From the NCBI RefSeq assembly GCF_006345805.1, contig NC_043006.1, forward strand, positions 310,001-374,000: a stretch of DNA of 64,000 nucleotides, given 5' to 3'. The position numbers were made by a program, and so were the translations under genes. The notes beneath the pieces are model-generated. The model did no database searches, was not told where the DNA came from, and was given only the letters and a program-made list of their open reading frames with translations. Positions 1 to 64,000 of the stretch are shown in pieces (position 1 is the stretch's first letter; each line of letters begins with the position of its first letter). This DNA comes from Octopus sinensis (taxonomy: Eukaryota).

Positions 1-1544
1 GCACTGACTGGCATGGTCATGTGATGTGTATCTGAACTCTTCATATGGACATAAAACCTGTCATAAAGGGGGGGGGGAGCGACGCAGTGGGATGAAGAGG
101 GGAAGATTGATTTCAACATGTTGGCATCTCATGAAATAGGTAATAAAGGGACCTTGATGACTGGCAACAAGTGATGCTGAGCAAAGACTTGGCCACCCAA
201 GCAAATATGCTGACATTTATTAAAATGGGAATGGTAATGGAGTCTAAAATGTTTAGCATGAATCTACATCTGAACCTGTGCATCTACTAAGTTTCCCCTC
301 TGCTGTTCATCATTCATGCTCTCTCCTACCACCAGACATTATGCTCCTCCACTGCTAGCTGCCTCTCCCTGTACACCAAGAGCATCCATGTAGCATTCAG
401 CTGTAGCACCCATGCCAAGGTTGACAATGGCAGTCTTGGACTTTTCATGTCCTTTCAAACCATCCAAACTCATGTCACCCTGGAATAAGGACATTAAATA
501 ATGATGATACATTAAAGACCAAATTTTGCAAAAACATCCATCTTAGTTAATGAGTGAAATGTATATTTAATATTAGCATTTCAATAATCTTGATTAACAT
601 TTACCTTTTTACCCCAGACACACAAACTTTTTCTGGTTTTTTGATGCTCACTTGTTACACTTGAGGAATAATCTGAAATTGTATAAGTCCAAGGTTTTAC
701 TTGTTTATCGGTCAGACTGCTAAGGTTACAGATGACTTTTGAGAAATTTGTGATTGACAATGAATATCCAAAAGTTACTTGGAATTCAAGTAACCCGACT
801 TTCAGTTTTCACTTGCATATCAAACTGACAGTATTCCATTTAAATTTCATAGAATGGTTCTTTCCTTACCTGATAATGTACTGGATCTTTTCTCATCAAT
901 TTCATGATCATGTTCTACACCTTTTTTTCTTTTTAAAGCTACAAAATGGGGGTTGATGGGGGGGTTATTTTGATGTACAATTTGTGAAGTTACTTTCAAA
1001 TACAAGACATTTTTTTTCTATTGAAAAACCTGTTTCTAATCACAAAATTTGTGTGTCAGACATTGGCAATTTTTGGTGCTGGTTCTTCTGCATGCAAAGT
1101 GCTGACTGTAAAGCCATGATATCATTTTCTGTTGTGGTATGAAGTTCACATGCCACAACCGACTTATTTTCCTCCTGCAATTGTTCCAATGTTCTTGGTC
1201 TGTAGGAGAGTCTCACTTGTAACAATTCATTTTGAATATTTAGGTCACCTCAACGAAGCTTACCAAACAAACACAACAATGTCAAGGCAGGTTACAATAA
1301 GAGTGCAAGAATTTTTCAATGATCAATGGTTCATGAAACAGACACATGACTCTGGTTCCTATGACAACAAAGTTTCATGTTATTCATCACGGTCACACAT
1401 CTGTTTCTGTTGAATCATTAGTGACATCTTCAGTAATGGTCTCACTTTTGGCCAGCAACACATTCTTAACTTTCAATTTGTTCTTCTTCCCAGAATGACT
1501 AAAAGACATCTTAACCATGCTTCAACATTATGATGATGATGATC

Positions 1545-2200
1545 ATCATCATTTAACGTCTGTTGTCCATGCAGGCATGGGTTGGACAGTTTGACCAGGA
1601 CTGGCAAGCTGTAAGGTTGTACCAGACTCCAATATGATTTAGCAAGGTTTCTCTGGCTGGATGCCCTTCCTAACACTAACCATTCTGAGAGTGTAATGAG
1701 TGCTTTTACGTGCCACTGGCATGGGTGCCAGTTGCGTGACACCAATATCTGCCACGACTGCAATTTTACCTGGCTTGATGGGTCTTCTTCTCAAGCACAC
1801 CATAATGCCAAAGGTCTCGGTCATTCGTCATTGCCTCCATGAGGCCCAGCACTTGAAAGATGCTTTTCACAGGCCACCAGCATCAGCCACCTTGCCTGCG
1901 TGAGGCCAAATGCTTGAAAGGTGCTTTTTACATGTCACTGGCACGGGTGCCAGATTCTACCAGCAATGTTGTAAGCTATGAAGTAAATAATTCACAAAGA
2001 TATGACAATGCCTCATCATCTTTTGACATCCGTTTTCCATGCAGGCATGGGTTGGACAGTTTGACAAGAGTTGGCAAGCCAGAGAGCTTCACCTGGTTCC
2101 AGTCTGATTTGGCTGGATGGTCCTTCCTAATGCGAACCACTTTACAGTGCGTGCTGGGTGCTTTTATGTGGTGCTGGCATGTGCTTTTTATGTGGGACCA
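1545..2200 (-). mobile_element. Two older copies of the same RTE-tail-like family (1545-1960 and 2015-2200); further copies at about 3272-3470, 3790-3960, 3978-4215, 7690-7890, 11350-11530, 28490-28650, 37780-38010, 39590-39790 and 54088-54330
   Basis: Shared CCATGCAGGCATGGGTTGGACAGTTTGAC and GGATGCCCTTCCTAA..CCAACCAC motifs. Confidence 0.75.
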
Positions 2201-2479
2201 GCAGAGGTCTCTTGAATGGCTAATCCTCTTCATCAGGGGGCCTGACATTAACACTTCAGCCGTGGAGGATGAGTCTTCTTGAGTACAGCAAGTTTGAATA
2301 GTTTGATTAAAAAAAAATTTAGATGACATATAAGTAACTACATAACTGAATATTCAGTAGCATGTCTTCAAAAATCTCTTTAACTGCTGCAAGTGAAGGG
2401 GTACTTTAATCAAGATTTAGATCTTCTGTGTCCTCTTATACTGTTCACTGGCTAGCACACATCATGCTATTTATATGTA

Positions 2480-2945
2480 TCATCATCATCATCGTTTAAC
2501 GTCCGCTTTCCATGCTAGCATGGGTTGGACAATTTGACTGAGGGCTAGCAACCAGATGGCTGCACCAGGCTCCAGTCTGATCTGGCAGAGTTTCTACAGC
2601 TGGATGTCCTTCCTAACGCCGACCACTCCGAGAGTGTAGTGGGTGCTTTTACATGCAACTGGCACAAGGGCCAGTTTGGTGGTACTGGCAACGGCCACGC
2701 CCAAATGGTGCTTTTTACATGCCACCTGCACAGGAGCCAGTCCAGCAGCACTGGCGACGACCTCGCTCGAATGTTTCACATGCCACCAGCACAAGTGCTA
2801 GTAAGGCGACGCGGTAATGATCACGCTCAAATGGTGTGCTTACCGTGCCATTGGCACGGAGGCCAGCTTGTTGCTCTGGCAACGATCTCACTCGTATGGT
2901 ACTCTTAGCGCTCCACTAGCCACAGATGCCAGTCACCGAGTTGGA
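2480..2945 (-). mobile_element. RTE-tail-like short retroelement with internal ~55-60 bp tandem units
   Basis: (CAT)n CGTTTAACGTCCGCTTTCCATGCTAGCATGGG start; about 80-90% similar by eye to 26904, 33055 and 43440 copies. Confidence 0.85.
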
Positions 2946-5900
2946 AAAATAGATACGTATGTTTGTGCATACACACACACACATATATATAATGTACTGA
3001 TCCATGATAGAAAATTCAACAAAACAAGCACTCCATCTGGTGAGAGATATTATTTATTAAAAGGTCACAATGTATATCAGAAGTCAAGTTCATTCATCCT
3101 AACAGTTTCATATTTTTCTATAATTTTTTCACTTCTTTGTTAATTTGTGAATTCTTGGTCTCCAGTCATTGAGTCTTCCTCATAAAGTAGCAATTCAGCT
3201 TTTGGGGTATCTTTTATTCCTTATTTTTCAAAAATCATTTTTGCTCTTTTGGTCATGGTTGTATCATCTTCACCACCATCGTTTAACGTCCGCTTTCCAT
3301 ACTGGTATGGGTTAGACTGAAGACTTTGGCAAGCCGGAAGGCTGCACTTGGCTCTAATCTGATTTGACTAGGTTTCTATAGCTGGATGCTCTCCCTAATG
3401 CCAACCACTCCGAAAGTGTAGTGGGTGCTTTTTATGTGCCACCAGCACAGGTGCCAGCCAGGTGGTACTGGCATTGTGTATGAATTCCCCAAAGGAAAAC
3501 TGATGCAGCATTCATTTGTAATGCAGGCTTTTTCCTCAGATCGTGTCTTTGATCAAGCTGTAGTCTTGAATTAAGTGTAGGCAGGGCACATAACATCTGA
3601 AGTCATCATTGTTACCATGTTGTTATGGATTAGACAGTTTAACAGGATCTGTGATAGGTCCAAGACTAGAGCAACAGTTTCTTTTTGTAACCGAGATTTG
3701 CTCAATTGACCAAGACTTATGGTGTATTTGCTGTGCTCAGGAAGACCCTTCAAGCTAAGTGAAATCATAGTTATGGCCACTTCTGGTGACATGCGAAAGG
3801 CACCTGTATTGATGAATTGTAAAAAAAAAAAACTCAGTACACTGTGTGGAGTGGTTGGCATTAGGAAGGGCATCCAGCCATAGAAGCCAAACTAAAACAG
3901 ACTGGAGCTTGTGCAGTTTTCTGGTTTCCATATATAGACACAAACATGACTTTATGGTTAAGAAGTTTGCTTCAACATTATCATCATCATCATCATCTAA
4001 TCTCTGTTCTCCATGCAGTCATGGGTTGGACAGTTTGACCAGGACTGGCAAGTTGGAAGGCTGCACCAGACTCCAGTATGATTTGGTATGGTTTCTATGG
4101 CTGGATGCTCTTCTTAACATCAACCACTCTGAGAGTGTAATGAGTGCTTTTTACATTCCACCGGCACAGGTGCCGTTTGTGTAACATCAGTGTCTGCCAT
4201 GACTGCAGTTTTACTTGGCTCATGGAGGCAAACCTCTTAACCATAAACTGCAAACCATCTTACCCATGCCAGAATGGAAAACAGACACTTTTTAACTCCA
4301 TATATCTCCCCCACTGTTTTTATTTTCGGCTTTATGTCCTTTTCAGAAAACTTATTTTCACTAGCATCTCACCAAAGTTTGGACCTTTGGAGTCGCTTAT
4401 ACTTTGTACTTGGCATTCTTGCCTGTTACCGATTATTGACTTTTTCTTTGTCTAGGTGTTTCCGTCTGTAAAATAGTAATTTGAATATTCATTGTTAAGA
4501 GTGAAAACAAATCTTTTCTTGGCTGGAAATGAAGACAATTAACTGCAGTCACAGAAAATTCTATTGAAAGAATTTTTAATGAAAAAAAGAATATTTCTTA
4601 CAAGATACTGTTATAAATTAAGCATTTTCTTTAGAATCCGGTATATTGCTGTCTTGGTAATAAAGAGTAATGACTTAACCCTTCATTACTATATTTCTAT
4701 TGAAATCTGCTATTTTTCTCTCTATTAACTTAGAAAATAATGAAGAATTTACCAAAATAATTTTGTTTTTTTATTCTTTCTTTGCTGGTTTCTTAACTTG
4801 TCTAAATGATTTTAACTTCATATTGTATTTGAAGCCAGTTTGAGGAAGAAAAATTGTAACAATTCTTCTGACGAGATACTTGACAAGGAATATTTATTTA
4901 ATTTGTTTCATTGCCATCTGTATCTAGTTGCCGCTAATTAGAAATATTTAATTTCTCTCAATTTCAAAATGTTTACATGGTTTGACTCTAAACAAAAGTG
5001 CTTTGGGCCAGTTTCTTTGCCATAATTCTTCACAGCTAACATTGTGGAGACGATAAACAAGAAATGCTTGACCAAAAGTCTTTAATTTTCCAGCTCTAGT
5101 CCATTACATTCTAAGTTCATTTCTTACTAGAATTGGCTTTGTTTTTCATTCCATTCATCCTCATCATCACATGTACTGTTTTACATGCTTGCATGGGTCA
5201 GATGGAATTTGAGGCAGATTTTCTATGACTAAATGATCTCCTTATCACCTCCTTACACCTGTGTCGAAGCAAGCTAATATTTCCCTATAGATTGACAAAC
5301 TTTCATAGAATACTGGAAATGAATGACATTCTTTTATTAAAATAAGGAGACACAAACTCTCTCTCATTTATATAAATATATGTGTATGTGTGTATATATG
5401 TGTGTGTGTGTGTGTGTATGATGGGCTTCTTTTAGTTTCCATCTGCCAAAACCACACTCACAAAGCTTTGGTCAGCCTGGGGCTATAGTGGGAAACACTA
5501 TGCAGTAGGAATGAACTTACAATCCCATGGTTGGGCAACAAGCTGCCTTTAAACTACACAGACATGCCCGCATCTTCATTACTAGTAAATAAACATTGAT
5601 AAAACTTCTAGTTAATGTAAATTTCTATGAAGATATTGGCCCTGGATTGTTGGTTTGGTTTTGTTATTCTAAAAGAATTGGATCTGCATTTGAATTATTA
5701 ACCAGTCTGTTTTGTGAGAGTTTCTAACCTCTTCAGATCTCAATCCATCGAAGACGGAACCTGGTTCTTTGATACAATATTGCTCATTTCTAAAGTGTTC
5801 ATATCCCAATTAAAACTTTCCATCCTAATTTTAACATCAGCTGGAGATAGAAATAAATGTAAAAATAAATTAAGTTCCTCAAAATTCTCGTGTTGTGGTT

Positions 5901-8175
5901 TGACAAGATCTGATAAGTCCAAGGACTGCATTGTGCGCCAGTGTCTGCTTTGGCCTGGTCTTTATGACTGAATGCTCTTCCTAAGGTCAACCACCTTACA
6001 GTATGTACTGGGTGCCACCAGCACTAGTGAGGTCACCATGCAGCTTGCAAGACAATGAACCCCAAGAGAGGTGACTTTGGACTCTAAATGTTGATGATGA
6101 TGAGTGATTAAAATATGACACAAGGGCAGGAGTAGAGCAGGTTTCTTGCTGTTGAAAGGGCATTTTTTAAAATTTATTTTTAATGATTGAAGCACATAAG
6201 TAGTAAATTTCATTATTTATATATATGGAAAGGTATATATTGACTGTGGGAAGTGGGTTTTTTTCTTTCTTTTTTTTTTTTTGTAAAAAAGAAAGGATAT
6301 TGTATTTGGTTGTTTTAAGAAATGTCTGTTGAAGTGGTTGTGGCTGATTGCATCTACAGCTCTTGATGGAAACTAGTTCTGATTCTTGTTGGTATTTTCA
6401 TGGGATTTAGTTTCATCCATTTCAATTATTGTTGTCTTCCTTGTACACACACATTAATTTTTTATTCGGTGAGTCTGAATGAAGATTCAGAGCCTATGAC
6501 CTTTGCAGGTCCTCCAAAACTGGTGATTGTTGCTATTAATGTTCTGTTTAAGCTGTTGCCAGTCACAGTGCCTGCAGGAAGAAGATTCCAGAGAGCTGAT
6601 GTTCCGCAGAAGGAGGATTGGGACTTGTGGTTAGTGCAGAGATAAGTAAATTGGATGCAACAAGGGTGATGAAAAGTGGAGAAACGAGTGGGTCAGATGC
6701 ACCTGAGTGCTGAAGGTACCTCACCAGCCAGCTCCAAGGAGCAGAGACTATTTAGCAGTGATAGAAAAAGACTGGGAGGGGAGGCAGCATGCTTGTGCAC
6801 TGGAGTGTGTCCACTATCAGTGGAATATCAATCAGCTGAGTGGTCATTCTTTGGGGGCAGTCTGCCTAGTCACAGCACCATCCCAGATGTAGGCCTCACT
6901 TGAGCATTGTAGTGTGTCAGTAGCTGTTTAGGACTGAAATGCCTTCTGGCCCTAAAAAGAAAGGCCAGTCTTTAGGAGGCAATCCTAGCTCTACTAAGGA
7001 TGTACCAGGAGAGATCTTTGGTGATAGTGGCCTGAGTGTTTTGCTGTTAGAAGGGACAAATTTGGCATGGCTCTTCTGGTGAATGCTCTCAAGGTCTCCC
7101 TTTATGGAATCAATGCCACTTATTTGTTCTTTGTCTTTGGAGTTGGCTAACATTGCTCATTCAGCAGATCATACTAACTCCATCTTTGTAGACCCTCATC
7201 ATCCACTTCTTGATAGTTAAACTTTTGCAATGAGGTGGTTGGTGCTAAACCTATGTAAAACAGACTCTGAAACCTGATGTAGTCTTCTGCCTAGCCAGCG
7301 CCTCTCAAACTGTCCAACCTATATCAGCGTGGAAAGCAGATTTTAAATGATGATGATGATGATGAAGCTCATGAGGGAGTCTCTGCCTGGTTGGTGGATC
7401 TGCGAAACATAGCAGTCAAATCTAATGAGAACACACTGGACAAAATAGTTTTTGATGTACAAAATGACAGGAAGGTCATGGATGGAATGCTCTTTGATCA
7501 TAGGTTTTCTCAATTCTAGGAGATGCATCATAATCTGTTTTTTTTTTTTAAAGAAGTGCCAGTATCTCTCTGATCTTCCATCTCTCTCAGACCCTAACAA
7601 ATCTCTCTCAGGCCCTAACAAATATCCTGTAACTAATTCCATCCACTTCTTGGTTTAGCAGTACGAGAAGAAAATATAGTAACAGAGAAATCATCATCAT
7701 TGTTTAACATCTGGCTTCCATACTGGCATGGATGGATGGTTTGACAGGGTCTAATGAATTGGAGGAGTGGGTCATGCCTCAGTTCCTGGTTTGGCTGGGT
7801 GCCCTTCTCAATGCCAACCACTTTACAGCATGTACTGGGTGCTTTTTTTCACGACACTAGCACTAGTGGATTGCTAGGTAGCTTGCAACGTCTAAGGTCC
7901 TAAAGTGGACCTTAGATAAGGGATCGGGGAGTATGACAGAGAACAGGATATAGAGAAAGATGGGATTGATGACACAGTTGAGAAAAAGTGAGGGATGGAG
8001 TTGTAAAGGTAACACCGTGGGTTGTGTAAAGGAGGAATGGGGTTTTGGGTTTACAGCATTATTAAGGAACAAGTATGTGATGGAAGGGAGAAAGAAAGGA
8101 GCAGTTAGAATAGGAGAAGTGTGGGAAGGAGAGGAGGGGTTTGGTCAGATGGGGGACAAATGAGGAAGAGTGTTG

Positions 8176-8620
8176 GGAAGTTTTTGGAATTTTCAGAAAG
8201 TTTTTGCAAATTGGAGTTCTTCACCTGGGAATTCATGATTATGAAAAAAAAAATTTTTTTTGTGTGTGTGTGATTTAAGGACGATTTAGCTATTGCCCTT
8301 AGCACACCTCACGACCACCTGATACCTTCCCTGTTTCTGTCACATTTAAAGGAATAATGATGCATTTAAGGGTAGTCCATTGCTGGGATTTAAGCAAGAA
8401 ATTCAGACTGTCCTTATTTTAAACTGTGGTTAAAAAAAAAAAGAAAAATTGGAATAGGGGGTGGAGGGTAAAAATTAAAAAAAAAAATTTTTTTCCATGA
8501 TTGTATGAATTCCCATGTGTAGAACACAAATTTGCAAAAAATTTCTGGAAATTCTAAAAAATAGAGAAGTTATGAGGGTTACATGGAAGTGCTTAAACCG
8601 GAATTCTACCAATATGTCAA
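8176..8620. mobile_element. Inverted-repeat-bounded element (second copy, inverted, at about 53020-53710)
   Basis: 8176-8250 pairs with about 8480-8575; interior TGTGTGATTTAAGGACGATTTAGCT matches the reverse complement of 53490-53590. Confidence 0.7.
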
Positions 8621-8935
8621 ACATCAAAAGATTTTATCTCAGTGTTTATCTTCCCACAGTTCAGTAATTGATCCAGCCTCTTTTACCCATTGTTTTGCAA
8701 TGACATGTTAATATTCAACCATTTCTCTGTTTGCTCTAATCACTACTTACATTGTTCTCTTGTTCAATTCCAATTTACCATTCTGTATTCCACTTGTTTT
8801 TCACCGATTCTAATTTATTTCCTCATGAATATTATTTTCTCTTCATTTTCTTTATTTGCAATTGCATCTTCTGTTTTGTAAATCGTATTCATTTTGATTT
8901 GTTTTATTTTAACCTAAATTTGTAATGGTTTCTAG

Positions 8936-8997
8936 AGTGGACAGAGACCAAAGTGGTCAGATATCTTCAAAGGAGTTACAAGATGCACTTTCTAATG
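8936..8997 (+). CDS. PDCD6: PDCD6/ALG-2 coding exon 2a (EF-hand 1 loop; (R)VDRDQSGQISSKELQDALSN(G))
   Basis: tttctag|A GTG GAC AGA...TCT AAT G|gtgagt; 62 nt, phase 2 in / phase 1 out; canonical EF loop DRDQSGQISSKE; splices in frame to exon 3. Confidence 0.95.
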
Positions 8998-9213
8998 GTG
9001 AGTTTTTTAAGAAATGCATTACTCTGGACAAACTATATATTTTTATTTTCCCCTCAAATTTGAAGGTTTTTAAAAAACCGTTTCTTCTTACAATAATCAG
9101 ACTTTAGATAAGTGATTCAATGTACATTATTTATTTAGTCCACTAGTACAGTAAATAAATTTTATATAGCTCACTAGTGTAGTAAATTCATTTTATATAA
9201 ATCACTAATACAG

Positions 9214-9618
9214 TAAACACATAAGGAATCTACTCATGGAATTCAACACGCTAGAAAGAACAGCTAGGTTCTATAACCACAGAAATTGGCATTTTTTTAT
9301 TGCCGGCGTAGGGCTGCGTCTGCGCAGTAGATTTTGAAAAGATTAGGATATATAAACGGGAGGCATATACTTTGATTGCCTCGTTGTTTATATATTTAAC
9401 CCAAGGTGTACCTGTTGAGGACAATTTCACCTCGTGAGCAAATATTATTTGCTTGCTAAACTAAAATCAGAAACCAATTAATCCAGGAAACTTGATGGTA
9501 AAATGTTTTTATTTTTCATTTCGTTCCTGTTGAATTTTATCCCTAATTTTTGTGGTTATAGAACCTAGCTGTTCTTTCTAGCATGTTGAATCCCACGAGT
9601 GGATTCCTTATGTGTTTA
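9214..9618. mobile_element. Fold-back MITE with ~74-bp TIRs
   Basis: 9214-9287 is the reverse complement of 9545-9618 with few mismatches; TA at both ends. Confidence 0.85.
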
Positions 9619-9734
9619 AATGTACACTGTATTTTATGACTAATTCATAGTCTTTTGGGACTAAATTTTTACACGTTAGGCCACTGGAAGTGAAACACTT
9701 TAATTAATTTTCCATTTCCCTTTGATATGTTTAA

Positions 9735-9787
<53 letters not shown>

Positions 9788-9894
9788 TGAAATAAACATA
9801 CATTATTTGGATATTTAGTGTTAGATTGGTTGTGAGTTCATGGTTATACTGTGTGAAATTGGTCATGTTTCTCAAGAACCATGTAGTGTATAAA

Positions 9895-10200
9895 ATCAGT
9901 CACAGATCTAAATGTACATTTTGCATGAGATTGATCACAACTCTGTATGTGTCTCGTGTGAAATCAGTGAAAACTCTGTGTTTGCATGTTGTGTGAGATG
10001 AGTCACAACTGTATACTTTTGTGTAAGATCAGTCATAATTCTCTATGCTTGCTTGCTTGTGTGAGATCAGTCACAGGCTTTCTGTACTCGTATGTTATGT
10101 GAGATCAGTCGTAATTCTCTGCTTGCCTTTTTTGTGTGATCAGTCACAACTCTCTGTACCTGCTTGCTGTGTTAGATCAGTCATAACTCTATACTTTTGT
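9895..10200. repeat. Degenerate ~35-40-bp minisatellite
   Basis: About 8 copies of GTGTGAGATCAGTCACAACTCT.. Confidence 0.8.
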
Positions 10201-11860
10201 GAATAAAATCAGTCAATTTGTCAAAGAATTTACAACACAGGATGTGTAAATTCTTGTCAGACAACCCTTCAATATGGGGATCACTAATTTTATAATTTTA
10301 CATCAGACTATGCACCTTGTTATACCTGTAATTAGTCTTGTAATTGTGTGCCTGAAGCTATTTCTGTGTGCATGGTCAGTATCGAGAGAAGTGGGTGGGA
10401 ATCACATGAGTTTCTTTGGAAGCTCAATATTGATTTAAATCTTTTGATACCAAACCACCCGAGATTGCTCTTGGTTTTATGATGCAAATTTTGTGCATTA
10501 ATCTCATCTAAATAACTTCCTTTTAAAATTTCATTTGTTTCAAAATGTTATTTTACCATATTCTTCCTTATTTTTTTAAAATTGAAAGCAAAACAGAAAT
10601 ATAAGTATTGAAAGGGTTAATTAAGTTTGAACAGATATAAACATTGAAAAATAACTCAAAACGGTACTTGCTTCCCATTCTGAAATGCTTTATTGTTTTC
10701 ACAAAAAAAAAAGGGAAAAAAACTATAAAACTATTGTTTATTTTTCTTTCACGAGTAAACGGAAGTTTGTCCAGTGTTTTGTTTTTCTTTCCTGGGGTTT
10801 ACACTCCGACCTGTTTATCTAGTGTAGTATTGTTTCTAGCAGCAGTTGTGAAGCCGTTACTGACGTCGTTCTTCACAATATTCTGTCACCCTGGCCCCTT
10901 TTATGTCCTTGCAGTAGTCTTAGACTCACGTAGTGTTTTTTTAGTTGCCCTTGATGTTTGTGCATTTTTATGTAATTAGGGTACAGCCCTACACTTAGCT
11001 TCAAGATTGCCACTAGATTCATTTCATTAAAAGGGACACAGGTGTTTTAAAATGTAGTCCCAAATGAAAATTTCCTTGGTAAATTTATAAATATGTTAGT
11101 ACCCACTTGTTGCCAAAAAGGGCAGCAGTTTTTATCAATAGAAAATGGTGCACCAAACCAATGGGAGATGAACATCAGCAACAGAGCAAATATGCCAAAT
11201 CATGTGTAAACGCAATTTAGATTTAAACTCAAAGGTTATCTAATACTTTTTAGTCACTCTTACGTGTTTCAGTCATTTGACTGAGGCCATGCTGGAGCAC
11301 CACCTTTAGTCAAACAAATCGACCCCAGTACTTATTCTATCGATCTCTTTCTACAGCTGGATGCCCTTCCTAATGCCAACCACTCCATGAGTGTAGTGGG
11401 GGCCAGAGGAGGTTGGCAAACAGCCACGATCAGTTGGTGCTTTTATGTGTCACAGACACCAGTCAGGCGCGCGCCGGCATTTGCCATGTTCGGATGGTGC
11501 TTTTTACGTGTCACCGGCACGGGTGTCTTAACTACAAATCTGCAAATGATTTACTTATGCTATGCTGGTGGTCTGCCAAGGTGTGTATAGCAGTCCCCTT
11601 ACCTCAATGAATTTCAAGCATTATGAACACACAGCTTCTAAAAGATGTCGGCCAATGAAAAACAACCGTGATCAACATATTCACGCTTGATTGCACCAAA
11701 ATGTATTGAGAATAAATAGATATGTTATTATACGGAGAGAAAAATCAAACAAATGTAGTTTTATGAATCAGTAATAATAAGGATTCAAGGATTTAAAACA
11801 CATTAAACTGTTGTTTTGTTGTTAAGTAATATAATCCCCTTTTCTGTTCAAATGTAAAAC

Positions 11861-12200
11861 AGACGCAGACGTGGCTGTGTGGAAAGAAGCTTGCTTCCTA
11901 ACCACATGGTCCCGGGTTCAGTCCCACTGCATGGCACTTTATGCAAGTGTCTTCTGCTATAGCCTCAAGTCGACCATATATATATATATAAATATGTGTG
12001 TCTATGTTTGTCCCCCCCCCACCCACTCACCATCACTTGATAACCGATGTTGGTGTGTTTACGTCGCTGTGACTTAGCAGTCAGCAAAAAGGGTCCACTA
12101 GAATAAGTACTAGGCTTACAAAGAATAAATCCTGAGGTTGATTTGTTCAACTAAAGGCGGTGCTCCAGCATGGCCGCTGACTGAAACAAGTAAAAGAAGA
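11861..12200 (+). mobile_element. tRNA-derived SINE family A (internally deleted copy)
   Basis: A-box-like TGGCTGTGTGG, B-box-like GGTTCAGTCC, internal (TA)n, 3' end GCATGGCCG..GACTGAAACAAGTAAAAG. Confidence 0.85.
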
Positions 12201-13639
12201 AAAATATATTTTCTGATGTAGAATAAAAACTCAAAACTTTTGTGGTTTTAAATTCCATTTAAAACTGAAACGGGTTCCTTCAGGGGATATATTTATCACA
12301 ATAATGTCAGCTTATATTTCCCCTTATATTTCTTTTCAGGTTCACATGTTATCGTTATTACATATTTTTCCTTTTCTTTTGTTTTTTTTCTTTCTTCTAA
12401 CAAATTTAACTTGAGTAAGTTATTGTTTAATTTAATTAACTTCATTAATGTAACCAGTTTTGAAAGTTAGATACTTGTAGCCCACGCCGTTGCATTTAAC
12501 CCTTAGATATCAACCCGCCTGCCTGAAACCACCCCTGGTTCTATGATACCAATTCCTTGTTTTAAAATGATCTAAATTAAAACCTTCCAGCAAAATTTCA
12601 AATCAATTCAATGTTCCAAACATCAGCTTAATAATAATAATAATAATAATGATAATAACACAGTTATTATACTAAATCCTTTATCATTTTTAAAATGAAC
12701 TGAAACAAATGCAGTGTATTTCAACAGAAATAGAAATAATAAAAGAGTTAAAACAGTGTTTCTCAACCTATTTTCCCCCAGGCCCCACCACACCCTTCCA
12801 GAAAAATGTATTCCCCACTGGTGGTTAGTAAAAAACAACTTTATTTTTAATATATCATAATTTTATACTTTCCTTCAAGAAATATCCATAGTAGGACGTT
12901 AGAATACACTATACTTTAGTAAACAGTTTTCACACAGAATATTTGGCTTGAGAGATTGGTTGGGCCAGGCTGAGTTTAGGTGTGGTATATTTGTTGTGAA
13001 AACAGCAGATTTTCATAATTCCATGCCCTATTAAAAAAAAAAAAAGCAAGAAATTTTGAATCCCACTTTCCACCACAATTTCCCCAGGTTCCACCAGTAG
13101 GATATATACTCCACATTGGGAATCAATGAGTTAAAGTCAGTAATACTTTATAAGAAAAGTATAAACATCACACCATTTCGTTTCCTTATTTCTGCACAAG
13201 GCCTCATCAGTGCCTTTATTATTATTTTTTTTTTTTGTTTTACACAGTGTAGTGAAATCAATTTAACACACATAATATGTATCTATTTTTGTTGTACTTT
13301 AAAGACCTCCACAATAAACTAACACACCCTCTTTGCTTTTGCAAATGGATTCTAATCTCATGTCAGTTATCTGCTAATTACTTGAGCGATTGATGCTAAA
13401 TTTGACCACTCCCTTTACGAGTTAGTAGCTGCATTCACACAAAGTTGCTCACTTTATTAACATTAATTCAACGTTGTGGATTTAACTTCTTAATTGAAAT
13501 TAATTTAATCAAATTAATTGTATGGTTGAGAGATTTTAGTCATATGCAAATTATATCAAATATATAAAATTATATATAATGTGTATATGCATCATTTAAT
13601 GAAGTTATGTTGATTATGGTGTTAATCAGAATGAGATTT

Positions 13640-13930
13640 AATACTATAATAGGATATACATGCATACACATGTGTATGCATGTATATGCATATATACATG
13701 TATGTCTGTATGTGTGCATGTATATACATGTATGTGTGCATATACACATGTATGTATGTGTGCATATACATGTGTGTGCATGTATATATGTCTGTGCATG
13801 TATATACACGTATGTGTGCATGTATATACATGTATGTGTGCATATACACATGTTTGCATGTATATATGTCTGCATGTATATACATGTATGTGTGCATATA
13901 CATGTCTGTGCATGTATATACATGTATGAT
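13640..13930. repeat. Compound (TA/CA/TG) microsatellite
   Basis: Source of the spurious MHTH/MYIH ORFs. Confidence 0.9.
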
Positions 13931-16269
13931 TATTTCAGTCATCTCATCATCTTGGTCACGCTGCTTGCATGGATTCCCATGACTCTGTCGCTACCCCCGT
14001 CCACTGGTTGTGGGGGATAGTCCTCGGGCTTCAGTCATAGTGAATCTATCATCAGCTGATTACACAACCATGGCCTCCACTCCTGTGGATGCGTTGCAGT
14101 TACTCTCCTGATGGTGTTTGGTAATCCTGACCATTGATCTTCTAGGATTCCTCTGCTCAACGGATATTCAGTAATCTTACTGATTATCTACCAAAAAATA
14201 CATTTGGTATTTTCTGCAAATTCCTTTGTCTCAAAGTTGGCGAACCTCAACAAAAATTAGTTTCAAACCTGACATTCCTCATTAAAACATAGATTGTTAC
14301 ATAAAACTGCTTTCCACTTTTAAAAGTTGAGATTTTGAGTGGATAGACCTGATTTTTGCTGTAAAATGGTTAAATATATTTGTTATTTAAAAGTGGTAAG
14401 GATAGAAAAGAATGAAATGATTATTTATAATTCAAAAATCTTTTTCTTAATTATATTTTTATATATGATGAGAGTTGATAAGTTATCTGTGATTCTATCT
14501 AAGAAGCTTGCCATACCCTTGATTAAGTATATATGATTTCTTAGTGGTTTACAGCTAGGGCCCATATGGCCCCTGGGAGTTCATATAAGAAAGATTTTGT
14601 TAAAACTTATGTGCAACACATCGATTATACTTCTACAATACACAAGATATTTTAACTTCTTTTTTTAATGCAATTCCTTTTAGTATTTAAGTATAAAAAT
14701 ATAGTTTTTTAATGTCACTGGGATTTGCATTTCGAATGTGGAGAGGCAAGATCGAAATATTTAGCTGAAGAGGAGTTATTAAACTATTTAAATGACCACT
14801 TTCCAAAATATGCAAATTCTTCACACTTACTTACGTACAATATTGTACCTCGACCTCATAATTTCCTCATCACTGCTTTGGTAAGTTCCGTGGAGACTGA
14901 CACATGAGTTATCTCCCATTGTTGCTTCAGCTGTTAAACCAGCCATTACTCTTATATTTCTCTTTTCCTCACCGCACGATTATGTCTAATTAGATTTTCG
15001 ATGTTGTTCACTTGCTTTTATTGTCTTAACACTAATATTAACAAGTGTGATGAAAGCAGAGATAGTTTGACAGCAGGATGTTGAAAGCATCACCTTATGT
15101 GCTGCTATTTACTCAGGTAATGAAGGAACATATCCATAACAACTTTTATAAGCTGCTGCTACTAAGATAGATGTGATGCATTTAAGAGGGACAACATCAC
15201 AGACATCAAAATGATGGAGCAAGTTTTTGGAATTTAATCAGGACTGGCTGTAGAAGAGTCATAGATACCGTATTGCTAATGGAATCGTGACGTACATCTT
15301 CTACATTTAAGAATTTAAATAAAGTCACAAAATGCCTTTGAAATTGTCCAGTACATATTGTGTATTCTGGAAAGAAAACTGTCTTGTGGAAGGTATTTAC
15401 CACACCCTATGTTATGTATAATGATTTCACCAACATGAAAAGTAGCAGCAAAGTAGGTGAATAAATTTAGTGCTGAAGTAGGCATTTACTAAAGCGCTGG
15501 GTTAGCTTCTTGCTATTCCATAAAATTATTGAAGCAATAACACTGGAATTCAAGACTGAAGTCTTTGATTTTCAGTTTAACTCTTCTGATACCAACCCAC
15601 TTGAGACTGTTCCTTGTTTTATGATAACAAAATTCCTGCTTTAAAGTAATCTAAATTTAAGCTTTTTATCAAAATTCCACGATAATTTGTTTCAAACCAT
15701 CAGCTTAATAATAGCCAAGTTGTTTCATTATCTTCAAAATTAATAGGAATATGGTAACAAAAGGATGTTGGTTCTCAAAGCAGAATTTCTTTAATTTTCA
15801 ACCTTGCCGAAATAGCCAAATCTTCAAAGGAAATTCAAATGGCCACAAATTGCCTTGGCTGGCTCCCGTGCCGGTGGCACGTTAAAAGCTCAAACCGATT
15901 GTGGCCGATGCCAGACTTAGCTAGTAACAAAATGGCATTGTTCAATAGCCCTTCCCCCACGTAGGAAAGAAGTAATATGCTCATTGTACTCTGTACAGAC
16001 AATGAGAGCATGAAAGATGTTTTGTTTTTCCGGAAGACTGACAGAGAACCAGGATTTCAAATGCACTGGATGAAATGGGAATAGTTTGCATTAAGGACAC
16101 CTTTGAAATGGAGTCCGTGTGCTGCTCTGCTGGCTCTGATGGTGTTAAGTTTCAGTAACCTAGGTGATCTAATTCTTGTTGAAAATGGTTGTAGTGAGAG
16201 TACAGTGAGTAGAGAAGTGGTGTAGAGGCTGTTTACAGAGCTGTTATCTTTGTTGGCAAGAAAGGTTTC

Positions 16270-16314
<45 letters not shown>

Positions 16315-17239
16315 TAGAAGGAAGGAAGTCTATATGAAACGTATTTAAAAGTGATGCTGTATAGTACAGAGATACAGATACCAAAATGTGAAAGGTTTTC
16401 AAAACCTGGAGTGGAGGGAGTTAAATCTGAATCGGTTTAGATGTGAAATGTTTAATCTGTATGAAAGGTGGACTGCAATTAAGCTGCAAAAGCAACTGGT
16501 TTTGAAGGACACCAAGTCGAGTGTACAAAAACGACATCTGTGCTGGTATAAACAAAACAATGTGAATGGTCAATGGGTGCTACTTGAGAAAAATATCATG
16601 CACTGGCAGTGGAAGGTAATCAGGATGGAGAATTGAGGAGGACATGGGTAAGAAGAGGTGAAAGTTCTTCAAATGTTGAGCTTTACCGACAGACATTAAA
16701 ACAAAAATTATGATTTAGTCCGGCGTTTTACTACTTCCCTAAAACATACACACACACACACACACAATCAAGAAAACAAATTTTCTCTAGCTGCTAAATT
16801 ATGGATATAACTTTACTAATAATGTAAAGTAAGTATTTGTTCGTTTGTGACGTTGTCTTGGTTACCTCATTGATGTGGTTTGAATTTTTCAGATCACCTC
16901 ACTCTGTTGGTTGGTTTCCATTCTCACGTACATGCGTTCCACCATCCCACATGTTACGGTACACAAATATGGAAGTGCTCATTACATTTTCATGTTGAAA
17001 GTGTGTAGTCTTATATGTGTCAGTTTATATGAAATAGTGTCATTCCATCAAACAATGACTCGCATGAAACAACTATCAACAAAATAATAATATATATACA
17101 TACATATCTATCTGTCTATCTCTATCCATCCATCCATCCATGAAGAATTTTTACTAGATTTTTGCAGACTTTCAATTTTTTAAAAACATTTTTTTGCAGT
17201 TATCTGATAATACAGACATAGACTTGCCCAAATGCATCA

Positions 17240-17600
17240 ATAAATTAACATTGATTTTTTTTCACCGTTGTTACAATCATCTGAAATGGTACTGTCAAAG
17301 TGCGATGTTTGAGCAATCTTGCTATACAACTTCAAAAATGGACATAAAACAGCTGAAACTGCTCGTGATATCAATTAAATGTTTGGTGAAGAAATGACCA
17401 GTGAGTGGTCAGCTTGAAAATGGTTTAAATGATTTCACAGTGGAGACCTGAGCCTTGAAGATTGTGAGCGTAGTGGATGCCCATCTGTCATCAATGGTGA
17501 TCAATTAAAAAGACTGTCATTGAGAAAGATCCATGTAAAACCACTTGAGGACTGGCAAAAGGACTTTGAGTTAGCCAGAAAACTGCATGCGATCGGAATG
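17240..17600 (+). mobile_element. Mariner 5' (HTH) fragment
   Basis: TAETARDIN..FGEEMT..W..WF..F.SGDLSLED.ERSG.P. Confidence 0.75.
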
Positions 17601-18009
17601 ACATTCTAAAAATTAACAATCACATCATTGAAATCTCAATGCTACACGATAATGCTTGATTAATTGCAAAGAATTGGAATAGTGAGAGTGACAAAGGAAT
17701 AAGAATTACAGCTGACAACATAATCTGAATGTTCAAGGGTTCATATACAGCTTAAGCCCTTATCTACACACACACACGTGCACCCACGATGGAAATTTCA
17801 GCTCAAACATTTTTCCAATTATAGCTATTTGTGTGAGTGTATGCCCACATGCATTCTCAAGATGATTTCTCTGCAGTGTTTTAAAATTACTCAACAAGTT
17901 AAAACTACTTTCTCTTCAAGCTATTCCCTTCTCTTTGAAAGACCTGAGCATTGCAGGTTAATGAAACAATTTTCCATATATGTGTGTGTGTGGGTGTGTC
18001 TATGATACG

Positions 18010-18054
<45 letters not shown>

Positions 18055-18762
18055 ATCACTTGACCGACCAGACCATCAGATGTTGTTACACATCACTGGT
18101 CACAATGCGCTTCGAATTGTTCTTAGCCTTCGAACGACGCCACCCCGCTGGCTAAGCAAGCAGGCCAACAGAAGAAAGAGTGGTGAATGAGTACAGCAGG
18201 GATCACCACCCCCTGCTGGAGCCTTGTGGAGCTTTTAGGTGTTTTTGCTCAATAAACACTCACAACGCCCGGTCTGGGAATCGAAACCGCGATCCTCCGA
18301 CCACGAGTCTGCTACCCTAACCACTGGGCCATTGCGCCTCCACACATATATATATATATACACGTATCACATTCTGTTTAACTGTTGTTGCTTACGGGCT
18401 TGTCCTTGGTTCATTGCATTTGCAATAGTCAGAGTGACAAGGGATTGTCTGCGAAATTTGAATAGAACCAACACTACAAGGTATTTGGAGCCCTTGTTTT
18501 ATTGGTTTTCCTCGCCAATGTACATCGATATAAGACATATTTATATATGTCAGTCTTCCACACAGTTTCCACCAGCAAATTCCACTGGTAAAGGCATTAG
18601 TCAACCAGATGTTATGGTTGAAGACACTTTCTGAAGATGCCATGTGGCGAGATTGAACTTGAAACCATGTGGTTGCAAAACACACTTCTCAACCACAGAG
18701 CCGTGTTTGTACACCACACAATAATGCAATATTTCTGGTGTTTATAATTGCAAACTGTACTT

Positions 18763-18940
18763 CTCTTTACTCTTTTACTTGTTTCAGTCATTTGACTGCG
18801 CCTTTAGTCGAGCAAATCGACCCCGGGACTTATTCTTTGTAAGCCCAGTACTTATTCTATCGGTCTCTTTTGCCGAACCGCTAAGTGGCGGGGACGTAAA
18901 CACACCAGCATCGGCTGTCAAGCAATGCTAGCGGGGACAA

Positions 18941-18995
<55 letters not shown>

Positions 18996-19161
18996 CATAT
19001 ATACGACAGGCTTCTTTCAGTTTCCGTCAACCAAATCCACTCACAAGGCATTGGTCGGCCTGGGGCTATAGCAGAAGACACTTGCCCAAGGTGCCATGCA
19101 GTGGGACTGAACCCGGAACTATGTGGTTGGTTAGCAAGCTACTTACCACACAGCCACTCCT
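18763..19161 (-). mobile_element. SINE family A, upstream of exon 2b, antisense
   Basis: Reverse complement of the family A consensus with central (CA)n(TA)n. Confidence 0.9.
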
Positions 19162-19514
19162 TCGTAGAATTTATTTTCAAGTTACACAATTTAGACAATC
19201 AAAAATTAAGAGCAACAGAGAAGGGAATTGCCCCCTTTTTTATTTAGCCAGTGGACCCATATACCCTGTATATATATATATATATTAAACACAAACCTGC
19301 TTACACACGCATTGGCACATGGCCAGACAATTGTGCACACAAAAGCACACGAAGCACATTTTCATTAGTCTTTCCATAAATCACATCAATGCGTTTTCCT
19401 TTTTCTTGCATCAATCACCATCACTCCTATCTATCATGCATGTCTGTTTAGTATATATAGTTACTTAGTACCTACTTAATCTAGAACATCTCCTCCTCCC
19501 TGCTGTCTTCTCAG

Positions 19515-19576
19515 GATTGACACCAACCGCAGTGGCGATATCTCTGGTTTTGAGCTTCAGCGAGCACTCTCTAATG
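19515..19576 (+). CDS. PDCD6: PDCD6/ALG-2 alternative exon 2b (paralogue of exon 2a; (R)IDTNRSGDISGFELQRALSN(G))
   Basis: ctcctcctccctgctgtcttctcag|G ATT GAC ACC AAC...TCT AAT G|gtaagc; exactly 62 nt, same phases as 2a; 12/20 aa and 37/62 nt identical to 2a; EF loop DTNRSGDISGFE. Confidence 0.88.
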
Positions 19577-19766
19577 GTAAGCACTATTGCAATATTTATT
19601 AAGGACACTCAGTTCTTTGTTTTCTTCTTTCATTCTGATTCCCTGGGTAGTGTGGGTGGGGGGTTGCCGTTCCCATTGTTCACCCTCTTGCTAGTCGTTC
19701 ACTCCTCTTTATCACCATGCTACACACTGTCCCAGCATTTATTTATAGTAGTAGTAGTACATGTGT

Positions 19767-20070
19767 AGGCGCAGGAGTGGCTGTGTGGTAAGTAGCTTGT
19801 TTACCAACCACATGGTCCCGGGTTCAGTCCCATTACGTGGCACCTTGGGCAAGTGCCTTCTACTATAGCATCGGGCCGACCAAAGCCTTGTGAGTGGATT
19901 TGGTTGACGGAAACTGAAAGAAGCCCGTCACATATATATATATATATACGGCAAGAGACCGATAGAATAAGTACTGGGCTTACAAAGAATAAGTCCCGGG
20001 GTCGAGTTGCTCGATTAAAGGTGGTGCTCCAGCATGGCCGCAGTCAAATGACTGAAATAAGTAAAAGAGT
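19767..20070 (+). mobile_element. SINE family A, downstream of exon 2b, sense
   Basis: GGCGCAGGAGTGGCTGTGTGGTAAG head to AAGTAAAAGAG tail; deletion after the central (TA)n. Confidence 0.9.
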
Positions 20071-20129
20071 ATGTGTGTGTGTTGGTGTGTGGTGGGAAGA
20101 GATAGAAGCTACTCCACTTAATATTGCTT

Positions 20130-20505
20130 TTGAATTTTGGCACAAGGCCAGCAATTTCAGGAGAGGGGCTAAGTTGATTATATTGACCCTAGTGTTCAAT
20201 TGGTATTATAACGACTCTGAAAGGATGATAAGCTAAGTTGACCTTGGCAGAATTTGAACTCAGAACCTGTAGACAGACGAACTGCTGCCTTATCTCCACT
20301 TAATATTCACTGCGCTAAGGCAGCGAGCTGGCAGAAACATTAGCACACCAGGCGAAGTGCTTAGTGGTATTTTGTCTGTCTTTATGTTCTGAGTTCAAAT
20401 TCCATCAAGGTTGACTTTGCCTTCCGTCCTTTCCGGGTCGATAAATTAAGTACCACTTGCATTCTGGCATCGATCTAATCAACTGAAAAAAAAAAATTTC
20501 GGGCC
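20130..20505. mobile_element. Head-to-head inverted pair of family B SINEs (others at about 27600-27735, 29540-29690, 34700-34880, 53730-53875, 62640-62830)
   Basis: AAGTTGACCTTGGCAGAATTTGAACTCAGAAC (about 20235-20268) pairs with GTTCTGAGTTCAAATTCCATCAAGGTTGACTT (about 20387-20418). Confidence 0.8.
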
Positions 20506-21661
20506 TTGTGTTTAGAGTGGAAAAGAATATTCCCTATGCTTTGGAGATGCTCATTTAACCAGTTTAATTGCTTGCAAACATAGTAATGATTCATTTGTCT
20601 AACTAGCTGTGCATAAGCGCTCATAGACTGTACTTATTTGCCCACTGGTATCTATTTGAGTGTGTATACAGGCGAATAAGTTTGTTTTCTGCAGAAATGG
20701 AAGTGTAAAGGAAAGAAGTCAAGAAGGAGGCACTGCTTAACTTCTTTAAAATTTATTTAGAGGTACTTAATGGTTTCGTAAATCTCACCATTTTCAAAAG
20801 AAGTGAAATACGGAGTCCTAGACCGTTACTCTATTCTAAACTTATAGTGGGTGTTTATCACAGTTAGGTTGCGTGACAGCCATATCAAAATTGACGGCCC
20901 TGATTGTTAAAGAAAGCTGCCTGTCTGAGTTTATGCTTCATTGCCTTTTGTTTCTGTGAGAAGAATGCAATCAAGCATGAACTTATGCAGCTGGTGCCCT
21001 CAATCAAATCTGAGGAACACCAACCACTTTACAGTGTGTGCTTGATGCATTTTTCATGGCACTAGGATTAGTGAGGGCACCATGCAGCTTGCAAGACTAT
21101 GAACCCTGAGGGGGCAGCTTTATGCTTGGAGATAAAGGGTAAATGTATGAAAGAAGGACCTGTAATAGAACAAAAGTAGTGATGAGGTTTCTAGGTAGGC
21201 CCTTAAGATATGAGGTGGGTTGAAGTGAGAACAGGCTCGTGGGTGGAGGTTGTAAGAGACTGAAGGAGTGGGAGATAGGCTGTATCTCTTTCCCCACTAG
21301 TATCTACTTATGTGTATCTGAAATTAATGTATGTATATATATAATAATTATTTGAGGGAATATTATTCCTAACTTACAGGGAAAAATTCAATTTAGAAAT
21401 ACTAAATCAAATTTCACAAAATATAATATATATATAAAAATTAGGAAAAAAACACCTTTTATCAATTCAAAATGCACAATTAAATTACACCATCTAGAAA
21501 ATTACATATAATAGAAATATTAAAATTACAATAATAAACCAAAGATTAAGTAAATTGCAAAAAAATGATAAAATAAAAAAAAATAATAAAAATAATACCA
21601 AATATATACGTTATTATTTTTTTGCAATTTACTTAATCTTCGGTATATTATTGTTATTTTA

Positions 21662-21704
<43 letters not shown>

Positions 21705-23089
21705 TTTCAGTCATTAGACTGCAACCATGCTGGGGCACCATCTTGAAGCATTTTAGTTGAGTGAATTGACTACCCCCACCCCCTGTCCTTTTTTTTTTAA
21801 ACCTGGTACTTATTCTATCAGTCTCTTTTGCAGAACCACTAAGTCATGTGGACATAAATACACCAACACTGGTTGTTAAGCAGTGATGGGGGACAAACAC
21901 ATACACACATAGATAGAAATATATATATATATATATGATGAATTTCTTTCAGTTTCTGTCTACCAAATCCACTCACAAGGCTTTGGTTAGCCCAGGGTGC
22001 CACTTTATATCTATATATATATATATATATACATACATACACCTAACAAGACTGACTAATTGATCTCAGTTGACAGGAGTATTCATGGATATATTCTAGA
22101 ATTTCGTTTTTATATAAAGGGTCTGGATATACTGCTTGATATTGACTCTAATTTTTCTTTCCCCTTTTCATAAGTGACACAGGTCTCTACAATACATCCA
22201 TAAAACCTTCGGTCACCTGCAATCAATTATTCAAAGCCTTGTCTAAAACACTTCCATTACACTATCAAATCTCGGTTAATGAGCAGATTTGTTATCATTT
22301 GAAACATTCAGTTTTCCTTGCTTGCATGGGTTGCACACTTTGAGGTAAATTTTCTAGATGCCCTTCCCGTCACCAACCCTCACATGTTTCCAACCGAGGT
22401 AATATTTCCTCTGTGGCCAGATATGTTTACGCAGAATATTGGAAATGAACGACACTGCACGTATGACAGTGATACTCGTTTACAGGTGTTATGTAATGCC
22501 AAAACGAGGAGTCAGAAACACACACATGATAGACTTCTATTCCCATCTACCAATTCCACTCACAAAGCTTTAGTCATTTTGGGGCTATAGTAGAAGACAC
22601 TTGCCCAAGGTACCGCACAGTGAGACTGAACCTAAAAGCATGAAATTGGGAAACAATTTCTTAACCATACAGCCGCACCTCCAATATTTCTTTCGTTTAA
22701 AAATGCCTCCAGAGATTTTTTATAGCTAATAACTCATTATATTTCCCCATACAATTCCTCACCCCCACCCACCAAAAAACCCCCCCATTTTTTTCCATGT
22801 ATGCAATATTGTATCAAATTTTTTCCCTGTATTTATATTTCAATGATTTAGAAGATTCTGTAGAAAAATATTCCTGAATTTGTTCAGCTTCATTATTTAT
22901 ATTATTTTATTACACTCTCCATCTTGTATTGAGTTCTTTATAAATATTGTACAATTGTGTGTGTATGTGTTTGTGTGTGTGTGTGTGAGAGAGAAAGAGA
23001 GAGCATGAATGGATTCTGCTGAAGGTAATGCAATAGTGTGTATTACCTTTTTATTAACTGACAGGTAATTTTAAATTGCACATGTTGGT

Positions 23090-23500
23090 AGGGTATAACT
23101 CTTCTATAAAAAGTTTCTACTCAACATAGTCCTTATCACAAGCAGTGCATTTGCACCATTGTTGAACCCAACTCTCAAATCTGCTTTGAAAAAAATTCAT
23201 TTGCTCATTATTGTGCCCCCTTCTTCATAGACACTTTCATTTCATCTACATCATCAAATTGTAGTCCCCGAAGTCTGTCCTTCATTAGCCTGAATAAGTA
23301 GACGTTAGAGAGCACCAGGTCCAAGCTTTATGGTACCACTGACCAGCTCAATTTGCTGATTGCCTGATTTGTTGCCAAAAGTATGTGGTTGTGTATTTTC
23401 ATGGAAAATGTGATCATTCTCTGCTTCTTGTTCAGTTTCTTTCTCCTAATGGCTTCTGTAAGCTTTTGAGTTTTTCAATGTACTGCTCACTGATCATGGT
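23090..23500 (-). mobile_element. Old mariner 3' fragment (matching 5' HTH piece probably at 24651-24840 -)
   Basis: YLFRLMKDRLRGLQFDDVDEMK on the minus strand; 24651-24840 reads QCTIIEFL...IYRRL. Confidence 0.6.
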
Positions 23501-23765
23501 TCAACCATGTTAAAAAAAAAGCCCCCAAAAATCAAGGAGACTGATGCATGATGCCCTTGTCTTCCCTAGAAGGTCACCGTGATTTCTGTACTTGTCATTA
23601 ACTCTTGCTCTTGAACTTTTTCTACCTTGAGAAAAATAAAGGATGTGACATTATATCATGGACTGAGCCATCATCCCTGAATCACAAAGACCCTGTCACC
23701 AGATCAGAGAGACAAAAATATGCCTTCATTAGCTTTGAACTCTTCCAGCATATCAGTGCAGGCTT

Positions 23766-24125
23766 CCATCATCATCATCATCGTTTAACGTCCACTTTCT
23801 ATGCTAGCATGGGTTGGACGATTTTGACTGAGGTCTGGCAAACCAGACAGCCGCACCAGGCTCCAGTCTTGATCTGGCAGTTTCTACAGCTGGATGCCCT
23901 TCCTAATGCCAACCACTCCGAGAGTAGTTGGTGCTTTTTATGTGCCACCGGCACGGGGCCAGTCAGGCGATACTGGCAACAACCTCATTCGAATCTTTTT
24001 ACACATGCCACCGGCACAGGTGCCAGTAAGGCAACGTTGGTAATGATCACGCTCGAATGGTGCCCTTTTACGTGCCACCGGCATGGAGCCAGTTGGCTGC
24101 TCTGGCAATGATCACGCTCAGATGG
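23766..24125 (-). mobile_element. RTE-tail-like short retroelement
   Basis: Same (CAT)n/CGTTTAACGTCC end and GTGCCACCGGCAC units. Confidence 0.85.
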
Positions 24126-24910
24126 TGCTCTTTATCTTAAATTGGATGTCAACTGCCAAGGTACCCCACGTTGCAGACATACACTTTGGCTATCAGAAAC
24201 GGTACCCTGCGTTTTCCACTATCTTCTGCAATGCATTGTCATCTCAGTCCAACCTGTGTAGCAAACTCACAGATTGTGATTCCTCTGCCTATGCAAATTA
24301 ATTCATCTTCTTGCTGCCAATCCATATTGGTTGTTGCAGGTGATGGTCTCTCACTCTGTAGTTTATTCTCAATTTTGGTTTCCTCTTCTTTAATCCCTTA
24401 GCATTCAAAATGGCCATGTTCAGCCAAAATACACTCCCTTTCTTACATTCAAACTGGCCAGATCCAGCCTTTCACATCTTTGCAATGTCGTTCTAAAAAT
24501 TAATCCCATCTTTGAAATCTCAAAGATCAATTTTTAAAAGTTATGACTAAATGGCAATGCCCCAGCATGGCCACAGCTCGTAAGCTGAAACTAGTTCAAT
24601 TCAATTCGAATAAATATTACATTTGACAAAAAAATCTGATTGCTAAAGGGTCAAACTTCATCTTGTCTGTGCACACTGCTCTTATGAATGGTGTTATCTC
24701 TATAAGAAACATGTAGCCTCCTGTAGATGTCAGACATTTTGTACCATTCCTCTGTCAAGAACTCAATGATTGTACACTGCTTCTGCTTATGAAACCCATT
24801 ATTTGTCTTCAATGAAGAACAAGAAGAGTTACTATACAGGAAAATTACTCTACCAACATGTGCTATTTGAATAATCAATGTCAATTAATACAAATTAATA
24901 CCGACTTTTG

Positions 24911-26152
24911 TATCAGGTCGTTAAGAACGGAAAGTCCGATGTTCTTCTGCACCAAGTTTGACAGTCATTAACTCTAATGTTTTATCCTGACAATTAATGG
25001 TGTCTGATTATATTGTCTGTTTTCTCTTGTAAATTAATTTTTGTTAACCCATGGATATATCAAAAATTCATGTTGTTTACAAATATGAGTTTCGTTGTGG
25101 AACCAGTGCATCCCAGACAGCTCGAAACATCAATGAGGTGTTTGGTGAAAATGTGGTGAATGAGCGCACTTTATGTAGATGATTTAAGAAGTTCCGGTCT
25201 GGTGACTTTACTCTTGAAAATCAGCCCTGTGGTAAACCTGAGACTAAGGTGGATAGTGATGAGCTGGAAACTGTAGTAGAAGCGGATACATCTCAAACTA
25301 TGTGTGAGTTAGCAGCGAGGTTTGATGTTTCAATTCCAACTGTATTTATTGACCATCTGAAACAAATCAGCAAGATAAAGAAGCTGGACATGTGGGTACC
25401 ACACGAACTGAACAAGCATCAAATGACATGTCGTCTTGAAACTTGCTGTTCTTTGCTGTTACAGCATAAAAGCGAATCATTTTTGCATCGTATTGTTACG
25501 TGTGATGAAAAGTGGATTCTTTTCAAAAAAAGAAAAATGGATTATTTTCAAAAATAGCAAGTGTTCTGCACAGTGGTTGGATAGAGAAGTGCCAAAACAC
25601 AAAAAGAATATTCACTAAAATAAGCTAATGGTGTCTATTTGGTGAGCCAGTCTTGGTATCATCCACTACAGCTTCACAAGACCTGCTAAGTTAATTATAG
25701 CAGATGTATACATCAACCAACTGGATGAAATGATGTGTGAACTTGCAATTAAACAACCAAGATTGGTCAATAGAGACAGGCCAGTTCTCTTGCAAGACAA
25801 TGCTTGACCACATGTTACACAAAGAATGCTGCCCAAGTTACTGAACTTGGACGTACTCTGTCATCCACCAGACTTGGCACCAACTGACTGTCACCTTTTC
25901 CAGGCATTAGACAACTTTTTGCAAGGAAAAAAACTTCAAATCTGAAGAAGATGCAAAAACAGCCTTCCATGATTTCATCACCTCTTGCTCTCCAGAATTC
26001 TTCACTGCCAGCATAATTAGCTACTGATAAAATGGTAAAATTGTGTTGATAATTTAGGTGCACACTTGGATTAACTGCTTTACATTTTGTTGAGATAAAG
26101 TAAAATAAGCTTTCAGTTCCAAATTGGACATTTCATTCTTCATGGCCTGATA
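24911..26152 (+). mobile_element. Full-length decayed mariner element
   Basis: Imperfect ~30-bp TIRs (TATCAGGTCGTTAAGAACGG... / ...TTCTTCATGGCCTGATA); transposase motifs WVPHEL and VTCDEKW, then LLQDNA; many stops/frameshifts. Confidence 0.9.
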
Positions 26153-26903
26153 TTACTCTCAGTGCAGTCTTTGTGTGTGTGTGTGTGTCTGGAGGGAGAG
26201 AGAGAATTTGTTATCTCGTCAGAACAGTAATCTACTAACTAGACATGATTATGTTCCTTGTGTTTAAGGCCCGGTGTTTTAGATTCCTTAGTTTCCAAGC
26301 ATTCTTACTTGTACCTCACCTTTTAATCTTTATCCCCTTTATCCTGTCTCTCTCAAATATTAAAATTGATTTAATATCTATTTTAGGTTTTTCTAATTTT
26401 TTTTTCTTAAAACTATTGGCAAATTAGTGTTAACCTATTAAATGCCTGACCAGAAATAATTATACTGGGATAGGAAAAACAATATTAGTTGACTGATATT
26501 GTTTTAATATTTTTATTAGATTTTGATAAAAATGTGTTAAGTTGTATTTAAACTGAGCAGAATCTGTCAACTAAATTAATGTAGTTTTTTTAAGGAGATT
26601 TGATCTTTTGAATTCCAAAAGTTGGTCCAACTTAACCCTTCTATTACTATATTTCTGTTGAAATTCACTTTGTCTCAATTAATTGAAAACAATAAAAAAT
26701 TTAGTAAATTAACTTCATTGATGTTAAGCTGGTTTATACAATTTGAATTAAAGTGAATTTGTAATGGAATTTTTATCCCTTTTGTTACCATATTTCTGTT
26801 GAAATACACTGCCTTTCTTCCAGTCAATTTTGAAAATAATGTAAAATTAAGAAAATATGTCTTTATTAAGCTGTTGTTTAGAATGTTAAGTGATATGAAA
26901 TTT

Positions 26904-27360
26904 CATCATCATCGTTTAACGTCTGCTTTCCATGGACAATTTGACTGAGGACTGGCGAACCAGATGGCTGCACCAGGCTCCAGTCTTGATCTGGCAGAGT
27001 TTCTACTGCTGGATGCCCTTCTTAATGCCAACCACTCCAAGAGTGTACTGGGTGCTTTTACGTGCCACCGGCATGAGGGCCAGTCAGGTGGTACTGGCAA
27101 CAGCCACGCTCAAATGGTGTTTTTTGCATGCCACCTGCACAGGAGTTAGTCCAGCAGCACTGGCAATGACCTCGCTCAAATGCTTTGTTTACATGCCACC
27201 GGCACAAGTGCTAGTAAGGTGACGCTGGTAACAATCATGCTCGAATGGTACTTTTTATGTGTCACCGGCATGGAAGCCATTTAGCTGCTCTGGCAATGAT
27301 CACACTTGGATGATGCTCTTAGCGCTCCACTAGCACAGATGCCAGTCATCAAATTTCGAT
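26904..27360 (-). mobile_element. RTE-tail-like short retroelement
   Basis: Same family; ends at GATGCCAGTCATCAAATTTCGAT. Confidence 0.85.
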
Positions 27361-28752
27361 GGAAGATTTTAATTTAGACTACTTTGAAACAGGAAATTTG
27401 CATCATGGGACCAGAAGTCTCAGCTGGGTTAGTATCAAGAGTTAACTTGATATATTCACGAACATTAACTTTAATTCCTTTTCTTTCAAATGAGATATTA
27501 CTGAGATGGTTTATCTCATTATCACTGGGAATCTTTCGTCAAAACTTTGTGTTAGTTTTTATTCCAAACACAGCTTAATAATGGTTTCAAATTTTGACTC
27601 AAGGCCAACAATTTTAGGGGAGAGGGTAAGTCAGTTACATCAATCCCCCAGTGCTCAACTGGTACTCATTTTATCGATCCCTGAAGGATGAAAGGCAAAA
27701 TCAATTCAACAGAATTTAAACTTAGAATGTAAAGACACATGAAATGCATGAGTGGATTTGGTAATGGAAGTTATTTTAATTCTTCATTATTTTCAAAAGT
27801 AATTGAAGCAACATCAATGTATTTCAACAGAAATAAGGTAACAAAATTCAAAGTGGCATTCACCATTGACCCCCCCCCCTCTACTCATATTCACCATTCA
27901 CTGCATTCACTTCTGTTCTCATCTCTCCATCTGCCATCCTCCTTTCACACTCCTGTGAACTTACCTACTCATTCATTCTGTCTAATCCTCTGGACCACTT
28001 ATGTTCACCTTCCTGTAACTTAACTCTTTTGTTACCAACCTGGCTGAAACTGGTACAAATGGCTCTCTAGTACAAATGTCTTGTTTTCATAAGTTTTGAA
28101 TGAAAATCTTCCACCAAACCTTAGTCATAATTTATGTTCCTAACACTGGCTTAATGACACCTAAGTTATTTTACTAAATTCTTTGTTTTATTTAAAGTAA
28201 TTCAAAGAAACACAGATCATCTCAACAGAAATACAGTAGTGAAAGGGTTAAGGTGGTGAAGAGGTGATACCCTGTCATCTCTTCACCATTGTCTCCCTTT
28301 TTCCACCTGGGGTAGTTGTGTATCTCCTCTCAGCAAAACACCTGTTCCTGTCCCTCTATCTTACTTTAATCTCTCATTATTGAGTATAAAACCATCTTCT
28401 CCCTCAATATTACCTCCACCCCGTCAGTTGAGGAGAGGAGGGTCTTGTCTTGCTAGTTACTTAGTGACTTTACTAGTACTAGTGTGACATAATAAATGCC
28501 CAGTACACTCTGAGGTGATTGGCATTAGGAAGGGTATCCAGCTGTTGAAACTATGCCTCAGCTGGCACTGGAGCCTCGTGCAGTGCTCTGGCTCATCAAA
28601 CTGTTCAACCCATGCCACCATAGAAAATGGCCTTTGAATGACGATGATGATAATTATCTAAATTAAAAGTTCACCATATAATTTAAGTTCACCATATAAT
28701 AGTCTAAACACTAGATTGATAAGGACAGTTCTTCAAAAAAATTCCTCATAAT

Positions 28753-28915
28753 AGGCGCAGGAGTGGCTGTGTGTTTGGTAGTTTGCTTACCAACCACATG
28801 GTTCCGGGTTCAGTCCCACTGCATGACACCTTGGGCAAGTCTCTTCTACTATAGCTTCGAGCCTTGTTAGTGGATTTGGTAGACAGAAACTGAAAGAAGC
28901 CCGTCACATATATAT

Positions 28916-28966
<51 letters not shown>

Positions 28967-29213
28967 GTGTGTGTGTGTGTGTATGTGTATGGATATGTTT
29001 GTGTGGCTGTGTTTGCCCCACACCCCACCCCACCCAACATCACTTGACAACCAACGCTGGTGTGTTTGCCTCCCTATAACTTAGCGGTTCAGCAAAAGAG
29101 ACTGACAGAATAAGTACTAGCCTAACAAAGAATAAGTCCAGAAGTCGATTTGCTCGACTAAAGGCGATGCTCCAGCATGGCCACAGTCAAATGACTGAAA
29201 CAACTAAAAGAGT
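28753..29213 (+). mobile_element. SINE family A, full length
   Basis: Head, central (TA)n(TG)n and tail all present. Confidence 0.9.
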
Positions 29214-32200
29214 ATAATTTTCAAGATCAAATGAAATAAAGGCAGTGTATATCAACTGAAACCTGGTTACAAAAGGATTAACGTGCGATTTATATCCTTC
29301 AAATAAGGATAGGTGTGAAGGCAGTTTTCATTGTGTTCAGGGCTTATTTAAATTAAACAAGTCAATCAACTGGGATCCATGCATAGACATGTTCAGAGAT
29401 GAGGGCATGGGTGGAGAGTTGTTGCTATGTTTCACTATTGGCTTGGTAGTATGAAAGTGGTAAATCAAATAATCATGAGTAGACCCAATACCAAATACAT
29501 TCAAATTTTCACCATATTAATTCAATAAGCCTCTACAGGGTTACTTAACTTCCTAAGTAGGTCAACTTTGCCTTTCATATTTTGGAGATTGATAAAATCA
29601 GTACCAGTTAAGTACTGGGATCTGTGTAACTGACTTACCCCCCCCCCCTAAAAAAAGTTGCTGGCCTTGTGCCAAAATTTGAAACCAATATTACTTATTG
29701 GCATCAATAGTTCATGTTTGTTACCTTCCAGAGCAGCAAATGAATGTCAGAAATGTTGTTTTAAAAGGGATAACAAACAAGATAAGGACCTTTTGAAATG
29801 GTAATTAATAATAGTACTAGCACACCTCAAAGTTTTTGTTACACATTTTAGGAACGCCCCCCCCCTTATTTTTAACTCCTCACTGTTTAGGGTTTATTGT
29901 TTATCCTTTGTTCACAAACTGCTGTTAGAAAGCTTCGTTAATTTTTCTTGTGTGTTTGTCATGCCTTGTTTGTTTTGTTTTATTTTGTTGTAAGTTTTGT
30001 GTATATTTATGAAGACTGTTCCTCGTTAGTTCAGTTGGAAACTATTATTTTTAATGGCTAACAGAACTGTTTGAAGAAATGGTAGATTCAGTTTTAAGTA
30101 GATTCATCTCAGTTTGATCCCAAGATGTAAGAAAAAGGCTTTGGAAGGAGAAATTTGATACTCATTTATTCACGACCACTTTGAAATACCAATGACTTAC
30201 ATTTTTATTGCCTTGTGAATGAGAGGGACAAGTGAACCTATTTAGGGAGATTGGTGTTTTCTTCAGTAAGAGACTGTCTTATCTCTTAGACAACTAACAA
30301 AGACAAGAATTAACCGCTTAGCATTTAAACTAGCCATATCTGACCCAAATATTCTACCCCCCATTTTATGTTCAAACTGAGCATATCCAGCCTTTCACGT
30401 TTACTCTGCAATGTCATTCTAAAAATAAACAATCACATCGTCGAAATCTGAAAGCCACAAGATTATGCACGATTAATTCAAAAACGATGTGGATAAATAA
30501 GCTTTATATTAGACAGAGTAGTCTGAATACTAAGGGGTTAAACATTAGATCTTTGAATGTTGCATTTGTGAAAGGATTAAATTTTTGTCAATGAAATTAA
30601 GGGTATCATTTCAAAACCATAACAGAATTACCAATCTTTAAATGTGGAAAGTTTTAAATTAGTCTTACAGATACGAGATTTCTAAAATGATGGTCCTGTT
30701 TTCGCCAGGTTTTCATTATCAAAGTCCTATCAGAACTACATCTGAGTAGTGTTAAAGTACAGTTTATTTCTAGAATACTGTCTTAAGAGCCACAGCTTTA
30801 TCAAATAAAGCAGTCCTACATTCAAAACAGTTATGGCTGGATCCTCTCTGACCAACTGTCTGCTTGATTATGGCTAAATTACTTCATTATTATTAAATTA
30901 AATTCTATCTACATATGACCTAGCCGTCTGTACCATAGACCTAGACACTGAAGCACAATGCAGTCTTCAGACTTATACTGTCAAACTAAGTGATGACTGA
31001 CAATACATAAAAGTGAGGGAAAGCAGCAGAATAATAATAACAATACAGTAGACAGGGGAATGATGAGAGGAAGAGAGATAGTGTTAAACTAAATGTAGAA
31101 CAAATAAAGAAGATTGATAAACGTGACTGTGCCACCTAGTTCTGTTTGAATTAATAAATTTTCCAAATGACCGTTGAGTGTTTAGAGCCTTCTGTTACAA
31201 TATTTCTTTTGAAACACGCTGCCTTTGTTACGATTAATTTTGAAAATGATAAAGAATTTGGTAAAATAAATTTTTCATTATTAAACTAATGTTTGGAACA
31301 TAAATTAATAATGCAGTTTTGGTGGAAGATTTCAGTTTAGATCACCTGAAAGCACCAAGTTTGTAAGAGAACCTCAGACAGGTTCTGTTACACTTTCTGC
31401 CAAGGATTTTGGTCTACAAACAAGTTTCCCTTTATTCTTGAATTGATTTCACTTCCTTTTATGTTTTGCTTTCTAGAAAAGCATAATCGTTCCCACTTCA
31501 ATTCCTCCTTCCCATAAAATTTTCATATTCCATGCCTACCTAAAGGAATCAGTTTGGTGCACCGAGACATTGAGTAGGGGACAGAATATCTTGTAGTATT
31601 TGTTCTGGCTATCTGCATGCTGAGTTCAAATACAATCAAGGTCAGCTAAATCTTTCATTCATTTTGGGAGTCAATGAAATAAAGTACCAGTCGTGGATAG
31701 TAGCTTGTAGAATTGTTAGAGCTGGATGCAATAACTAGTGGTATCTCTTCCAACCCTTCGTGTTCTGAATTCCTGACAATAGACTAAATGCATTCTCTGG
31801 TTTAACATCCCCACCTGGTCCCTGGGTACCTTTAGTGGGGTTCACCCTATTGCAAGCATTTAGGCCAGCTCTCCAGTTTGAGTAAATCCTCCTTCCCCCT
31901 CTCTCACCAGTTTTTGGAGGCTCTGGGAAAATAAAGGCTCATGGGTACTGTTCTTCCATTCTTTGAATAAATGGTAAAACACAAAAAAATAAAAATAACT
32001 GTACTTTCTTCGTGTACGAGTCATTTAACTGCTTGGCTTTATCAGATGACCCTGTTGCCTCATTCATTTCTCTCATCTCTCTCTCTCTTTCTCATATACA
32101 CACACACATACTCTCCCTCTCTCACTCATAGACACACATCCACACACATACACGTGCGCTCTTTCTCTCTCTCATAGATGTACATACATACACACTTTGA

Positions 32201-32236
32201 CTTTGATGTTACTAACCTTTCACATCTAATTACCAG

Positions 32237-32281
32237 GTACATGGACACCTTTCAACCCAGAAACTGTACGATTGATGGTTG
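32237..32281 (+). CDS. PDCD6: PDCD6/ALG-2 coding exon 3 ((G)TWTPFNPETVRLMV(G))
   Basis: taccag|GT ACA TGG...GTT G|gtaagt; 45 nt; GTWTPFNP is the ALG-2 signature; too short for the ORF track. Confidence 0.95.
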
Positions 32282-33054
32282 GTAAGTTAAACAGTTATCT
32301 TTCCTCCTTTTAATATAATCATTTGTCGTGGTTCAACATGTGTAAAGATTTGTTTAAGCTTATTTTGGTACCTTTTTATATGTTTAGCCATTTCTAATTT
32401 CTATCATGTAAGAAAGACCCCCATAAGAGATGTTCATCATTATTCTCTAATGTCCATTTTCAATGATTGCATGGAGGAGACAATTTGTTGTGGTGGATTT
32501 TCTCTGGCCAGGTACCCTTCCTGCTGCCAAACCTCATTTGTTTTGGAGCAAGGTGAATTTCCCCATGGTCAGACATCTTTCTCATGAAAGACCAGAAATG
32601 AACATTGCTTGTGTGAACAGGGATGTTCGTTGCCAACCATCACATGATGTCAGAACGAGTACACACACACACACACACAAACACTGAGCTTCTTTCAGTT
32701 TCTGCCTGCTAGATCCTCTCATGTGGCTTTGATCAACCCAGGGCTACAGTAGAAGACATTTGCTCAATGTGCCATGCAGTGGGATTGAACCCAAGATCAC
32801 ATTGATGATGATGATGTTATATCTGCTGTTGACTTTTTTCGGTAAATAAGCTGAAAGCTTCTTCACCAATGGTATCCAGGTGCTACAACTCTGATGGAAG
32901 AAATGTGTGGATTACAAACCTCATTTTTTGTCACATTCCATGAGAGTATCTTGATCAGTCTGTGAATTTTTCAACCAACCCTTGTATGTATGGTTGTGTG
33001 AACCTTTGTCTCGACATCATGTGATGGTTGTAAACAAGCATCATTGTTATACAA

Positions 33055-33587
33055 ATCAAAATCAAAACCAAATTCGATGACTGGCATCCGTGCTAGCGGG
33101 GTGCAAAGAGCACCATGCGAGTGTGATTGTTGACAGAGCGGCTAACCGGCTTCTGTGCTAGTGGCACATAAAAGGCACCATTCGAGTGTGATCTTTATCA
33201 GCGTCGCCTTACTGGCACTTGAGCCCTGTGCTAGTAGGGTGCTAAGAGCACCATCTGAGCGTGATCGTTGCCAGAGCAGCTAACTGGCCTCTGTGCCGGT
33301 GGCACGTAAAAAGCACCATTCGAGCGTGATCGTTACCACCGTCGCCTTACAGGCACCTGTGCTGGTGGCATGTGTAAAAAGATTCGATTGAGGTCCTTGC
33401 CAGTGGCATGTAAAAGCACCCACTACACTCTCAGAGTGGTTGGCGTTAGGAAGGGCATCCAGCTGTAGAAACTCTGCCAGATCAAGATTGGAGCCTGATT
33501 GCAGCCTCCTGGCTTGCCTGTCCTCAGTCAAATCGTCCAACCCATGCTAGCATGGAAAGCGGACGTTAAATGATGATGATGATGATG
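33055..33587 (+). mobile_element. RTE-tail-like short retroelement in PDCD6 intron 3
   Basis: Begins AAATCAAAATCAAAACCAAATTCGATGACTGGCATCC, ends GGACGTTAAATGATGATGAT. Confidence 0.87.
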
Positions 33588-33790
33588 AAAGGATGTTGTC
33601 CATTTCTAATCTTCTATGTAAAACATGTCAGACCATGGGGAAATATTACCTTGCTTGGAAACAGGTGAGTGTTGGTGACAGGAAAGGCATCTGGCTGTGG
33701 AAAGTTTGCCTGAACAAATACTGTCTTTAGTGAAGAATGCAACAGCAGTAATTTGTTTTTATGAATAACTACTGTCGCCTCACTTAATGA

Positions 33791-34015
<225 letters not shown>

Positions 34016-34361
34016 TAACTTTTCCCATTTTGATAATAGAATTTATCTTCCAATATTAGTTTGACACCACCTCTCTTTCCCTCATCATTCCTCTGTCTAC
34101 TGCATTGTTATTACTATTCTGCAGTTTTCCCTCACTTTTATGTATTGTCAGTCATCACTTACTTTGACAGTATAAGCTGAAGACTGCATTGTGCTCCAGT
34201 GTCTGGATCGATGGTACAGACGACTCGGTCATTTGTAGATAGAATTTAATGACCCTACATTAAAATAATAATGAAGTAATTTAGCCATAATCAAGCAGAC
34301 AGTTGGGTCAGAGAGGATCCAGCCATAACTGTTTTGAATGTAGGACTGCTTTATTTGATAA

Positions 34362-34679
<318 letters not shown>

Positions 34680-35417
34680 TAACAATCCTATCTACTGTAG
34701 GCACAAGGCCTGAGATTTTTAGGGAGCCAGCTAGTAGATTACATCAACCCCAATACTCAACTGGTACTTATTTCATCGACCCTGGAAGGATGAAAGGCAA
34801 AGTCAACCTAGGTGGAATTTGAACTCAGAATGTAGAGATGGACGAAATTCTGCTAAGCATTTTGTCCAGCATGCTAATGATTTTGCAAGTTTGCTACCTT
34901 TTTAAAGAATTTACCTTTAATAATAATAGTAATGAGCTTAAAGTATACAGTGCTAAGGTGCACTACATTTCATTAGAAAAGGTTAAAACTGCAGAGAGAA
35001 ACCACAAATGGTCAAATGTAGGAAAGCAGCAAGGGAAGTGAGAAGTATTTGCACAACACAGAATAAAACAGAGACAGAAAAGTGGACCGTAAAAGAGCCA
35101 TAAAGAGGAATGAGTACATAGGCACATCAGAGTACAAGCACATCAGAATAGTGTTGGAAATTTTCGGGAAGCATGGACTTTTAAAAAATGCAGTGTTCTA
35201 ACAGCTAACAACCAATGTTGGTAGCTTAGTCTATGGTTTGACAATTCTAGGTGTATAAAAGTCATGGGTGCTCTGCTGTTTTTTTTTTACTTTCTAAGCA
35301 TGTCCACAAATGGTTGATATATTGAATTAAAAAAAAGATGGATAAAAGTTGTTCAAAATATCGTGCATAATCTTGTGGGCTTTTACCTAGTCAGTGGCTA
35401 AATATTGAAACTTTAGC

Positions 35418-35675
35418 AGAGTGGTTCCTAAACATTTTCAGGCCTTCACCTCCTTAGCCCCCAGGTCACATTCCTAGTGCCCCCCACCACTCACCACCAC
35501 AAACAGACCACTTTCTGCAGCAAATTCAAAACAATATCATAAATAAACTTAACCTAATTAATCCATCTTTTACATCCATTGACCAACCCATTACCACCCC
35601 ACTTTTCTTCAACATCCTCCTGGATTTTTCCACTACCCCCAAGGGGGCAGTACCATCCACTTTGGAAACCACTGC
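35418..35675. mobile_element. hAT-like MITE
   Basis: Terminal CAGAGTGGTTCCTAAA / TTTGGAAACCACTG. Confidence 0.55.
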
Positions 35676-36036
35676 TTTAGCATGTTGATGCCCAGAGAAG
35701 CAATATTTTCAACATATGGTAAATGACTGACACAGTATTCATCTGATTGCATGACTCTGGACACTTTACAACAGATTGATATTCTGGACTAAATGGGGAG
35801 ATGTATATTCAAATTGTTATGTCTTGAGGTTGAATATCTTATTGCTAATAATGTTATGGTGACGTTGGGGTGTGCACATGGGTGTAGGAATAGTATTACC
35901 CAAATAGATATTTGGATATGGTTATCTAGTTTAACCTTTCACAGAATTAATATGTTCACACAGAATGTGCCCCAGACTATTCTAAATATTGATACCATAT
36001 TAAACTATCACAGTAATCCAATATGAATGGTCAACA

Positions 36037-36296
36037 CTGTCAACTGCTGACTGTCCACTGTCCATTGTCAACTGCTGACTGTCCACTGCCCGCTGTCAAC
36101 TGCTGACTGTCCGTTGTCAACTGCTGATTGCCCACTGTCGACTGGTGACTGCTCGCTGTCAACTGCTGATTGTCCACTGTCCACTGCCTGCTGTCAACTG
36201 CTGACTGCCCACTGTCGACTGCTGACTGCTCTGCTTGCTGTCAACTGCTGACCACTGCCAGCTGTTGACTGTCCACTGTCTGCTGACAACTGCTGG
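36037..36296. repeat. CTGTCAACTGCTGACTG(T/C)CCA minisatellite
   Basis: About 10 variable units. Confidence 0.85.
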
Positions 36297-37244
36297 TGGT
36301 GATTACAGTGAATGTGATAAATTCTATTAAAAATACAACTGGTGCTGTTCCTCTGCACAAACACACATTTTTTTTATGCAGAGTCCTCATTTTTTACTGG
36401 GCTTCACACATGGAAAAACTATAAATTATTTATTCAAAGCAGCTAAATTCTTGATTATTTTCTAAATACATTGACGTTTTTGGTTTATATAATTAAAAAT
36501 CTGGTCAAGTAACATTTAAAGCAAACTCGGTTGTCTCCCCTCTTCAATGATTTCAAATCTTCATTTCACGTCCATTTTTGTATCCTTTGCATAGATAAGA
36601 CCGAATATCTTGAGGCAGATATTCTTTGCTTGGGATACCATTACTGTCACCAACCCCCACTTGTTTCCACGCAAGGTAATACATATGTACGACAGGCTTC
36701 TTTCAGTTTCCGTTTACCAAATTCACTCACAAGGCTTTGGTCGGCCCGAGGCTATAGTAGAATACACTTGCCCAAGGTGCCACGCAGTGGGACTGAACCG
36801 GGAACCATGTGGTTGGTAAGCAAGCTACTTACCACACAGCCACTCCTACGCCTAAACTTTTCCCATTTAGATGATATGTGTTCACATGCTTCACTGGATT
36901 TAGGGGACTTTAGTGTTTTGGCCTCATTGTGTGACTCCTCAGTCAAAGAGTACAGCCTCTTGTTTATAGGAATCAGTAAACAAATTATTTGCTGATCTCT
37001 GCCAAACTGATAATTCCAGGAGTGCATGCAAGGCAGTGAGAATCTGCCAGAACCTACTAAGAATGAATAAATACCTTATTGTTTAGATTCTCACGGTTCT
37101 GCATGAATCAGATTTCGTAGCTCTCTTTAAACTTACAACAAAGTTACAGTTGTCAATGCTGCAGAATAATCATGGAATTATCAGCAAGTACTGCTAGCAA
37201 TACACAGGATTTATATATCTATATATATGTATATATATATGTAG

Positions 37245-37739
37245 AGGCACAATGGCCCGCTGGTTAGGTCTCACGCTCGTAGGATCGCGGTCTTGATTCC
37301 CAGACCAGGGATTGTGAGTGTTTATTGAGCAAAAACACCTAAAGCTCCACGAGGCTCTGGCAGGGGATGGTGGTGATCCCTGCTGTACTCTTTCACCACA
37401 ACTTTCTCTCACTCTTTCTTCCTGTTTCTGTTGTACCTGTATTTCAAAGGAACATCCTTGTCACACTCCGTCATGCTGAATCTCCCCGAGAACTACATTA
37501 AGGGTGCACATGTCTGTGGAGCCCTCAGCCACTTGCACGTTAATAAATGAGCTGCGGTGTCACAGGTGCTAAGCTGTATCGGCTCCTTTGCCTTTCCCTC
37601 GGATAACATCAGTGGCGTGGAGAGGAGAGGCTGGTATGCATGGGCGACTGCTGGTCTTCCATAAACGTTGCCCGGACTTGTGCCTCGGAGGGTAACTTTC
37701 TAGGTGCAATCCCATGGTCAGTCATGACCGAAGGGGGTC
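37245..37739 (+). mobile_element. tRNA-derived SINE family C (antisense partial copies at 46603-46915 and 18049-18343)
   Basis: GGCACAATGGCCCGCTGGTTAG head; 3' end CCCATGGTCAGTCATGACCGAAGGGGGTC matches the reverse complement of 46603-46700. Confidence 0.85.
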
Positions 37740-38103
37740 ACACATATATATATATATATATAGGATTGTAGGTGATGGTGCTATGTAAAAACACTTGTGC
37801 CAGTGCCACCTAGAAGCACTCCTGCAGGTGCCACATAAAAGTACCCAGTACACTCTGTGAAGTGGTTGGCATTAAGAAAAGCCACCCACCCACAGAAACC
37901 ATGCCAAATCGGACAACTGGAACCTGGGCAGCTCTCTAGCTGGCCACCTCCTGTTAAACCGTCTAACTCATTCCAGCATGGAGAACAGACATTAAAAGAT
38001 GATGATGATATATGTGTGTGTAAACAATGTTTCTTTTGTATTGCTTCTACGTATTTTTTTTTATTTATTTAATGTTAAAAGCGTTTTTCTTTTTCTTTTT
38101 CAG

Positions 38104-38205
38104 ACTTTAACAAATGCCTTTCAAGTTCACGACAGAGATCGCGATGGTGTCATTCAGATTTCATACGAAGATTTTCTTGGACTTGTATTCAGTCTTCGTA
38201 CTTAG
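38104..38205 (+). CDS. PDCD6: PDCD6/ALG-2 last coding exon 6 (EF5; TLTNAFQVHDRDRDGVIQISYEDFLGLVFSLRT*)
   Basis: pyrimidine tract ttttctttttctttttcag|ACT TTA...ACT TAG; EF5 dimerisation motif with ISYE. Confidence 0.96.
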   Translation, partial: TLTNAFQVHDRDRDGVIQISYEDFLGLVFSLRT

Positions 38206-38448
38206 CTACTTTTTTTTTTTTTTTTTGTAATCTGTATCCATGTTACAAATATTGTAAACCGATATAGTGTTATGATACCATGAAAAGAAGAATATTCTCG
38301 TCAAAATATAATCTGTGTCAAGCCACATCAGATTATCAACATGGTGGTGAAGAAACTTGGTTTTTTTACATAATAGAAAAGGAAAGATTCACACTGTCGT
38401 AACCTTTTTTTAACATACAAAATAATTTAGATGGAGAATATTTGTTAT

Positions 38449-38608
38449 AATAAAACAATGGAGTGTAATTGAAAAAAAAATATTAAATTTATTCAAATTT
38501 CAATATTCTTGTATCTCTATTTACCTCCGGTTATATAAATATTTTACATACAAATTTTTCTTCTCTCCCCTTTGTATCTTTGTAAAAGCAATATTTACAT
38601 TCATTAAA
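38449..38608 (+). terminator. Candidate PDCD6 polyadenylation signals
   Basis: AATAAA 38449-38454, ATTAAA 38482-38487 and 38603-38608 (the last followed by a U-rich tract), within an AU-rich repeat-free stretch after the stop codon. Confidence 0.5.
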
Positions 38609-38650
38609 ATTGTTTTTATTTTCAATGGACTGTACTTATTTTTATATATT

Positions 38651-38878
38651 TTAACCCTTTCGTTACCAACCCGACTGAAACCGGCTCTGGCTCTGAGTAC
38701 AAATGTCTTGTTTTCATAAGTTTGGAATTAAAATCTTCCACCAAACCTTGGTCGCAACTTATGTTCCTAACACTAGCTGAATGATAACTAAGTTATTTTA
38801 GTAAATTCTTTGTTGTATTTAAAGTAATTGAAATAAACACAGAGCATCTCAAAATAAATACAGTAATGAAAGGGTTAA
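38651..38878. mobile_element. TTAA-flanked (piggyBac-like) MITE; relatives at 38992-39181, 28020-28251, 30310-30541, 12496-12751 and fragments near 4676, 26632, 31190, 39340
   Basis: TTAA|CCCTTTCGTTAC ... GTAATGAAAGGG|TTAA. Confidence 0.85.
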
Positions 38879-40539
38879 GGTGGTGAAAAGGTGATACCCT
38901 GTCATCTCTTCACCATTGTCTCCCTTTTTCTACCTGGGGTAGTTGTGTATCTCCACTTCAACAAGACACTTCTGGGCCACTTATGTTCAAACCCTTTTGT
39001 TACCAACCCAACTGAAACTGGTACCAATGGCTCTGAGTACAAATCTCTTGTTTTCATAAGTTTATGTTCCTAACACTAGCTGAATGATACCTAAGTTATT
39101 TTACTGAATTCTTTGTTGTATTTAAAGTAATTGAAATAAACACAGAGCATCTCAAAATAAATACAGTAATGAAAGGGTTAAATCTAAATTTGAAATATTG
39201 TCTGAAGTAAAGATTAGTTTAGGTATTTTTGGAATGATAAATATTGTGAAAAGAATTTATTCAGAAAGTATTTTTTACAGAAATATTTAAATGTGTAAAA
39301 TTTTCAAATTTAGAAGTTTCAGTTCTAGAAAGAATCCTTACCATTTTTGTTATCATATTCCTCTTGAAATACACTGCTTTTTTTCCCAATTTGTTTTGAA
39401 AGTAATTAAAAATTTAGTGAAATAATTTTGTCATTATTTAGTTGGTATTTGAAGCATAAATTAACATGAAATTTTGATGAACGGTTTTAATTTAGTTCAC
39501 TTTACCCCTTTTGTTACTATGTTGAAATGTACTGCCTTTTTGCAGTTAATTTTAAAATAATGAATTGTTGGTAAGAATGTGCTGGTGTCACATGAACAGC
39601 ACTGGTGCTAATGCCGCATAAAAAGCACCCAGTACACTTTGTGGAGTGGTTGGCACTAGGAAAGGCATCCAGCTGTAGAAACCATGCCAGAACAAATAAT
39701 GGATCCTGGTGCAGCCCCTGGCCTTACCTGCTCAAGTCACACTGTCCAACCCATGCTTGTATGGAAAACAGATGTTAAATGTTGATGATGAATGTCTCAG
39801 GAAAGAATCTCTGGACAGGTTTTATGGGCAGAAACCAACCGACAGGAGATCCTAGGGGTAGATCACAAACAAGCAAAGATGGTTGGATAACATCCATGAG
39901 CTCAATGAGTCTCACTTAATAATCCAGTCAGATGAAAGGCATACTTGAGGACTTTGGCCCCCATGACCTTACCAGGAATAAGCGAGCAGAAAAGATGAGA
40001 TGAAATAATGAAGAATTTATTTAAATAACTTTGTCGATATTAAGCTGATGTTTGGAACCGAAACTGATGCAAAATTTTTACAGAAGGTTTTAATTTAGAT
40101 CATTTTAAAACAGGGAGTTTGCCCCGCAGAAGCAAGACTGTCTTGAGCAGTTTGGTACGAAAGGGGTTAAATATACACAGTGCCTATTCAAATGTGAAGT
40201 AAAAAAAAATGTAAAGATAGCAATAGCAGTCTACTGCTGATCCTATCCATCTTCCAGTCTTAATACTCATTTCTGCTAGTTGAGTAAACCAGATCAACAT
40301 TAAAATGTTTTCTCTCCTACTTACTAAAATTATGTGAGTGTGTGCTTGCATGAATAGAAGCAGGATTATGTGGTTAACTTGCTTGCTTCCTAACTTCATT
40401 ATTTCACGTTCAGTTCTACTGCATGGAACCTGGGACCATTATCTTCTACTTTAGCCCTAGGCTAACCAAAGCCTTGTCATTGGATTTACTTGGTGGAAAC
40501 TGAAAGAAGCCCATGGTATAAATATATGAGCATGTACAC

Positions 40540-41060
40540 ACTTACACCATGGCCTCCAGAACCTGGTGCATGCAATACTCACTGTATACCATGGAAGATT
40601 TTCAAACGCCACCTTGGCCTTGGTGTTGCAGGCAAAGCTGTTGGTGTCTTTCTCAACAGTGCCCCACATGTAGCAATCCATGGGATAACAATTGGGGAAA
40701 TTAGGAGGCCAAAATTGGGGCTGGTGAAGTCATAGAAATTCTCCAGCAACCATTTCTGACTCTTTCTTGGAGATATGGCAAAGGGCCAAATCTTGCTGCC
40801 ATGCATGTGGCCTTTCAGAAGCAATTCTCTCCAGCAAGTGTTGACCACAACCTCCAGTAGCTTCATCTGCATGGAGCCTAAGGCCCTGATTACCTTTACT
40901 GAAGACACACCCAAAGACCACAACACTTTGGAGGAACTTGGTTTTCATGATGTCCATGTCACATATTACATCCTTTACAGTGTTCACAGAGAATTGAGGC
41001 CCAGTGGGAATCATCAGGATGGAATTCTAGCTTCCAGTCTTTCGTGTTGTCTAACTTTTT
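40540..41060 (-). mobile_element. maT (DD37D) Tc1/mariner transposase relic
   Basis: After correcting two frameshifts: WQQD-(37 aa)-PMDCYMWGTVEKDTN. Confidence 0.75.
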
Positions 41061-41185
41061 CTTGACTACAACTTGGATCTTTATGCTCTCCAGCTCAGTT
41101 GACTGTTCATCAGTCAAGCTGTTCCTGAAAAAAAGGGGACCTAGAAAAAAATCATCTAATTTAGCCTAAACACCCTGTACTGGCC

Positions 41186-41431
41186 CTGCCCCTCTGGCAA
41201 ATCTGACATGTCATGTAATGTTATGTCAGATTCGCCATAGGGGCAGACCCAATCCATAACATTACATGACGTTTCAGATTCGCCAGAGGGGCAGACCTAA
41301 TCCATAACATTACATGACTTGTCAGAGATTCGCCAGAGGGGCAGACCTAATCCATAACATTACATTACATGATATGTCGGAGATTCGTCACAGGGGCAGA
41401 CCCAACCCATAACATTACATGACGTCAGATT
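41186..41431. repeat. 48-bp minisatellite (4 units) preceded by one inverted unit
   Basis: TCAGATTCGCCAGAGGGGCAGACCTAATCCATAACATTACATGAC units starting at 41226, 41274, 41322 and 41377; 41186-41225 is a reversed unit. Confidence 0.9.
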
Positions 41432-41544
41432 AATGGAATGAGTACTAGGCTTACAAAGAATAAGTCCTGGGGTTGATTTGTTCGACTAAAAGCATGGCCA
41501 CAGTCAAATGACTGAAACAAGTAAAAGAATAAAAGAACATATAT

Positions 41545-41770
41545 ACACAAGAGGTACTGAAAAGTTCCTGACTTTAAGGGTATCACGAAAAGTGTGGTTG
41601 GAGTCCCAACCTTCTGAGTTCTTTTACAAGGATTAGAAAAATCGAAGGGCCACTGCAATAAGCATGCGAGTCTCTGAGAATGGAATATGCTGGATAAAAT
41701 CTTAAGTAACTGATCCACTTAGATTTCCTTTTACCCAAAGCCAAGAACTTTTCAGCCACCACCCCTCGTA
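41545..41770. mobile_element. Mariner-type MITE
   Basis: Terminal inverted GGTACTGAAAAGTTCCTGACTTT / AAAGCCAAGAACTTTTCAGCCACC..CCCTCGTA. Confidence 0.7.
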
Positions 41771-41790
41771 TATATGTATACATATATATA

Positions 41791-42360
41791 TATTGGGTTA
41801 TCCGGAAAGTTTGTGCCGATTTATAGTAGCTTACCCTTCGACTTATTTTAGAACATGGTTGAGTCCATAAAATAGGATTTGACTACACCTCCATTTAGAG
41901 CACAGTTTAAGCTATCTTTTTGTGGAAGAAGGTTTATGTTCCTATAACCTGTGTTAATTCTGTAACCCTTTAAAATGGAAGATAAGACAATTCATTTTTG
42001 GCATTTGATGCTTTGGGAACCAGACAAAAATTGCTGCAGCTCGGCTGGGATGTATTACCCCACCCTCCATATTCACCAGATATTGCTCCTTTGGATTTCC
42101 ACTTATTCAGATCTCTGCAGAATAGTCTTAATGGTAAAAATTTCAATTCCTTGGATGATGTAAAAAGATACCTTGATGAATTCTTTGCCATGAAACCACC
42201 TCAATTCTGGGAAGAGGGTATTTTCAAGATAAAGGTAAGATGGAGACGCATTGTGCAACAAAATGGTTCATATTTGGTTGATTAAAAATGTAATGGCGAA
42301 TATTTATTGACCTTTTTCTTTCCATTAAAAATCGGCACGAACTTTCTGGATAACCTAATA
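41791..42360 (+). mobile_element. Internally deleted mariner (570 bp) with both TIRs
   Basis: TATTGGGTTATCCGGAAAGTTTGTGCCGATTT / AAATCGGCACGAACTTTCTGGATAACCTAATA; C-terminal ORF HPPYSPDIAPLDFHLFRSLQN. Confidence 0.93.
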
Positions 42361-42722
42361 TATTTCATTTCTGGATTTGGTTTGCAAGATTCTTTACGTG
42401 AGTTTGTGTGTTGAAGCATATTCTGTTGTGTCTGGGGAGAGTCATTCTCTTTTTGTGCCTTGTGGTTTAGCACGCTCACCGGTGGAGTTTCCACTTATTT
42501 CTTTTTTATTTTACTAAAATTTTTGTTGTGTCTTGCAACCTTTTCAATAGTTTTGACTCTGAAAACTATTGAAAGGGTTGCAGGACGCAGTAGGAATTAT
42601 GGAGGAATAGCGGGGAATGGGTGGAAGTTTTACCGGTGAGTGTGTTGAGCTGTAGGGTGCCAGAAGAGAGTGACTATCCCCAGACACAACAGTGTATATA
42701 TATATATATAGAGAGAGAGAGA

Positions 42723-43885
42723 GACCAACTTCCGCCACATTCCAGGGAGAAAAACTAGAAGTAGTTGATAACTTCCGTTACCTAGGTGACCACGTTAGTA
42801 GCGGGGGAGGGTGTGCTGAAAGTGTAGCTGCTAGAATAAGAATAGCCTGGGCAAAGTTCAGAGAGCTCTTACCTCTGCTGGTGACAAAAGGCCTCTCACT
42901 CAGAATAAAAGGCAGACTGTATGATGCATGTATGTGAACAGCCATGCTACATGGCAGTGAAACATGGGCTGTGACTGCTGAGGACATGCGTAAGCTTGCA
43001 AGGAATGAAGACAGTATGATCTGATGGATGTATAATGTCAGTGTGCATACTTGACAGAGTGTAAGTACCTTGAGAGAAAAGTTGGACCTAAGAAGCATCA
43101 GATGTAGTGTGCAAGAGAGACGACTGCACTGGTATGGTCATGTGGCGAAAATGGATGAGGATAGCTGTGTGAAAAAGTGCCAATCCCTAGCAATGGAGGG
43201 AATCCGTGGAAGAGGTAGACCTGGGATGTAGTGGTGAAGCACGACCTTCAAACATTAAGCCTCACCGAGGCAATGACTAGTGACTGAGACTTTTGGAAAT
43301 ATGCTGTGCTTGAGAAGACCTGGCAAGCCAAATGAGACCATAACCCCGTGGCCTATGCCAGTGGTGTAACCAGCCCACTTATGCATGCCTTTCCTTCATT
43401 GGACACTAAACTCTGCTTGTGAAGACCTATTGAGGCAAGTGAAATCGAAATCAAATTTGATGACTGGCATCCGTGCTAGTGGAGCGCTGAGAGCACCATC
43501 TGAGCATGATCATTGCCAGAGCAGCTGACTATCTTTGATGCTGGTGGCACGTAAAAAGCTTCATTTGAGCATCATCGTTACCAGCGTCGCCTTACTGGCA
43601 CTTGTGCCAGTGGTACCTGAAAATCTTTCGGACTGGCTCCTGTGCAGGTGGCACATAAAAAACACCATTTGAGCGTGGCCGTTGCCAGTACCGCCTGACT
43701 GACCCTCCTGCCAGTGGCACGTAAAAAGCACCCACTACACTCATGAAGTGGTTGGCATTGGGAAGGGCATCCAGCTGTAGAAGCACTACCAGATTAAGAT
43801 TGGAGCCTGGTGCAGCCATCTGGTTCACCAGTCCAAATTGTCCAACCCATGCTAGCATGGAAAGTGGACATTAAACAATGATGAT
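42723..43885 (+). mobile_element. RTE-clade LINE 3' end joined to the tandem-unit tail ending in (GAT)n
   Basis: GEKLEVVDNFRYLG...RIAWAKFRELLPLL...KGRLYDAC...HGSETW; after 43440 runs into the abundant GTGCCAC-unit/GGGCATCCAGCTGTAG repeat. Confidence 0.88.
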
Positions 43886-43931
43886 ATATATATATATATA
43901 TATATATACTATACACACATATATATATAAT

Positions 43932-43965
<34 letters not shown>

Positions 43966-43995
43966 ATATATATATACTATACACACATATATATA

Positions 43996-44036
<41 letters not shown>

Positions 44037-44144
44037 ATATATATGTATGTATGTATATATATATGTATGTATGTATATATATATGTATGTATGTATATAT
44101 ATATGTATGTATGTATATATATATGTATGTATATATATATATAT
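43886..44144. repeat. (TA)n/(TATG)n array left of the CR1
   Basis: ATATATATGTATGTATGT units. Confidence 0.95.
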
Positions 44145-46122
44145 GTTAGTTAGTTAGTTAATTTGGCTCAAAAGCAAATAGCAAGGCCATGTAGGGGGAC
44201 ATGGAGTTAAGTACAGGGTGGTGTTCATGTAAAGAGTTCAGGCCACTTGAGGTCCAGGGAGGCTTTGAACAAAGCGGTCGTCGGCATCTTCACCATCTCG
44301 TCTGGCAGCTTGTTCCACGGATCCGCAACCCGGACGGAGAAAGCTCCTCTCCTTCGATTGAGATGAAATCGTCGCAGGTAGAGCTTTTCGGAATGACCCC
44401 GCAGCCGACGCTCCGGAGCAGGAGTAAAGAACAGCTCTTTCGAGAGGTTACACTTCCTGCTTATGATGTTGTGGGCGAGAATGAGATCACCACGGCGGCG
44501 GCGTTTTTCAAGAGAATAAAGGTCGAGCGTCCTTAGCCTTTCTTCGTAGGACAAATTTTTGAGACCATGAACCATGCGGGTAGCCAGCTTCTGGACTCTT
44601 TCGAGATGCTGTATGTCTTAGAGGAGATAAGGAGAAGAGGCTTGAATCCCATACTCCAATATGGGTCTCACCAGCGTGACATAGAGTGGTAGGAATATGG
44701 CTGCTGTGAGCATTCCGAATGACCGTCGAATCAAAAACAGAATTCCGCGCACTTTGTTGGCAGCATGGACGCACTGGGCCGAAGGCGAAAAGGAGGAATC
44801 CACCAAGATACCCAGGTCCTTTACCTGATCGGTCCTCTCCAGCAGCAGACGACCCGGCTCGAAATCAAGTTGAGTTGCAGGAGTAGAGCCGACAGGCAGA
44901 TGACAGCACTTTGACACGTTCAGACACAGGTCCCAATCGTTAGACCACTTCCAAATTTGGTGGAGGCATCGACGAAGATCCTCTATACTACCGCGAGGAG
45001 CGACCAGTTTGATATCGTCAGCAAATAGAAGGGTGTGTTGCGTGAGGTCGTCGGGCAAGTCATTTATGAAGACTAAGAACAACAAGGGCCCAAGCACTGA
45101 ACCTTGAGGCACACCACTGCTCACACTGGAGACGTCGGACCGCGAACCATTAACTTGAACTTGGAAGGAGCGATCTGAGAGGAAGGCACCAACCCATCGT
45201 ACAATCTCCGGATGGAAACTATATGCTTGAAGCTTGACAAGTAGTAGGCGGTGGTTTACCGAGTCAAAAGCTTTGGCAAAGTCCAATAAAACGATGCCAA
45301 CAGCATCACTATCATCGAGGATGCGCGTCACCAATTCTTCCATTACTAGTAAGTTGGTCAAGCATGATCTCTTCAGCACGAAGCCGTGTTGGGAATCAGA
45401 GATAGAGGCTGTGTTTAGGAGGTGGAGCATCATACTTTTCTTAAGGATGGTTTCGAACATCTTGCTGATTATTGATGTAAGGGAAACCGGTCGGTAGTTA
45501 AGCGGGTCTTCGCGGCTCCCTTTCTTGAAAATTGGGCAGATTATCGCTGTTCTCCAGTCTGCAGGTATAACACCCGTCGCCAATGACATATTGAATAGTC
45601 GTGTTAAGGGCTCGCAGATGATGGGAGCCAACGCTTTGATAACCCGTGGGTGTATGCCGTCAGGGCCGTGACCCTTGTTGACATCGAGGCCTTGAATAAC
45701 ACGTTTGACTTCGTCCCGCGTGATGACCAATCGAAGCATTGGAGGTACCGATCTATCAAATGGAGGGGGTTCACGACCATCATCTTGTTTGAAAATAGTT
45801 GAAAAAGCCTCGGCAAATAATTGACTCTGTGTTGATAAGGGTCCTCAATCGATACGCCTGTTGAGTCTACCAACGTTGCAATCTGGTTGTTCAAGCGGGA
45901 ATTCCGCCGGACATGGGCAAAGAAGGTTTTTGGATTGCTACTGGCATTTGCCGCGATTTTGTATTCATAACTGAAGCGTTCTTTCTTTTCAATTTTCACG
46001 GCTCGGTCTCTTTGAGTTTTGTACACCTCAAAAGCTGCAGTCGAATCCAGATTTTTGAATTCAGCCCAAGCAATATCTCTGAGTCAACGTTCTCGTTTAA
46101 CCTCCTTCGTCACCCAGGGCTT
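44145..46122 (-). mobile_element. 5'-truncated CR1/L2-type non-LTR retrotransposon (RT domain and 3' end)
   Basis: ORF 44618..45739 has GPDGI, YRPVSLTS, QHGF, DFAKAFD, GVPQGSVLGP and FADD motifs; continues in frame through one TAA into ORF 44225..44575; one frameshift near 45830; (TAAC)n 3' tail at 44145-44160. Confidence 0.93.
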
Positions 46123-46129
46123 ATGTATG

Positions 46130-46164
<35 letters not shown>

Positions 46165-46255
46165 GTATGTATATATATATGTATGTATATATATATGTAT
46201 GTATATATGTATGTATATATATATGTATGTATGTATATATATATATATATGTATG

Positions 46256-46321
<66 letters not shown>

Positions 46322-46561
46322 TATGTATGTATGTATATATATTTGTATGTATGTATATATATATATGTATGTATGTATATATATATGTATGTATGTATAT
46401 GTATATATATATGTATGTATGTATATATATATATGTATGTATGTATGTATATATATATGTATGTATGTATATATATATATATGTATGTATATATATATAT
46501 ATCTGTATGTATGTATATATATATATATATGTATGTATGTATATATATATATATATGTATG

Positions 46562-46592
<31 letters not shown>

Positions 46593-46593
46593 G
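46123..46593. repeat. (TA)n/(TATG)n array right of the CR1
   Basis: Same unit type as 44030-44144. Confidence 0.95.
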
Positions 46594-47278
46594 TAAAGGG
46601 TAAAGACCCCCTTCGGTCATGAATGACCATGGGATTGCACCTAGAAAGTTACCCTCCAAGACACAAGTCCGGGCAAGGTTGTTTATAGAAGACCAGCAGT
46701 CGCCCATGCATACCAGCCTCCCCTCTCCACGCCACCAGTGTTATCCAAGGGAAAGACAAAGGCTGATACAGCTTGGCACCTGTGACGTCGCAACTCATTC
46801 ATACAGCTGAGTGAACTGGAGCAACGTGAAATAAAGTGCTTTGCCCAAGAACACAACACGCAGCCCGGTCCGGGATTCGAGCTCACAACCTCACGATCAT
46901 AAGCTCGATGCTCTTTATGTATGTATATATATATATATATGTATGTATGTATATATATATATATGTATGTATATATATATATATATAATTACAATAAGCC
47001 ATGTGTGAGTTACAAATATTGTTATCTGTGGAGACATATTTTTGTAGAAAAAAGAAATAGCAGTCTTTTGGCTGCTATTTCTAAAATTTTTGGTATGTGG
47101 TCAAGCAACTTGTTGCTAAACCCTTATTGTTATAATTATATATAAAAATACTTTTTGTGTAAGTTTTTACCAAATATGGTTCTTTTCCATACCGAAAAAC
47201 TACTGGGTGAAATTTGTTAATTTTATTAAATTAATAATTTTTTCACCCTGTATCTGTAATGATTATATACATATATAT

Positions 47279-47700
47279 ATATGGGTGTTCATTAAAGATT
47301 TCCCCTGACCCACTTCCCAAGAACAGGGATAAACGAAACAAGGCATAATTCTTAGTCCTTCTCTACATAGCTGCCACCAATGGTGACACACTGCCTCCAT
47401 CGCTTTATGCAGCTGTGAAGACCTCGTCTGTAGAAGTCGGTAGATTGCATCTGGAGTCAAGACTTTTCTTCAGAAATAAATTCCTCATCGTCTGAAAAGT
47501 GCTTCTCCTTCAAAAAAGACTTCACGGTTGGAAAGAGGTGGAAGTCAGATGGTGCAAGGTTGGGAGAGAAAAGGGTATGACAAAAGGTTTCGTAGCCGTA
47601 GGAGGGTGCTTTTCATCTGGGCAACACGGGCATTGTGAACTTTACAGAATGTGCCGGGTGTCAATATGTCTGATAAAGTTTAAAGATATTAGCTTAACCT
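47279..47700 (-). mobile_element. Mariner 3' fragment
   Basis: Minus strand reads FSPNLAPSDFHLFPTVKSFLKEKHFSDDEE. Confidence 0.8.
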
Positions 47701-49249
47701 CCAAATCCATAGGGAGACAGAGAGAGAGAGATGTACATACATTGATATAAATATTTATAAAATAAGAAATAATGAAGGCAGGAAGTATCTTACTAGGCAA
47801 AAAGAGAAAGATAACCTTTTTACTTTTGTATCACAATACTCTGAGCAAACTACAACTGGATTTATATATGGATATATTTATATATCAGTAATTAAGCTAG
47901 AATTTGATGATGTGTCATATAATAGTTTAATGTTATTGACAATAATCTAATTACCCACCACTAATTAATTGCTGAATACTTTTCTCTGAATTGAAAAAAA
48001 AAAAAAACGAGTAATATTTCCTGGAAGACTTATTTCATTTTGTTTCTACAACAGTACTGCCATTTCAGTATGTATGTACGTACATACATACACACACACA
48101 CACACGTACACACACGCATATGTGTACTTGTTGCTATTTTATTTTCATGGTAGCAATACTGAAGTTGTCATTTCTTAGGGGTCCGTCAGAATCTCACACA
48201 TAAAAGGATGTACTGAGTGCTTTTTGTGACACTGGCACTAGACGGGTTGCGATGTTCTCAACACAACTAAAAGGATTCCACTGGGCTCACTCACTAGCCC
48301 CTTCATAGAGTGAGAAGATTGAGAGACAGGGATATGAAGGTTAGTGATGAGAGGGATATGTGATTGGGGTGTGGGGTGGAATTATAAGAGTACTCAGTAT
48401 TATGAGACAGGTATATTTATTCAATGGCAATGTTCATATACTCAGCAGTGTTTAAACTTAATGGATTCGTCAGAAGGAGCTCCACTCAATATTCGCAGGC
48501 TTTTATATATACACACAGGTGTAAACAAACACAGACACCTTTAGCAAGTATCTTTTACAACAGACTTAGTCCAACCAAAACTTTCAGAGCAGCGGATTTG
48601 GTTGACAGAAACTAAAAGAAGCCCATCATATATATATATATATAACTCCAATAAAGTTAGAGGTTGTGGGTCCAACCCACTAAGGGATAATACTTATCCA
48701 ATATACTGCTGGTAGAATACCCAATTAATTAATAGACAAGTGTTTTTTATTGCATTACCGAGTGTATTAAATGGGTGAGGGTAAAGAGTTATTTTACCAT
48801 TGATTTATATAGAAAATATAAAATATATAAGAAAATGGAGGAGATCAATAGGTGGTTCATCAACTTTTAGACATTATATTATGTTAACTTATTTATTTAT
48901 TTTCTAAACTGATAATTACAATAATATACATACATATAACCTATTATTCTTTACATATAAGATATATCAGATATAAAATATAGTAATATATAAGGATACC
49001 AGTAATTATTATAAAATAACAAACATGAATATAAATTGGGATATATATAGCTAGGGGTAAAATTCACCAAAGGATTATTAAGTATCCGAAGAATTTACTG
49101 GTTTATGTTTCCTATAACAATAACAATGTTATTCCAATAGGTAAATATAATATTCTAATGGTCAGATTCTTAATATTTAGATTTGAATTAATATATAAAA
49201 TAATGTTTTAACATAAATAAATACATGTGTGTATGAATTGTATACGTAT

Positions 49250-49890
49250 GCATGAGTGGTTGTGTGGTAAGTAGCTTGCTTACCAACCACATAGTTCTGG
49301 GTTCAGTCCCACTGCATGGCACCTTGGGCAAGTGTCTTCTACTATAGCCTTGGGCTGACCAAAGCCTTGCAAGTGGATTTGGTTGACAGAAACTGAAAGA
49401 AGCTCATTGTATATATGTATATATATATTTGTGTGTCTGTGTTTGTCTTCCCACATCGCTTGACAATCGATGTTGGTGTGCTTACATCCCCTTAACTTAG
49501 CAGTTCAGCAAAAGAGACTGATAGAATAAGTACTCGGCTTACAGAGAATAAGTCCTGGGGGTCAATTTGCTCGACTAAAGATGGTGCTCCAGCATGGTCA
49601 CAGTCAAGTGACTGAAACGTGTAAAAGAATAAAAGAATATAAGCGAAGGAGTCGCTGTGTGATAAGTAGCTTGCTTACCAACCACATGGTTCTGGGTTCA
49701 GTCCCACTGCATGGCACCTTCTACTATAGCCTTCAGCTGACCAAAACCTTGTGAGTGGATTTGGTAGATGGAAACTGAAAGAAGGCCATCGTATATATGT
49801 GTGTGTGTCTGTGTTTTGTCTCCCCACCATTGCTTGACAACTGATGCTGATGTGTTTGTGTCCCCGTAACTTAGTGGTTGAGCAAAAAAA
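49250..49890 (+). mobile_element. Two tandem SINE family A copies
   Basis: Full copy 49250-49640 immediately followed by a second, 3'-truncated copy. Confidence 0.85.
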
Positions 49891-49921
49891 AATGTGTTTA
49901 TATATATATATACATATATAG

Positions 49922-49952
<31 letters not shown>

Positions 49953-51029
49953 GATGAATAACTAAACTTGTGTATGTGACTAAGCATGTGTGTATACGTA
50001 TGTGTGTGTGTATGTATACATAAATGATATGTGTATGTGTGTATATATAACTATATATAAATATGTATATATAAACGTGTGTGTGTAGTGTAATAAAATC
50101 AATTATAGAACTGAATATTTATAGATTTAAATTTAGGAATTTATGTAATTTCAGTTAGATTATTTACTCATTTATGATTATGCTCGCTCTTAAAAAGCGT
50201 TTTCAAAAAGCCTTAGCAGTTATAAATATTTTCAATTGATATTTTTTGTGAAATATGGAAGCAGATATATCTATCTGATGAAGCATCATTACATATTTGA
50301 ACAGATTTGATTATTCTTGAAAATTTTTGTTTTATTGATGAAGCAGAAACAGCTGTAATTTATGAGATGTGTCATTTGTTTGTATAAAATATTGAAATTG
50401 AATTGAATTTATAATTGCTCAATTTATTGTTTTGTTTTCCACTGGTCCAAAATATTCATATGGATCTCTATGTTGACAGTATCAGTCCAATGATGCATGT
50501 CCCAGAAACAGCACACCAAACAACAATTTTTTTTTATTGTGGATTGGTTGCTCATACACAAAATGAGGATTCTACACCTCCCGGTACCATGTGTTTTGTG
50601 AATTTACGTGACTAGAGAGATGAAACCATGTCTCATCCCTCGTTATGCACAGGAATGGGTGTAGCTCACCATTAGCAATGTTATTTAATTACTGACACTT
50701 GGTCAGTAATGACAAGAAGGGTTCAAGTTGGGCTGATCAATAAAACAGCCTGCTTGTGAAATTAATGTGCTTGTGGCTGAGTATTCTTCAGATACATGTT
50801 CCCTTTATGTAGTTCTGAGGAAGATTCAGTGTGACACAAGAATGTGACAAGGCCGGCCCTTGGAAATATAGGTACTACTCATTTTTGCCAGCTGAGTGGA
50901 CTGGAGCAATATGAAATAAAGTTTCTTGCTCAAAGACACAATGCATCGTCAGGAATTGAAATCATGACCTTATGATCGTGAGCCAAATACCCTAACTGTT
51001 AAGCCATGCACATTCACTAATTGCTGTAC

Positions 51030-52990
51030 ACATGAAATGATATGGCTTCAACTTAAGTGTTCAGCAGAGTTATGGGTCTGAAGTTCCCTATCTTGTCCCC
51101 CTTGCTCGGGTCCTTCCTGATCAACATCACCACCCCCGGCTCGCAGACTTGGGAATTCTCCCATTCTGCTGCCAATTGACGTAGACGCTGGCCAGCAGGT
51201 GCCCGAACAAGTCTGGCATAGTTTTGTAGAATTCATAAGGCAGACCATCAAGACCCAGCGACTTCTTCTCGGGGCATTCGCCCAGTACCTCGATTACCTC
51301 CTTGGCCGTGATTGGTCCTTCACAGCACTCAGCCTCTCGTGCCGAGAGACGTGGACCGTCAGACAGGAAGTCCCTAAGGGCCTCGCCATGATCCAGCACC
51401 CCACCACTCCCAAACAACTCGGCAAAGTGCTTGTGAATTGCCTCACACATCTCGTCCTGTCCATCGACCGAACTCCCATTGTCATCCACGAGAGACCTAA
51501 TTGTGGCATCATTGCCATGCTGGGTTTCTACCGTATGGTCCCATCCAGCAACATTAATTTTCTCATGGCCCAATGTGCGCACTTTAGTCCGAACTTTGCA
51601 CCCCTCATGTTTGGCTTTGAGGTGACGGTCCAAGGCCGTTCTCACTGCCAAAATGTGAGATGCAGAGCCTAACCTCAACGTCTCCTCTAGGTGCTTAACT
51701 AGTTGCCCTTCTATTCTGGCCCTATCTAGTCTTAGCTGATGGCTAAACTTAATGGACTCAAAACGAATGGCTCTCTTCAGAGCGAACCACCATCGGTTAT
51801 TAACCACGGTTGATGCCCTCTATACTAATTCCTCAATCCGGCTACAGTGTGCCTCACAAGCCAAAATAGACTTGTTCAGCTTCCAGTAGCCGGATCCTTT
51901 CTTAACTGTACTCTCTATGTACAGTTTACACTTAACCATTCTATGGTCAGTGTATGGTACTTGGACAAGCTGTGGACAGCTAAAACTAGACTTATCTCCA
52001 GTTCTTATCACTATTCTATCTAAATCGGATTTGAACCTTCTGTCGCCACTCATCCAGGTCCACTCTGGGACATTCGGATGGTCAAGTCTGTAACGATCTG
52101 CCAGCTGAAACCACTTGAGCAGATCCACGAGACGTGAGTTTACTTTCCTATAGATCGAGTCAACGCTATTGATGCACGCATCAACAATAGCATTATAGTC
52201 ACCTAAAACCACTAATGTCTTCGACGTCACGAGAAAGTTCTCTCGGCACCGATAAAAATCAGTTTGAAATCCTCTAGCACAAGGTGCATAGATCCCGATC
52301 AACCTGAAGGCCTTACTGCTGTATGTCACATCAAGGACGACCAGCCCACCTTCTGGATCTACATAGACTGTACTTGTCTGCAGAGCCAAGCCTTTTCGAA
52401 CCAGTACTACTACACCCACTCGCTCTCCGGTCCGGCTAGGAGACATGATTTTCTCATAGTCATTCAGGAGGGGCGAGAAGGCTTGTAGACTGTCCAGCTT
52501 GGTCTCTGTAGCAACCATCACATGCATATCGTGTGATCTGAGGTCGTCGAGGAAACAAGCGTGCTTCTACTTCGAGCTCAGACCACGCACATTCAAACAT
52601 CCAAGGTTAAGTGCAGTCATTTAAAACAAAAGAAAAGCAAGGGTTCTACTTACTCTTTGACTTTTCCTTTTATTGGTGATGCTGGGGCTGATCTCACCAC
52701 ACGTGAGGCAGTCCTTTCCTCCTGCTCCTTCAAATACCGCAGAAGGTCCGGAATGTTCGTGATGGTCCTCGGATGCCTACCCTTCATTTCATTATACAAT
52801 TTTTCTGGTATCCAGGCACATCTCCCTTCCGTGCCTTCAGGCTGCTGCAACAGCTCCACGGTGTGGTGCTTTTTTAAAATGTCCATAATATATTTATCCC
52901 TGGTATCAAACTTTACCAGGGTTTTTGTTCCGTCTTTGTTCTTTTTTTAGTTTCTCTTCTGGGACAGTGGAGCGGGATCTTTTTTTTTTC
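51030..52990 (-). mobile_element. L1/Tx1-clade LINE fragment (ORF1 remnant, APE endonuclease, start of RT), 3' part missing
   Basis: ORF 51820..52527 has ETKL, IYAP, GDYN, DRI, DHR and GYWKLN motifs; ORF 51127..51807 has KSLGLDGLPYEFY; NFRPITLLNT at about 51060-51090. Confidence 0.9.
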
Positions 52991-53246
52991 TCTGTGGTGT
53001 GCTGTTTTTCTTCTTTTATTTTTTGAATTTTCAGAAAAATTTGTGTTCTACACACAGGAATTCATATAATTCATTAAAAAAATGTTCTAACCTTCCATTT
53101 CCAGAATAATCTGAAAATTTCCACTCTTTTTTTATTGAATTGTTTTTTAAATCTTTGAATTTCTTGCTTAACTTCCAGCAGTGGACCAACCTTGGGTACA
53201 TCATCATTCCATTAAATGTGTTTATGGGGAGAAAAAAATTGAAAAA

Positions 53247-53484
53247 CTAGCAGTATCGCCTGGCGTTGCTCAGGTTTGTAAGGGAAATAACTATATAAGC
53301 ATTTTTAGAGAGTTATAGCCAAAAAATAGCAAAAAAATGCATTAAAAATGGAAAAGAAAATTATGGTAAATTTTTTTTTAAATCGTTGACTCATCGTTTA
53401 AACTGCACCGCAAAATGTGGGAGTAGTTAGGAATCTAAATCGTAGGAGACGGACAGCACACAACCTCTCTTTTATATATAAAGA
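53247..53484 (-). mobile_element. Shorter copy of the same Helitron
   Basis: Same 5' block (GATTTAGATTCCTAACTACTCCCACATTTTGCGGTGCAGTTT) and 3' hairpin/CTAG. Confidence 0.85.
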
Positions 53485-55044
53485 TATAGACACATGTCAG
53501 AGTGGCAAAGAAACAAGGACAGTATCAGATGGTCATAGGATTTGCTAAAAACAACAGCTAAATCATCCTTAAATCACACACACACAAAAAAAAATTCTTT
53601 TTCATAATCATATGAATTCCCATGTGTAGAACATAAATTCTCAAAAGGTTTCTGAAAATTCCAAAAGATAAAAAAGTTATGAGGGATGCTTAAACCAGAA
53701 TGCTGCCTGTTATTTTAAGCAGTGATGATTTCAAATCTCAGCAAGGTCAACCTTGTATTTCATCCTTTTGAATTTGATAAAATTAAATATCAGTCAAGTA
53801 TTAGAGTCTATGTAATTGTCTTACTTTACCCACTCCTTGTAAATTTGGTGGCTTTATGCCAAAATTTGAAACAATTATGCTTTGCAACGACCGTATAGCG
53901 GCTGTCGTTGGCTGTGAGTGTTATTAAATGGAAAGACAGTTAGTATGAATCAGCATAAGACATTTTTGTGTATAAATATATTGTTTATTCTGTGTTCACC
54001 TTTTGTGGTGGAAGCATGTAGTATGGTACAAAAACATGTGTTTCCATACAAAGAAAGTTTTGATTTTTGCTTTTGCACTGAAAGAAATCATCATCATCAT
54101 TTAACGTCCACTTTCTATGATGGCATGGGTTGGACAGTTTGACTGAGGACTGGCGAACCAGAAGGCTGCACCAGGATTCAATCTGATCTGACAAAGTTTC
54201 TACAGCTGGATGCCCTTCCTAGTGCCCACCACTCTAACAGTGTAGTGGGTGCTTTTTATGGGCCACTAGCATGAGAGCTAGTCAGGTGGTACTGGCATCA
54301 ACCACACTTGAATGGTGCTTTTTATGTGCCAGTGGGATGTAAAGTAACATATAATATTTGTATTACAGTATGTGTGCAATGAGAACAGTCATTTTGAGAA
54401 TGTGTGTGATGAAATATCTTCGTTTATGAACCTTATATCTTGTGTGAAGGTGAATGGAGTCACACAAGGGAGATTGCATGTGGAGCTGCAGAGAAGACAT
54501 GTGTCTTTAACTGAAACCTGGCAGGAACTGAGAGTTTTCTACAGTGTAGCTCAGAATGAGGTTACTGTATCAAAGTGAGGCTAGACACCTCATTGACATA
54601 TTTGTCTGCTGTGCAGGTTGACTCATATATTATTATAAGTAGCTCTGCTACAAGCAAGTTAAATGGTTAAAATTGTACAGACCTATTTTCTTTCAAAATT
54701 AAAAAAAATCAATTAAAAAAATTTCCCCAACTCCCCGTTATTTAGCGGTTTGGCAAAGAAACCGATAGAATAAGTACTGGGCTTACAAAGGAATAAGTCC
54801 CGGGGTCGAGTTGCTCGATTAAAGGCGGTGCTCCAGCATGGCCGCAGTCAAATGACTGAAACAAGTAAAAGAGAAAAACTCAATTGTAATTTACACCTTC
54901 AGAATCTTTAAATTTTCATTAAAAACTAAGCATTATTAATCAAAGTTATAAAAAACAAAGTTTGGAGGGAAAGCATTAAACCCTATGTTTGCCCTTATAC
55001 TGAGGCAAATTACTTTGCTTATTGAGGATTCAGTGTCTATTTTA

Positions 55045-55557
55045 TCTATATATATAAAACTGTAGTTGTGTGAGTGTCTGTCCCCTTCGATTTAGATTCC
55101 TAACTACTCCCACATTTTGCGGTGCAGTTTAACCAAATTCGGGTATCTTATAGTCGTGATTCATATCGAGCCCGTCTGGCTATTAGCGCACGTCTACAAT
55201 GAGTCTACGATTTAAAAAATAATTTAACATCATTTTTTATTCCATTTTAATGCATAATTTTTCGTGTATCGATGGCGGCGGAGTTGGCGTCCATGGTCAC
55301 ACCTGCACCTGTTTGCTTCTCCCCCTTCTTCCCTCCCTCATGAAGCTGTGGGGAAGGGAGTGTAAGGAAATCAACGTCGTAATGCGTTGTGAAGGATACC
55401 AGCGTTCTTTTAGAACAACGACTTCATGGCTTGAAGACACCAAAACAGAAATGGCTAAGAAAGCCCTAATTGGCATCTATAAGGGAAGTAACTCTCTAAA
55501 ACTGCTAATATAGTTATTTCCCTTACAAACCCGAGCAATGCCGGGCGATACTGCTAG
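55045..55557 (+). mobile_element. Non-autonomous Helitron
   Basis: A|TCTATATATATAAAA 5' end; subterminal hairpin CCCGAGCAATGCCGGG; CTAG|T 3' end. Confidence 0.85.
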
Positions 55558-55872
55558 TTACAAATAAACTCTTTCTTCTGTCCTTCTTATTGACTCAGTG
55601 AGCCGTGACGTTTGTGGATTCTGTATAATTCAATGAATTTGTCTATTCAATCCCACGGAAGTATCACAACAGGATATGAGTTACACTGTGCAGAAGTAAC
55701 ATTACTAGCTGGAATTTCCAGAAACAGTCAACTATTAGTAACTTTGAGTTAATTAGAATCACAAATATATTTATTATTCTTAGCTGTTTCAATTTTGATT
55801 GTTGTTATTATCTATAGAATCATATCATTTTTTCTTTTCATCCTCTTTTACTTTACTTTTATTCTATAACCA

Positions 55873-56966
55873 ATCTGGCAGTGTCAGGTATAGCCTAGTT
55901 ACCCGTATAGTTAACCAGGTGATACATGAAGGAGTCATACCCCAACGACTGGTGTAGCAGCACCATAGTCAACTGCTACAAAGGTAAAAAGTGACACTTT
56001 AGATACAAATAATTACAGAGGTATCAAGTTGTTGGATCAGGTAATGAAGGTCACGGAGAGGGTCATAGCCCAACTAATTAGGGAGAGAGTTAGCTTAGAT
56101 GAGATGCAGTTAAGGCAATTACAAGCATGAAAACAGGGAAAGCCCCAGGCCCATCAGGAATTACTGCAGAGATGCTCAAAATATCTGGTAGTGTTGGCTA
56201 TAGCCTAGTCACCCGTATAGTTAACCAGGTGATACACGAAGGAGTCATACCCAATGACTGGTGTAGCAGCATCATAGTCAACTGCTACAAAGGTAAAAAA
56301 GTGACACTTTAGATACAAATAATTACAGAGGTATCAAGTTGTTGGATCAGGTAATGAAGGTCATGGAGAGGGTCATAGCCCAACTAATTAGGGAGAGAGT
56401 CAGTTTAGATGAAATGCAGTTTGGGTTCATGCCAGGGAAAAGCGCCACTGATGCTATATTCCTGGTAAGACAGCTGCAGGAGAAATACCTAGCCAAAGAT
56501 AAACCTCTGTACCTGGCTTTCGTTGACTTGGAGAAAGCCTTTGACAGGGACCCCCGATCCCTTATCTGGTGATTAATGAGGAAACTAGGGATAGATGAAT
56601 GGTTAGTGAGAGCTGTGCGAGCCATGTACAGGGACGCTGTTAGTAAGGTGAGGGTTGGCAACGAGTACAGTGAAGAATTCCAGGTAGAGGTAGGGGTCCA
56701 CCAAGGTTCAGCCCTCAGACTCCTCCTATTTATCATAGTTCTCCAGGCAATAACAGAGGAATTCAAGACATCGATACTCCTGGGAGCTCCTCTATGCTGA
56801 TGACCTTGCTGTAATTGCTGAATCACTATCAGAACTAGAGGAGAAGTTTCAGGTGTGGAAGCAAGGATTAGAATCGAAGGGCCTTAGAGTCAACCTAGCA
56901 AAAACCAAAGTCCTAATAAGTAGAAAGGCAGACAAACCACAAATCCCTTCAGGTAGATGGCCCTGC
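55873..56966 (+). mobile_element. RTE-clade LINE RT fragment with internal duplication
   Basis: KAPGPSGI, NYRGIKLL, QFGFMPG, FVDLEKAFD, GVHQGS and LYADDL motifs with stops/frameshifts; 55873-56111 duplicates 56183-56421. Confidence 0.92.
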
Positions 56967-57027
56967 TTTAAGGTTTTAGGATTAGGGTTAGGGTTAAGGT
57001 GTTAGGGTTAGGGTTTTAGGGTTAGGG
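56967..57027 (+). repeat. Degenerate interstitial (TTAGGG)n tract
   Basis: tttaaggttttaggattagggttagggttaaggtgttagggttagggttttagggttaggg. Confidence 0.85.
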
Positions 57028-57539
57028 CTGTCATAAATAACAGTGACAAACGAAATATACACCGCCAATAGTTGTTGTTGACAAACAACAGCAGTAATTT
57101 TATTCAGCTGAATACATGTCACTGATTGGTTGAAATTACTGAAATAGGACAACTTTAACATGAAATAACTTATATAAGTTTTTCTCTAAAATGCTAAGAG
57201 TAAAAGATGTTCTATATGACACATTCTACCAGTGTGCGAAGTTTGAAAGTGTTTAGTTACAAAAAATTATTTTAAAAATTTGTCAGTCAAAAGGTAAAGA
57301 TCCTAAATTGGATTTGGAGAATTCATGTCAGTTTCTTTTGCTTTTTCTCCATGAAACCCAGTTGTGTGTGTGTGTGTATGAATGTTAGTATGATAGTCCA
57401 TTTATAGGACTTAGTCTGTCGCCTGATTTAATGTCACCAAGTCTTTGGGTGCCTTTAGTAAGAAACCTCTCTGTAAAAGGTCATGGGCACTTTTCTTTCC
57501 AAACTAGAAAAAGAAAAGAAAAAAAGTCAATGCGTGTTG

Positions 57540-58500
57540 ATTGAAGATATCAAAAATGTTTAATGTCCGTTGTAACCGCAGAAACGATAGATAGCACATA
57601 TTAAACCGAGCGATAATGACAAATTTGACAGAGGAGGGGAATTAGACAGATAGATAGAGAGAAAGAGAGACAGAGAGAGAGAGAGAGAGAAAGGGAGAGA
57701 GAGAAAGAGAGACAGTGAGAAACGAGGGAGGGAAGGAGAGAGAGAGAGAGTTGTCCGCTTGAGAATTAAAAATAAAATCCTGGAATAAACGGGCATAAGC
57801 TAGAGTTTGGTGCGCCCACCATCGACTTTTATATTCCCACATGTCGATATTAATTATTAATTGTAGCAAGTCGTATTGGGGAACAACAAATTCTATATCC
57901 GCAGAATTTGCCAAACATCTCCCCCCTCTTCAAACAATAAGACACTCCAATTAAGTAACACTTAGTGGGTGTTGTTTAATCAACAGCAATAACAAAACTA
58001 ACAAGTGCCATCAACATTTTTGTTTTTTTTATATGTATTTAAAATTTTTTCTAATTTCCTGGTTGCTGGTATTTCGTTATTCAAGTCTAAATGAGCACAT
58101 ATTTCTCTCGCACTTGTGGAGCTCGGATATCCTGCAGTAAAATCTATCAAAGCCGATGATGTGATATTTTGTGGCACCTTGCTTTATTAATAATGTGTGG
58201 TTAACAATATATAAAAGTAACTTGTTTATCAAGCAGAAGAACACACACACATAATCGGAAATATAGTCGTTTTACGATGGAGGCCTTGAAAGGTAAGTCA
58301 ATTGTTTTTATTTGAGGAATATTTAGGAAACGAATTTTAAAAAAATAATTGTGTGTGTGCGTGTAAAGGGTTGAGGTTTTGAGAAGTACAACGGAACAGT
58401 TGATGTTTTTTTGTTTTATGAAAATATACCGACGCAAAGTATAAAGCTTATTTCGTATACGTATCTCGTGCATACGGATATACATATATAGAGACATAAA
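57540..58500. promoter_or_regulatory. CpG-retaining unique region with (GA)n tract, probable promoter/5' UTR
   Basis: Visibly more CG dinucleotides than flanking unique DNA; no recognisable repeat family; precedes the ATG plus donor at 58277. Confidence 0.4.
58277..58292 (+). CDS. Probable first coding exon of an unidentified downstream gene (MEALK...)
   Basis: ttttacg ATG GAG GCC TTG AAA G|GTAAGT, perfect donor, inside a CpG-retaining non-repeat patch; no downstream exon identified. Confidence 0.4.
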
Positions 58501-58711
58501 TACTTATCTTCCTATCTACACACAATACTCAATACACGAGTGTATATACGTTTTTTTGTTCGTGTTGACGGGCAGTTACTTGTTTCAGTTTTTAGAGTGC
58601 GGCCATGCTAGGGCATTGAAGAATTTTAATCAAACTAATCGCCCTCAGTACTTGTTTTATTTAAGCCTGGTCCTTAGTCTATCAGTCTCTTTTGCTGAAC
58701 GACTAAGTTAC

Positions 58712-58941
58712 TTATTTCTTTACTACCCACAAGGGGCTAAACACGGAGAGGACAAAGAAGGGCAGACAAACGGATTAAGTCGATTATATCGACCCCAGTG
58801 CGTAACTGGTACTTAATTTATCAACCCCGAAAGGATGAAAGGCAAAGTCGACCTCGGCGGAATTTGAACTCAGAACGTCACGGCAGACGGCAACGTATTT
58901 CGCCCGGCGTGCTAACGTTTCTGCCAGCTCGCCGCCTTATC
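58712..58941 (-). mobile_element. SINE family B inserted in a family A SINE, with a 20-bp target-site duplication
   Basis: TTGCTGAACGACTAAGTTAC at both 58692-58711 and 58942-58961; core GTCGACTTTGCCTTTCATCCTTTCGGGG (minus strand). Confidence 0.9.
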
Positions 58942-59506
58942 TTGCTGAACGACTAAGTTACGGGGACGTAAACACACACCGGTTGTCAAACGTTGGTGGG
59001 GGACAAACATAGACACAGACACTCAAACACACACAGGGGATATGGGCATACCTACACGTGTGCCCCCCCCCCACCGACTTCATTTGGCCATAACTTAAAA
59101 AAAAGAAAGAATATTTTTAAATGAAATTTCTACGTTTCAAATGGCGTAGATCAATAGTTCCCAAAATAGGGGGTAGCACCCTCCTGGGATGGGGGCAGTG
59201 GAAAGATCTTGTGGGACGTTGAAGGAAATTGGGGCGTGTCTGTCAACCCCGCCTCCGTCTATTTTTTCATCGGGCTACTCAGGTATAGAGAGAATGGTGC
59301 TTAAAAAATCGATCTGAAAAATGTTTTAAGAAAAACTAACTTTAAACAAGGAAAGAACATAAATAAATAAAGCACCCGGAAGTTTACTGGCAAAACTGGT
59401 CATAAAAACCCCAAGAAATATTCCTCAAACAGACGAGAATATGACACTGACAAAAACATCAACAACAACAAAAATGACGAGAAGAAAAACAGCAATAAAG
59501 AAGTGA

Positions 59507-59542
<36 letters not shown>

Positions 59543-60204
59543 CTGCATGGCTCCTCAGGCAAATGTCTTCTACTATATCCTTAGGCTGACCAATGCCTTG
59601 TGAGTGGATTTGGTAGATGGAAACTGAAAGAAGCTCATTGTGTATATATATATATATATATTATATATATATATATATATAAATATACTTTATTTAAAGC
59701 AGCAGAAAATTCAACAAAATCTGTTACTCTGAGTTTCTCGTTGCCGTTCATCAGACAGTTTTTGCTAGAATGGAACCGATATATCAATTCAATCCAGACT
59801 CTTACAAACGCTACACCTTTAAAAAAAAAAAAAATATATATATATATGTGTGTGTGTTTGTCCCACCACTATCGTTTGACGACCAATGTTGGTGTGTTTA
59901 CGTCCCCTTAACTTAGCGGTTTGGCAAGGGGTCAGTAAGCTTACAAGGAATTAAGTCCTGGGCTCAATTTCTTTGACTAAAAATCTTTTAAGGCAGTGCT
60001 CCAGCATGGCCGCGATCAAATGACTGAAACAAGTAAAAGAATGAATAGGTAAAAAATATATAAAGAGTGCATTGCGTTAACGGCACAAAACTATTATGAT
60101 ACCCTGGACGTTGACTGTTGAGGAATTAGCCAATAATTTTCCGGGTGTTTGGCTTGGTTAAATTTTCTGTTATGTTTTTGTCAAATTTTCCATTTTTTTT
60201 TGCT

Positions 60205-60966
60205 AAATTTTCTCGTTATATCCTAGCTCACTTTTGCTGTTTACAGCAGTGCTTGGAAGGAAGGTGTGTCGTGTTTGATTGTCGCATTGACCATGACAGA
60301 GAAAGTTGTCAAAGTGATACCTGCTCAGAGGCTTATGCAGAATGGCAGAAAGCATATGGAGAGGGGTTTATGAGCTGCACCCAAGTGTATGAGCGGTTCA
60401 GATGTTTCCAGGATGGCCAAAATAATGTTGATATTGATGAATGTTCTGGGAGACCCGCAACCAGCAGAACTGAGAAAAACATTGTGGATATGCGTGCAGC
60501 TGTGAGGGGAAATCGTCGAATCACCATCCATGAGTTATCAGAGGATGTACAGATTAGTTAGGGTTTAGTTCGGTCCATTATCACCGAAGATTTAGGTATG
60601 AGACGTGTGTCTGCCAAGTTTGTGTCAAAACTGCTTTCAGTTCCCCAAAAAGATATTAGGGTTTCAGTTATGTGAGATACTGATTGTGTGGTGAATGATG
60701 AAAACTTTTTGGAAACTGTGTGTAGGCCTCTGAGCAGGTGTGGCCAAGCTTTTGACAAAGTTTGATGCAGATTCTTTGCTTAACTTTTTCTGTCATGGTC
60801 AATGTGACAATCACACGCTACACACCTTCCTTCCAAGCACTGCTGTAAACAGTGGAAGTGAGCTAGAGCAATAAAATTTAGTGTGCATATACAGCAAAGT
60901 TCAAGGTCAATCTGTGCCAAGCAGCTTTACTGTTGTGGCAACAGTCTGGAGACTTATTGATCATAC

Positions 60967-60968
<2 letters not shown>
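60205..60968. mobile_element. Rearranged mariner made of two convergent 5' ends (long inverted repeat)
   Basis: 60205-60335 is the reverse complement of about 60716-60881; both arms contain ATG ACA GA(G/A) AAA GTT; transposase N-terminus with GRP motif between them. Confidence 0.8.
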
Positions 60969-61025
<57 letters not shown>

Positions 61026-61228
61026 TATATATATATATATATATATATACATACATATATATATATCATACATATATATATATATACATACATATATATA
61101 TATATACATACAAATATATATATACATACAAATATATATATATACTACATATATATATATATACATACATATATATATATACATACATAATATATATATA
61201 TACTACATATATATATATATATCATACA

Positions 61229-61271
<43 letters not shown>

Positions 61272-61290
61272 CATACATACATACATATAC
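60969..61290. repeat. (CA)n(TA)n(TACA)n microsatellite
   Basis: Direct inspection. Confidence 0.95.
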
Positions 61291-61893
61291 TAGCAGCTAA
61301 GCCCAGTTTCACCTGGTTGGTTTGGATGATGTGGCTATAAAACCTGCTCTGTGTAAGTATTTGACTTGTTTGGGCACGCTTACATTAAAAAACAATTTTA
61401 GATTGACTTTTTCCTGTTAAAACGCTAAAAATATTTGATCAACAAAAAAAAAAACAACCAAGATTCAGCCAAATCAAAAAATAAACCCCAAATACTAAGT
61501 GAACAAAGATGAACCATCCTACTTCCATTGCACGTGCACATACAGACACACACATACATTCACACACACCCCTTTTACATACACATATATTCACACAGAG
61601 TTGAAACGCCGTTTGATTTATTTTTTCATTGTACAATTTTCATCCTCCCACTACCAAGTATGAGATCACCCCTACCTTCCTTATCCATCTACCACCACTT
61701 CCTTTCTCATTCATGAACACAAGAGTATTATTATAGTAGATTATTTTGGTAACCCTGGGAGTTATGAGAAAATACAAAGCCCACCATCACCAGATAATTC
61801 TACACATCTGTGTAATTTTTCGTGCAATTCCACCCAGCCATTTGACCGTGAATCCCAAGACAAGAAAGAATTGCCCATGTCAAATTTTTATAT

Positions 61894-62302
61894 AGGCGCA
61901 GGAGTGGCTGTGTGGTAAGTAGCTTGCTAACCAACCACATGGTTCCGGGTTCAGTCCCACTGCGTGGCATCTTGGGCAAGTGTCTTCTGCTATAGCCTTG
62001 GGCCGACCAAAGCCTTGTGAGTGGATTTGGTAGACGGAAACTGAAAGAAGCCTGTCGTGTATATGTATATATATGTGTGTGTGTGTGTATGTGTTTGTGT
62101 GTCTGTGTTTGTCCCCCCAACATTGCTTGGCAACTGATGCTAGTGTGTTTATGTCCCCGTCACTTAGCAGTTCGGCAAAAGAGACCGATAAAATAAGTAC
62201 TGGGCTTACAAAGAATAAATCCCGAGGTCGATTTGCTCGACTAAAGGTGGTGCTCCAGCATGGCCACAGTCAAATGACTGAAACAAGTAAAAGAGTAAAG
62301 AG
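61894..62302 (+). mobile_element. SINE family A, full length, near consensus (others at about 21698-21995 -, 36687-36853 -, 59560-60045 +, 63414-63808 +)
   Basis: Complete head, core TTGGGCAAGTGTCTTC, microsatellite and tail. Confidence 0.9.
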
Positions 62303-62327
62303 TATATGTATGTGTGTGTGTGTGTAT

Positions 62328-62429
<102 letters not shown>

Positions 62430-63016
62430 TTACTTAACCAATCATTTCTATTTTAAATGACTACAATCTTGACTCCTTAGCATGGATATTATCTTGAGCA
62501 GGTAGTTTTAACCTGAAAATTCATTGTAAAGATAAGAAATTCTTCATATTTTCAATAATTTGATATTTTGACTTTTAATCTAAGTAAAGAACTGTACAAT
62601 TATTTTAATGCATTTTAAGAATGTATTTATTGGTTTCAAATTTTGGCAGAAGGCCAGCAGTTTTGGGGAAGGGCTGTGTTGACTAAATTGACCCCTGTGC
62701 TTCACTGGTGCTTATCTTATTTACTCCAAAAGGGTGAAAGGTGAAGTTGACCTCGGCAGCATTTGAACCTAGAATGTAACAACCAACAAAGTCCTACTAA
62801 GCATTTTGCTTGGTGTGCTCACAGTTCCAACTCACGACTTTCTCTGAATGTAACCTTACACATTATGAAACGCAGTGTGGGTCCTGTTTGCCATGCTGGA
62901 GGGGAAGAAGGGCAAGACAACAGATGGAGTGGGGCAGCATTTAAAGGCTTTGCTCCAAAGATGCTGATATTTTAATCAAAATAAAACTGCAAAATATTTT
63001 TGTAAATTTTATTTAC

Positions 63017-63018
63017 TT

Positions 63019-63053
<35 letters not shown>

Positions 63054-63335
63054 AATATATATACATACACAAATATATACACACACAAATATATATACAT
63101 ACACAAATATATATACATACACAAATATATACACACACAAATATATATACACACACAAATATATATACATACACAAATATATATACATACACAAATATAT
63201 ATACATACACAAATATATATACACACAAATATATATACATACACAAATATATACACACACACAAATATATATACACACAAATATATATACATACACAAAT
63301 ATATACACACACACAAATATATATACATACATATA
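63017..63335. repeat. (CT)n(CA)n followed by an ~18-22-bp ACACAAATATATATAC minisatellite
   Basis: About 14 near-identical units. Confidence 0.95.
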
Positions 63336-63804
63336 TGTGATATATACTAAACACTTTTGCTTTCAAAATATTATTGTTCACATAATGTGTATATAAATAT
63401 TAATAATATATATTGTGTGGTAAGAAGCTTGCTTACCAACCACATGGTTCTAGGTTCAGTCCTACAGCATGGCACATCGGGCAAGTGTCTTCTACTATAG
63501 CCTCGGGCTGACCAAAGCCTTGCGAGTGGATTTGGTAGACGGAAACTGAAAGAAGCCCGTTGTATACACACACACACATATGTGCATGTGTGTGTATATG
63601 TTTGTGTTTGTCCCCCCGACCACCATCGTTTGACAACCAATGCTGGTGTGTTTACGGCCTTGTAACTTAGCTGTTCAGCAAAAGAGACTGATAGAATAAG
63701 TACTAGGCTTACAATGAATAAGTCCGGAAGTCGATTTGTTTGACTAAAACCCCTTAAGGCACTGCTCTAGCATGGCCGCAGTCAAATGACTGAAAGTAGT
63801 AAAA

Positions 63805-63842
<38 letters not shown>

Positions 63843-64000
63843 TATACTTTTTGGATATATATATATATAAAATTTCATTTCTTTCTTTCATCTTGGTCCA
63901 TGTTTCCATTATTACCCTTTTTGATACAAGCCCTTATTTTCTTTTCCAAGTAAAGGATAATATGTTTTACTGATTTCATCTATTTATCTATCTATCTATC

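What the first reader, a model, noticed from the sequence alone, without database searches (positions are those of the whole stretch)
19515..19576. Hidden second exon 2 of ALG-2/PDCD6: candidate mutually exclusive EF-hand 1 exons
Seen in the sequence: 10.5 kb after exon 2a there is another exon of exactly 62 nt with the same phases, a C-rich polypyrimidine tract, AG acceptor and G|GTAAGC donor. It encodes IDTNRSGDISGFELQRALSN versus VDRDQSGQISSKELQDALSN. The two are 60% identical in nt, 5 of the 12 conserved residues differ silently, and the EF-loop ligand positions (D1, D/N3, S5, G6, I8, S9, E12) are kept, a pattern that fits an old duplication under purifying selection. Including both exons shifts the frame to a TGA at 32273-32275, and skipping both also breaks the frame, so only one can be used. 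Established: EF1 and EF3 are the main Ca2+ sites of ALG-2, which links Ca2+ to ALIX/TSG101 (ESCRT) and Sec31A (COPII), and mammals have a single exon 2. Inference: this lineage switches the Ca2+ sensitivity or partner surface of ALG-2 by swapping the EF1 loop. I do not know of this being described.
Basis: partly seen in the sequence, partly recalled or inferred. Interest (0 to 1): 0.88.

Follow-up and report, generated by a model that had tools for sequence, protein, structure and literature searches.

The report
Alternative EF-hand-1 exon of octopus PDCD6
The second 62-base exon is real and is one of two either-or versions of the first calcium-binding loop of the trafficking protein ALG-2/PDCD6, but it is already annotated in octopus databases and is an ancient feature shared by molluscs, ribbon worms and bryozoans.

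Summary
Observation confirmed. Window 19515-19576 (+) is a 62-nt exon with the same length and phase as exon 2a (8936-8997). It has a pyrimidine tract, an AG acceptor and a GTAAGC donor, and it encodes a complete EF-hand-1 loop plus exit helix. Including both exons gives a TGA at 32273-32275; skipping both gives a TGA at 33859-33861.

It is not hidden. The exact peptide is in RefSeq XP_029641531.1 (PDCD6 isoform X2, Octopus sinensis) and CAI9728516.1 (O. vulgaris). O. bimaculoides X2 differs by one residue.

It is not lineage-specific. The layout exon 1, a-type, b-type, exon 3 (both 62 nt, same phase, same order) is in a chiton, a nemertean and a bryozoan genome. Same-length a/b isoform pairs are annotated in gastropods, oysters and a brachiopod. 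A barnacle has an analogous tandem pair. Spliced b-type mRNA contigs exist in a second cephalopod-like species.

The a and b types keep type-specific residues across phyla: V/I35, K/R vs mostly T at 37, Q/H vs S/D/T/E at 42, R50 in b (human numbering). Calcium ligands and the Sec31A-pocket core are invariant. The variable positions overlap the membrane-binding patch of human ALG-2. Any functional difference is untested.

I found no paper describing this. Interest is modest.

The parts
8936..8997 (+). PDCD6 exon 2a (a-type EF1 cassette, VDRDQSGQISSKELQDALSN). 62 nt, made of 1 nt + 20 codons + 1 nt. Acceptor ttctAG, donor GTGAGT.
   Evidence: Identical in O. bimaculoides. Matches RefSeq isoform X1, P0121.
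19490..19514 (+). C/T-rich polypyrimidine tract and AG acceptor (19513-19514) of exon 2b.
   Evidence: 47/50 upstream bases are conserved in O. bimaculoides.
19515..19576 (+). PDCD6 exon 2b (b-type EF1 cassette, IDTNRSGDISGFELQRALSN). 62 nt, same phase as 2a.
   Evidence: Letter-for-letter in XP_029641531.1 / CAI9728516.1, P0122. Orthologous b-type exons are present in L001, L008, L009 and L010.
19577..19582 (+). Donor GTAAGC of exon 2b (U2-type).
32237..32281 (+). Exon 3 (45 nt, G-TWTPFNPETVRLMV-G), shared by both isoforms.
32273..32275 (+). TGA reached if 2a and 2b are both included. It lies 275 mRNA nt upstream of the last exon junction.
33852..34010 (+). Exon 4 (EF2-EF3). It contains the TGA at 33859-33861 that is reached if both exon 2 versions are skipped.
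34489..34598 (+). Exon 5 (EF4).
38104..38205 (+). Coding part of exon 6 (EF5), including the stop TAG at 38203-38205.

Best explanation
Window 19515-19576 is exon 2b of the octopus PDCD6 (ALG-2) gene. It is one of two tandem-duplicated, mutually exclusive exons that each encode the whole EF-hand-1 Ca2+ loop and its exit helix (human residues 35-54).

Shown here:
- The two exons have equal length and phase, and good U2-type splice sites.
- Using both, or neither, breaks the frame.
- Public annotation carries two 177-aa isoforms that differ only in this cassette.
- The a-then-b arrangement is conserved in Mollusca, Nemertea and Bryozoa, so the duplication is at least as old as the lophotrochozoan ancestor.

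Inferred:
- Exclusivity in octopus is enforced by the reading frame. Double-inclusion or double-skipping products carry an early stop and are lost, or give a useless fragment. Splicing regulators choose between the exons.
- Both cassettes bind Ca2+, because ligand positions 1, 3, 5, 9 and 12 and Gly6 are kept.
- Both keep the Sec31A-binding Pocket 3 core (L48, A51, L52, S53).
- The swap re-tunes eight surface or near-surface positions (35, 37, 38, 39, 42, 45, 46, 50). Two of these, 37 and 39, belong to the R34/K37/R39 basic patch that drives Ca2+-dependent binding of human ALG-2 to acidic membranes. Position 35 lines Pocket 3.
- The most likely effect is therefore a shift in EF1 Ca2+ affinity or kinetics, and in membrane and ER-exit-site engagement, rather than in ALIX/ESCRT binding, which uses Pockets 1 and 2.
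For: Anatomy and frame logic.

Annotated isoforms:
- P0121 (X1, 2a) and P0122 (X2, 2b) for O. sinensis and O. vulgaris.
- P0001 and P0123 for O. bimaculoides.

Selection:
- 2b differs at 2/62 nt between the two octopuses, one Ser-to-Thr change and one silent change.
- Against a decapodiform-like cephalopod, pN/pS is 0.24/0.78 for 2b and 0.14/0.60 for 2a.

Spliced b-type mRNA: contigs L002 and L003 from two sequencing runs, against a-type contigs L004-L007.

Same order, length and phase: Liolophura, Tubulanus and Watersipora genomes.

Type-specific residues across 11 taxa: same-type identity is 14.07/20 and cross-type identity 12.35/20. The observed labelling is the best of 1024 label swaps.

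Family and fold:
- PEF identity: PDB ALG-2 E 4e-74, Pfam EF-hand hits for both isoforms.
- AF2 model of the 2b isoform: helix-loop-helix at residues 10-37; best Foldseek hits are ALG-2 structures.

Residue roles in human ALG-2: Pocket 3 list (PMC4346919); RKR patch and W57 (PMC10907313).
Against: - I could not see octopus RNA reads. The O. bimaculoides X2 was found only in the genome record. RefSeq X2 models could in principle rest on weak evidence.
- The functional reading is borrowed from human ALG-2.
- In octopus itself both cassettes carry two of the three basic-patch residues (a: K34, R37, Q39; b: K34, T37, R39). A membrane-binding difference is therefore less obvious here than in taxa where a is VDKDR and b is IDTDR.
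- In several taxa the a/b labels were assigned by the V/I at position 35, which is slightly circular. Genomic order is known for only four lophotrochozoan taxa plus the barnacle.
- No splicing regulator or RNA structure was identified.
Confidence: 0.9

Rival explanations
1. Exon 2b is a dead or nearly unused relic of an exon duplication. The X2 isoform would then be a product of automatic gene prediction rather than a real mRNA.
For: No octopus transcript carrying 2b could be retrieved here. The a-type mRNA is far more common in assemblies of the related cephalopod: 72 contigs against 2.
Against: - The open frame, both splice sites, the EF-loop ligands and the type-specific residues are kept across phyla.
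- pN is well below pS.
- Full-length spliced b-type mRNA contigs come from two independent runs in another cephalopod-like species.
- Isoform pairs are annotated independently in more than 15 species.
Confidence: 0.04
2. The a/b pairs arose by independent duplications of the EF1 exon in each lineage, with convergent sequence. They would not come from one ancient duplication.
For: - Duplication of this exon clearly recurs. The barnacle has two tandem 107-nt exons, each a fused exon 2+3.
- A planthopper has a pair whose members resemble each other.
- Lineus has three variants.
- Other PDCD6 exons (EF4, EF5) also exist as alternative sets in bivalves, amphioxus, Lineus and Amphiura.
Against: - Exon size, phase and a-before-b order are identical in octopus, chiton, nemertean and bryozoan.
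- Octopus 2b is closer to the nemertean b exon (16/20) than to its own 2a (12/20). Octopus 2a is closer to the chiton a exon (17/20).
- The observed labelling is the best of 1024 label swaps.
Confidence: 0.08
3. Mutual exclusion is enforced by competing intronic RNA pairings (docking and selector sites) or by steric or spliceosome incompatibility, and the reading frame plays no part.
For: In the bryozoan Watersipora the intron between a and b is only 52 nt. That is compatible with steric exclusion there.
Against: - In octopus the a-b intron is 10.5 kb, so steric hindrance is excluded.
- All splice sites are GT-AG with U2-type consensus.
- The best duplexes between the 250-nt exon flanks are no stronger than shuffled controls, |z| < 1.5. 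That is a weak test, limited to 250 nt.
Confidence: 0.1

Closest known systems
Human/mouse ALG-2 splice isoform ALG-2(deltaGF122)
   Same: The same gene yields two isoforms by alternative splicing. They are reported to differ in Ca2+ affinity and target recognition (title of Tarabykina et al. 2000, cited; PMC2927601, listed).
   Different: The mammalian isoform lacks two residues (Gly121, Phe122) at Pocket 2 and loses ALIX binding (PMC4346919). The octopus event swaps a whole 20-residue EF1 cassette through mutually exclusive exons and leaves Pockets 1 and 2 untouched.
Mutually exclusive exons from tandem exon duplication (general class; e.g. OGDH exons 4a/4b, where 4b encodes a Ca2+-sensing DADLD site)
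   Same: Adjacent homologous exons of equal length, of which one is used per mRNA. In OGDH the swap toggles a Ca2+-binding motif resembling the start of an EF-hand loop (PMC9177970).
   Different: Here both cassettes keep a complete canonical EF loop, so the swap tunes a site rather than adding or removing one. The gene and pathway differ (ESCRT/COPII adaptor, not a mitochondrial enzyme).
CaV2 channel exons 37a/37b (EF-hand-like region of the C-terminus)
   Same: Mutually exclusive exons that replace part of an EF-hand helix and change regulation. Basis: my own knowledge, plus PMC5818475 listed; I did not read that paper.
   Different: That is a channel regulatory domain, not a soluble penta-EF-hand sensor. 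It is unrelated in sequence.
RefSeq/UniProt PDCD6 isoform X2 of Octopus sinensis, O. vulgaris and O. bimaculoides
   Same: This is the same molecule. XP_029641531.1 / CAI9728516.1 contain the window's 2b peptide exactly. XP_014773298.1 differs by S29T.
   Different: No difference in sequence. The database entries carry no comment on mutual exclusivity, age or function.

Membership tests
PDCD6 / ALG-2 (penta-EF-hand family) | Full-length sequence similarity to ALG-2 and a five-EF-hand fold | tested here: met
   Human ALG-2 structures match at E 4e-74 over residues 8-175. Pfam EF-hand families hit both isoforms. For the AF2 model of the 2b isoform, the best Foldseek hits are 2zn9, 5jjg and 2zne at 62-64% identity and TM 0.70-0.75.
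PDCD6 / ALG-2 (penta-EF-hand family) | Canonical 12-residue EF1 loop with ligands at positions 1, 3, 5, 9, 12 and Gly at 6 | tested here: met
   2a is DRDQSGQISSKE and 2b is DTNRSGDISGFE. Both fit the PROSITE EF-hand loop pattern (recalled from memory, run as a regular expression). Asn at position 3 is a standard ligand.
PDCD6 / ALG-2 (penta-EF-hand family) | Conserved Pocket 3 (Sec31A site) residues encoded by exon 2: L48, A51, L52, S53 (human numbering) | tested here: met
   L33, A36 and L37 are invariant in all 38 aligned sequences. S38 (human S53) is present in both octopus cassettes and in 25 of 28 cassettes compared. The residue list comes from PMC4346919.
PDCD6 / ALG-2 (penta-EF-hand family) | Ca2+-dependent binding to ALIX, TSG101, Sec31A and acidic membranes | not testable with these tools
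   Needs recombinant protein.
Mutually exclusive exons from tandem exon duplication | Neighbouring homologous exons of the same length and phase, each with its own splice sites | tested here: met
   62 nt each, phase 1+20 codons+1, AG and GT sites, 12/20 aa identical.
Mutually exclusive exons from tandem exon duplication | Mature mRNAs carry exactly one of the two | tested here: inconclusive
   Annotated isoforms X1 and X2 carry one each. Spliced contigs from a related cephalopod carry a or b. Reads for octopus, and the absence of double-inclusion mRNAs, could not be examined.
Mutually exclusive exons from tandem exon duplication | Double inclusion or double skipping is non-productive | tested here: met
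   TGA at 32273-32275 when both are included. TGA at 33859-33861 when neither is.
Mutually exclusive exons from tandem exon duplication | Both copies conserved in other species | tested here: met
   Genomic a/b pairs in L001, L008, L009 and L010. Isoform pairs in gastropods, oysters, nemerteans, a bryozoan and a brachiopod.
MXE selection by competing RNA structures (docking/selector) | Intronic element able to pair alternatively with a sequence next to each variant exon | tested here: inconclusive
   RNAduplex of the 250-nt flanks of exons 2a, 2b and 3 gave no duplex stronger than shuffles, z from -0.9 to +1.5. Only a small part of 23 kb of intron was tested, and no distant genome was available for covariation.
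MXE by steric hindrance or U2/U12 incompatibility | Intron between the variants too short to splice, or one U12-type and one U2-type intron | tested here: not met
   The intron is 10,517 nt in octopus. All donors are GTRAGY-like and all acceptors are Y-tract+AG. It is 52 nt in Watersipora, where steric exclusion is possible.

The most novel reading that the evidence does not exclude
The EF1 a/b exon switch is a regulatory device more than 500 million years old, kept across Lophotrochozoa and possibly all protostomes. It would split ALG-2 into two sensors.

- The a form keeps the full basic membrane-binding patch (K/R37). It would be tuned for direct, Ca2+-triggered binding to acidic membranes and ER exit sites.
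- The b form (T37, acidic or polar 42, R50, I35) would have altered Ca2+ affinity, weaker or relocated membrane contact, and a modified Pocket 3.

On this reading vertebrates lost the switch and rely on one cassette. The same gene has repeatedly evolved alternative EF4 and EF5 exons in other phyla, which would make PDCD6 a hotspot for cassette-wise tuning of a Ca2+ sensor. I found no publication on either point.
Probability: 0.25. Interest if true: 0.6.

Novelty: already known. Interest (0 to 1): 0.35.

Why it matters
ALG-2 is the Ca2+ sensor that brings ESCRT proteins to damaged membranes and regulates COPII at ER exit sites. A natural, anciently conserved pair of EF1 cassettes is a ready-made experiment on what EF1 contributes. 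The variable positions fall on the loop residues that human studies link to acidic-membrane binding (K37, R39) and on the rim of the Sec31A pocket (V35). The Ca2+ ligands and the pocket core stay fixed.

For genome annotation the practical message is smaller. The exon is real and already modelled. The comparative pattern is not in the literature I could search. That pattern is the same a/b order in four phyla, plus further alternative EF4 and EF5 exons elsewhere. It could be written up from public data.

Tried and rejected
- Looked for exon 1 in the window by composition and by motif. It is absent; it lies 3.1 kb upstream of the window.
- Exact-sequence lookup of the O. sinensis 2b isoform in assemblies and transcript contigs found nothing. 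The O. bimaculoides 2b isoform was found only in its genome.
- Logan contig L017, an O. bimaculoides-type mRNA fragment, has unrelated 5' sequence joined inside exon 3. It says nothing about exon 2.
- A homology search restricted to residues 17-56 did not separate a-type from b-type proteins, because the invariant exon 3 part dominates the score. I classified them by reading the sequences instead.
- A third EF1 variant exon in the octopus introns, as in Lineus: none.
- Intronic RNA pairing between exon flanks: nothing above shuffled controls. A first attempt with 400-nt flanks timed out.
- Lookups of the oyster X2, barnacle X2 and Lineus X3 loci: not on record.
- Literature searches for PDCD6/ALG-2/penta-EF-hand with mutually exclusive exons, for octopus MXEs, for mollusc ALG-2 isoforms and for the SRA run numbers found no description. 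One search failed on term length.
- The species behind L002-L007 could not be named. I call it 'decapodiform-like cephalopod' by inference, from 77-79% protein identity to octopus and cephalopod-specific C-terminal residues.

Full report
**What is in the sequence**

The window carries exons 2 to 6 of a PDCD6/ALG-2 gene on the + strand.

| Exon | Coordinates | Length |
|---|---|---|
| 2a | 8936-8997 | 62 nt |
| 2b | 19515-19576 | 62 nt |
| 3 | 32237-32281 | 45 nt |
| 4 | 33852-34010 | 159 nt |
| 5 | 34489-34598 | 110 nt |
| 6 (coding) | 38104-38205 | stop TAG at 38203-38205 |

Exon 1 is not in the window. The whole-genome search places it at G000:C10:306827-306886, about 3.1 kb upstream of the window start. 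The window is C10:310001-374000 of a 2.72-Gb, 13,516-contig assembly.

- Exon 2b has a C/T-rich tract, an AG acceptor and a G|GTAAGC donor.
- The two exons share 37/62 nt and 12/20 residues. Five of the shared residues use different codons.
- Including both exons gives a TGA at 32273-32275, 275 mRNA nt before the last exon junction.
- Skipping both gives a TGA at 33859-33861.
- A strict EF1-type peptide pattern occurs only at these two sites on either strand of the 64 kb, and there is no third variant.

**The exon is already annotated**

A search with the exon 2b to exon 6 protein found 'programmed cell death protein 6 isoform X1 [Octopus bimaculoides]' at 94% identity. Its 90% cluster holds six members:

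| Protein | Accessions | Species | Cassette |
|---|---|---|---|
| P0121 | XP_029641530.1 / CAI9728515.1 | O. sinensis / O. vulgaris, X1 | 2a |
| P0122 | XP_029641531.1 / CAI9728516.1 | O. sinensis / O. vulgaris, X2 | KIDTNRSGDISGFELQRALSNG, exactly the window's 2b |
| P0123 | XP_014773298.1 (UniProt A0A0L8HD89) | O. bimaculoides, X2 | IDTNRSGDITGFELQRALSN |

Both isoforms are 177 aa and differ only in this cassette. The exon is therefore not hidden. The window's protein matches the O. sinensis/vulgaris entries.

**Conservation between octopuses**

The O. bimaculoides locus (L001) is collinear with the window at about 85-92% identity through the introns.
- Exon 2a is identical between the species.
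- Exon 2b differs at 2 of 62 nt: TCT to ACT (Ser to Thr) and a silent CTC to CTA.
- The splice sites are intact. The 300-nt flanks of 2b are 85% and 70% identical.

The two species are too close for this alone to prove selection.

**A second cephalopod and mRNA evidence**

One cluster of transcript-sized Logan contigs (about 1-1.8 kb) is 77-79% identical to the octopus protein. It holds two forms:
- an a-type form, RVDKDRSGQVTAKELQDALSN (P0248, 72 contigs);
- a b-type form, RIDVNRSGELCTSELQRALSN (P0250).

The b-type form sits in two contigs from two runs: L002 (SRR24189504, 1316 nt) and L003 (SRR24189497, 1123 nt). Each carries an uninterrupted 188-aa reading frame with untranslated ends, so each is a spliced mRNA. 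I could not name the species. 'Decapodiform-like cephalopod' is my inference.

Against octopus, synonymous sites are near saturation while non-synonymous change is low:

| Exon | pS | pN |
|---|---|---|
| 2a | 0.60 | 0.14 |
| 2b | 0.78 | 0.24 |

Both cassettes are under purifying selection.

**The pair is far older than cephalopods**

Equal-length isoform pairs that differ only in this cassette are annotated in many taxa:
- the chiton Liolophura;
- four Haliotis species, Gigantopelta, Littorina and Biomphalaria;
- oysters (Crassostrea, Saccostrea);
- the nemerteans Tubulanus and Lineus (three variants in Lineus);
- the bryozoan Watersipora;
- the brachiopod Lingula.

I fetched three genomic loci and located the exons. 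In each the order is exon 1, a, b, exon 3. Both variants are 62 nt with the same 1+60+1 phase and AG/GT sites.

| Taxon | Locus | Exon a | Exon b |
|---|---|---|---|
| Liolophura (chiton) | L008 | 2033-2094 | 2651-2712 |
| Tubulanus (nemertean) | L009 | 3042-3103 | 3723-3784 |
| Watersipora (bryozoan) | L010 | 1285-1346 | 1399-1460 |

Across 11 taxa, same-type cassettes of different species share 14.07/20 residues and cross-type cassettes 12.35/20. Of 1024 ways of swapping the labels within species, none beats the observed one. Octopus 2b shares 16/20 residues with the nemertean b exons but only 12/20 with its own 2a. Octopus 2a shares 17/20 with the chiton a exon.

One caveat applies. Where genomic order was unknown I labelled by V or I at the first position, which accounts for one of the 20 columns.

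The simplest reading is a single duplication no later than the common ancestor of molluscs, nemerteans and bryozoans. Placing that ancestor in the Cambrian or earlier rests on general knowledge and was not tested here.

**A possible deeper origin, unresolved**

The barnacle Amphibalanus has two tandem 107-nt exons, each equal to exons 2+3 fused. The a-like copy (VDKDRSGHISSVELASALSN) comes first and the b-like copy (VDTDRSGTISAHELQRALSN) second. Each shares 17/20 residues with the Littorina a or b cassette. That suggests either a protostome-wide origin followed by rearrangement, or convergence. A planthopper pair looks like a recent independent duplication.

**How exclusivity is achieved**

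- In octopus the a-b intron is 10.5 kb, so steric hindrance is excluded.
- All sites are U2-type GT-AG.
- The best RNA duplexes between the 250-nt exon flanks are no better than shuffles. This is a weak test.

What the sequence does show is frame incompatibility: 62+62 nt, or 0 nt, both lead to early stops. I therefore take the reading frame (with decay of mis-spliced mRNAs, inferred) as the fail-safe, with unknown splicing factors making the choice. In Watersipora the a-b intron is only 52 nt, so steric exclusion is plausible there.

**What the swap changes**

Octopus residue n corresponds to human residue n+15. The cassette therefore covers human residues 35-54: the EF1 loop (36-47) and the exit helix.

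Invariant in all cassettes examined are D36, S40, E47, L48, A51, L52 and N54, with G41, I43 and S53 nearly so. Both octopus loops fit the EF-hand loop pattern. Both isoforms score as EF-hand proteins. An AF2 model of the 2b isoform (mean pLDDT 75) shows helix 10-20, a loop, then helix 30-37, and best matches ALG-2 crystal structures.

The a/b differences lie at positions 35, 37, 38, 39, 42, 45, 46 and 50. Across 14 a and 14 b cassettes the stable signatures are:

| Human position | a-type | b-type |
|---|---|---|
| 35 | V, 14/14 | I, 12/14 |
| 37 | K/R, 13/14 | T, 8/14 |
| 42 | Q/H, 11/14 | S/D/T/E, 12/14 |
| 46 | K, 6/14 | never basic |
| 50 | never R | R, 7/14 |

In human ALG-2, V35, L48, A51, L52 and S53 help form Pocket 3, which binds the Sec31A PXPGF motif. 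[quoted passage not shown] R34, K37 and R39 in EF1, together with W57, drive Ca2+-dependent binding to acidic membranes and recruitment to ER exit sites, but not to lysosomes (PMC10907313).

My inference is that the swap leaves Ca2+ ligation and the pocket core intact. It re-tunes loop non-ligand positions (Ca2+ affinity or kinetics), the membrane-facing charge pattern, and the pocket rim. In octopus itself the basic-patch count is equal: K34, R37, Q39 in a against K34, T37, R39 in b. The membrane part of this idea is therefore weaker here than in taxa with VDKDR against IDTDR. None of this is tested.

**Literature**

Six searches of the paper library found nothing on alternative or mutually exclusive EF1 exons of PDCD6/ALG-2 in any invertebrate. 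The only ALG-2 splice isoform these searches turned up is the mammalian deltaGF122 form (PMC2927601; PMC4346919).

**Verdict**

- The interpretation as mutually exclusive EF1 exons is supported.
- The claims of being hidden and lineage-specific are wrong.
- The feature is an ordinary, already annotated member of a well-known class.
- The deep conservation and the overlap with the recently defined membrane-binding patch are a modestly interesting, apparently unpublished lead.

Noticed in passing
G000:C10:565258-565448 (L013 1422-1612), minus strand, about 221 kb downstream of the gene: A 193-bp copy, 96% identical, of PDCD6 exon 5 plus the first 82 nt of intron 5 (window 34488-34680). The acceptor side is not copied, so it looks like an isolated duplicated fragment.
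   Followed up: partly
window 44618-45739 (-) and 51820-52527 (-): Retroelement remnants downstream of PDCD6. One is a 373-aa ORF with a reverse-transcriptase domain (RVT_1, E 4e-33). The other is a 235-aa ORF with an endonuclease/exonuclease/phosphatase match just under the Pfam cut-off.
   Followed up: partly
G000:C23:20862397-20874832 (+), L015: A penta-EF-hand paralogue. Its EF1 region ([45 protein letters not shown]) lies in a single exon, with no intron at the exon 2/3 position.
   Followed up: no
proteins P0039/P0221/P0223, P0042/P0224/P0225, P0026/P0226/P0003, P0053/P0236, P0235/P0247: In bivalves (Ruditapes, Mercenaria, Mya) and amphioxus, PDCD6 has equal-length isoforms that differ in the exon 5 (EF4) cassette. 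A 237-aa Mya 'low quality' model contains two copies in a row.
   Followed up: no
proteins P0228 vs P0230 (Lineus), P0050/P0233 (Amphiura), P0033 (Lingula), P0083/P0259 (Hydractinia): Equal-length isoforms that differ in the last exon (EF5, the dimerisation hand). PDCD6 seems to have acquired alternative cassettes repeatedly in different phyla.
   Followed up: no
L018 1863-1969 and 2095-2201 (Amphibalanus amphitrite): The barnacle has two tandem 107-nt exons, each a fused exon 2+3. The a-like and b-like copies share 17/20 residues with the Littorina a and b cassettes. Either the origin is older, with rearrangement, or this is convergence.
   Followed up: partly
L010 1347-1398 (Watersipora subatra): The intron between the a and b exons is only 52 nt. 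In this bryozoan, mutual exclusion could be steric.
   Followed up: no
L017 1-215 (Logan SRR16213285 contig): An O. bimaculoides-type PDCD6 mRNA fragment in which unrelated sequence is joined inside exon 3. It is either a chimeric assembly or an unusual 5' end.
   Followed up: no
proteins P0127 and P0195 (Ridgeia piscesae): Two PDCD6-like gene models carry consecutive locus tags (NP493_10g05037 and NP493_10g05038) on one contig of the same length. This tubeworm may have a tandem gene duplicate rather than alternative exons.
   Followed up: no
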